NCBI GenBank assembly: GCA_012026655.1
Contig: JAAILG010000199.1
Coordinates: 62,001-126,000, forward strand
Length of the DNA: 64,000 bases
Source of the DNA: Hydrolagus affinis
Taxonomy: Eukaryota
Direction of reading: 5' to 3'
Each line of letters starts with the position of its first letter. Position 1 is the first letter of the stretch. Below, in pieces: positions 1 through 64,000 of this stretch. Below the pieces are notes generated by a model. The model was not told the DNA's origin, did not search any database, and worked only from the letters and a program-made list of their open reading frames with translations. The translations under genes and the position numbers were made by a program.

Positions 1-1242
1 TGGGAGAAACTTCCTTTCCTATTTTAAACATTTTCTTTTCAAATCTATGGTTCAATGATTTTCACACTTACAATAAGTGTGGCAAGCATGGGATCCAGAA
101 CAGACTCCTGCTGAATTTAAAGCAATGTTTTCTTCCCTATTTATCATTACCTCCACTTTTTATTGCCAAGACAGTTTTTAATCCAATTGACTAATTAATT
201 TCCTCGAGCCACAGTTTAAAAGCCTCTGTATGAGAAATCATCAATTAGTTTCTAAATGCCGTTGTCCATCAATTTAGTTTTGACCTTGCAGAAATCAAGT
301 GGATATAAAAGATTTGACCTGTTGCTTCTAAAAACCTTGCGACTAACACTAATGGCCTCTTAGATGAACATTAATTGCATCCGATGAAGTGCTATTAGGT
401 GTTTCTACTTTTATGGATTACTAGACTAACTGTTCAACAATTTGCAGGTATTTTTTAATATGGCATTATATTTTCTGTGCTCAGCTGCATCTCCAGTGGT
501 AATGGAGCTGTGGAAAACATATTAAGCAAAGAGGTACTCGTTTGTTCTCTGATTTTCTCAAATCTTCTAGGTCCATCCTTCATGGATAAAGTGCTGTGCA
601 GACATTTATTTCTTGGTAAATAATCCTTTCATTTGATGCTGGACCTCTTACGTCGGATGGGTGTCTCAAAGCGTTTCAAAGAATTTCCTATTAATTATAG
701 TGACTATTTTATAAGCAGCAAAAACACTTATCGACTTTTTCATATGTTATATGCTACAGTTTAATACAACAACAACAACAAAATTACACATATAAAGCAC
801 CTTTCACGTCGGAAGGACGTATTAGTCAATAGTCAAAGCCATTAACGGTTTTGGAGTAGTGCTAATTAACAAGCATTTTATGAATGCCTGAAAGCCAAAC
901 TAAACATGCTGTTTTAATTAATATTATTTCAACAGTATCTCAGCGACTGATGCCTTTATCTAGGGTACAAAGCAAAATGTATGATTCGTCAGCCTTGCAG
1001 GCATTCTGACAATGGTGTGCATCAACTTACTTGTTCAGAGTTTGCTCATTATGATATTAATGAAACATACAATTTCCACTTGTAAATACCCACACATTAT
1101 TTTGGGCTGGACCTGGTTTAGTGCTTGTTTACTTGCTGTAAAATAAGAGGAAACAAAATGCCTTTTCCTTCCTGCTGAAATTACTGAATTTGCCTCCTTT
1201 ACTGGAATGTAAACAGTGAAGCATTACATGGAATGTAACAAA

Positions 1243-1620
1243 AGCAACAACAACTTGGATTTATATAGCGTCCTCCACGCCGGACGGTGTCTCAGAGCGC
1301 TTCACAACAACGGGTCCCGGGGCCAAGCTAGGGGGAAGGGGAAGAAGGTGACCAAAATTGCGGTCGAAAAGAAACATCTTTAGCCGAGACCTGAAAGTAG
1401 GAATAGAGGGGGGCGAGGCAAAGGGAGTGAGGAAGGGAATTCCAGAGCCTCAGGGGTGTAGTGACTGAAGGCCCAGCCGCCACTGGTGGAACAGAGGATT
1501 TGGGGGATAAGGAGGAGGCAACGGGTACTGTTGTGAGGAGAGAGTAGGTCAGAGATGTAGCGGGGTGCAGAGGAGTGGAGGGATTTGAAAACAAGAGAGA
1601 GGATCTTGAAATTGGTCTGT
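1243..1620 (-). mobile_element. L2-clade LINE, 5'-truncated 3' end
   Basis: The (TTG)n tail and 3' stem-loop match the 59.5-kb L2 copy. Minus-strand translation gives FKILSLVFKSLH..AP.Y and LWNSLP, typical of the L2 ORF2 C-terminus. Confidence 0.9.
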
Positions 1621-2287
1621 AGTGCAGCACTGAGATAACAGAAGAAAGGTAAAATAAAAGTGTCACCTTTTCGACAAGTCATCACAATGTTTTCATTCAT
1701 TACCCTTTATTACCCATTAATGTATTCAATAATTAAATATGCTTATTAGACACTATTTACTGTTTTTAAAAGAGCACCAAGCTCGTATTTGTCAGAGTAA
1801 TTTTTATGTTCCAAAAATGACAGTGTATTATGGTAATACAATATATGTTGAGGATTTTACAGCAGAATCAAATTATGCAGAATACGCCTTCATTCAAAAT
1901 GTTCTGCTCCGTGAGTGTACTCCCTGCCCCCAGTAAATATAATTCATAATGTCAAGAACATTATAGGCAATAAAACATTGTTGTAATTCATACACATCAG
2001 TCAGAGGAGCACTTCATCACAATCTGCAGTGGGAAAAAAAATAAAAGGCACAGGAAATACCTTCATCTTTTGTAATCCATAAATGACAATGTTTAGATGC
2101 AAATTCATTAGTGGCATACACAAGAACAAGGCCGAAATAAGCCTAAATGAAAGACAACTATTAATAGTTTAGTATATATTGGTTTTCTTGTAATATTTGG
2201 AAGAACTGTATTGTGTTTCTCTGTCTCCTTTAATACTGTGACTAACTTTTTATTTAATTTCGATAGCAGATACATGAACAATCTTTT

Positions 2288-2660
2288 GGGTAGCTCATGC
2301 GAGTGAGCACTGGACTTCAGAATAGAAGTTCAAATCAGTGAAAGTCCTGAGTTCCCAGTGTGTTCACTAAGTGCTTCATCCTTTCAAGGTCGATAACCAT
2401 GTGTAAAAAAAATCCTCCTTTGGGGGGAGGTACGGTAAGCAGATTCTCCCTCTGGTTAAATTGTCCTCAGAAATACAAGGCGTTCTTGATGGATGACTGG
2501 AATGTCTGGCACATCAGTGAGACTTGGAACTGTGGACATTTACTAGATGCTGCAAATCAAACCTCGGATGGCCCTTAGATAGACAAATACCATGAAAATT
2601 ACCAGTAAGATTGACATTTGCCATGACTCAAACTGACATCGTTATATGGACCTCAAGTGG
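2288..2660 (+). mobile_element. Old degenerate tRNA-derived SINE-like element
   Basis: A TAGCTCA...GAGCACTGGACTT head is followed by CTTCATCCTTTCAAGGTCGATAA, which resembles a conserved SINE central domain. Heavily diverged. Confidence 0.35.
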
Positions 2661-5360
2661 GCAGATGTTCCCTCTATACTTAAAGCCCAATGAAAATTGA
2701 TCTGTAATGCGTCTAAGGGTACTAAAATGCAATGATGTTAAAGGAATTTGTTAATAATGATTCCAAACCACAGAGGAAGACTCCTTGCAGCTGTGCTAAC
2801 CTGCAGGAACTCTACTCCCAAAGTGTATTCCAATGGAGCAGAGTTTCTGTGGGTCAGTGTATCTTGGTTTGGTTGCTGGGAGGAATGCTTGGATATTTCA
2901 GTAAAATCAGTTAACAGTGGGAGATATGAAGTTCTCTGGACTGGTCAGCTAGAGTTAAAACAGGACTTTATTTTGTTCGTGTTATCACATAAATGCCTGT
3001 CCTTTTATTCTACTATTATCTGTAACCTTGGTTCAGCATATTTCTGCACATTTTCTCAATTCATTGTTCACCATGGAAACAGATGAAAACAGCGACTGCA
3101 AAATTTCATTAAACTATATCTTCTGTGTAAAGTGCTGTTTAAAGATTGAGCAGCACTTATATCTGAAGCTTCATAGAATACATCAGCTCATAAGAGACTG
3201 CAGCTATTTTGATTCAGTAATATCAATTAAATATTTTCAAAAGAAAGCCAATTAAACATGAATGATTTGGTGGTTTTCTCATCAAGAATCTTATACAAAA
3301 TGCAAGACCTCTGAAGTGCAAATTTTAGTCCTCATTCCCAAACTGCGAATATTCCTACAGAGTAAATTGTTTCCCTGCAGCATCAAAGGAAACAAGTAAT
3401 ATTTTGACTGGTACCATCCTTTTGAATTTAGCGAGCTTTATAGAAATAACATAATGTGGGCAGAATTATGATTCAGTTGCAATTTTTTTTTAAATCACAA
3501 TCATTAGTCGCTGCTAAATCAGCTCATTTATCTTTGGCTCGAATCAAACAACTTTCTACATATTAAAAAGCAAATTAAGACCAATGTTTCTGAATGCAGT
3601 GCACAAATATGTTTTCACAGGTACTGTTATCCAGAAGCAGAACAACTCAATAGCATTGAATTAATAATTGTCTGACATAATTACTGTACAATGGAACTAA
3701 CACAGTTCTGCAGCACATCTAGTTTTCCTTCAATATTAAGAGCTTACAGAGGGCTTGTGTTCACCTGCCATACAAAATTAAATGTTTGAAAGGGTGGTAG
3801 CTGTACAATTACTTAAGTTCTGCCAGTTGTTCTGTTTTATGTTGGGTGCAGGAATCCAGGAACAGATATTTTTTGTGCATAGCTCATGCTGCTGTGACGA
3901 TATAACATTTACTGCAGTGACCTCGAGAGCAGCAAAAGAGGGCTAAGGCGAGAGCTCCTGACCATAACTTCATGATATTACAACAAAGGCAATTCTTCAC
4001 AAAATGTCTGCTCCCAAGGCACCTGCAACCGGTTATTTTAAAGCATAATGAAATGTCCGAGGCAAAGACCGGACATCATGATATATAACATATTTAACAT
4101 TGAAGTGCATTTGGCATTTAATTAAAATGGGTTGATTCTTAAAGGTAAATAAGAATATATCATCAGTAACATTACGGTAGATTCTTCATTTTGAAATCAA
4201 AAGCATAAAAGGGAATAACACACAAAAAAAGCCTTCAGGATTAAACATCACTGTGCCAGGGAAAAGGAAGTATAGAGTAATCCTTTCAAACATTCCACTA
4301 TTTTAAAATTTACTGGGCTACATTCTATTGCAGTATAATATTGCTGACATGTAAATGAGATATTTGCTTTTGTAACCCTGTGTAATCATAAACACTTACT
4401 TTGAAAGTTTTGCCATCAGCCCTAACTTAACATATATTATTTTGCAGTGTAAATAGTTGGAATGATCAATATCTTTGCCAATTTCAGAAACAGGGATGAA
4501 TGGTAGGAGAAGGTTTGTGTCGTGGAATGAAAGGCATCCCTCAGGATTTACAGATGTATGGAGGAGCCTGATATGCACCATTTATAGTAAACAAATGCTA
4601 TATGATCTGTGAAGGAGTTAAAAGAGGATGAGGCTGCAATGTAATATCTCTATATATTTGTTCTTTATGAGCCAATGGACGTAACTACTAGTGGAACGTC
4701 CACCTTTCTTTTAATACCTTAAGCCATGTCAGGATTAACCACATGTGGTTTACTGCCACTGCAGATTTATTGCTCTTTTGCTCATGAGGGAATCAGCTTT
4801 CCAATGCTTCAACAGTGGCAATAGATGATATTCGCTGATATTAACTGTATTTCTCAACGTGGGCACTCCAGGGCTGTGCTGAAGAAGATCTGAATTGTTG
4901 CAACTGTCATTGCTTGTTTAAGGTGTTAATTGTCCTGGTGCTTGAAGTAGGCATTAAAACTCCTGCGGCACAATTTAGAGGAAGAGTGTGGGATACTCTT
5001 GGCCATGATTTCTCCTTCATGCAAATTCACCACAACAGACGAATCCATTCACCCGAGTCACTGATGAGACTTAGCCTCCTAATACATCATGTCCAGGAGC
5101 TCATTCTATTGTGGTTGACCTGCTGTCTGAGCTATTACTGTCTGCAAGCTGTGTTCCTCATGCACTCTCTGTCCTCCCACGACATCATTTAATTCTTACC
5201 CTTCCATCAAAAACGTTACCGTTAAACCAGTAAAACCTCACTGACCCACCTCAAGGAGGATAGTCATCATCTTATCAGTAGACAGCTGACAATCAAGCAA
5301 ACCTTTAACTGAATGGATTCTTGTAGCCACAGTTCCACCTGGGTGGAATGGTGAGAGATT

Positions 5361-5537
5361 TAATAATAATAATTTGCTCACTTCAATCCACGACTGTTTG
5401 TGGGGCATTGCTGTGCGTAATTGGCTGCCGCATTTTGCCCACACAATGTACAGTCAATTCACTCTATAGTATATATTCTGTGAAGGGCTTTAAGACATTT
5501 CAAAGAAATGATATCAAATGCAAGGATTATTATTATT
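5361..5537 (+). mobile_element. Deu-domain SINE, 3' half
   Basis: Contains TGCTGTGCGTAATTGGCTGCCGC...CAGTCAATTCAC...CAAATGCAAGGATTATTATT, shared with many other copies in the window. Confidence 0.85.
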
Positions 5538-5778
5538 CAATGCAAACTGGATAGGTGCATCGCCGTACAGAGAGGGAACATACTGTAATATGAAAAGCCT
5601 AAATAGTGGCATTGCTTATTACTTTGATGCCCTTCTCATTTTTCATGGTTAATGTGTAAACAGTAGTTAATTTCTCATTTGCTTTGGAGCTTCCATTGTT
5701 AACATGCGAGTTTCCAAAGAGCTGAATCATAAATAAATCTAACTTCTTTGATCATCTTGCAATGACAATGACAATGTT

Positions 5779-5898
5779 GTAATTGGCTGGTGCGTTTCTC
5801 CCACAAATACACAGTCAATGCACTTTACAGTACATCCTGTGAAGCGCTTTGAGACATCTCAAAGACAGGAAAAGCGCTACATCAAATGGATCATCATT
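5779..5898 (+). mobile_element. Deu-domain SINE fragment
   Basis: 3' region of the same family (AATTGGCTG...GTGAAGCGCTTTGAGACATCT). Confidence 0.8.
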
Positions 5899-7559
5899 AA
5901 TGACAGCTCTCAGTGTAGCACAGAATTAGAGTGTTAGGATTAACACAATTTGTGGCAAGTGGCTTCTTGGAAGCCACTTAACATGAAAAGCTGTGATCTC
6001 GTTATATTCAAATGGGCAGTCTTTCTAAGGGTCTCTCTGGCAAAATCATTTTGCGCAGTGGCAGTTTTCATTATCTTTTTGGAGGTGCAAAACAACAGGG
6101 ATCTGAGGCAAATGGATTACCCTATAAGGATATCTTAATAAGGATAAACCAGCCTGTTAGAACACTTCATAAGTGACTGGACAACAGACCGTTTAAAAAA
6201 GAGATGACACCAATGATCTATGATGTCATTACAGCATGCCTCCATGGGTGGCAAATGAACATGTCTTCCTTATTCATTTCCATTGAGAGAACACTGCACG
6301 CACATATTCCTGCTAATTTATCGTACATTTTCAAATATCTTCCTTACTCCGCAAATTTTATGTTGATGATTTTTTTTCTAGTATTGTCATTTTTTTTAAA
6401 ACTATGCTGGAAATATACGGTAATTCTTCTGTCTTCTGCTCTCTGTACTTCTATTTCTGTATCACATTTAGAATTCTCAGTTGTTTCTACTCAGTAATCT
6501 TTCCACTGTCTACCTTCTCTGTTGCCTTGGCACTTGTCTCATTCTGTGCTTTCATGTACTTCCCATTTATCAAACACCTCACCTGTACATGTTTTGTTAA
6601 GCAGTACTAGTTATAAAGTATGAATGATTGCATTTTTGTTTATTGTTTATGAATATCCAATAGAAATCTGTATTCAAAAGTGATGCATTTACGACTGGAC
6701 GATAGGTACAAGCTCTCAAGTAATAATGCTGATAACTTGTGGGCAATTCCATCACACAGTGAAAGCCACAGAGGAATCAGGCACATTAATACTCTGGGGA
6801 AAAAGAAATCAGGAGTTAGCATTCATTTGTAGACCAGTCATAACTTTAAAGCAACTTGAATAGCTAATAAACTCCCACGGAGAACACAATTTGCCAGGAC
6901 ATCATTTTGTACATGACATTATAATTAAAGCAAAGCACATTTCTCATATTTAAGCACTTACCGAAGTCAAGAATAATAAGAAAAAATGTCTCATTCCCCA
7001 ATAGTAGAATGTTGCTTGAAATAAGTGGACATGGTAAAAGGGGTTATCTCTACGGTGTAGACTGAAGCAAACTTGTTAAGAGCCTCCCTCATCACAACTA
7101 AACAATCTGTGGAGATCCCTGATGAGGCTTCAGATAACTTTGGTTAGACGTCTAATCTTTTCCAGTAAAAAAAATGGTTATCCACATTGCTTGATCTCAT
7201 CCATTGAAGTGTTTAATACAAGTAAAAATCAATTGATTTTGGATCCAATGGCCATGAGAGAACAGAACTTGTGAACAACCACTCTATGAGATTTCGAGAT
7301 TTGGACCAGAGTTACTGCAGTCTTAGCATTAGGATATCTGTTCTCTGTGGTCGAGTTATTACACAAATAAAACAGACGTAGTTTACATCATTATAAAAGA
7401 GAAAATGTATTAGAAAATAAATATTAAAAATTAAAGCACAAATATTGTTGATCAATCAAAATAAGGACGATTTTTTTTAACTGACTGTAGATTTACACAA
7501 AGTATAAGCGCTATCATTGTATTGTGAAAAAGGCCAATAGATGCCATTGCAGATCAATC

Positions 7560-7975
7560 AATAATAAATAACAATCCTTTGATTTGATAATGCCACCTTT
7601 CATGTTGCAATAACGTCTCAAGGATTTATTGCTATATTTAGTGACTGCTTCACAGGATTTATTGCTATATTTAGTGACTGCGTATTTTGCAGGAGAAAGC
7701 AGCAGCCAATTTATGCACAGCAATGTCCCACAAACAGCCATAAAGTGATTGATCAATTTCGTTAGGGGGATTTTTGACTGACTTTTGACCCCAGGAGAAA
7801 CACCCTTCGCATTTCAAATAGTGCCACAAGATCTTAACACCTGAAGAGACAGATGATACCTTGGTTTAATGTCTTACCCAAAAGGTGGCATGTCCAACAA
7901 ACCAGTGCACCCCCAGCACTGAGTTGTGAACTCCAACACCTGACATGAGGCAAGAGTGCTGTCAACCAAGTCAGT
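7560..7975 (-). mobile_element. Older SacSINE1/AmnSINE-like DeuSINE with an internal tandem duplication
   Basis: Contains GCAGCCAATTTATGCACAGCAATGTCCCACAAACAGC, GGTTTAATGTCTTACCCAAAAG and a head ending GAGGCAAGAGTGCT. A 28-bp unit is duplicated at 7621-7648 and 7654-7681. Confidence 0.7.
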
Positions 7976-8572
7976 CCAAGCCCTCAAATAATAAGAATAA
8001 TGTTTCTGGGCATTGTGAGAATGGTTGTTTTACAGCATACACCTAAAACATTCTGGCCTAAAACATGCCAGTAGCTAAAATTATTGCGCTGTATGATAAT
8101 TTTGCTTTCTAAAAAGTAATAAAAAGGCAAATAGTTTTAAGAATCATTGCACGGTCGACGGAATTCTGTCTACAAATAGTTTCCTGTTCATTTTTAAGTA
8201 ATTTGTAATTACTTCCCAAGATACTTTTCAGAAACTAAATCTCCCAGGTACCATTAAATTATCTGGCCGCTGCGTGCAACATAACTCTTGTGTTATGTAC
8301 TTTGCCCTCATTTACAAGTGATTGTTCCATCCAAGCACATCAGGTTATGTGGGTCTGTGCAAAATGCAATTACAATTACCATGTGGCTTATTATTCTAGA
8401 ACTACAGCGTGGGATGGAAACCTTTGCTTTCAGATACCAAACCATTTGCCTCATTAATCTTTCTGATAGTTCTGCATGCTTTCCAGTAACAGTTTAACGT
8501 TTTGTAGTACAGAAACCAGAGTTATGGTTTCTATGGAGTCCTGTAAATCAGTGGTTAGAGCACATGTCTTAC

Positions 8573-8873
8573 AATAATAAAAATAATAATCCTTGCACGT
8601 GATGTAGTGCTTTTCATGTCTTCTGGATGTCTCAAAGCGCTTCACAGAATATACTGTAAAGTAAATTGACTATATGTGGGTGAACATGATAGCCACTTAT
8701 TCACAGCAGGGTTCCACAAAAAGGCGTGGATTGAGATGATCAATTTTTTTTGAGGGATTGTTATCAGGTGTGTAGAGTAAGGAAATTTGCCCAAGGTTTC
8801 ACCCTGCCTGGAATCGAACCCAGGTCTCTCACTTGCAAGGCAAGTGCTCTAACCACTGAGCTACTGGACTCCA
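8573..8873 (-). mobile_element. Full-length tRNA-derived DeuSINE
   Basis: The minus strand has A box TAGCTCAGTGG, B box GGTTCGATTCC, the Deu core and an (ATT)n tail. Confidence 0.9.
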
Positions 8874-8907
8874 CATTCTCTCACTTGTAGTCCTGTACTC
8901 CACAGGA

Positions 8908-9181
8908 CTGCAAGTGAGAGACCTGGGTTTGATTCCCAGGAGGACAAGACTTGGGCAGGTTTCCTTACTCTACATGCCTGATAATAATCCTTCAAGAAAA
9001 AAGTAAAATAATAAATTGGTCACTTCATTCCACAACTGTTGTGGGACGCTGCTGTGCGTAATTGTCTGCCGTGTTTTTCCCACCAATGAACAGTCAATTC
9101 ACCTTACAGTAGTTTCTGTGAAGCGCTTTGAGAGATCTAGAATACGTGAAAAGCACAATAGCAAAATGCAAGGATTATTAT
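8908..9181 (+). mobile_element. DeuSINE, slightly 5'-truncated, head-to-head with the previous copy
   Basis: Runs TGCAAGTGAGAGACCTGGGTTTGATTCCC...TGCAAGGATTATTAT. Confidence 0.9.
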
Positions 9182-11753
9182 AAAAGGTTAAAAACGTAGC
9201 CAAGCTTGCAACAATCATAACAGGAATCCTGTGAAAACCAATAGTTCCGTATTGGAAAATAGTTTCCTATGATCAGGAAATGTAATCTGGTACTAAAAAT
9301 CCCCATTTTGGCTGTCTGTCACAACCCATTCCAAGATGGAAAACTCGGTATTCACTGAGGAAATGTAGCCGGTACCCTATTAAACGACAGTTTAGCTGGA
9401 AGTCTATTGCAGTGAGTCTATCTTATTGACTGTTGACATTGAGAAAGTATCATGCGTCACCCCAAATCGACCCTCATTGTCACTAAGATGGGAATAAACC
9501 CAGAAAACCTCCAATATATGTGGCAGGTTTATTAAACGCAAAATTTACAACGACCTGAACCCTGAATGTTTAACGAATAGCTTTTAATTGATGTAATGCG
9601 CCAATGAAACGTTCACCCTGTTACAAAGTTTACCAGATTTGACTGCATACATTTATAAAATAATACGTCAAGTCCTGTAAATTTTCTGGCAGGAGAAATC
9701 CAGCCCATAATGGTTTATTAATAGGTTGAACTACTAAATCAAGAATGAGTAGCATAACTGTTGAAGCATAAATTCTTGTATTTTACATGTTTCCCTTGTT
9801 TGCAAAGAATGGTGCAACCCAATCAAGTCTTGCTGCAAGACTTGCACTTTTGGTGACAACGTCGTGGATTTATATTTCTGAGTCTGCAATGTATTCATAG
9901 AAACTGATCCACCTGATTTGGATTCAAACACAGATACTAGACATCCAACCAGCAATACCACCAGTAACACTTCAGTTTCAAGCAGTTCTAAAACTTCTAG
10001 AATCCTAAAAACATTTAAAAAAAATGTTTTCATTAAAAAATGTCATGGACTTAACGTTACTTTAAACCAATTGCTATGTTTGACCCAGTGGTAAGCTTCC
10101 CCACCACCCCACACCAAGACCCCCCACTGCATCCTTGATCATTTGCAAGGATTATTATTATTTCTGTTTAAAAGCAGCTAGGTCACAAACAGTACATTTT
10201 GACTTGTCAAATTACATGCTGTACATTCAAATTACATTTAGAACAGTCTGGATTTATGGTTGAATTGTTATTTGTGTAATTTCTAGTATCTATCATCTTG
10301 GTTTCTGGGACTATCTATCACTGAATTGATAGCACTTCAAGCAGACAGTCACATAATTCACCTAATGTGACAGTTTAATGGATAAAAATCTTAAGTGATT
10401 TAAGGACCACCAGCAAAACATACATATATTTTTCAGAAGTATAAGGAATTATTCTATTACATTTTCATTATTAGTTTATTTTACAAATGTCTTGATAACA
10501 TGAAGGTTTAACAGGACTTACATCCATCAAAGTGTCTAGTTTAACATGTTAGTGTAAAAGCCCTACAAAGGTTATTATCTTCTTAGCTTCAGTATAACAC
10601 ACAAATCCTTGGTTGCTAAATGCACATATAATTCAATATGCACATAAAACACAAATTACAGCTGTTTGCTCAAACATGAAGTGGAGCAATTAATATATGT
10701 TCTGCATCCTAGAATGAATATCTGCCATATACCTACCTAGTTCAAACTCTGTTTTGCTGTCTTTCTCCTCTCTTCTTCTGAAGGTGTTGTTCCTCAAGTG
10801 TCAGCAGTCCTTCAGTATCTCATCTAAAGTGAGCACACTTGAAGAGCACACCATGAACAGGGAGTGTTGTCAAGGCCAGTCAACCATGCAGGATAGCACA
10901 GCTGAGGTCAATAATAGCTTCAGTGGCTGTCAACCAACTTTGCAGCATTGGTCAATGATAGCAGGTAGGAACAGGAATATTCCACATTGTGGCCCAGAGC
11001 AATTATGGCCAAAACTTTGCATTCTGAACTGAGATCAGCCCAATGAAGACACACAGGAAATTGAACTTACCTTCAGCCAAACCCTAAACGGTCATTTGGA
11101 AATCTCTTTCACAACCTATTTTAATTGCTACTGATCTCCTTGTCGTCAAAAACATGTTGCTTTATCTGCGTCTTTGGTTAACAAATTTGAAACTCATGCA
11201 TCCTTGATCATTTGTCTGCCAGGTTATTTACCTTATATGTAATAACATAATAATAATTATTGTTATGTTTGATACAGTGCCTTTTGCATCAGCAGTCTGT
11301 CCCAAAGTGCCTGCAAGACATAATGTAAAATATAGTGATGATGCATTCTGTTACACATAATATATGAATATACAAGACTCTACAATAAGTATGTGGCTTT
11401 TACAGAGCAGTGGGTGGCACAGGGTTAATCAAGTGCTCAGCTTCCCCACCTGTTCACTGAATTTTATTTAACGCATTCTTTCGTAATTGCCATATGGAAA
11501 ATGTCAAGATTGTTCAGTGAGATTTGATTTGACCACGAATTTTGTGAGCAAGTTACCAGTAAAGAAATCTGCATGTGGCTTATAATTGACCCTTTTCACA
11601 AAGTTCTTGCTTTCAGCAGGAACTTTGGAATATGAATAGATCACAACAGAGGATGTCCATAAACATGACAAACGCAGCCAAAAAGCATATCCAGTAGTGC
11701 TAAAAATACATTTTAACTTGTCCAGAATCCTGAATGGTCTCACTGCTTTGTTA

Positions 11754-11767
11754 GTTACCATAGAAAC
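11754..11767. promoter_or_regulatory. RFX X-box motif
   Basis: GTTACCATAGAAAC matches the X-box consensus GTYNCYATRGNAAC. Function untested. Confidence 0.35.
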
Positions 11768-12204
11768 TGCTGCATGAAAGCATAGCCAGCTGCAATGTCA
11801 TTACCAATCAGTTTACTCAAATACTTTCAGTTTTGGCTGCATAATATTTATTTTAAAGTTAAATACCACGCTATTTAACTCTGTTAATTTTCCAAATGTC
11901 CACGTAAACTGAAATAAAACTCAGCGACGTTTCAGAAGCCACTCAAAACATGCTTTATATTGTGGCATCATCATTAATGTGAATTTGGAGATTAAATCTC
12001 TGAGTTATGTGACAGCAAATTTTATGTTTCCTTTTTGCACTTCAACTGCCTTAGATTTTGATCGGTCAAAATATAGTTACGATTAGAGAAAAAGATGAGT
12101 TTCTTTATATCACAAGAAACAAATAGGATTTAAATTTGAAAACCTATGGATATATTTTTGAAATGCGACAATGCACAAAACCACGGAAAAATAGAACATA
12201 AGTT

Positions 12205-12385
12205 TAGAGTTGCAAAAGGCCATTTCAGGACAGAAAACAGGAACTCATTCTTTACCCAGAGGGTAATTAATGTCTGGAACAGGCCAGAACTGTGGACCTA
12301 TTTAAAATAAAGCAGCTGGATGCCATGATTGGAGTACAGTACGATGGGTATTCTGGTACCCATTCTGGCCGAACTGACCTTGGGA
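12205..12385 (+). mobile_element. Old CR1 LINE 3' fragment
   Basis: AGGAACTCATTCTTTACCCAGAGGGTAATTAATGTCTGGAAC translates to RNSFFTQRVINVWN, a CR1 ORF2 end motif. Confidence 0.7.
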
Positions 12386-13244
12386 GACACATGAGGACCA
12401 TTTAAAAAATTTCACTCCAGCTGTTAATCAAAGTCCAAACAGTTTAGAGTGTCCAAAATCTGCCAAATTCATAAAATACAGTCTTCATTTTGAAACCGTT
12501 TTCTCCGTTGGTTCTTTTAAGATAATTTGCCAAATTCTGCATGATTTGAAAGCAATCTGTCAAGAAAGCAGAACAAAGATAGACCCATGTGAAATTTCTC
12601 CCCCTATTCATTTAATCTGAAGGATTTATCCTTTTGATACTCACCATTCGTGTTTGGCTGGAGTGTTCGTCCGAGCATCAATTAAAATTGCTCCAGTTAT
12701 TTGGCCCAGCTCCACATTCATGCATATTCTGTTATTGCAAAAATATAATTTATGCCCTGGTGATGTACTCAGCTTTATCCACTAACACAGATTTTCAGCA
12801 CGAAATGAAATATTTTTGCATGCAAAGAAATTTTCAGAGCTCAAACGCTAATTTAGAAATTTGCTGAAGACATCAACAAACCTTCTGTGCCACCAACAAT
12901 CAGGGATAGTGCTAAAACAATGACATTGAATTGATGTGCTAATTCTATCAAGTTAAATATGTTAGTATCAAAATGGCTTTGATCACTTTTCTCTCCTGTC
13001 ACTTACTCTTAAACCCATCACTGAACACTTCTCTTTCTGGTGATCAAATCCATCATTGGACACCTGTGATGGGATTACCATACCCCTTTCCTTCAGCCAC
13101 GCTAGTTTTTCAATTAACATGTTGAAGAGTAGTCGGATCATTTCCCTCAGTGATAAACAGAACAGTGACTGTCAAGCATCAAGACTTTTACAAATTGAAG
13201 CACAGAACACGGGATGAAAAGCAAATTAAATTTCCCTGTATTGA

Positions 13245-13698
13245 TAAGAACATAAATATATAAGAACTATGAGCAGGAGGAGGCCATTCGGCCCTTCGAG
13301 CCTGCCCCACCATTCAATCATGGCTGATATTCCATTCTAACTCCAGCCACATGCCTTATCCCCATACTACTTAATCCCTTTATAAATGAAAAATCTATCT
13401 ATTTTAGTCTTGAATATGTTCAAGGACTGAGCATCAACAGCCCTTTGGGGTAAGGAATTCCATACATTCACTACCCTCTGAGTGAAGAAATTTTTCTCTC
13501 AACTCAGTGCTAAAGGGCTGACCCCTAACTTTAAGACTGTGACCCCTGGTTTTAGTTTTTCCAACCAGGGGAAACAATCTCCCACTATCTACTTTGTCGT
13601 GCCCCTTAATAATCTTATAGGTTTGTATAAGATCTCCTCTAATTCTTCTATATTCCAGAGAATATAGGCCCAAATTAATCAACCTATCATCATAACTT
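13245..13698 (-). mobile_element. CR1 LINE 3' end (ORF2 C-terminus plus 3' UTR)
   Basis: ORF 13434-13682 reads LGLYSLEYRRIRGDLIQTYKIIKG...TRGHSLK, the classic CR1 motif. The terminus is of the TTCTTATG type. Confidence 0.92.
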
Positions 13699-13829
13699 GA
13701 TGACCCAAATTAACAGACAAATTTTTGTTTGTATCCCTTGATCCTCTCCCGTCTAGCTGACTCATGCTTGCCTACGGTTCCAAGAGTGCTCAGGAGTCCG
13801 ATGTGGCTGCTCGTTCGTCGCCTGTTAAT

Positions 13830-14090
13830 CTAAACAATGAAAGTTCGTCAGACAATGGGGAGCATCAAAGCTGAATCTGTTTTACATGAGCTACACGCAG
13901 GTACATTTCAACAGGGTTTACTGGTTAGAGATTAAGAGCTTGCAAGCTAACTGATTTCCCCTCTTCTTCATCTGAACCATCAAAGGCCAAATGCAGCATT
14001 CTACCTCCATAGTGGTAGGGACATGGGATTAGTCGGGCTCAGTTTTCCTTTGGCAGCAGTTTTACAAACTGTGTAACTGGAAAAAACTTA
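13830..14090 (-). mobile_element. Ancient SINE-like remnant
   Basis: GGGGAGCATCAAAGCTGA...CTGATTTCCCCTC...GGCCAAATGCAGC resembles, from memory, a common chondrichthyan SINE. Degenerate. Confidence 0.3.
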
Positions 14091-15599
14091 GCACTCACTT
14101 GGAGAAATGTAAAATGCAGTTGTTATTTCCCCCCTACCCTGGTACTGTCCAGTTTACAGTCAAAGTATACGGTAGATATCATCAAATATAGCAAATTATT
14201 TTAAAGGAACAATAAAGATTAATACATGTATTCAGTTTCTGGTCAATGCAGGAAGCCAGACCCATCGACAGACTGTAAAGTCTTCATCTGGCAGACTTAG
14301 TGCAAACTATTTTCTCGTTCTCTCAAACAGGCTGCCTCCGTTCCTCTATACTCGGACAATCTGTTCCTCGAATCTCACCATATTTGAGATATTGACCTCC
14401 CAGAGGCATTTGATGACCTTCGAATGAGGAATCTGATGTCAGTAGCGAGCAATTTGTGTATTAGTGCTGCTGGTAAAGAACTTGATTGTGTGAAGGTCTT
14501 CAGCTTGTTTCCTCCAGACAAAACCCCACACAATGTTTTCTGTATTATCCAGAAGAACACTTAACAATAGGTTCCTAGAAGGTCACAGTATATGGAGCCT
14601 TTTTTCATATTAACTTTAAAGTAACCTTACCCATTTTTGCAATTTTTCATCTTTGATCCACACATTTTTTGAGCATGTTATACTTGCTTTGTGTTTCAAT
14701 ATACCTCATATTATATTTAAACACATTAAATCCATTTGCCATCCAATTAATTATTCAGATTGCTTTGAATGTGCTATTACTTCCTTGAGGTTTGAACCAT
14801 AAAAGCTTCACATGTGAAATACTTCAATCAAATACCTACTGAAAATTCAAATATGAATGTGTTGCTCTCATGCATTAGTGAATACAATTCTAGGTTTGTA
14901 AGGCATGAGTTATTGCTTCTTAATTCATGATGGCTGCTGCCAATGTTCTCTTGTGTTTATCATGCTGAAGTATATAGCCCGTCAGCGGTTTGGAATATTT
15001 AGATATTATTAACGCTTGAAAATGCTGGCCTTGAATCCACCAGAAATGATTGCTGAATGTGGCCAAGAAAAATCGCAGAGTCAGCCATTAAATCGTTTCA
15101 TTAGAACACCAAATAGCTACAAATTAAACCGGTGACTGTAGTGACTGTTTGTTTCAGTAGCACGAAAGATTTAAAGTAACGTTGACTTTAGCATTACTAT
15201 GAAAAGATAACAGATTTTCAGATAATAGGTAAACAAGACCACTCATTTAAATACCTTACTCTAGGCTGAGTTTGTTTATAACACTGATCTCACATAGACC
15301 CACGGTTACTAGAAGTGAAATTCAATTTCAGCCTTCAGCATGCTCTAGTTATGATGTTGTGCATAAAGCTGAATGGTCGACAACGGAAACCACAGATGAT
15401 TGACAACCGATGGGTCAATAACTCTGTTTGAAATTTGGATCCCACTATCAACGATACAGAGAACCTAGCAGATTGAAAGAAAAGTATCAGGCCATCTATC
15501 AGTCCTTTCAGCCCATCTTCATTCTAAACTGGGTGAAGATCAAAATGTGGAAATGACTTCTGTGCATGTGATTTCTTTAATATTAGATCACGTTTATTT

Positions 15600-16247
15600 C
15601 ACATGGGCTGGAATTCCTGACCAGAGTCTGAAATCACTTCCAGGCTCGACTACGGGAACTCTCTCCTCATCGGTCTCCCCAGCTCCTCCCTTCGCAGGCT
15701 GCAGATCATTCAGAATTCTGCAGCTCGTGTACTCTCCTGCACCAGGTTTCATGACCACATCACTCCCACCCTCGCCCGTCTCCACTGGCTCCCCATCACC
15801 CAGAGGATCGAATTCAAGATCCTTGTTCTCACTTTCAAGACCATTCACGGCCTTGCCCCTGCCTATCTCTCTGACCTACTGTCTCCCTATCAGCCTGCCC
15901 GTCCCCTCCATTCAGCAGACTCAGGCCTGCTCTGGTCCACTGCCCTAAATGCCCAACCATCAGCGGCCAGGCTTTCAGCCGCTCTGCTCCAACACTGTGG
16001 AACTCCATCCCGCAGCCCCTCCGCCTTGTTTCCTCCCTTTCCTCCTTCAAGGCCGGTCTCAAGACCTTCCTCTTCAACCGCGCTTTCGCCTGCCCACTAA
16101 CTCTTTCTCCCCTCCCACTCTCCTTCTCCCTACGTCAACCACCCACCTCCCCCCCACCCCTGGCTCGGGACCCGACCTGACTGTTCAGTACTTTGGGACA
16201 TCCTCCCGACGTGAAAGGCACTATATAAGTGCAATTTTGTTGTTGTT
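15600..16247 (+). mobile_element. L2-clade LINE 3' end
   Basis: Encodes LQIIQNSAARVL...HITPTLARLHWLP...RIEFKILVLTFKTIHGLAPAYLSDLL and ends in a stem-loop plus (TTG)n. Confidence 0.92.
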
Positions 16248-18422
16248 AAAAGTTCTCAAGGGCAAAAATGGAATATTTAAAATGGTATTTTAAGAACATT
16301 GGTAAGAGATATTGTATTTTGAAATGCAAAGTTGCGCAACTTAGTTTGTTTCCCAGAAGATAAAATATTAGCTCTCCTACTGGGATCTGGACCATTCCAT
16401 TTCTGAAGCTGTGTTTCATGTACTGCAGGATCTGGAATGTTATGGGCAACCAAACCTAATTTCTGAAGTCATTATTCAAATGGTCTCACTCTCCACAGAT
16501 TGCTCTGACCCCAGATATGACTGGGAATCAGAGAACATTCCAACTCTACATTCCATCACCATGTATTTTACTTCATTCTCCTTTTTTTCTTCGTGAAACT
16601 TTACGCTCATCAACCTGAGGGATGTTTTGAAATGTAACATTTTGTCGAGAGACACCCCCAGGTAAGCAAAAAAAACGCATCGATTCAATTTAAAATGAAA
16701 CTTCCTTTAGTCTCCCCTAGCAATGCATTTTGAATGCCTAAATCCAAACAACCATCAGTTGGAATCCATAATGGACAGACTAAGATATGAGCTCAAACTC
16801 GCTAGCTAGGGCTTGAACCCACAATCTTATGTCTCTGAGGTGAAAATGCTACTGACCGAGCCAAACTAATACGGTTCTGAACTGAGTATACTTTCCATAG
16901 GTATGACACTGATCGAAATTTATCAGAATGTCTCTCTATTGAACAAAAATCCTCAGTTGGAATTTAAGAAATAAATGTTGTGCAAGGAATCATGTACTTG
17001 GAGTAAATAACAGCATTTCACTATTAATTCTACGTCCTACTTCACGTGCACACACTTTAATAATATGTGTTGAAGCACATTAACAGATACTTTTTGATGC
17101 TGTCCTCCAATAAATCTTACACAGCCACTCTGCTGTAAATGTTTGATCATTTCTTTTCAAAATGTCAAATTATGCCTTCAGAAAACATGATCTCAGTTTT
17201 TTATTTACCCAAAGGATAAATCCTTTCCTCTGATTTTCTCAATGTATTCTTTAGTCTTCATATGATCACTGTTCTAACAAATACTGGCTAATAATCTTTG
17301 AAAAGCCAACGGTATTCCCACAGGTCCCGGTAATTGACTAGCGTGAGTAATTAATAGTGAAATCCTCCAGATGTGAAGCATTTATCTGATCAACATTCTG
17401 TGCAACATCCCTGAACTGTACAAATACGTATTTGGTTAATAAATAAAGCAATTTACACTTAGACAATTTCATCCAGTTGATTATGTACATTTTATACTAA
17501 CCCTCTTTTCCCTTGGTATTCTTGGTGGTGGTTTTACAATTTAATCATATAATATTTACTTTGAATATGTGGAACTATTTTAATAACATTCACATTTATA
17601 ATGTTATAGTATGTTACTGCTGCATTATACAAACTGAACACCTTCTTAGACATCTGATTATGAGATCGCGTTTGATAGGTTCTATCCTCAAGTTCAGCTC
17701 CTGGCACTCAGATTTCTGAACCAGCTGCTGCAGTCTTGCACAACATTGATTTGTACATTGAGGACATTTGAACATAGTACGTAATAATAATTTAAATGTT
17801 TGAAAAAAAACAATAATATTCACCCAATACAATCAATTTTGTATCCACTCACCACTTGGTCTTCTGTAGCTAAAACTTTTGCAAGCTGCACCATGAAATC
17901 TCACGTTCTGAATCTTGCTTTGAGAAAAAAGAGCCAATGGCTTTAGTATACAGTATGTTAGCTATTGAATGACAAGATGCCTTTTTGGTTACACTTGTAA
18001 TTAACTTACAGATCAGGTTCTGTCTCAAAATACATCCCATCAAATTGACAGCTCAATTAGTTCCCTTCACTGGAATGTCAGAACATAGCTGCAAAGCTAG
18101 ACTCATGGAAATACGATTGACCTTGAAAAAGCAATACCTTTATAAAGTCTTTATAGGTGTTATATCAGATGGAGATCAGAAACACGTCTGGTAAAATGCA
18201 ATCATATCCTTAGGAGTTCATGAGGCATTACAAGACGTACACTATAGTCAAATAAAGCTCCGCATTTATTTTAAGGCTGATATCTTCCTTCTATGCTTGT
18301 TTCCTTTCAATCATATCAATATCTCACAAATATTTGTGGAGGTTACATTGAATTTCGACAGTCAATTGAACTGTTTGTGTCAATTTATAGTGCTCACTGA
18401 GCAGCTAAAGTATAAGTGACCA

Positions 18423-18673
18423 TTGCAACAAAAACAGAAATCGCTGGGAACACACAGCAGGTTGGGCAGTATCTATGGAGAAAGTGAGTCAACGTTTCAG
18501 GTCCACGACTCTTTGACAGAACTGGAGCATGTTGGGAAGCACACTCTCCCGACATGTTCCATCGACGTTGACTCTCTTTTCCTTTCTCTATAGATGCTGC
18601 CTGACCTGCTGAGTGTTCCCAGCTATTTCTGTTTTTGTTTCAGACTTCCAGCGTCTGCAATATTTAGCATTTT
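18423..18673 (+). mobile_element. Non-autonomous Penelope-type fold-back element with a decayed hammerhead motif
   Basis: Long inverted arms with an inner hairpin and a one-sided extension of about 35 nt. Flanked by GTATAAGTGACCA (18410-18422) and GTATATGTGACCA (18674-18686). Confidence 0.75.
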
Positions 18674-19717
18674 GTATATGTGACCACTATCTTTTTTTTA
18701 TATAGCTGTTGATTTTTCATTTGATTTAATGGAATATTTAATGAGATACACTTATTCAAGCAGTTAAATATCTAGTCTGAAACTGAATTTGGACTCGTTG
18801 AAATTGAAGCTATAATGAGTGAGTGCTGCTAAATTTTTTAAGCAGTTCATTTTATTTGGAGGAATTGTGATGTATCACTTGATAAGCTGATGCAAAATCA
18901 TAATGCAGAAGAAATTATGTTTTCAGGAGAATGTATGTAATATTATCAATAATTCAAACCCTGAGTTTAGGTCAAAATGTTATGCTACTTGTAAATATTG
19001 TTTCATCAATGTTTTATGGAATCTATAATCCATAGGATGCGAAGGGGCTGCTAGTTTTAAGGTGCGGCCAAATACAAATGTAAATAAGGTGCTGAGTTCA
19101 CGTATGGAAAAGCAAGATGATGCTTTTAAAAATGCATTGGATTTTCTGATTCTTCAATTGTACATAATAAAACATTTTGCGCTGTCTACCTTTGAAAACA
19201 AATCAGCTGCAACGAGTAAATAACTTTCTGCAGACAATTACTGCAAGTAGCTCGTGTATTTGATTCATTTCAGATGTCTGCAATCTCTTTTGCATGCATT
19301 TAATGGTCCTACAAAATTCACACTTACTACATTTTACAGTAAATACTGTATTACATCAAATGAGAAGATTATCAAATATTTTTCAGCTAGTTGAAAATAT
19401 CGACAATCAAACAAAGGAACTTGATTTAACCACATCGACAAATAAACCTGCGTGGAAAGGGAAAAAATGCTTTTAGCCACATTACCAGTTGAATTACAAA
19501 TCATTGGCTGTGCTGCAAAGCCGCAGTGCAAAATGATTTGTGTAATTTGTTTTGAGATGTTCATCCTGCAATGTAACGATGACATAAGTGCACATTTTTG
19601 TACTTGTAGAGAATTCCGAAAACAAATAGTTTCCTCATGTGTAAAAAAGTCATTTTCACGCTTGAACAATTAAAGCTTTGGCAAACAAAATTTCTTCATG
19701 AAACATGAAATTTACAT

Positions 19718-19790
19718 CATAGAACTATACAGAATCATAGAGTTATACTGCACAGAAGGAGGCCATTTGGTCCATTGTGTCTGTGCCAGA
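19718..19790 (-). mobile_element. CR1 3' terminus
   Basis: ATCATAGAG...CACAGAAGGAGGCCATTTGGTCCATTGTGTCTGTGCC; a sister copy lies at 33273-33390. Confidence 0.65.
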
Positions 19791-21599
19791 AGCAATTTAC
19801 ATGCATCAATTTTGCCTTCTTGCCAATGAGTAGATTTGCTCTGTAGGGATTTACATCTTCAGCTCTGTTTTGTGATATATTGGGAGTGAGCCATGTCTCG
19901 TCTGCACCAGGTTTCGTCTTGCACTAGCTCCTCTAAGTTACTTAAAATACCAGCACACCCAACATAATTGTTTCAGTTACTCGACAACAAATTACATGTG
20001 TTATTTCAGTCCTGCAGCAATTTGGATCATTTAAAACTTTAACTTGAGTAACAATAAACCAGTTCATATTGCCTATTGTGAGATGGGATTTCAGTTACAG
20101 CAACTACAAATTGCTGCTTTTATTGGATTTATTATATAATATAACAAATATGTTAATATCATCCTGGTGCCAAAGTATTGTAGTACTAGCTGAAGTTTGA
20201 CGAAAGTGATTAGTCTTAATGGCGATTTTCAAACAATCTGCTTCTGGTACTTTCCATACTACAGTAGTTCAATTGGCCTTGTTTATTTTAGGGTGAATAT
20301 TATGATGGGATAATTTTCATGAGGTGTAGAAAGTAAGGCACAATTTTCACCTGAATTATCACCAGTTTTAGCTATCACATCATTAAAAACCTGTGAACTG
20401 GTTAACGAATTAGGCTAAGTTTTATCTGCCTGCATCCTTCTCTTCATACCTCTTTCAAAACCTCACCTAACAAATATTCATCGACCTTATTCTTGAACAT
20501 TCCAGTTGGCCCAGCATCCACAGCCTTTAGGGGGGAGAGGATTAAGGATTTCTACAACCCTTTCTACAAGAAATGCCTACTTGTTGTTGCTAAACGTTTG
20601 TCGGAGAAACAGGATACAAGAAGTTGTATGTTTGTAAGCTATCTCTCTCTCCGCCTTGTAGGTGTGTATACCATAATGGGAACATAATACAAAGATGCCC
20701 AGAGCAAGACCCTATCAATTTTCCTATGCCCAGTACTGAGAACTGAGCCTGCATTGTGTGCAGGTAAATCACCTGCAATATGTCTGGGAAAAGTGCCAGT
20801 TGTTCGTTGCGACCAAGAGGTTTGATAATTACAACTCTATTTTGCTCAGTCTGATCCTGGGGAAAGGATTATGTTGAACAAAAACACCGACACCTAAAGT
20901 GAAATATAATGAGCTGACAATCCCCCATTCTCCCCACCCAAGATTCACTTATCTGTGTTGGATTACAGCCTACACTCTCTCTTTCATGCTGCTAACCGAA
21001 GGCAGCATCCTTCCAGGTAATGGCTCTTCAGATGAATTATTATAGCGGCCAAGCCACGTGGCTGTGATTATCCTATTATACCTCTGACCCTTGAGCTTAT
21101 ACGAGTCATACATCAGTAAAGGATTTTACATACGCAGTAATATTTTGGTAACTTTTCATTCTGTACGGAGAATTGATAACTTTTCTTTGATTGTGGTTTT
21201 TGGAGCTGTAAAAAGCCCATAATATTATCTGTATTTCCACTCACGGGTTCAAGCCAACAGATTTTCATAAACCCACTCCTTGTGCTAATTGATCCGATAA
21301 GTCAATTTCAGTAATAACGGTTGCCCTTTTGGTTGAGAGACATTAAGTGTTTTTTTTTCCCCCTTTTGTAATTCATCAATGTGATGGCGATTTGTGTCTG
21401 ATGTGAAAATGATTGGTAGTAATTCAGCAACAACAAAATTACATTTGTATATCACCTTTCACATACTAAGGTGCTGAAATTCAAGCTCAACTGTTGAAAG
21501 CGAATCATCAAAAAGATATTTTTTAATATCCAAAGTAAGCTACTGGCAATTGTTTTATTTTGTATCCCTTGTTTTCCACATGATTTGATTATTTTGTAC

Positions 21600-21776
21600 A
21601 TACAATTCTGCCCTCAAAATAGAGTCACTTTGTAGCCTATTCTGTGAAGCGCTTTGAGACGTCTTGTAGAAGTGATAAGGCACTATATTGGGACGTCCTC
21701 CCGACGTGAAAGGCGCTCTATAAATGTAATTTGTTGTTGTTGTTGTTATATCAAATGCAAGGTTTATTATTATTAT
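21600..21776 (+). mobile_element. DeuSINE tail with a nested 58-bp L2 tail
   Basis: The L2 tail at 21689-21746 is flanked by duplicated TATAT inside the SINE tail. Confidence 0.8.
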
Positions 21777-23858
21777 ACCTCATGCTGCAATACCACCAAA
21801 TAATTCTCCCTCTCTTTCTATCTGTCTTCAGGTACTCTTGCACAGAAGGCTAGTTTTGTAGAAAAAAACACACTGGTGATACTATTGTGCACCACCATAT
21901 ATTGGAACGAGTTGCATTGATTTAAGATCCATAAACGATTACTGACATAGATTAATTAGATTCAACATACCACTCCTGGTGACACACACAAGAGTAGAAG
22001 CATAGACTTCAAGTCTTGAATAATAAAAGCAGGAAATCACTACTTATTTCCCAGTAAAAAAATGCCTACACAATTAATAATTATGACACAGATGGACTTT
22101 CAATGCCTTTGGACGTCCTCCCGACATAAAAGACTTTATGCAAATGGGATTTTGTTGTTGTTGTTGTTGAGATGGGAAGTTCCTGGTGTCAATTCTTGAA
22201 TGTTAAGAAACGTGTGTCATTTTACAATGCGTTTCTTGTGATAATTAACACAAGGGTTCCAAAACATTCATATTTCTCCCCCACATGTTGTTATACATGA
22301 CACAGCAAATGGCACTCAACTCCTCCTTATTAATCTAGAGAAAAAAAATCCATCGTATAAATTAAACAGTGTTTAGCTTAATGTTTCTTCAAAACCGATC
22401 AGAGAAACATGATGAAAGCATTACATAATAATAAAATAATAATAATAACCCTTACATTTATATAGCGCTTTCCACGTCTTATTGACATCTCAAAGCATTT
22501 TACAGAATACAACAACGTCCCAAGGTTGAGACCAGAGCATGGGGTGGAGGGAGAAGACAAGAGGGAAGAAAGGGGGAGAAGAGGTAATGTGTACTAGGGT
22601 GTAATCCATTGCTTTATATCTGCTACGATAACACTGTCTCTATGCCTTGTGAACATATTAGCTTGAGGCAGGTTGAATGAATGACATGCATAGACCTTTC
22701 GCCTGCCTCCTGAATCCTCAATTAATTCTTGCACATGTAACTGAACAGAATGAAAGGTCAATATTTACTTATGTATAGTTGACTTGGAGAGCATAACAAA
22801 TGCATAATTAAGTACTTTAAATAAAAATTTGTAAGTATTTCAAAAAAGTTATGTTGGAAAAATGTCACCAAACATCACTTACATAATTAAGTATTTCCCA
22901 GAAAATGCTGGATAATGGGGGGGAAAATGCAACAATTTCAAATGTGCTTCTTTAATAAGGAATCTAAGATGAGTAACTGGAGGCTTGTCATACAGAATCT
23001 TGCTCTGAACGCAGATTGTGTTGGAATTCCTTCAAATCAGCAGGATGCATTTCCCTATTAAGCAATCCTGAGAGAAATTGTCGGTTCTTACCACTCCATT
23101 AGACTACTTTTTAGAACACGAGTGAGGAAGCAATTTACGTGCAATTCATAGAAATCAATTAAAAAATGAAATGGAAAGAAAATAGGTATTATAATGAGAG
23201 TATGATTACAGTGCATTCATTGTAACAGAGGTTCTCAAACAAAGCATGGAAATATTAAAAGCCTGAACTGCAATAATTCAACGAGTGCATATGTAAGGGG
23301 AATTCTAAACAATTAGTGGGCTCTGTGGAAAACCTTGGATGCCAACACTCCAAAAGGGTCAAGAGCCTCTGTAGACTTGAACTCTGATTCATAATTAAGA
23401 ATGAAATGATGTATTTATCTATTCGCCATCTTGGGATTGAAGCCTACTGAAGAGGAATATCTAAAGTACACAGAACTGACTGTGAATCATTCCACTATTG
23501 GCTAATAACCCAGTAATCTACAATTAGATAAATCTAGCAGCCGTTTCTCTGATCTGCGGCTATCATTTAGAGATGGATGTCTTTCAAGTTAGGATTTTAG
23601 TTTCCTCGAATATGTACAGTATAAATAGTGCAAAGACGTAACCACTTTGCCAGGAGGTTTGATAGATGATTTTTACCACTACGGAAAGCTAGTTCCCATT
23701 TGTAAGAAACACCTTAACATCAGCCAATATCAGTCCAGGTTGTTCTGAACCTGAACAGGGAATCTTGTACACAGGGATGCAAAACTTAATGCAAAATATT
23801 CTTGAAATTTGCAATGAATTTTGCTATATCAAAAGGGCTTTTTGCTCATATGATGTTA

Positions 23859-24170
23859 CAATAATAATAATCCTTGAATTTAATAGAGCGCTTTTTCACA
23901 TCTTATCGACGTCTCAAAGTGCTTCACAGAATATATTGTAAAGTGAATTGACTGTATATTTGTGGACGAAACGCAGCAGCCAATTGTGCACAGCAGTATT
24001 CCACAGAAGGGTTGTAGACCCGAAACGTTGAATCTTTTTCCTTTCTCCATGGACGCTGCCTGACCTGCTGAGTTTCCCCAGCAACTTCTGTTTTTGTTCC
24101 ACAAACAGTTGTAGATTGAAATGACCAATTTATCATTATTGTTTTTTTGGAGGGATTATTATTATTAGGC
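23859..24170 (-). mobile_element. DeuSINE interrupted by a Penelope-type fragment
   Basis: The SINE consensus resumes on both sides of the 24006-24096 insert. Confidence 0.85.
24006..24096 (+). mobile_element. Single arm of the Penelope-type hammerhead element
   Basis: GAAGGGTTGTAGACCCGAAACGTTG...CTGACCTGCTGAGTTTCCCCAGC, with TSD TTCCACA at 23999-24005 and 24097-24103. Confidence 0.85.
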
Positions 24171-25155
24171 ATTTAAATTTAACATTGTTATTAAAGTCCG
24201 TTTTGTATTCTCTATTTCTTTCCTATACAAATTGAAGCCAAATTTAAGATGGCACACTCCTTACACAAATGTTATCTCCTAACGTGAATGGAGCTATACA
24301 AATTTAATTTTGTTGTTGTTGTTGTAGTGGTAATTGAAAAACTTGCAAGCTGGAACAGAATTTACAGCAAAGGGAGAAAATGGAGTATGTGATATAATCA
24401 TTATCACATTATTTTTCTCCTCAATTGTCATGCCGATAACAATTTTAAATACTCTATTTTGTTTTATGCAAAAACAAACCAACAAAAAAAAATGATAGCA
24501 GCCTTATAATGTGATTCATTTATTACCTTATTTCTTCAGGGCATTATAGTAGATACTATAATGTCTCAGTATACATTTTGCAGCACAAAGATTGAGGAGA
24601 GTACAGTGTAAAGTTGGCAACATTTTACTAAAGTTAGTGAGCCTAGATCATTAAAAAGAACTGAGCTGAGAGGAACATAAATTTAAATACAGTCGAGTCA
24701 CAGTCCATGCAACTAGAGGAAAATAATTATTGCAGTTTTATTTATTCAAGTGTTCACTTGATGATGGGGTTTCTCACCACCCCTTCCTCAAGACATGACT
24801 CAATATTGTATTACATTCCAAAGTGTGTACAGCAAGTCATGCAGTTCAGGTCATGCAGCTTTCCGACTTTCCATTATGATTATACATATGCTGCCATGCA
24901 TGAATCATTCATCAATTGTACTGTATATGCATTATTAATATTATTGATTATATAAGTCCTTTTTGCCATTGCATTAGAAGATTTTTTATGGTGGCATGCT
25001 TCCCAGAGCATCTCTAAAAACATCACTTTCCTGTAAACGATTAACTGGTCAGATATACAGTATTTGTAAAAAAAAAACATATTTAAGGTATTTAGATCAC
25101 TTGTTTTTTACATTTAAAATATTTGGAAATCATCATAGCTTGTGCTATTATCCTT

Positions 25156-25343
25156 ATAATAATAATCCCTGCATTTTGATATACTGTAGCACTTTTCATG
25201 TCTTCTAGATGTCTCAAAGCACTTCACAGAATATGCTGTAAAAATTAATTGACTAAATTTGTAGGCAAAACACGTCAGCCAATTGCAAGTAATTGTGCAC
25301 AGCAGTGTCCAACAAACAGTTGTGGTCTGAAGTGACCAATTTA
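25156..25343 (-). mobile_element. DeuSINE, 3' half
   Basis: Family tail and core are present. Confidence 0.8.
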
Positions 25344-25712
25344 TTTGATTTATATATTTGATTCCTTGAAAGCAACCTCCTGAAAGCTCTGTGTATTGCA
25401 GTATGAACCATGTTTATTCAATTTAGCAAAATACACTGGCTTGCCCAGAAGGTGAAGCCTCTGAGAACTCGCTAGTAAAAATACTTTTGCATTCCACATA
25501 TCTGCATAAAGGGTTATTTTGCTGCCTTGGATTGCTGTAGTTTTATCGTTTAATTAGGAGGTCAAACTCGAGAGTAGCCATTTTTTAAGATTCTTGCCTT
25601 AAAACTGCAGCACCGCACAATTATACTATATGGTTTTTAATTCATTTATAGGATTAATAACAAACCCAAACGTTACACTGGACATCATGAACTGGAACAA
25701 AATGCTGAGACT

Positions 25713-26240
25713 ACTAATAATAAGAACAACAATTCACATTTATGCAGCATCTTTGTACCTGGAGATGACCTAAGGTGCTGGACAATCGAGGGTTTGACGC
25801 TGAGATAGGGTTGGATTGGAGAGGGGTTAGGACCAGTGAGGTGGGGTTGGGAAGATAACCGAAGGCCCAGTCAAAGAGGAATGTCTTGGGATGGATCTCG
25901 AAGGAAGGAAGGTAAGGGGCGAGGTGAAGGGATGGAATTTCACATTTTGGGGGCAGAAAGGTTGAAAGCCTGACCACCTATGATAAACTGGTTTGGCAAG
26001 GCAGGGAACGTAAAGCAGGCCAGTGCCTGCCGAGTGGAGGGAGTAGGGCTTACGTTGATAACATTTTTGAAGATCATGGAGGTAGGGTGGGGCAACATTG
26101 TGGAGGACCTAACAGTGAGTATGAGGATCTTGAACTCAATCATCAAGGGGATGGGGAGCCAGTGGAGCCTGGCGTGGATGGGATTAGTAGGCTCGCAGAA
26201 ACTGGGGCTGGATACAACACAAACTGCAGAGTTCTGAATA
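25713..26240 (-). mobile_element. Older L2 LINE 3' end
   Basis: IEFKILILTV motif in ORF 25940-26146; L2 stem-loop and tail at 25715-25780. Confidence 0.8.
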
Positions 26241-26621
26241 GAATAATAATTCTAGCATTTGATGTAGCAACTTATCATGTCATTGAGATGTCTCAAAGTT
26301 CTTTGCAGGATATAGTACAATGTGATGTGACTGTGTGTAGTTTGTAGGCGAATATAAAACAACACAAATCACTGAATTGAAGTAGCTGTGTGAATCTTCT
26401 CAATTTACATGTATTGGAAGTTCACAGTAACTTTCCTACACTATTTCCAAGAATTTTTAAAATAAAATTGGTATATACTGTATATCTTTTTGATAGACTG
26501 ACTACAAACAGGTGCCTTGGGATTCTATGGTAATGAAGGCAAGCTTTCCAACTGATGTTCTACCAATTTGACATCAAAGATGTCAATTGGATTTCGACAG
26601 TAATTCAATAGAAATGCATTG

Positions 26622-26899
26622 CAATCTTTCTAGATGTCTCAATGTGCTTCACAGAATATACTGTAATGTGAATTGACTGCATATTTGTGGATAAAACACA
26701 GCAGCCAATTGTGCACAGCAGTGTCCCACAAAAAGTCATGGAATGAAATGACCAATTTCTTATTGACAATTTTACTTGAGGGATTAATACCAAGCGCGTG
26801 TAGCAAGGAAACTTGCCCAAGGTTTTGCCCCGCTGGGAATCAAACCCAAGTCTCTTGTTTGCGAGGCGATTGCTCTAACCACTGAGCTACAGAACTCCA
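26622..26899 (-). mobile_element. Near full-length DeuSINE
   Basis: A box, B box and Deu core on the minus strand. Confidence 0.88.
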
Positions 26900-27149
26900 C
26901 ATGTCCTACATGTATGAACTGTATACCAAAAGGATCAAAGCCATTCTGTTCCATGTTGCCTCAGTGAGTAATTCCACCATGTGATATGGTACATTTGAAC
27001 AGGTTTGGGATTCTAATGTTGCAACATTGAAGAATTGGTTTATTGCTGTTTTTATTTCAGCGCCTTGGGATGTTCTCCCGATGTGAAAGGCACTATACAA
27101 ATTTAATTTTATTGTTGTTGTAATGTTTAGTGATTCAGAAGAAAATCAC

Positions 27150-28300
27150 TGATTGTATTTGCAGAATGAGAGAGATTGGTACGAGAACTGGACATCAAAT
27201 TTAAGAAATCTGTGGATACGGTTAGAGTGGTTAAATACACATACTTCAAGTTAAAGAACTTCTGTGATGATGTTACTGTACATTCCGTTCAGCGAGAAGA
27301 GACTATCAAGAAGGAACTCCAGCATTAAATATGTCCAGGTTGATAAGTGAAATGATTGACTGACAGTTTTGAGGAAAGAACTATCCACAGGATATAAATG
27401 GTGTTTCAGGATTCAGACAGCCATGTGAACAAATGTATTTTTGCTGCCAAATGAAAGACAAGGCAACGAAAACTACCTTAACTGATTGCATCTTATAAAG
27501 ACAGAGGAACATGATGATGAGTGTATTGGGGCAGGATGTTGCTTGTGACAAGCATACATGACAATGTAAATATTAGTTTCCAACTTTCGAGCTGTGTGCA
27601 ATCTGTTTCTGCTCAGGGTCTTTGAATACAATAAGAAATCCAGCTAATTTCCATCAACAAAGGAATGGGGTAAGGTCAAATTTCACAATGATTCTGTGAT
27701 GGATCCGGTAGGCTGAGCAGCACAGAGAAGATATACACATAACTTTGACTTGCAAGTTGTCAAGAAATATGTCACACCCTTGTGAAGTACAGAAACAAGG
27801 CAGAAAGGAATGCATTATTTGCAACTGAGCAAGTTGAGATTCTGCATTTATTTCAAGAATTTCATGAGGTAAAGCAACATTATCACAATCCATACTCACA
27901 ATTTAAGGCCAAAGATAGGTTGTGGGGAGTTATATTAGACAAAGAATCAGATCTAATGATAATCGTCAGGACTCCATTTGGACCAAGTGACATACACATG
28001 CCACTTAGTTCTGTAGCAATTTGTCAAGTTAATAATAAAACTCTTAAGGGTGTTTCAAGAAGTAATTGAGCCTAGTTTATGCAGAAAGAAGAGATCGTAT
28101 GAGTGACACAGGAGATGCCATACCAAGAATCCCCACAGCCTGTTTGAGAAAACATTGGGAAAAATTTTAGATGAAACAAGAAGAAACGTAATTTGTAATT
28201 GGTGGAAGAACCATCATTCCACATGAATACAGCAATAGTGTTAAGCTGAAAGAACAGAAAGATCAGATCCTACAAAAGTTGAAACAGCAATGTATGCAAT
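27150..28300 (+). mobile_element. Highly decayed Gypsy (Mag-like) LTR retrotransposon internal remnant
   Basis: ORF 27782-28069 has KAKDRLWGVILDKESDLMIIVRTPFG, resembling the RT motif DAxxGFWQxxLDxESxxLTTFxTPFG. There is a gag-like N-terminus near 27400 and an integrase-like P.Q.P.*ENIG near 28110-28165. Confidence 0.6.
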
Positions 28301-29344
28301 TCAATTGTCAAAAATAAAAACGAATACTTTCAAAATAAACTGTCCATTACACATGTGATTTTGTTGCCATCCCTGGTGATGATGTGTTAAAAAAACACAG
28401 AAGATAGCTCAGTATTTGAAAGTAGAAGGTAGATTAATGCTTCAGAATCTGATAAGAAATACTTTTGAAGGTGTTGACCTCAAATGTTAAACTAACATTC
28501 TCTTTCATATGGCCAAATCCCGCTGTATAATTCTAGCATTTTATCTTTTTTATGTCAAAGTTTTCCACAAGACATTTTTACATAGAAATTATTAACAGCT
28601 AGATGTAAAGTAGCTGTCTATGACGATAATAAAGCAATCCTATTATAAACACATAAAGTTGATAACTTGACTGACTATTTGTCACTGTCAATGCCACAAA
28701 ATCCTCCACCATAAAGTGACAAAATATTAACTGGGAAGGTCAGAGAAAGTTGTGCAATGGAAAAGCTGTTTTCTGGATAACATTGTGCTTAGATTGATTA
28801 AATTTTTTGCTTTGGATTTTAATTAGAGTGCACAGAAATAATAACTTTTTTTTAAATAATAAGCTGATTTGAATTCCACAACTTTATACTTTCTTTTGAA
28901 CTGTGACACATCATTGCCTTTTAAATTATACAGCCTTCAGTAAATTACATGTGAAGAAGGTTAACTTTCTATCGCCTTATTAATTTAATCTTTGACTGGA
29001 ATCTGGCATGATGTAAAACAAATTAAATTCTGGCTGAGATGGAAGTCTGTCTTCTCAAATCCTGGAATATTGATTTTTTCACTTTGGTTTTGACACACGG
29101 TCAAGTATAGCCTGAAGTAGAGGTAATCTTAATGAGTCTGTCAGTTTTTGATAACTAGGGTCAATAAATACATCTGCTTTCCAAAATCTAATTACCATTT
29201 TAAATTCGCAAACCCAAATAAAACTGCTCTGCTGAAAGGTAGTGATTTGGAGTATTTCAAAATCTAACAAAACACAGTTAAATGGATTTTTCTTGTGTTG
29301 TCTGTCACAGTTTATGGTTAATCAGACAGAAGTAACAGTGATAA

Positions 29345-29563
29345 TATAATAACAATAATCCTTGCATTTGATATAGCACCTTATCATGTCTTTCAGACGT
29401 CTCAAAGCACTTCACAGAATATACTGTAAAGTGAATTAACTGTGTATTTGTGAGCGAAACGCAGCAGCCAATTGCGCACAGCAGTGTTGTACAACCAGTT
29501 GTGGATTGAAATTACCAATTTTTATTATATTTCTTGAGGGATTATTATCCCTCAAGGTGTGTA
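29345..29563 (-). mobile_element. DeuSINE, 5'-truncated
   Basis: Close to the window consensus of the family. Confidence 0.88.
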
Positions 29564-30324
29564 GGTATAGTTTCAATATAGTTTCAATTCTTCCATTATT
29601 GAAACCAAAACAAATGTAGAGAATAAAAGTTCCGTTTGTGTTTTATTTTTCATTCAAATCAGGCCTTGTTTTAATGAGTTGGCGTGAACCTCTCCAGAAA
29701 TATATAAATTACAATACATTTTCCAAAGCACTTTGGGACGTTCTGCACAACACTATGAAAAACACTATATCAAATGCAAGAATTATTATTATTAGTATTA
29801 ATAAATTAACTTAATCCAAACAAACCAGTGCAGTATTGCATCCAAACACCAATAGTCAACGGCATTGAAGTCATTCACAACGTCGCAAGTACCTTTAAAG
29901 CACAGCAATGCAATTGTTATTCACCTGAAACCTAAGCAAATACAGTACATTGCACTATCAAGGAGATGTCATAGTAATATTCCCCAATGATCAGACAGCG
30001 TTTCAGGATATATTTAGAAAGATGATTTCCATATGCTATATTTAAAGTGTGTGTTGAACTCTGCTACATTCAAGATACAAAGAATAATTTTAAATAGTAA
30101 AACTATATAATTAGATGATATTTGTCTCATTGCTTCAGACATGAGCCTGGAGCATAATTACTAAAAATTGAAAATCTGATAAGCTAAACTTTCCCAAATC
30201 ACCTGCTAAACCATTTTGTTTTTTATCCTCAAACTTTCCTGGTAAATACATACAATCAATCAATTGGATCCCTCAGCTTCCAACATGAAAGTTCTAGAGA
30301 ATATCTCGCAATACAAATAGTCGC

Positions 30325-30338
30325 CTAGTAGATGGCAG
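30325..30338 (+). promoter_or_regulatory. CTCF-like motif
   Basis: CTAGTAGATGGCAG has 1 mismatch to CCASYAGRKGGCRS. Confidence 0.35.
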
Positions 30339-31129
30339 TCTAGTTTCCTGGCCAGCAGATCTCGAATAATTACTGTAAAAAATAATTATTGAGCAAAGAA
30401 TCAGAAATCAGTGATACCGAAAAAAATAACTTAAAGTGTTGCAAAGTAAATGGTAAAATTTTTGAGCAGTCTGTGTTTACTTCTGGATAAAAAAAATTGA
30501 ACAGTTACTTTCATATGAATTTTTACCGGTATTTTTGTTTGGAGGTGGGGGGTAGTGGGGGATAACTGAGAACAATAACAAATAACAAGTAACAAATAAC
30601 AATTTGTAGCCCAAATCAATTGCACATTTAATCCTGGGATGCTGAAAAAACGGAACATCCTATATAAAGGGTGTTGATAGGATAGTTCTCATAGACCACA
30701 CATACTAATGCAGAGATTATTGAATTTGCATCCGATTGTATTTGTAAAACCCTTGTGAGTGAAATGCTGGCATCAACATGAATTCAATTAAGACCAAAGG
30801 TCTTTTGCGCGGAGCTTGGGTGTAAGGAACTTGAATTGGAAACAATAGTCAAATGCTAACTGAACTTTTCAAATAATTCAGGTTCAGATTCTGTGACCTA
30901 AGAATGATAAATAAAGAATATTTAAATTGTCAAACTCACATATAAATGGATCGGAAAAATTGCAGAGTAACATGAAAGTAAATTAGAATTCCACAGAAGC
31001 AGAACCCTTCAGTGTCTAATGATAACTTATCTAATCAAAATATATGAATTCAAGAATAATTTGGAGCGTTATCATTTTGAGGATGGATGGAAATTTGCAA
31101 GGGCTTTGAATTTTACAAAGATAAACCCA

Positions 31130-31550
31130 GGGCTTGACAAGTAGCAGACATTAAACAGTAACATTCAGGTAATATAATTTTCTGTACACAGTCTGATTGT
31201 ATAATTTAATGCCATTTGGGCATAGATTAGGGAATTGTAACAGGAAACAAAAAATATGGCAAAAATTGACTGAATAATAGGAAAGAGATTAAATCTGTGA
31301 ACATATTGTTGCATATTTGCTTTAACGACATAAGTGACAATTGATTATGGAAGGTGCAAGTATAAAAGGATTCTGGGAAGCTTGGAAAGCAGATTGGAAA
31401 GAGAGTGTGAGAGGTTGATTTGAAAGAAGTTGACTTGTAAAGTTTGCATTCAAGAATTGAGTGAATCTACATTGTGTTTTGTGCATTAAATAACATTATA
31501 CATACAGTGGCAGAAATGCATAAAAGGGATACTTTAAGTTGATCTCCATT
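31130..31550 (+). mobile_element. Very old CR1-like ORF2 remnant
   Basis: Purine-rich and degenerate, with patches resembling the CR1 RT C-terminal region. No open frame. Confidence 0.3.
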
Positions 31551-32724
31551 ACTGAATAATTCTGGTAGTACCACAACAAAATTACATTTATAGAGCGCCT
31601 TGCACGTCACATAGTACTGAACTGATGCAATATGTTGTCCACAAAGGAAAGCAAGTTTGATAAATTGATAGGGCCGAAATCTTGAAGTCCAAACAAATTC
31701 CCCGGAACATTGACCTAGAACAGGATCTCTTCCAAACTCAAACCCAAATGATGATGGAAGTGAGAGATAAGTGTATCATTCTGGTCAACTAGCTCCTCTT
31801 TGACCAGTTCCCAATGTGATGCACAGCTGTAGATCAGCAATTAAATTCTACATGACAAATTAGATTCAGAAGTAAGCTTTTATCTGGTTGTTTTTTTTCT
31901 GGCAGATTTTTGATCATAGATTGTGGAACATCCATTCTATTGAATATGTAAATATGGTGGGATCACATGGTATTCAAAGCAATGCAGTCTGAAGCTTTGT
32001 CTAATGTCAGGTTTAACAATTGCATAAATATTTCAACAGGAACCTCCATAATTTATGTTTGAAGTTCTGCTGAATTTGCATTTGGAATATAGAACATTTT
32101 TGTATACCTAAAAAAAAGGAACACAATGGACTGATAGAATTGCAGAGGGAAATGTGGTAAAATTACTGTACAAAATTAGATCTGTCACATCTAAATTATT
32201 TCCAGTGGCCATGTTTATGTGAAAAAATAAGCTTTTCTGTATGTATCACTGTAATATTATCTAGTATTTTAATTGATTTGCACTCTATGTGACTGTTTGT
32301 TCCTTAACACTACTTCCAGTGATGTTGCAACAAGCTTATCTATTTAAAGGTAAAACAGAAACTATTTATATCCTGCTCATGCATAATAACCAGGGATGTA
32401 CATTGTTAATGAAAAACGGAAACTCTACAGTTACAAGAGGAAGTTCATGAGCCACAATGACTGTAAGTCTATCTCTTGAAAGTAATACCGGCTACTCTCT
32501 CTTGATTGTACAGTATTTATTTATTGTCACTCATTGGGTTAGTGTGGGGTGTTTTTACTGTTTGTTAAACGTAAGTGGGGAGTGGGGGTGAGTGGATGGG
32601 GGCGGGGGGAATTTTCCTTCTTTGGGCATTATGACCTTTTAAATAGGTATCAGAAATATAATTAAAACGTGATATGATCCAATTATCTGCTGAGCTGCCG
32701 AATGTTACCTAGGGTGTTGTGAAT

Positions 32725-33004
32725 GGTTACAGCTCGATAGTCGGAAGTTTCGTTAGTCCGAAAGGTTCATTAGTCCGAAGGTTCGTTAGTCCGAAGCTTC
32801 CCCTAACCCTAACCCTAACTCTAACCCTAACCCTAACGATGGAAATGTTTGGATTAACAAACCTTATTTCATTGTCGGTTCGGACTATCGAGCGGTAACC
32901 ACGGTAACCGCCCCAGGTATAGGAAATTTGCGTGTTCGGACTATCGAACCTTTGGACTAATGAACCTTCGGACTATCAAACCTTCGGACTATCGTGTGCT
33001 CCCC
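32725..33004. mobile_element. Fold-back MITE-like element with an internal telomeric tract
   Basis: Inverted arrays of a 16-17 bp unit, a TIR pair at 32725-32746 and 32879-32900, and flanks TTGTGAAT / TTGTGAAC. Confidence 0.75.
32801..32836 (-). repeat. Interstitial telomeric repeat (TTAGGG)6 with one variant unit
   Basis: CCCTAA x3, CTCTAA, CCCTAA x2. Confidence 0.95.
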
Positions 33005-33272
33005 TTGTGAACTGAGGCCACCAATCACATTGAGTCTTGCTGCATTAAATAGCCTTGCAACAAGTAGGTAAATAAAGTCATTAACATATACAGAGGGGGA
33101 TGTAAGGGGGATACAATGCAAATACAAGGCTTTGGATGTATTATTCTTAAACATGGTGATAGGTTTCCACATGTGTCAGATAAACGGTTGACTAAAAAAT
33201 AAATTGAAATGATTATTCTTATTGTTTTCATATAAACATTCAATTCAACTATATTTCAAAGGCTTGAACTCC

Positions 33273-33390
33273 TAGAATCATGGAAATTTACAGCACAGAA
33301 GAAAGCCATTTGGCCCACTGTGTCTATGCTTACTCTCACAATTAATCTTTTCAGTCCCATTTCCCATTTACCTGCCTTTCCCCACATCCA
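33273..33390 (-). mobile_element. CR1 3' terminus
   Basis: TAGAATCATGGAAATTTACAGCACAGAAGAAAGCCATTTGGCCCA. Confidence 0.65.
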
Positions 33391-36300
33391 AATCTTATGG
33401 AATGTGCACTGAGGTTGGAGGCACATTTGTATTCTAAGTACAGTATTTATTACTTTGCCTTTTCAATGAGAACATATTGCTTGAAATGCATATTAAATAA
33501 ATTATAAATATATATGTGTCTGGCTTTTTCTTACAATACATACCTATCAATTTTAATCTCAATTACGGGTAAATTGACAAAGTAAACTGCAAACTGTAGA
33601 TATAGTCGGTTACTGATAGAGAATCCACTGAATTCTTAATTTTTTATGTATAGCTTGTATATTCTTTTAGGCTTTCCAGAACATGTAACTAATTTAGACA
33701 GTCTTGCAATGAATCAGTTCTTGAATGTTTATTCCATCACTCCCACATATTCACAACAAATCCCTTTCTGAACTACATCAATGTTTCTTAAAATTGAGCA
33801 AACCAAACTGAATCACACAGTGACACTAAATAAAAGTAAGATGGAAAGTCCTGGTAAATTTCTTAATTTTTGAAGTTACAACACCTCTCCTCCATAAAAT
33901 ATACAGACAATTCACTTAACAGTATATTTTTGTGAAGCACTTCGAGTTGTCTCATAGACATGATAAGGTGCTAATTAAATGCAAGAATTATTATTATTAT
34001 TATAAGCTATTATTACAAGTTCAAGCCTATGAAGATCACCCCTCTCTTTAAAATGAGAATGGGGTCACGTTGGGCATCAATGCCTGCATGTATTTGCACC
34101 AAAGCTGCTCATAATTCGCCCATGAATAATTTATTGCTGAATTATTTGGTCTTGGTCCCAAAAGTGCATGCAGATTATTCTGCCAATAAGACAAGTCCAT
34201 GTGTGCAACAGTTTAGTCTCTGCAGAGCTCTGCTGACACCCGCATTTCTATAAAATGAATTGGGTAACACAATACTCACTGAGTGGTAAACAGTCATGCG
34301 ATGTGACTAAAGCAGTAAGTGATTATTTATTTTCTGAGACAGATTGATTGATTGATTGTTTAAATATCCAATCTTTTTCTAAAGCTTTGAGCCACGTGTC
34401 TGCGGCTCACAGCGAACAATGAATCTGGACACCCGGGTACACTTCGAACCAACTTTAACCAAAATTGTCACGCAGATAAAGATTTGGCTGCTTCTCTTCC
34501 TACGCCCTTCCTCATGACACAAAATACATTTTGCTCAGCCTTCGTATCTCTTAGCAACTGGCTATAAAATGTTGGCAACACACTGGAAGCTATTCTTGCC
34601 ATTGGAGCACTGCATCCAATAGTCTATTAGTATAGACAACTAAATACAAACTGTGGCAAGGCCAATTACATTGGAAAAGAATTTACTCTGGGTTATTCAC
34701 CGTCAATTGGCTATTTTACGAATGTCATTGTTATGTCAGAAAACGGATCATTGTTGCCATTTTAGTCAGCTGGAGAATTTCTTATGGTTAAGGTTAATAA
34801 AGAGGCTGAGAGAACAACCTGAGACAGAAAGGTCATGAATAAAAGGTCCATCAAATACAATTATAATCCCAACATGAGGCAATGTACAGAATTGTGGGAC
34901 AATGCCAATGCTGTAAGGTACAGTAGGGTAGGGTACAGTCATGATGATACAACTAGCAATCCAATGTTTTTGTAGTCCGAACAATATGCTTTTTATTTGT
35001 TTGAATGTCACCCTCTAATTATGATAAATGTATATGTCATTTTGTAAAGTGTTTCAAATGTGAATGTCGCTTTGTGGGGTTATTTTAAATGCACATACTG
35101 TAATAAGAAATAGAATCCTTACATTTGATATATCGTCTTTCGAATCTGGAGATTGTCTCAAAGAGCTTCACAGAATGTACTGTAAAATGGATGACAATGC
35201 ATTTTGTAGGTGAATTCAGCAGCCAATTTGTGCACAGTGATGCTACACAAACAGCCATGAATTAGCAATTTTATTTGGATACATCTCTTTGGGAATTGTT
35301 TTCAATGTACGTATCCTTTGTCCTTGATTACTTCCTAAGTCTATTGATTTCTCTAACAACAGAAGTCAGACATGCTGGACAGGATTGACAGCAAAAGGTA
35401 ATTATGCTCAAAATTAGGTAGAAACGAATAGGCTGTTTCCAGCAAATTAACTTTAAGACAGGCGTGCAGGTGAGTAGTGAAATTGAGATAAATATCTTGA
35501 CATTAGCTTACTTACCGTTTGTTGCATGAAGCGTGCACAAGGGGAATGCTGGAATGTAGTATTACACAATTCCTCACTGGATATCCTGTTCATCTGAGTG
35601 TCAGTAATTATTGGCGAATGGATTGTAAATGGCAAAAGTCCTCAGTGTACACAGGTTATAAATAACATTTGTTTCCTGGATAAAGTCCTTAAATATCCGG
35701 CTATATACTGGTCCCTTGCCAATTAGAAACTAATGTGAGGGGCTAAAAAGTGAATCAATTGCTTGCCACTACAATTCAATCTTGCGAATGGCACGCATGC
35801 AGAGAATATTCTTTGCTGGTACCTAATCTTAGGTTCTCAACACTTTAGCAGCATTACCCATAGTATGGGAACCAGAGTCAGGGAAAGCCGCTTGCAATAT
35901 TTGATTCCCGTCCAGCTGTCAGGACGTCAGCCAATCTGAAGGTTCAGCAATGAAGTTATCTTTGAGTTTGAGGGACAGATCAATGAGTTCCTGCAAAAAA
36001 ACTCGGAGAATTCTGACCGCAGGTAATTAACTTGTTGACTTATTTGACATAGGCATGCCAGGTACTAACACAGGCAAACCAACCTTCACACGTGGCTACA
36101 TGAAGCAGTTTAACAGGCTGTCATATTTCTAATTATTTGCACCTCAGGTCTTGATATTTATTTTATTAGTACTATTATTATAATGCAATAATGCTGGAGA
36201 AATACAATTGTGTGTTTAGCATGAGACTGGATATCATCTGGAGTTCCTGAAACAATGTCCCGTTGGATGATACTCAACATTTTTATATTAGCCTCTTCCA

Positions 36301-36416
36301 GCACCTTGGGAGATCCTCTCGATGTGAAAGGCGCGACACAAATGTAATTTTGTGTTGTATTGTATAGAAACTCAAAACTACAAAAGTGAAGATCATTCGG
36401 GGAAGAGGAGAGATCA

Positions 36417-36717
36417 CTGTAGTTCAATGGTTAGAGCACTCACCTTACAAGTGAAAGACCTGGGTTCAATTCCAAACAGGTTGAAACCTTGGGTAAGTTT
36501 CCTTACTCTACATGCCTAGCAATAATCCCTCAAAAAAACAACAAGAATAAAAATTGGGAATTTCAATCCACGACTGTTTTGGGACACTACTGTCCAGAAT
36601 TGGCTTTCACGTTTTGCCCACATATATACGGTCAATTCACTTTACAGTATATTCTGTGAAGCGCTTTGAGACATCGAAAAGATGTGAAACGCATTATTTC
36701 AAATGCAAGGATTATTA
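36417..36717 (+). mobile_element. Full-length DeuSINE
   Basis: Head GTAGTTCAATGGTTAGAGCACTC..GGGTTCAATTCC, followed by the core and an ATT tail. Confidence 0.9.
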
Positions 36718-37172
36718 GTATGTCCGAGTGACTCCGCACAACAGGTTCAACTTCCAGCTGTACAGTAAGATTGACATCTTGTTTCCAACAAATTCCAACA
36801 CACGTCTCTGTTGACACAAAGTCACCTAACCTTCAGCTTTTTTAGAGGAAGAGAGGAGGAGGAGGGGTGGGGGGGTTATGACAAACACAGATTGATGCAT
36901 TAAACAACAATATTCTTAATAAGCTTCTGGGGTTATAGTAACTCCTTTCAAGTTTGTGAGAAATGGATTTCTAAATTTACTAATAAATAATCATTTTGAC
37001 TATGATAACAGAACTCTGGGATGTCAGGCAATTTATATGCAAAATGATTTAAAAAATTTTTAATTACCTTTTGAAGGATCGGGGTGATTGTGAAGCTTTT
37101 TGAAAGATAACTCTGTCATATGGAACCTTGTCGTTAATTTTCACCATAGCAGGTGATAATTGAGTTATGACT

Positions 37173-37420
37173 CTGAACAATGAGTGGAAAGAATCAGGCT
37201 CTCCAGTCTTGAAAGGAGACTTCTCACGTGGAACTTTATAGATTGATACGTGATACTGATTGAGAAGAGTAAATCCAGAATCAAATTTTTGGATGCACCG
37301 AGACAGCAGAACAGGAGGACAAAGTTTTAGGATTCATATTTTTGTACAGTTGCAAAGGACAATTTCAGGATAGACACTAGAAATGTTTGTTTACCAACCA
37401 AATGATTAATAATGGGAACA
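37173..37420 (+). mobile_element. Old CR1 ORF2 C-terminal fragment
   Basis: Frameshifted RIRLSSLERRLL...RVNPES...RDSRTGG, equivalent to CR1 LxLxSLExRRLRGD...SRTRGH. Confidence 0.6.
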
Positions 37421-39577
37421 CGTGAGAAGGTACTAAAATGAGCATCAGAAGAGTTTTCTTGTCCAAACTTTCACTTGGCAACAGATATCAATAAATACCA
37501 TGCACACGGGTAGCTCCAAGGAAGAAATATAACGTATCTTGTGGTGATGCAGCTTTTGCAACATGGGAAGTCTCAATTTTCTTCATGTTTGCTTAACATG
37601 GTGTTCCCTGGGGACTAGAAGTGGAAATGGTGATAGCAAGTCAATCTTAATTTTAAATTCCTTTGGGAATCCCATAAAGTATTTTCTTTTTGGTAATTAC
37701 ATATAGCCTTGTATGTATAATGTATATAACAAATATATATCTTGTGTCCTAGCAAGAGACAAGATATTATGAATATTATCCCTCTATTTTCACATCTTTT
37801 TATTATTGTACTGGTATCGTTGCCAAACAGCTAGTCAGAGGATTCGACATTCACCCTAGGAGATCTGTCTTGGGAAAAAACAAAGATTAATGCATGTTGT
37901 GTTCTGGCTCAAAGATAACAAATAGATGCTATGGGTGCATATTGAAATTAATAACCTCTCCCTTGATTGCATTTACTCAATTTGGGGCAAAAATGGCCCT
38001 TAAAACAATTTTATCAATATTTACAATTAACCTCAATCTTGACAAATTAATACCTAGCACTGAAGCTCCTTGCAGTATATGAACCCAATGAATTTATTAT
38101 TTGAAATATTACAAATCAGAAAGCCAAAGCTATCACATACTAAATATTACTGAAACTTGAGGAAGACACTGCATACATCATTACGGCCTGAGAGTTCAAG
38201 CTTGGTATTGAAACAGAGTAATCCGTATGGAATGTGGACTAACGAGAAGATTAGAGCTATCTGAATTAGAATAATGAGAGCATATATTGAATTCAATCAC
38301 CACACAATGCACAGGACGGGAGGGAATCAACTTGGGTCTAGATTTATTCTACCCAGGTAGCAGTTTAGAGCAGCCAGCATTTGCTAAATGGTTCAATTTA
38401 GTCATAACTTTGAAGATGGTTGTTTGTGTTGAGGTACTGCTGCAGTTTAGCAGCTAAAACTGTGCAGCTTGCCATTAAGAGCTTGCAATTGAGTGCATAT
38501 CTGGCAAGCTTCCCGTTGCTTATTCAGCTGGGACTACCCTACCTGTTAGGGCTTTGGCTCGGAGGGTTAACAGGATCTGAGTGGGAAGAAGCTCTGCTTT
38601 CAAACATACTGTAGTATGTGAAGCTACCACCCAAAGCCATTAGCAAATGTAAATTCTAAGAAAATTACTAAGGCTATTCTAAATTAATTAGAGAATTTTG
38701 GCTATATTTTATTAATAAAAATGGAATTGTCTGCACATCATTCTCGTTAGCTTAATTTTAATCAATCACTTGGTTTTCATGGATATTTTTAATTACATTT
38801 CTGAATTCTCTAGGTTCAGCTACAAGAATCTCTCACATGATGAATTTTAAGGTGCAATTCAAAAACAAAACTTAATAACCTATTACAGAAGAATTTTGAA
38901 TTTATGAAGACTAAGAATCTATTTATAGGCAATAAATCTCAATAGTTAAATGTTTCATGTGTTCATTCTCCCAACACCCACCCTGCACCACCTCTCCACC
39001 TCTGTTCCATCTAAATATAGTGGACATCTAAAGCTGATTTGCCTTGTGGCTCAGATGCAGTTTTGAACAAATTACAAGAAAACAACATGAAGCATGCTTA
39101 AAAATCCTGTGAGACAAATATAACTATCAAATTAGATAACGTAATGCAGAAATCTACTTACCCTTTCACCTATTCAGCAGCTCAATTCACAAATTAGTTA
39201 TGAAATTGAAAATATCACATAAAACTACATGACACCCCATTCTGCTGTCACCCCCACCAATGGCATTTTTAGAATAGATTAATGCTTGATAATAGTGAAA
39301 TTTCTAAAAATCACTCCAGAGAATTTGACAGCATGAAAAGAAAATTTATTTGCTCTCGCAACAATTTGATTTATATAGCATTCTTCAAGTAAGGTCTTGG
39401 AACACCTTATAGAGACGGGATTGGATTTCAAGCAAGGGAAATGGGAGGTTAGATGATCGTGGATGCAATTAAGTTGTATCAATACTAACATTGGATAACT
39501 GCAATGTGGGGTCAATAATAATACTTGCCTTTAAATCAGCATGTCATCGAAATTAAAAACCTCTCTTATCAAATAGC

Positions 39578-39780
39578 ATAAAGGGATCTTTAATGTCTAT
39601 CTGGACAGGCAGATAAGGCCTCAGTTTAATGTCTCATCCGAAAGTCAGCACCTCCAATAATGCAGCACATGCCACAGCACTGCCTAGAATAGACTGGGTG
39701 AGTCTGTGGAATGTCCCAATGTGGGATTTGAACCCATAGGTTTTGGCTCAGAGGCAAGAATGTTGTCAATGGAGCTAGGC
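39578..39780 (-). mobile_element. SacSINE1-like DeuSINE, 5' half
   Basis: GGGATCTTTAATGTC...GTTTAATGTCTCATCCGAAAG...GGGATTTGAACCC...CAGAGGCAAGA. Confidence 0.7.
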
Positions 39781-40989
39781 GAATGCCCAATGTTTTGTTG
39801 TCTCCCAGCTCACTTAACATGAGGGGTGTGGCTAATGATGTCATGTCGTGCACATAACGTGATAAAATCACTGTCACTACATCCTTTTATTTAGGATTTT
39901 GAAGCCGAGATCAATCGCATGAATATGTGATTGGGGACTTGTACAGCTGACCTCTGTTCTTTACCCCAATTGTTGTCAATCACAGGGCAAGAAGGTAGAG
40001 CAAAGTTCAGCAAAGTTCATCCAGAAGTACTTTGATTAATACTGAAAATTTGAATAACTTCAAAACAAATAGAGTTCAAAGATATTTTCAACAGAAATAT
40101 TTCAATGTTTCCTACCCACAAAGCATAAAATAAAACTTTACTTCATTAAATCACACACCAGCTTTAACCACAGAAACGTTACTATATATAGATGACACAC
40201 TGGCACAATATTTGTTTTGTTGACTAGCCTTGAACTGATTAAAGCCTTTAATGAGATTATGAAGGATAATTAACAACGGTTGGTTCTGTTGTTTCGAATT
40301 TTAATTAAGTCTGTTCATCTAGCTAGGGCAACTACCTAGGATTTATTTTCATGTCAAGAAATGGCTAAGGCCCTTCATCACATCAAGTAGAGCAATTAAC
40401 ACTAAACTGTGATCTTATACAGTTAGGAATAAAAAGCCCAGGTCCAAATGTCTCTGGTGGTATTGATGTGACTGAGCATTGCATGGAAATTCAAAATGGA
40501 TGTAACTCAATGTGGTCTCAGGTTTGATTCAGTGCATGTCAATGATCATATTGTGGAACATTAAAGCAGAAGGAGGGTGCATAAAGAGTTAAATGTGCTA
40601 GCAATTAAACCAGGCAGAGTAACTCAGGTATTGGACAAGCAGAGTGAAAACTTTCCAAAGAACGATATCAATGGCAAGCTGTGTGATTTTAGCTGGTTAG
40701 ACTCCAGCAGTTAACCCAACACACACTCTGAGGTCGCCAAGTTTTGGCTCTTGCAAAGTATGGCTAATACTTTCTGGAATTATGTAAGCAGAATGCTCAC
40801 TCTCTCCAGTGAAAATGTGTGCATATTATTCCAACAATCTATTTCTGGGATTTCCACGTGTAGGTGGACTAGAAATCTCAGCGTGGTTTACTCTTAAGCA
40901 CGGTGATGGATTTCCGTATGTGAATATTGAGCGTTACAATATTCAAGGCTCTCACCAGGTGTCTCGATGTGAACTAATGCAGCTAAAAG

Positions 40990-41365
40990 CTTTTCTACCC
41001 AATTCCGCCCACAAAATACACAGTCAATTCACACAGCCCATGCTTTTAACTCCTGGCAAGCGGGTGGGGGTGGGGAATACTGAGAGTCAGTTACAGTCAG
41101 AGAGTGAAGTGCTTCGAGATGTCTCAATGAACTGATCAGCTGCTATATAACATGCAGGCATTATCGTATACTATAAACAATAATATTTTGGTAATTTCAA
41201 TCCACGACTATTTGTGGGACACTGCTGATTTGCTGCTGAATTGGCTGCCGCATTTCGCCCAAAAATATACAGTAAATTCACTTTACAGTGTATTCTGTGA
41301 AGCGCTTTGGGACGTCTAGAAGACATGAAAAGTGCTATATCAAAATGCAAGGATTATTATTATTA
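40990..41365 (+). mobile_element. Two tandem DeuSINE 3' halves
   Basis: The core and tail occur twice. The first copy is interrupted by about 65 bp of unrelated G-rich sequence. Confidence 0.75.
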
Positions 41366-41929
41366 TATCTCTACAGAGTAAATAATTTGTGTTGTCAAAA
41401 ACAGCAATTACAATCAAAACAGAATCATAATAGATCCCTTTTCAATCTCCTAACAATCACAAGCTTTTACTGCTTTTCTCAATATACTTTTAGCAGGAAC
41501 GACTGAGGCAAACTCATTTGCTTTCCCAGCTGTAACGGTCTTTATTGAGCCATCATATGTGATCTATATATTCCCATGTCAAATGACTACAGACATGCCA
41601 TTTCTGCTTTCATAAACACAGGTTATAGCAAAAAAAACACAATATTTTGATCACTCTCTATGAAAGATTGACCTGTTTTTATTTCTCTGGAATTGAGAGA
41701 ACAATTGATTTTTGCACTTGGCAATCCTCATATGGCAATTGATCAGACACTCAACCAATCTGTTTGGAACAAGGCATCATTTCCCAAACACTGATCACTA
41801 GATGATATTTTCTGTTCTCTATTTCTACATCTCTATAGATGGAGGGTAGGAAACTGGTGGTGCGTCAGAGCTATTATTTCTACGTCTGCAAGATTGATGC
41901 TCCACGAGTCATGCAGATAACAATAAATA

Positions 41930-42315
41930 CTAATAATAAGCGCTGCATTTGATATAAAGCATTTTCACACCACCGGAATGTCTTAAAGTGTTTTGCAGGA
42001 TATGCTGTCGATGTAATGACTGTATTTTTGGGGTGAATGTGACAGCAAATTTGGACATTGTTGGCCAGGGCACCAAGAGAAACTCTCTTCACAGTTTGAA
42101 CAGTACAATGAGACATTTAGCATCCACCTGAAAAGACAGACAAGACATCTTTAGTGTATCATTTGACAGTTTGCACCTCTCACAATATAGTGCTCTTCTA
42201 GCATCACACTGGGGTGTCAACCTGGACTATGATGAACTTAAAGTTCTGACAAGGGGGTTCAACCTACAACCTTCTGACTCAAAGACAAGAGTGCTATCAG
42301 CTGGACCAAGCTGAT
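41930..42315 (-). mobile_element. SacSINE1-like DeuSINE (old)
   Basis: Tail, Deu core and CTTCTGACTCAAAGACAAGAGTGCT head. Confidence 0.7.
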
Positions 42316-42849
42316 ATTTTGACGCACATATCACCTAAATATAGTATATGGCTGATTTATAGACATATTATAAGGCTTTTTTGGCGGGTTCGTTTCATAA
42401 GAACGTTACTAATGGAAGATATGTGATTGCCTCTGTGAAATTATACTGAAAACTACGCCACAGTGACAATGTTGATGAACAACATTGGTTTTGTACTCAT
42501 GTAGCTCACTGGTTGTTATTTTGTTTTGCTGTGCTAACAGGATGGAGTTTGACTGAGCTTTCTGTATTTGCTCTAGTACTGGGGTTTGTGCCAAACATTT
42601 CCTACTGAGAGATCAGCAATGATATTCATATCCCCAATTCCTAAACACATTAAAATATTTACTTTAGCTGAATTTCATAATATATTAGTACTTTATTCAT
42701 TGTAAGAAATTATTGGACATTACTTTTGCAATGGAAGAGTTGTGAGAATTTGAATTGATATCTGAAGACTCAGATGGGGCCAGAAAGAATAATACTAAAT
42801 GTATATTGAGGGCCCAAATCGTTGGGATTATTCCTAACCCACTACCAAC

Positions 42850-43170
42850 CTTGTCCGCTTCGCCTCTGGCCTGCTCCATGTCCCCCGACCCAGCCAATCC
42901 ACCATCGGCGGATGAACCTTCAGCCACTGTGTCTCCAGCCTCTGGAATTCTATCCCGCAATCCTTCCACCTTGCCCCCTCTCTAGACTCCATCATGTCCT
43001 GCCTCAAGACCCTCCTCTTCGACAGTGCCATCAGTCACCCCCCTTCCCCTCTCTTACCTCCACCCTCTCCAATCCCAACACCAGCTCAGGACTGACTGTT
43101 GAGCACCTTGGAATGTCCTCCCGACATGAAAGATGCGACACAAATGTAATTTTGTTGTTGTTCTTGTTGG
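42850..43170 (+). mobile_element. L2 LINE 3' end
   Basis: Pyrimidine-rich 3' region similar to the 15.6-kb copy, with stem-loop and (TTG)n. Confidence 0.82.
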
Positions 43171-45221
43171 TCTCAACTACTAATAAATGTTGTTTTGAAG
43201 ATAAGGTGCCCAAAACTGTAACAATGTTTTTCTAGGCAAACATTTGCAAATTACAAAAAAAAATCACTAGAGGAATAACAGACAAAAACATTTGGAAGCA
43301 AAAAAAAGACTTTAAAGCATTTAAGCTCTTTGTAAAGGTTCCTACATTATTTTCCCACCCTTCTCTTACCTTCCCCTCCCAAGCTTTCACAATCAAATGA
43401 TCTAGAAATTATCTTCCAGGTTTGTTAGTTGCTTCATTGTCACTTGCTGGTGTTGGATCCCAGCCAATGTGTCCATAATGATCTGTAGCTGTCATTCTAA
43501 ATTAAGATGGTAGAAGTAAACACTGTCAACATTTACCAGAGCAGGCCAATGCCGTCTCAGTGTGAAAAAGCTAACGAAGATCTGTCCCAGTATCTCTTGG
43601 CCTAAGTCAGGGATCGTCTAGCATGAATTTTGCTTGCTTTACAATGCTTCACACTTAACTTATAGAACAGTAAAATGATGCTTCTAATGTAATGCATGTC
43701 ATAAAATAGCATCTTAGAGAAGATTTTGTTTGTTGGAATGTTTGAAAACCTCATCTCTAAAGTTTTGTACTGTTTCCAGTTATTAACATCACACAACGTA
43801 GAGCACATTACAAGGAAGGAATGCCATCGAAGGTACTTTCAAAATATTTTCCTTCTGATAAAATTTTCATTGAAGTTGAACACTCCACAGTGCCTTTTAT
43901 TGCAGAAATTGAATGCATCCGAAGCTTGAAATCTGCCCTCATCTGTTCAATAGTAACAAACTTGAATTATTGCCCCACGATGAATAAAATGTGAAGAAAA
44001 TTCAATCCATCTCATTCCACGTTGCACAGTGGGTACTTGAAATGAAATCTCCTTTTTAGAGATCTGCATTCAATAGACAGCAACTTAGATGTGCATCAAC
44101 TCCTGTAACTATTCCATTACCTTCAGACAAAAAAAATAGTATTGGTGAAAGAAGAGAAACAGTGTCCTCTTAAAGTTTCTGGATATTAGTTTGATACTCA
44201 CAGATGCTCTGTCGAGATTTCTGTTTAAACTTAACCGTCATAACCTGGAAACTTTTGACACCTAACCCTATACCCTTTCATTTATTATCAGGGGTCATTC
44301 AATCATTTCCAATATTCTAATTTCAATAAAAGGCCAAAATGACAGCAGTCAGTGCTTCAAAGTGTTCCAGAATTCAATTAGAGAGGCTTGGAAACTATTG
44401 CACTGTTATTACTGAACAGCTTGTCATAGAAGTCTCCACTAAATAAAGTCCTAAGGCACAGATCAAGGCTACTGGAAGTGATTGTGTGGCAGTGAACAGA
44501 TTAAAGGTACAAAAAAAAACATTTTATTGAGAATTGTATTTCAAATATATCGAAAGCAAAAGTAGCACACCAGAGAAAACTTCGACCATCCAGCGTAATC
44601 ATAACTCATTCATGCCTCTGGCTCTCATGCATTATGGCTCTTCCACACTTGTTAAGGGAGCACTGCAGCCCAGTCACTGGGGAGGTGCTCCATGCTTCAA
44701 TATCACTTGGCTTCCATAGGAATTTTATCTCAGATACTGTGAACATATTTCCATTTTTGAAACAGCTTAATTTGTAACCAGTCTAAGTTTTAGTCAAATC
44801 CACCAGTTACCAGTTATTTAGGTTTTCTTTATTGGTTTATTCACAGTTATAAACCAAGTGGCTCAAGGCATATACACGCGGGAAAAAAAAGCCATCTTGT
44901 AATAAAAAAAAAGCAGAGAGCTCTCTTCTTGCTTCCATCACACTTTGAAAAATCAATGAACACTCTTGAACATGTTTGTTCTTGTGAGTAAATCATTGTC
45001 ATCTATGAAACAAAACAGACGGATAATAGCAGTTAGTGTACTTGTGTGTGAAAAAGTGTATTTAATAGTTCATTTTTTTTATAAACAATACTTGTTCACT
45101 TTTTAATGTGCTTTTGTTTTATAGATTTGAGCACACAGATTTTGTAGTATCATTTGGATTGAAGAAGGATAGGAACCATGACCACAGAATCAAGATAAGA
45201 ATATGATTTAATAAGAGAGGG

Positions 45222-45551
45222 ATAATAATTATAATAATCCTTGCATTTGATACAGTGCTTTTCACAACTTCTAGATGTCTCAAAGCACTTCACAGAATAT
45301 ACTGTAAAGTGAATTGACTGTGTATATGTGGGCGGGAATGCGGCAGCCAATTGCGCACAGCAGTGTCCCTCAAACAGCCGTGGATTGAAATGACAATTTT
45401 TTTGAGGGATTATTATCAGGCATTTGGAGTAAAGAAACCTGCCCAAGGTTTTGCCCTGCCTGGAACTGAATCAGGTCTCCCACTTACTATACAAATGTAA
45501 TTGTTGTTGTTGTTGTAAGGCGAGTGCTCTAACCATTGAGCTACAAGACTC
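45222..45551 (-). mobile_element. Full-length DeuSINE with a tiny opposite-strand L2 tail in its tRNA head
   Basis: The head consensus is broken at about 45486-45516 by CTATACAAATGTAA(TTG)n. Confidence 0.85.
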
Positions 45552-45974
45552 AAAACACAGAACATAAATATATTAAATGCAATGTTTAGATAAGGCATAG
45601 ATACACAACCTCAGTAAATCAGCGCATCAGGTTATGAAGTAAAGCTGAAGGCCCTTAATAAAAAACGAATGCAACTGAATTCTACCAAATGCCCTAAATA
45701 GCTTAAATTAATTGTAGTGCATGCAATCATACAAATGTATATGATAAATAGCGCCGGCTCGGTGCCAACTGCAAGTCAAATAAAAAACAGCTTTATTTGG
45801 GCTGAGATTATATAAGGGCAAGTCCTTGAAAATCTGTGCAGTCCTCTGTGTCTGAGGGAGTCCAGTTCCCCACTGATCAGTGAATATAATAACCTCAATG
45901 GTGTGAGATTCTGATGGATTTCTTCAAGACTGCACAAGGCTGCAGAAACCACTACTTCAATAAGCGAGTAGTAA

Positions 45975-46185
45975 ACGTATGGAACATGTTCCCAGGGAGA
46001 TAGTGGAAGCAAAAAGTGTGATGTGTTTCAAGAATAAATTAGTTAGGTTTATGCTAGAAAACAATAAAATAATATCCCGGGATACAGTACAGTATATAGT
46101 TCGGGACATGGCATATCAGACGACTGCCAGGTTGGTGCAACCAGATGAACCTCGTTCTTCTTTCGCCTAGCAAATTTCTATGTCA
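45975..46185 (+). mobile_element. CR1 3' fragment
   Basis: W N..PREIVEAKSVMCFKNKL.RFM matches the CR1 ORF2 terminal motif. Confidence 0.7.
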
Positions 46186-47438
46186 TTGTGTAACCATCTC
46201 CATGCTTACAAGTATCCAAGCCACACAGAATGCCACTTACTCTCATTCTGTGATTATGGGCTCACAAGCAGTTCAGTAAATTTACCAAGGAGCAGAGTCA
46301 GACTCGCACACCAGCCAGAGTAAATACTGTTGCAATTGACAACAATGAACTCTTCAATGTAGTGAATGTATCTAATAGATTTGATAATCTTATTTTAGGA
46401 TTAATCTCTAATGGAATTACACCTGGTAGTTGGGTGGCTATCAAAGTAATATTTTAGAATTTGCTGATGACACAGTGTAATTGGGTGTAGGGGTTATTTA
46501 GTCTAAAAGAAGCTTGCAGCAAACACTCTGCTTGCCAGCGTTACCAAATTCAGACGAGGAGTGCGGGATGAACAGTAACATAATAAATTCTGTTTATTGA
46601 AAAACCAATAAAGGAGCATATTCACTTAGCATTGAGCCCAGGAGAGAACTATGCTCTCATCCTTTCCTATGCGTCCTGTTGTCTTAGTTTTAACAATGCA
46701 TACCTGTTCTAAGATAGGTAGATGGTATGCAAGCAAACTGCTAGCACCTCTCTGGCTTAGCTCTAAATTTTGACAGTTAATTATGGAATCTCGGTTTGGT
46801 GATAAAACTGAATGTAGACAACTGCATTTTGAAAGCAATCAGCAATGTATGCTGAATGGTAACTTTCTTAACACAGGCCATAACTTGCCATATGAAGCAA
46901 TGTCCTGGCAGCTTCCAACCAACTCATCAGGATGGTCAATTCCGCAGGATTAACAGGAGACAGGTGGGTAGAATCAATGCCCACAATGTCTGGTCTGCCA
47001 ATTGGCAGGTTGGCTGGTCTGTCATCACCAGTCCCTCGTTTCTTTTGCTGGTATGGCCTCAGGAAATAAACTTTGAATTCTGAATTTAGAATTGTGATTA
47101 GTTTTTGATTGCTCACAATCAGTAAAATGTCAAATTCCTTGGAATCCCATTTTTTTGTTTGTTTGTTTCAGGCTTTCAAACCTTTTACATACATTAACAT
47201 TCGCATGGCATTTTAATAAATAGTATGGTTTATTCATAGCAATTTGTGACTGGACTATGTTTGATGCATTCCATCATTAATGATTTTTTTTAGTGACATG
47301 TCAGCTGTACAAGTTCATAAGTAGCTTTGAAAATGTGAAATCACATTAATAATCCAGAATTATTGCTGGCAAATGAATAATATATACACCAAATATTCAG
47401 CCATCAAATACATTACCTTATAACAATTTATGAGACTA

Positions 47439-47452
47439 CCACTAGAGGGAGC
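47439..47452 (+). promoter_or_regulatory. CTCF-like motif
   Basis: CCACTAGAGGGAGC has 1 commonly tolerated mismatch to CCASYAGRKGGCRS. Confidence 0.5.
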
Positions 47453-47848
47453 TTTGCAGCAGCTCATTCAGCCTCTTATACACCTTGCATACTGCCTTTC
47501 ACTTTTTAATATAAATTAGTGGCATTAAGAAAATTCTGAGTAAAATATATTCATTGTTTTCAATAATTTCTTTACAAATTACGTAGGACTATTTTTTAAC
47601 TCCATGTATATTATTAATATGTCAATTTAAAGCATCAGTGGTTATAACACGTTAGATTTTACAATTATTTTTAATTATCAAAATTTGCAAAACAACAATT
47701 ATTTTATTCTTGAATCAGCAATCTTGTTATCAGTTACTAATGCACTCCATTCTATTGTAGCTCAAATATTTCCTGGGACACACAACATTGAAACTCTATT
47801 CATAGCACTGCATATACAGTAAATTGTACACTTATTGGCATAATTATG

Positions 47849-48250
47849 TAATAATAATCCTTGCATTTAATATAGCACTTTATCACATCAAAATGTCTCA
47901 AGTGGTTTTCTGTAAAGTATCGTTAGTGAATGCAGATAGATGCGACAGCTGATTTGTGCATATCAATGTCTCTCAAATAGTTGTGAAGTGAATGTTTTTT
48001 AATCTGGAGGATTTATGGTCAGAGAGAAACTCACTTCTCTTTTCGAATAATGCCATGGGATCTTTTAATGTCACTTAAACAGACAGATGGGACCTTCAAT
48101 ATATTGTCTTCTCTGATGAAATGGCAATGCGAGATCAACTGAGCACTGATATTTAGCTTGGACAACAAGGTCAAAGTCCCAAATGCGGGGTTTGAACTCA
48201 CAATCTGCTGGTTCAGAAGCAAGAGTGCTGTCAGCTGAATCAGGCTAATA
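47849..48250 (-). mobile_element. SacSINE1-like DeuSINE (old)
   Basis: ATT tail, TGCCATGGGATCTTTTAATGTC core and GGGTTTGAACTCACAA head. Confidence 0.7.
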
Positions 48251-51200
48251 CTTAAGACATGAGAACTGAATTAAAATATTCGGGATCAATAACGTTTGAA
48301 ATCAAATTGTGCAGTAGAGTAAACAGAATAAAACATGGAGGAAGAATGTGAATCAAAACTTTGGGCCCACAGATTATTTTCTGGACATTAACTACAGAAT
48401 TTAAATACCGTGTTTCTCTTATTTCCTGCTACCTATTGTCCAATTGGCATTTTTAGGGTGATCTGTTGAAATGGTTTGCATGGACGCTAATCAAGAATGG
48501 GTATTTTACCTAAAATTGCAATAGATTTTTTTTTAACAGTATGAATTAATATCTCTGTTAAATCCTGTAAGATGCTTTTCCTGCCTTCTCCAAAAATAGT
48601 TGGTGGTGATTCAAGCATTTATTTTGGACTATTAATCATGTCTAAAAGGCATTTTAACTTGACACGATAGTATCAGCCCTTAATGAAATCTGTATGATTT
48701 ACAAACACTACACTATCTGTGGGAATATTGACTAAAACATGATGCCAAAATTGTTGCAGAAAGTTTGTCAACATCACTGAGCGTAAATATTGGAAGAGAA
48801 CTGTTGCAATTAAGATCATCCTTAACATATAAACATCGGAAAAGTGAGGAATTACAAGAAGGTGTTTTTAACCCTCCAAAAATCTCCACCACATTAACTT
48901 TAATATACTGTAGTAATAACAATTATAGGAAAAGGAGAAGATGCCATTTAATTGTGTTTTCCCAATATTTAGCTTCTTTCATTTCAGGTTAGAATCACTG
49001 CTTCTCCCAAGAGAGGTTAGAGAATACAATTTTGACAATTCTCTTGCAATATGAAGTACTATCCCTCATTGACATACCAGCTGGTACAGGTCAATGCTTG
49101 CAAATCCTCACGTGTGAGTTCCTGTTCTCAACTGGACTACTCACCTAAAATACACAGTCACTGTCCTTTACATTGAAACCTGTGAATCGCTTTGGTTGGT
49201 GTGATCAAGTGCTATATTAAATGTAAGAATTATTATTATTAATTCTTCAACAACTTGCATGTCAGGAATTTGAGCTCATCGTGCCAGTTGAAATTGAAAC
49301 TCAGATGCAGTGCAGTAGCTGCCAAAGGTGCTGTCTTTTGAGTGAGACATTAAACAAGAAACATTAAACAAGAAAGCTCAAGAAAAAGGCCTATTGTGTG
49401 TGGTTTCTTCGTATTCCATATTAAGTATGAAAATCAGGTTATAGCAAAATTTATCAAGCCCTTTTCTGAATGCAGCAATTTGTTTCCTTGATGAATCGAA
49501 CAAGTTTCTGACAGCTCGCTGTCTCAGTTTGAGATTGGAATACGTTAGAGAATAGTCGAGGAGAGGAAAGACAATGACTTACAAAACCTAATAAGTTGTT
49601 TAGAAAGAAATGAGTACAAATCAATAAGGTTAATATTTGTTTGTGATGCTTTCCCTACAGTCACAGATGATGTGGCAGATTTAATTTATGTAGTTATCGT
49701 GCACTATTTTTAATGGTTCACGCTGTGAAAGATTAGAAAGGCATTGTTCATTATATGTGGTCAGCATATGTATCATTATTTACTGCAATAACAACAATAA
49801 ATTGCATGGATATAGCTCCTTTCAGTTCAAAAGGACTGCCAAGGCGCTGGCTTACTATTTAAAAGGAAAACTCTTCTGGCAAATGCTTCAAGTGACCACT
49901 AATTTCCCCTGTGACACCAAATGGGTCTCCTTCATTTTTCACAGCTTTTCCCTACAGTTACTCTAACATCAAGGCCAACAAACAGTCGCTGGCTATTGCT
50001 TCGTGTTGTGCTAACCGCGCAGGCTTGGGAACTCCATGTTGCTTTGCAAAGCCTCCAGTTATGATTTTGTCTTTCCTGCAAGTGCTTTAAACAGTGAATC
50101 TTGTTCTTAAGAATCTAGTGCTTAATTCTTAATAAATTGTTGCTACTGTATTTTCAAAAATAAAAGGAAATTGTTCAATAGCTACTGGATGTGCAAGTTC
50201 CTCCCCAAGTCCCTCTGCTTTGCATTGTCCCTCTTGGTACTCAAAGCCCATCAGCAATACCTTTGGCCAACTCCTTCCGAATGTCTTAGATCCTAGCTTG
50301 CTCTTGTTTGCACTCCATCTCTGGTAAGGCGCTTTGTGACATTACTTTCAAGGAGGCATGTAAGTGTATGTTGTCTTGCAGTGTGAGGGGCAATTGGATT
50401 GACATGTTTGCAAACGGTAAGACCTTAGACTTTAAAAAATGTATATATAGTATATATAATGCCTTGCAATTTCTCTGCAGCAGATGTACCATTTGGAACT
50501 CAAGCTTACTGGAATCTCATGGATTTGTTGCATCACTGAGCCAGTCATACCCAACACAGATTTGCATTCTGTTGACCTAGGTCATGGTGAAGAGATCTCA
50601 AAATGTAGCCCTGACTAAGGGACTGCTAATGAGGGGCAGAACTATCTGAAGAGGTATTTATAAGGAGAATCACAACTTGACTTCCTTGCCCCAGCATGTT
50701 GATTCAATATCTTATTAATCAAAATATTATGGGTTTGAAAGGTTTACTTTTTCTATGAGCTTCTATATCAATACAAGTTCCCTCACCGAACCTCAAATCA
50801 TAGTTGACTTCAATTAATGAGTTGTCTGGGTTTGCTAATATTGTAACCTCAATTCTACCCAAATCATGGGTTGTTAGAACACAGATCAACATTCAGGACA
50901 ATTCTTTTGGATTCAAAAAATTGAAGGTGTCTTTCAGACTGTCACAACAAACTAGACTTTTATCGATTGGATCATTGATTGCAGCATAGATTATTATTTC
51001 ACCTCACTGACATCAATCCTCTTTCTATATAACCTACAGCATCTGTGTCTGCTGAATGCTAAATAGCTCTGTTACATTTCTCACAGTTATGGCCAGAGGA
51101 ATATGTGAATGTGGCAGAAACAGTTGGCAAAATTTTTCACTAATGCCTTTTTACTGTGAAAAATGCAACGTTAACCTTCAAGATGAAATAGAACTCTCCA

Positions 51201-51929
51201 ACACTTGTTAATCAATTCCCAGGTAAAAAAAAAAGTGTAGCTTGTGCACTTGATAGATTGCACCCAGAACCTTCGGACAATTGGCAATTCTCCTTCTTTT
51301 AAAAAAAATCTCATTGTGTTTGCTCTTCCTTGGCCCTGGTTGTACAGAAATAGACATGACAACTTGCTTTATTTTGCAATATCCTTAGTAATAAAATTAC
51401 ACTTAGCAGACTGACCGATGATGGCCACATCACAAGTAAATGGCTTATAAGACCCAGCAGCCTACATATTGAGTGAGATCATCATGGTTCACAGCCACAA
51501 GCAATAATAAAGCAACAGCTGACTCATTCTTTCTATTCACCTAACATTCTGCAGGTACATTTATCGCTTATTAGATTAAAAGTACCTTTGACATTACCTA
51601 TTATTTTCTCAGAAGATTACATTAAAGCTGGAAAGCGTATAAAAGTTGTCCTTTCAATCGCCGCTATTTGCTTTGTGCTTCATACATCACCAAGAAGTGT
51701 TCAGATGTTTTGTGGTGTATTATCACTCAGTCCTGTCATTCTTTTCTTAACACTCTTCTGCTCTTGGTTAATACCAGGAGGAAAGTATTAGAAGTTTCAG
51801 CAGATAAATGAATACATAAAGGAAGGGTATAATTACAGATTTTATGCTGCACCGCAAACTGCATATTTCTGAGGATGAAGTAGTGAAGAAAACTGGAATA
51901 TGCATTCGGGCTTCACCAGTTGTTTCCAG

Positions 51930-52330
51930 AAGAGAAAAGACTGAGGAATGAACCCCCGAGGAGCTGACTGCAAACCATGATGGAAACTACCCAAGAGTAA
52001 ATTGAGAATTTCACAAGAGACATTGGGAAAAGCAGAGCATTGGCCTGACTGCCTTCACAGTATATCAGTGTACAAAAGACATGTGAATGATGTCTGGAGA
52101 CCCGAAAAGACACCAAAAATTTAAGAGGTTTTTGATCGGATGCCATGGATACCGTTTTCCAGATCGTCGATGACATGTTGAAACATTCACTGGGGAAGAA
52201 AAGTCTCAATCTGGAATTTAACCTTCCGAACAAATCTACTGAGAGTCGTGAGCAGAAGCCAAGAAAGCCACGGAAATGTGGGACTCGTTGGAAGCCATTG
52301 AACCCCATTTGCCACCTCGGTATTTGTTCC
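51930..52330 (+). pseudogene. Probable fossil of an L1-type LINE ORF1 (coiled-coil plus RRM)
   Basis: One frame with stops reads ..LETRKDTKNLRGF*..DTVFQIVDDMLKHSLG..LNLE..EQKPRK, which parallels LENRSRRNNLRI..L.LERAHR..KPR. Confidence 0.4.
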
Positions 52331-53504
52331 TCCAAGAAGCCATCTATGCTAATCCCAATTCCTGCTCTCTTTCCTAACCTTCTAATGCATCTCCACAATA
52401 ACAACAACAACACTGACAGTTATATAGCGTCCTTCATGTAGGGTAGCATCCCAAAGAGCTGCTCGTCATGTTCTCATCCAGTTCTTTTTTAAATGCTCCC
52501 AATCGACTCTTCTCCAACATCCACTTTAGGTAAATCACTCCAATCCTGGACAGCCCTCTGGGAGAATGTCAATTATAAAGTGCTGATACTCTTAGTGATT
52601 TGCGCAAATTATATTTCTAAAGCTTTCTGCTATGGGATTATTATGCATAAAAATATCATCCTTGATATTGTAGATCTTTCACTTACATTGCCATACACAA
52701 ATCAACCTTAGTTGTCACCTCCAATACACACAGTTACCACAATTTATAGTAAATTCCCTGAAACCGCTTCATCAAAAGCAAGGACTATCCATCAACACAC
52801 TTCAATAACGTTCAAGAAAATAGTCTTCTATGTGAGATTTTATTCTATGGCCTCCATATACAATCATTAAAGCAAACAAAATACAATTCGAATAACATTG
52901 CAAGATTTTTATCAAAAATATTTTGAAAAATGTGCCAGAAGAGATGGAAGATTGTGGTATGAATACAAATGATGCAAAGCATTTAAGTCTGGCCCATTAA
53001 AACCTATTGAAAGCTCCATTGGCTTGCCCTATAAAGGTTAAGAGTCCACTTTTCATGTCTTTAAAAGAGCAAGATACATGATTGAATCTTTAAGAGTTTT
53101 AAAAGAAACTAACTTGGGTTAGAGCTCTCAACGTAATCCTCGTGTGAGGCAAATGAGCATTTTGGTTGTGATAAACATAATCGATTCCCTTTCTTGTATT
53201 GCTTTGTTGCTGGAAGAGATTTTGTAGAGTCTTTGAGAAAGTTTTTGGTTGAGTGAACAAGAGAAAAAAATATATTCAATGGGAGATAACATGGGTGGTG
53301 TGGTGATTGTCCTGGCGATCCTGTCAAAATTGCAGCATTTAAAAACATCACATTCTGAAATCGAGTTCACAAGATCACAATTTCGGCCACAAAATATATG
53401 GTCCATTTACTTCACAGTATATTCCGTGAAGCCCTTTGAAGCATTTCAAAGGTGTGATGAGGCACAATATCAAATGCAAAGATTATTATAAATTATTAGA
53501 ATCG

Positions 53505-53745
53505 GTTTGTATAAAACCAAACCTTTGGTGTATTCAATCATATCCCCTGAGAATACTTATCCGACTGCTCTGCCCATCACTGGTTCAAGCTTTTTATAAA
53601 TGAGTCCAGAGTCCTAGCCTCTACCACTTATCCTGATAAGCAGTTCCAGTTATTGATTAATTCCTACATCAAGAAAGAAATCATGGTATCTGTCATCAAA
53701 ATTGCCCTTTGCAGCTTTAACCTATGTCCTCATTTTGTAACCAGA
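53505..53745 (-). mobile_element. Old CR1 3' fragment
   Basis: TAAATGAGTCCAGAGTCCTAGCCTCTACCAC...GTTCCAG; similar to 57150-57365. Confidence 0.55.
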
Positions 53746-53756
53746 AACAATGCAAT

Positions 53757-54190
53757 ATTTGAAAGCGCCGAGTTTAATGAGAGACTTCAATGAGGAACAC
53801 CAGTGGACTTTTTCTTAACAGCCTGGTGGAATCCTGTGGGTATGGAATACAGCGAAGAGATGACACACAATGGGATAGTGGTGGGACTAAAGGCCGAAAC
53901 TTGTAAATTTACTGCAGGTGGATGCTGAATTTACTTTAGATAAAAGCAAAACAGTGGGAAAACAGCAGGTGTTACTGAGAAACAATTTCCAAGAGCAAGA
54001 AGTCAAACAACGATCTGGAAGCAACACAATGAAGAAAAAAAAGCCAAGAGAAATATCAAGACAAAAGAAAAGGTTGAAGTCTGTGCTTCCAATAATGCAA
54101 TCATTTGTCATAGTGTTGTTCAATTAAAAAGCAATGTGTCACTTATGTGGTAAGAAAGGTTATTTTGCACTTCGACACAGGTCAATTGAA
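53757..54190 (+). mobile_element. Gypsy (Mag-like) gag remnant
   Basis: Frameshifted RAEFNERLQ..VDFFLTA..ESCGYG..EEM...IVVGL..LQVDAEFTLDK, then a decayed zinc knuckle CHLCGKKGYFA. Confidence 0.7.
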
Positions 54191-56669
54191 ATGAGTGCAA
54201 CTTTGAAAACTGACAGATAATTTGGCCACCCCATCCTCAGATTCCATTTGTTTTGATGAAGGAACAGAAAAGGAATTCTGGATTCTGTATGTGATAAATG
54301 ATATGTTTTAATCTTTAACAACATGGTGAGTTTTCCTATTATCATATCTCATGAATGTTCAGAAGTGTCCTACTTATAGTAATTCAGCGATAACTGCTTT
54401 GTAATCGAATGCCTTCTACAATATGGAGCTGGGCTCCTCTACAGTGAGCAATGACATTAAAGTCAGTGATAAAAAATTATCTATGAAAACTGTACACTGC
54501 CAAGGGAACAATTTAGTGTACAATTAATTCAAAATGCTCTTTAAAAGAAAAACACATCTAATTCCACCAATAACTAATAAAGTAAGTTAGAGTATTGCTT
54601 GTTAATGAAGTCTTCATTGTACTAATGATCAGAAATTAAAACATCAAGCTAATTAGGTAGGCTACTTGCTAAATTGATTTGGAAAGCTTATGTCCCTAAC
54701 TTGATGTATGCCTTCTTTGTCCTGCATCTAACTTCATAGATAATAAAAATAATCCTTACATTGGTATAATGCCTTTCATGTCAGGAGGATGTCTCAAAGC
54801 ATTCCATGGGACAGGTTGTAACATGTAGTCAGAGCGTATTTTGTAGGCGAATGTCACATGTAATATAAATGTTTTTCACATTTCCTTGTTTGAAAGAAAC
54901 AAGATAAAGTTTCTCTTTCAAAATTATAACCTGCAAGCTGTATATTCCACAGGGGAAAATAATATTAAGATTGAAAGCACTGTCAGATCTTTCTGAGTGA
55001 AATGGTAAGTAATGAGAACAAGAACATATTCATTGAATATTTGTATCTCCTACCAGATAGACAGATCTGAAGTAAATTCCCACCAGTTGAAGTGTCATGT
55101 GAGTATTTTGAATGCAAGTTGAAGATGCTAAGACATAATTTCAATTCCATTAAATTCCTTTTGACATCCTGACAAATTCCTAGCTATCCAGTAGATAGAA
55201 TCTAGTATTTAGGGTAATGCTAAAATGATGGTCTAATTCAAATAAATCTGCGAGATTGGAAGGTATGTAAGCTTTGGCGCCATCACTGTCTGCCCTTCAT
55301 ATTCAGCTCAAGTTCAGATGCTCTTGTCAGGATTTTCAACATTATTCACAGATGCTCCATGTTCAGATTTTAACTCTTTCTCATGACTGAGAGCTATTGT
55401 GTTTCTAACCTTCAATTATGGGGATGAGTGCAAACAAAAGTCATCTCGTAGATATTTTCAATCCAGTAAATCAGTGGGATAAATCCTCATGAAAAGTGAC
55501 TTCTCTGCAACAATAAAAAAAATCTTCATAAAAAAAGTTTGACCTGTGGTAGTCGGGCTAAAAATATAAGTGTTTTCAGTGAGATAATTCTATCTTGTAA
55601 CTGAAAGTGGCACAGTTGGAGGTAATCCAACTATCTCTATATCTTTGTACCATAATTATCTTTGAATCTCATGAGTTGTTGCTTGAGATCAGTTTATCGC
55701 CTAAAGACCAAATTTTTTTTTAAAAAGGGCAAAGCTTGGAGAAGCTCTGTGTTGTATTCAGCAATTACCCAGTGAAGTCGAGGAGGTAAGGGACCAGGAC
55801 TATGTCAAGGAGCCACAATGAAGAAGGTATGCGATAGATCACGACAGAGATGCAAAGATTGCAATAGTCATAAAATGGATCTGAGTAGAAATGATACAGG
55901 ATCTGAGTCGAAGAGTCTCACAAATAAGAACACTTCTAATTAGTAACAATTGATCCTTGGGACTCTACTCATTTATTAAGGTTAATGCTAGCTATTTCGG
56001 GGCACCATAAATAGGTTGCAGCTTTTTAAAGTTTCACAGGGATAATTACTGGTACGTACAATGTGGATGCCTTGAATGGTAAAACATAAATCATTTTGAT
56101 TGCATTGTGGTATGGTATCTGTGTACCAAATAAGGTAAGAACATTTAGAAAGCGTTTGTTCTGCATTTCAGTGTGTAACAAATCGTTAGTTTGTATTTAA
56201 GCCTTTTCACTGTATTTATTCAGTCACCAAAACAGTTTTACACCTATTTTACATGGATGCCTGTTGTGACATACTTATAGGTGTTTACTGTTTGATAAAA
56301 TATATTCATTTAAAATGCAGTGAAACTCACATAAAACTAGGATGATGGAAAGATAGAAGTTGAGGAATTTATGTAATATACTATGGAAAATAATAAAGAT
56401 ACAAACTATAATACAGAGAACTGATTAGAATAAGAGCAAAAAGGAAGGAGCAGGAGAAAATTGGGTTACTATTCTGCAATTGCTGATGTTTCCACGTTCT
56501 CTTTGATGAGTGCTGTTGGTTGTGTTGCACTCTGCACGTATATTGATTAGTTTGTGGTTCAGGTGAGATGAGATGTTCAGTGTAGTTTGGATCACTCTAA
56601 TGAATCTGGAAATTACTAACTACCTAGAGTTGCTTTGCGTGGGAAGCTGTTGTTTCAATTTGAATAATT

Positions 56670-56785
56670 GCGATATGGAGAGGAAATTGTTTGGGAGGCA
56701 GAGTTGGAATAGAAGGGGTATTCTCTGAATGACACTCAGGAAGAAGTGATGTTCCCAAGAGATTAATGCTGAACCCTGAACTTTT
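56670..56785 (+). mobile_element. Decayed CR1 RT fragment
   Basis: RVGIEG.FSE...SDVP resembles the QRVxxxGxxSxWxxVxSGVPQG motif. Confidence 0.4.
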
Positions 56786-57149
56786 GGGGAACCAGCATGT
56801 ATAAATAATATCAATATAGGAATAGAGTGGACTGAGTGTATGTTTGCTGGTGACTTGCAAATTGTGAGGCAAGTTGTGCATAAAAGAGCAGGAAACTATT
56901 TACAGTAGATAGATTAAGCAAATTTATCACAAATCAGGAATCAATCGTAGAATCCTTCAGATTCATGTGCCTTAGATTCAGATCAAAGCATTGAAATTAT
57001 CAACTGAGCTATCGGGAATTTTTAAACAAAAATCTATTCTACCCTCTACTGTCTTTACTGTATCTAAGTTGTATTTACTAACATCAAATATAAATTGTTT
57101 ACTTTGCATATTTTAAACCACAACTGATTTTTGGTGATGAACAAAGATC

Positions 57150-57365
57150 GCAAGATTGGTTCAGATGAACCCGTGCCTTTGGCCTATCTGATCTCATTGA
57201 TCCAGAATACCCATCTTCTCAGCACAGCATCAAACTCTATCTTAAATGAGACCAGTGTCCTGGCCTCAACTTGTTCAACTCACTAATTACCCTCTGGAGT
57301 AAGAAATATTTCCATTCTGAAATAGCCATCTGCAGTTCGTAACCTTGTGTCCACTTGCTCTACTG
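57150..57365 (-). mobile_element. Old CR1 3' end
   Basis: Shares CCAGAATACCCATC, in reverse orientation, with the 12.3-kb CR1 tail. Confidence 0.55.
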
Positions 57366-59548
57366 CAGATGCATCCTAAAGTTTTATTTTTAAGTTTACT
57401 TCTTGAATCGCATTTAAGATGATGTTTAATAGCACCTTGAGGAGAATGGAAACAAGAGAAAATATGGATGTTATGGGAAGAATGATCATTATTATTGGTA
57501 CACAAGGAACATATTCACTTTATATTATATTCTGTGAAACGCTTTGAGACATCTCAAAGACGTGATAAGGTGCTGTATCAAATGCAAGAATTATTATTTA
57601 TTATTATATGCTCTAAGAGCAGCCTTGGTATTTCACAAGTGAAGAAATTACAGTACAGAAATACAGTGGAATTGTTGTCACTTGGAGACAACAAGCAATT
57701 TTTTTTTCAATCTTAGCATGATTCTTATGATTTAAGAGACTGCAGTGGCCATTGATCTGATCTTCTGGCACAACAATTATATTTAAGAGGCGTTTCTGTT
57801 TCTGTATCTGGGAGATTTTGTGTTCTTATAGGTTGCTACGGTGAGTCCTTAGCAACAAAGCAACCAATACCTACCACTTTCAACCATGAAGGATGAGGCC
57901 CCAAAGACACATATAGCTTAGTACAATGTTCCTTGCTTGCTACAGGAATCTGAGAGGTGCAAATGGACATTTTGCAAATGATCAATTCGCTTGAGGTGCT
58001 GCAGTCACAGAGGATAAACAGACATGGGAAGGAGTAAACACAAACGTGACAAAGATAATCAACTAAACAATACAAAATGAAAAACTTGTCATTTCCTTTT
58101 TTCTCTTATTCTAATCAGGTCTCTGCATTATAGTTTCTATCTTTATTATTTCATGTAGTATATTACATATTATTTTACCTCCAAAGGTTTTGAAACAATG
58201 CTAAAATATCATGAAAGGTTCCTTGAACAAAGAGAAAGGGAAGATTATGACAGGGGCATATTGGTAAGAACAGATTTCTGTGTGAAATCCAGGCATTTGC
58301 CAAATGGAGGTAAAATGATTAAACATCATATGGATAATAAAACTGTTGAACTGAAAGTCAAAAGTGTAATGCTAAACATTGAGATTTCAACAAAGAATCC
58401 AAGAAAAGGAGAGAATAAACTGAGGTAGAATTGATTCTGAAAAACAAATTAACTTATGACGAGCAAAAAGAATATGTAAAAGGGCTTCTCGGAGAAAATG
58501 GAAATCTTCAATAAAATAAAGGGAAACACTGAAAAACGACATTTTTAAAAATCATTTAGGCAGTTTAAATGAAAGCAATGAAATTCACAGTGATAATAAT
58601 ACTTTTTTGAGGAAAAGATTACCCTGCCTTTTACAATGGTCTTTGGGTTAAGATTAGCTTGAAATTGTATCATCCCAATTAATTGAGAGTGCCGGGTTCC
58701 ATTTTAATCCTTGTTCCATGATAAAACTCATGCTCCTCATTAAGCATGGCATTAGCTAAAAGTAGCAAGCAATTAACATCTGTGAATTGCAACGTGCAAA
58801 TCATGCAGGTACCAAAAATATACTGTATTTGTGTTTTCCCCACTGTCATGCTGTTACCAAAGTCTTTGCAATTGAGCACTTGAATTGCTGTTCTGTTTAT
58901 TGATTAAAGCTACGCTGTCAATTGCCTCTGTAGAATTCCTCAGTTTGGGCTAATGTTTTTTCCTTCCTTATAATTGAGTCTCCTGCAGGGACTCTCGGCT
59001 GTGTCTCCATGGAAGTTCTTGTCTAATGGTTAGATCAATTTTTGTTAACAGTGTAAAAACAAATGGTTACAATGACAAACTTTAGGGGCAGTTCTACATT
59101 AACCTGGTGCTGATTAGTTGCCTTCATACTTGCTGTAGATAACATTTATTCTTCATACTTAACACCCAACACTTACATTCTTAAATAATTCTGAATGCTT
59201 TGCAAATCCATTTTGTAACTAGCACTTTTTTGGGGGCCTCAATATGCCCATAACCCCATTTTGAAATTTGCTGCCAGGAGTTTGTGGACCTAGGCTATCA
59301 TTTTTCGCAAGGCAGAAATGTTGATGCCAAGTTCACCATCAGACTTTTTAAAAAAAATTGAAATATGTTATGTCAACAATACTGGTTACATCAGATCCTA
59401 GTGGTGTAACAGGAAAACTAATTGCCATGGTAATTGTTTTGAACTTTGAATTCTGGAACCTGACAGCAAATTTCAGAAAATGTGCAGCAGCAATTATCAT
59501 CACTGAGATTTCTGGAGCACATAAAAAATGTACTAAAGATCTGGAACT

Positions 59549-60810
59549 ACAATAACAACAACAACAACTTTGATTTATATAGCGCCCTCCATGCCGGACG
59601 GCGTCTCAGAGCGCTCCACAATAGTGGATCCCGGGACCGAGCCAGGGGCATGGGTAGAAAGGTGACCAAAGGTGCAGTCGAAGAGAAAGGTCTTCAGCTG
59701 GGACCTGAAGCTGAGAAAAGAGGGAGCGAGGCAATGGTAGTGAGGAAGGGAATTCCAGAGCCTTGGGGCGTGGTGGCTGAAGGCATGGCCACCGAGGGTG
59801 GAGCGGAGGATTTGGGGGACATGGAGGAGGCCAGACCCAGTGGAGTGAAGGCAACGGGAGCTGGTTTGAGGAGAGAGGTTAGAGAGACAGGGGGTGCAGA
59901 GGAGTGGAGGGATTTGAAGACAAGGGTGAGGATCTTGAAGTTGATCCTCTCTGGGATAGGGAACCAATGAAGTCTGGCAAGGACTGGGTAATGGGGGAGC
60001 GAAGTTTGGTGCGGGTGAGTATGTGGGCAGCAGAGTTTTGAATGCGTTGGGTTTTATGGATTGTGGTGGAGGGGAGACCGGCAAGGAGGGCATTGGAATA
60101 GTCCAGCCATGAGGTGACGAAGGCATGGACCAGGGTTTCAGCGGCTATTGGGTTGAAGTATTGCCGGAGACGGGCGATCCGTCAGAGGTGGGAGAAGGTG
60201 GTGCTGGTGAGGGACCAGATGTGAGGGAGGAAGGACAGTTGGGGGTCGAACTTGATGCCAAGGTTGCGCACAGGTTCAGAGAGTTTTAGTGGCAGACCAG
60301 GAAGGTGGAGGAGCTAACAGCCGTGCGAATGGAGACATTGATGAGAGCCAAAGAGTATGGCCTCCGTCTTGTCAACATTCAGCTGTAAGAAATTTGCGCT
60401 CACCCAGCTCCTGATATCTGACAGGCAGGCTGACAGAACATCAGGGGACTGGGGGTCACAAAGTGAAATGGAAAAATAGTGTTGGGTGTCATCCGTGTAC
60501 ATATGGAAGTGTGCCTCATGTCTGCAGATGACATCCCCAAGAGAGAGCATGTAGATGAGGAAAAGGAGGGGGCCAAGGATGGATCCCTGGGGCACCCCAC
60601 AGGTAACCGGGTGAGATCGGGAGGAAAAGCCGTTTGTGGAGATGCACTGCTGGCGGTTTGTGAGGTAGGACTCGAACCAGGCAAGTGCAGTCCCACTGAG
60701 GTGGATGACTGAGGACAGGCAGTGGAGGAGGATGGCGTGGTCGACTGTGTTGAACGCAGCGGACAGGTCCAGGAGGATAAGGAGGCAGAGGAAGCCCTGG
60801 TCGCAGAATG
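59549..60810 (-). mobile_element. L2 LINE, about 1.26 kb, 5'-truncated, with the RT domain
   Basis: ORF 60314-60817 has LLDLSAAFNTVDH, GVPQGSILGPLLF, YTDD (from YADD) and LQLNVDKTE, followed by an in-frame stop. (TTG)n tail. Candidate TSD TGGAACT at 59542-59548 and 60819-60825. Confidence 0.96.
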
Positions 60811-62564
60811 TAACCATGTGGAACTGGCATTTTCAAAACTGATTTCCATCAAATTCCTAATCAAATTTGAGGACTAAAAAAATTGAATTGGTGAACCATT
60901 TTAAAATCTGAAACATTTTGATGTGTATTGCTGTAAATCGACAGTTGGGTCCTTAAATTGTCTTGTAGCATTAGAAGAGGGAAATGGAAATCAAAACTGC
61001 ATGACGGTTTGCATACTTGCTTTGAAGAAGATTTTGTATGAATTTTATTTGCGATATGACCGAGCTCACTGAATTCTGCTCAAGATTTACAACTGTCATG
61101 ACAGTACATGATTAAGAAGAGCAAACTAAACTGGATGTGGTTCAATACAAACTGATTCACATGTATTCATACCGGTATATGATGTTTGGCTAGACAATAC
61201 ACAGCCATTATACTTGACGGTAAATCCTACAAAGCACTTTGGGACATTCTCCTGGATTAAAAGCTGCCATATCAAAATTCAATGAATGTTATTATTTTTA
61301 GTGTGATTTTAAACAGGGTAAATTGGCATGTGGTTGTTAAAAGCTAGCTAACATAGTCTGAAGACTTAATTTAGTACTTGTATTCTGGAGGCAACAAACC
61401 ATCCAAATCTTTTGTTATCAACCATATAACAGTAATCCTTATACATGACATATAACACCATGGCAAATTCCTAGGAATCGGAATATATCAAATACCTGTT
61501 ACTTTTCCAAGTGAAAGAGACACACCAACTGTTAGATACTGAATGCACATGTACATTTCCTTGAATTCTGCTGTAATTCACCTGCAGGGCTGCAGTTCTC
61601 CCTCTAATTTTCCCTCCTCACCTTATTGCAAATCATTGCACCTGCATTTAACATCTACTAACAAGGGCTAAATTGGGATTCTGGTTCTCATTCTGTTGTA
61701 CTGTGCTTCACTATAGCTATAAATGCCTTCAATAAAGATCTAAAATGTTACACCATTTTGATTTTTGCTTTTCAGCTCAAACTGCTCTTTCTGTAACCCC
61801 AGTAAATGGCACCTTGCTGTGAGAGGGGAATAAAATCTTCTGATCTCTGTTGTATCGTTCAAAATTGTGTGCCATAGCTTGCTCAACATGCCTCTTTCAT
61901 GCCATTTTCTACATTGCTTTGATTTAGAGGTCATGCACATGACCCAGAGCACATTGGATATATCATTGCTTGAGCTTTTGAATTGGCGAATTTTATACAG
62001 CCACTATACCAAATGTTGTCTTTCACAGATTCTTTCAGACCCTCAGCAGGAGAGACTCTGAAAAAAAAATGGCCTTGAATTATAACACAGTTCCAGAAAT
62101 GATTGAGAGCTCCTTTAAATAAGACAATTGCAGTAATCAGTTAAACTAAGTTGTAAGTGAATTAAAATATAAATTGGTACAATTTCGTTAACACCTTCTA
62201 AGCTTGTAACAAAAAGCAATCAATATGACTACAAAGGGATTTGTTGTTTTACGCCCCCCTTCTTTTTAGCTGCAAAAAATTTAAGAGTTTTCATATCAAT
62301 GCACAACAGTTGTAAGTATATCAGAACATGCTGAGAATGATTTCTCACTGCTGATAAAGCTGCGATAGCTGCTGTGATGCTGCCTTCATGTTTATCTTCC
62401 TGTATTGTCATATCAATAAGTAATGATCATTAATAGTTAATGGTTCATATGAGTTAATGTGAGGAGTAAACAGAAAATGCCAAGAAACTAATATGCAGAA
62501 CTTTCAAGAGGCACATTAATGAAAAATTGACTGAAAAAAAGATACTTGCCTTATAATAAATGCT

Positions 62565-62831
62565 AAACACAAAATACTACAGATGCTGGGAATCTGAAAC
62601 AAAAACAAAAGGTGCTGGGGAAACTCAGCAGGTCAAACAGCATCCATGGAGAAAGGAAAAAGAGTCAACGTTTCGGGTCTACAACCCTTCGTCAGGACTG
62701 GGGAAACCTCTCCCTCCAAACAAGCTCCAGTCCCAATGAAGGGTTGTAGACCCAAAACATTGACTCTTTTTCCTTTCTCCATGGATGCTGTTTGACCTGC
62801 TGAGTTTCCCCAGCAACCTTTTGTTTTTGTT
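62565..62831 (-). mobile_element. Non-autonomous Penelope-type fold-back element
   Basis: Inverted arms of about 105 bp and a one-sided tail of about 30 nt. Perfect 14-bp TSD TTATAATAAATGCT at 62551-62564 and 62832-62845. Confidence 0.88.
62663..62699 (-). ncRNA. Minimal type I hammerhead ribozyme motif
   Basis: Minus strand reads AGTC-CTGACGA-A-GGGT-TGTAG-ACCC-GAAAC-GTT-GACT. Stem I, the CUGANGA core, stem II, GAAA, palindromic AACGTT and an NUH triplet are all present. Confidence 0.7.
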
Positions 62832-64000
62832 TTATAATAAATGCTGCCTGATTTCGGTAAAATGCATGTAATCATAGAGGCAAGCAGATATATTTTTACC
62901 AAGCAAGGGTCTGGCACCTTATCAAAGAACAGGTACAGACAATTTCAGATAAATACATTGATGGTCCAAGTATAACATTGCAACTTACCAAACCACACCT
63001 GATCCACTCCCAATATCTAAAATATCTGAACAGAGCCAAACTGCAATGATGTCTGCACAGTAAATTGATTATTACAAACCAGAAAGAATGAAACAAAATT
63101 CTAACATTACAGGTGAAAATACAATAATGTAAGAATTCCACACTCTTACTATCTGATCTTAACATTGACTGGGGAGCAGATGAAATGCCTTTTCCTGTAA
63201 GCTGTGACTGATTTTAGTAGACAGTTCACACTGTGGAAATAAAGGACTTCTCATGAAATGAGGCAACAACAACAAAATCATATTTGTATAGAGCCTTTCA
63301 CGTCAGGAGGACATCCCAACGGGCTTGGCGGGAGGTAAATGAAGTTACAAAACTCTCCAAAATATCAGCTCACTACAGTATCAGACTGAAAATGATGTTC
63401 AAACTTCTCTTTGGTAGATTGGAGTTCGGGAGAAGTGTTGTCTACCTATTTGGGTTAAACAAATTAAAATTAGTTCAGTATTCTCAGTTATACAATACAA
63501 TGAGGCTGCTATTCTCAAGTTTGAGATAAATCCTCCAGTGGTGGAATGATGCAAAGGCTTTGTGTGATCGAACAATTGGGTTTGTCAGATTGATAGGCAC
63601 AGTAAGAATACCAGCGCTCCTGTTAACAATGATTCTTAGAAATGTTTAGAAAATAGAGAACTATTGAAATGGTGACCAGCAACAGAAAATTAAAAAACGT
63701 TCCATTCAGAAATTGTTTGAGCTAAGTAGACAATGGAATAGATAATATGAACCCTTAAACAGGAGACTATCAACCTGAAAGTGAGGTCTAATTTGTGATA
63801 TTTCTTAATGGAATGAATTAATGGTTCATTGACCCATGGGAACTCTGCCATACAAGTAGATTGTATTAGAGTGGTGTTAGTGTGAACCATGTCTTGCTAC
63901 TAGAACAAGTCTCCATTTATTCAATTTATAAAGGATTCCCATTATGAAAAAAGAAACACAAATTGGACTGCAATATTAACTTGTGCAAAGTGGGTGAAAA

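Follow-up and report, generated by a model that had tools for sequence, protein, structure and literature searches.

The 267-bp fold-back insert at positions 62565-62831 of the window, i.e. the whole stretch of 64,000 nucleotides of Hydrolagus affinis DNA that was analysed, is a Neptune-type Penelope-like element (PLE) insertion in a minimal form with two arms, and its architecture has already been published. Judged from its sequence, it very probably comprises two 5'-truncated pseudo-LTR (pLTR) copies arranged head-to-head in a one-off PLE insertion. The two arms were likely made together in a single event and never recopied as a unit. The best explanation as a whole, a one-event PLE insertion that was not recopied and that used two nicks and one RNA, is regarded as probable; the two-nick, one-RNA mechanism taken by itself is slightly favoured. 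The insert is ordinary: It is one among thousands of truncated Penelope-type insertions.

A perfect, A+T-rich 14-bp direct repeat (62551-62564 and 62832-62845) flanks the insert as target site duplication (TSD). The inverted arms (62601-62701 and 62727-62827) are 101 nt long and 91% complementary, their pairing can be extended to 62597/62832, and a 32-nt tail (62565-62596, minus strand) is unpaired at one end. The perfect TSD, the arms of about 105 bp and the one-sided extension of about 30 nt recognized in the original prediction were confirmed. For the whole insert, folding predicts one long hairpin of ~110 bp (z -25).

Reference positions refer to the antisense pLTR of locus L034 and are numbered from its tail end, with 1 corresponding to window position 62565; on this scale, the hammerhead occupies 99-135 and its predicted cut 102/103. 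The left arm is a tailed pLTR copy (62565-62703, element sense on the minus strand) that covers reference 1-139 and is 97.8% identical to the L034 pLTR. The right arm is a tail-less copy (62703-62832, element sense on the plus strand) running from reference 161 to 33 with 93.1% identity to L034, and its final base overlaps the TSD. Compared with a genomic copy in which one arm continues beyond the pLTR, as is the case for some copies, the insert thus reads 1-139 followed by 161-33 in inverted orientation. The arm-arm junction at 62703 is a 1-nt overlap private to the window copy; its 16-mer is absent from every other fetched locus. What had appeared as a spacer of about 26 nt is element sequence from upstream of the hammerhead, into which the right arm extends further: 62704-62725 (plus strand), present on this arm only, matches in reverse complement the 22 nt that come next in the source element. 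This means, the template extended upstream of the usual 5' edge. The tail would be a 3' extension between two putative reverse transcription (RT) start sites at reference ~1 and ~33. In full-length copies, it continues into the 5' UTR, ~40 nt before the ORF ATG. Around the inner RT start, at window 62589-62615 on the minus strand, a T-rich tract ending in CAG resembles a splice acceptor. PLEs keep introns in this region.

At 62663-62699 (minus strand), a minimal type I hammerhead with an intact motif is located, with the cut predicted between 62667 and 62666. It comprises a 4-bp stem I, CUGACGA, a stem II of 4-5 bp, GAAA and a palindromic ACGU stem III, and the published description of minimal hammerheads (min-HHRs, PMC4209133) bears out its original assignment. 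The core pattern matches only once in the window (62667-62695, minus strand) and never in 100 shuffles. The Rfam scan proposed along with the original prediction was performed as a cmscan at E<=10; it returned no hammerhead family and only miRNA models below their gathering scores, which were rejected as hairpin artefacts. Because Rfam gave no hammerhead, the ribozyme call is based on the motif and the published min-HHRs. According to the accessible text of that study, min-HHRs of metazoan PLEs are of type I, with a short stem I and a palindromic stem III without loop, and opposite-strand min-HHR pairs are found 100-700 bp apart in Schistosoma (PMC4209133). The window motif shares with them the core boxes, the extra base before G10.1-C11.1, the short stem I and the palindromic loopless stem III, but differs from those described there in its GUU triplet and is considered a putative ribozyme. 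The hammerhead monomer folds no better than shuffled sequences (z -0.3 to -0.9), and a single pLTR yields z -1.1 to -1.7.

In the other arm, the mirror copy (62729-62765, plus strand) has decayed by five substitutions at 62734, 62735, 62737, 62754 and 62759. It had been thought to be broken largely by CpG-type changes. Three of the five (62737, 62754 and 62759) are indeed CpG transitions. The catalytic core is affected by three substitutions, of which 62754 (G12A) alone arose directly at a CpG; the TG to CA exchange at 62734-62735 (U4, G5) did not. The assumption of an ancestral hammerhead on both strands was substantiated, as both cores are still intact in 15 of 41 scoreable two-armed copies. 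Across 924 kb of fetched, partly overlapping loci, the motif matches 77 times (shuffle 0). The core is intact in the majority of the family and in 2,745 genomic matches (2,520 + 225; controls 1 and 1), but is preserved in only 27/52 tailed and 34/61 tail-less arms. Core and non-core positions decay at 0.0175 vs 0.0214 at A/T sites and at 0.037 vs 0.041 at G/C sites. On this evidence, the core is apparently kept in the source elements and neutral once inserted. The stem changes encountered are one-sided and retain pairing (C-G/U-G in stem I; top of stem II); no two-sided compensatory change was seen. Among the matches listed (the first 100 of 225), a search for subfamilies with a compensatory stem II found mostly single mismatches.

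The source of the arms was found in the same genome (1.11 Gb, contigs), where a similarity search proposed 3,924 candidates; 40 of these were scored and gave 82 matches. Upstream of the pLTR, source copies carry a 3' UTR, then a GIY-YIG domain and then a reverse transcriptase. The GIY-YIG domain scores above the Pfam cut-off (E 6.1e-05) and the reverse transcriptase just under it (RVT_1, E 1.5e-06); the top atlas cluster for the source protein is RVT_1/HTH_animal/GIY-YIG at 0.97, and a PDB sequence search with the reverse transcriptase returned 0 matches. Reverse transcriptase and C-terminal GIY-YIG are located in one ORF region, which in the copies examined is interrupted by frameshifts or stops; no intact ORF was seen among them. 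One locus, L100, is near full length: a partial, tailed pLTR is followed by two ORF fragments (325 and 487 codons) and a complete pLTR. The arrangement of a pLTR at the 3' end and a partial copy before the ORF is found in both L100 and L113, and a pLTR ahead of the ORF could be scored at 18 of 30 ORF-start loci. Hence, the proposed Penelope origin, the pLTR with minimal type I hammerhead and tail, which is shared with ORF-bearing copies, and the autonomous RT/GIY-YIG partner whose termini match have all been located, the partner in copies with frameshifts or stops. First-look candidates, which are not copy numbers, amount to 3,924 for the pLTR, 1,671 for the endonuclease (EN) end, 360 for the reverse transcriptase and 203 for the ORF start. 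The translations contain a CX4CxxC linker, a CxxC within GIY-YIG and two His further on. Neptune/Nematis elements are defined by a CX2-5CxxC linker before EN and a CCHH motif within EN (PMC8557442, accessible part), and the linker and EN cysteines fit this definition. The source PLE matches the Neptune type, the choice between Neptune and Nematis being made by sequence motifs and host.

Further repeats were noticed in the window. Reading frames at 15621-16100 and 59575-60832 look like decayed LINE reverse transcriptase and 3' regions, presumably of CR1/L2-type LINEs. At 8800-8869 (minus strand), a tRNA-Ala-like sequence was found that is possibly a SINE head.

To sample insertions without bias, a 20-nt pLTR word (reference 73-92) with 3,880 exact matches in the genome (control 0) was used. 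The first 100 of these matches represent 87 loci, or 86 after dropping L148, since L147 and L148 are one duplicated insertion; L225/L227 are duplicates of the same kind. As the word sits at 73-92, anchor arms are no shorter than its span. Two arms are present in 47 of the 86 insertions (43 plus 4 with short inverted stubs), and about 39 lack a second arm. The lengths of the 43 two-armed copies range from 131 to 2135 bp, with 33 between 190 and 250 bp, and their coordinate sets are all distinct (43/43). Their TSDs measure 8-17 bp, so the long, variable TSD expected originally, and not a fixed short one, was observed. At least 10 bp are found in 37/43 (one mismatch allowed from 11 bp) and 13-15 bp, the family mode, in 27/43; TSDs of the family contain 70% A+T.

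These copies follow a strict one-tail rule. The tail is present on exactly one arm in 47/47 unbiased two-armed copies (43/43 and 4/4), and also in all five two-armed copies that bear an ORF end (L060, L074, L096, L108 and L114). Single-arm copies comprise 28 tailed and 15 tail-less ones, counted before the four stubs were moved; if tails were chosen independently, the one-tail pattern of the 43 pairs would have a chance near 1e-13 or less. Tail-less arms end at 28-36, as do tail-less single-arm copies. In 18 of 43 pairs, the tail-less arm exceeds the tailed one by more than 5 nt, which implies that neither arm was copied from the other. Head-to-tail pLTR arrays were found at 0/87 loci.

Several other copies were observed. 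At 18409-18693, the window contains a second fold-back from an older subfamily (74-86% identity to the reference, 13-bp TSD with one mismatch) that also combines one tailed and one tail-less arm, and at 24006-24101 a lone pLTR copy without tail that covers reference 31-126, its sense strand being the plus strand. In L071, an older PLE copy has been invaded in opposite orientation by a younger one (850-1333), which is flanked by a separate 9-bp TSD. This locus was rejected as a two-tailed pair; such nests mimic two-tailed inverted pairs. Searches with L034:3950-4500 (runs X1-X4) revealed the pLTR family to be abundant in three other organisms, mostly with another stem II variant and with private opposite-strand joints in contigs.

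In the original prediction, the insert was interpreted as a protein-free fold-back parasite of 267 bp; in this model, its transcripts would be processed by the hammerhead, and the Penelope protein would move the unit as a whole. Hairpins of 190-250 bp with TSDs and without ORF are in fact common (33/43 two-armed copies), in Adineta, trans-mobilisation of solitary pLTRs is possible (PMC3846280, accessible part), and the many genomic matches with intact core fit this view as well. A unit that replicates as such should, however, share junctions by descent or carry arm-specific sites, and neither was found. When the 77 two-armed copies of the unbiased and the similarity set were compared with each other (2,926 pairs), three pairs had centres of similar size, and all three differ at subfamily markers. 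L178/L199, which agree in junction geometry, were rejected as a case of shared descent and considered a recurrence, as these markers differ on both arms. Exact matching revealed 0 shared junctions among the 77 copies, a test that decay makes weak on its own. Across 80 arm pairs, 37 of them from the similarity search, no site is arm-biased at p<0.01. Within a copy, the arms differ by 0.048, compared to 0.060-0.064 between copies for any arm combination. Subfamily alleles agree between arms in 33/34 (17 expected), 62/71 (33), 64/74 (37) and 67/74 (39) cases, and 26/248 rare alleles are common to both arms vs 3.6 expected. The varied junctions and lengths, the lack of arm-specific mutations and the alleles shared between arms indicate that the hairpin is made afresh at every insertion and that no 267-bp master is copied. 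The arm concordance could also be due to two RNAs of one active subfamily or to later conversion between arms. Furthermore, sizes extend continuously up to ORF-bearing copies, which display the one-tail inverted arrangement, too. Together with arm ends that avoid the cut site, a predicted hairpin that would bury the ribozyme, and cores that decay like non-core sequence, the 77 two-armed copies largely refute such a parasite, which is now very improbable. The palindromic arrangement with TSDs does recur genome-wide, in 47/86 insertions, as anticipated originally; a fixed unit does not, since junctions and lengths differ and no arm-specific changes were found. A DNA transposon with long terminal inverted repeats, for example a MITE, would likewise be short, non-coding and bounded by inverted arms and a TSD. 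It was rejected, as neither a fixed short TSD nor symmetric inverted repeats were found: TSDs vary between 8 and 17 bp, the ends are asymmetric with a one-sided tail, and the arms represent the 3' end of an RT/GIY-YIG element, truncated at 5' to graded extents. Its probability is negligible. Annotation of such hairpins as MITEs, as precursors of miRNAs or as a parasite in their own right should be avoided.

The 5' ends of the arms provide information on the template. Of 129 ends, 112 reach at least 110 and lie beyond the cut site, 5 fall at 100-105, i.e. at the cut site, and 56 at 129-138, the 5' edge of the hammerhead. This edge is sharp at 136-137. As the arms pass the cut site, the template RNAs were uncut. 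Ribozyme processing, a part of the original prediction, with 5' ends at the cleavage site, is thus not supported by the arm ends, the predicted ~110-bp hairpin or core decay. Instead, the 5' limit of the template is likely the front edge of the hammerhead, where transcription would start. Copies reaching the ORF start have the same limit: their upstream pLTR ends at <=137 in 13 of 14 independent events (three at 134-137, one at 126, nine shorter and one full tandem). For these copies, 18 of 30 loci could be scored, of which four share one flank and two another. The common flank of L211, L212, L213 and L219 at the 5' end of a long PLE copy indicates one insertion that was multiplied together with its surroundings. 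When the partner arm extends beyond 145, an arm ends at the peak in 0/10 cases vs 36/76 others (p 0.004; arms not independent), as expected from one shared 5' limit of the template. Five exceptions from the similarity-biased set (L009, L012, L016, L029 and L045) have one arm at 131-136 and the other past 145. A cap-derived extra base at the 5' edge is not clear. The promoter match is weak: the Inr-like word is located at +1, and the TATA-like one, TTAAGAAA, near -30. In single-cell RNA reads of another organism, the pLTR is covered on both strands without a pile-up of ends.

A mechanism with two nicks and one RNA could explain these observations as follows. The endonuclease of the element would set two nicks ~14 bp apart in A+T-rich DNA, and both 3' ends would prime reverse transcription on one uncut RNA. 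Starting at the distal site would yield the tailed arm and starting ~33 nt further in the tail-less one. The cDNAs would stop, and repair would join their ends with a small overlap or filler. The element RNA likely begins at the first hammerhead bases (reference ~135) and would carry the start sites twice. Priming on its 5' copy would run off after at most ~135 nt, which would produce the many hairpins of 200-250 bp. The right arm of the window copy reaches 161, which suggests the 3' pLTR as its likely template, on an RNA continuing into the 3' UTR of the ORF. Support comes from a Poseidon PLE, which belongs to another PLE clade: In vitro, both strands are cut and extended, two internal starts bound the tail, and uncleaved RNA is used; its protein is a predicted dimer (PMC11167929). 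A more specific version, in which a protein dimer provides two reverse transcriptases, each with a fixed start site on one uncut RNA, and run-off at the hammerhead sets the size, is given an even chance. If true, double priming would unite tail, inverted pLTR and solo pLTRs under one mechanism, and the hammerhead would have no cutting role in producing two-armed copies.

Two other routes to the same structure have to be weighed. Arkhipova et al. 2013 put forward a fold-back origin of head-to-head repeats in PLEs (PMC3846280, as far as accessible); here, one cDNA or antisense template would snap back and copy the second arm from the first. This would account for identical alleles in both arms, for one tail per pair and for the short local duplications at many junctions. 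It is hard to reconcile with the 18/43 pairs in which the tail-less arm carries sequence missing from the tailed one, the window copy included (161 vs 139). Moreover, the tail always belongs to the tailed arm and is missing from the other, so later trimming of the first arm would be needed, and the tail-less ends at 28-36 match tail-less single-arm copies, as a start site predicts. Snap-back is therefore quite unlikely. Alternatively, two-nick priming might have used a short non-autonomous single-pLTR RNA (~135 nt or longer), similar to a SINE or retrozyme, with the hairpin as by-product. Short copies far outnumber ORF copies among the first-look candidates, retrozymes derive from pLTRs (10.64898/2026.07.22.740005, accessible part), and haplotype frequencies differ, GAGGGA being found in 7/52 short arms, the only place where it was seen, and in 0/37 ORF-selected ones. 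Nevertheless, all marker alleles are common to short and ORF copies, no head-to-tail pLTR array was present at 87 loci, the window copy reaches 161 and thereby lies upstream of the 135 edge, and ORF-start copies have the identical edge. A short template is considered unlikely. The preferred reading remains priming at two nicks on one uncut element RNA.

The origin of PLE inverted repeats and one-sided tails has been called unresolved (PMC8557442, PMC11167929, accessible parts). Under the same partial coverage, an inverted, 5'-truncated pLTR with a one-sided tail and TSD has been published repeatedly (PMC3846280, PMC8557442, PMC2377424), e.g. for Pen2a_Av of Adineta vaga (PMC3846280) and Penelope of D. 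virilis (PMC2377424) with a tail of 30-40 bp. In the main texts of the openly accessible literature, no paper was found on a fixed palindromic PLE parasite, none that joins 'twin priming' and 'pLTR', and none that states the common 5' edge or the rule of one tail per pair. Together with the shared alleles, these two properties translate into concrete predictions for the in vitro system that already exists.

With the EN+ PLE insertions described in these sources, the insert shares the head-to-head pLTR, the tail at one end, the TSD around the whole unit and the variable inverted repeat. In contrast to them, its arms are little more than the pLTR and the ORF is gone. In the genome studied, the two-armed form is abundant, constituting about half of the sampled insertions, and the TSD mode is 13-15 bp vs 8-10 bp in Adineta (PMC3846280, accessible part). 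Poseidon_Ac of the green anole (PMC11167929) resembles the present element in two internal RT starts, putative in the latter, that bound the tail, a hammerhead upstream in the pLTR, A+T-rich targets and an uncut template. The ORF start lies inside the hammerhead and the tail in the ORF in Poseidon_Ac, whereas here the ATG is ~40 nt beyond the tail; two-strand priming is not invoked as the origin of inverted arms in the accessible part of that paper. Non-LTR retrozymes are also non-coding and pLTR-derived with a type I hammerhead (PMC7229834, 10.64898/2026.07.22.740005, accessible parts). They form head-to-tail tandem units (10.64898/2026.07.22.740005), whereas the window insert is a head-to-head pair; a non-LTR retrozyme was rejected, as tandem hammerhead units were found at 0/87 loci. 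A last comparison concerns L1. In L1 twin priming, both target nicks prime cDNA, and the inversion lies within one TSD pair. It inverts a 5' segment without duplicating it, whereas here the same 100 nt are present on both arms.
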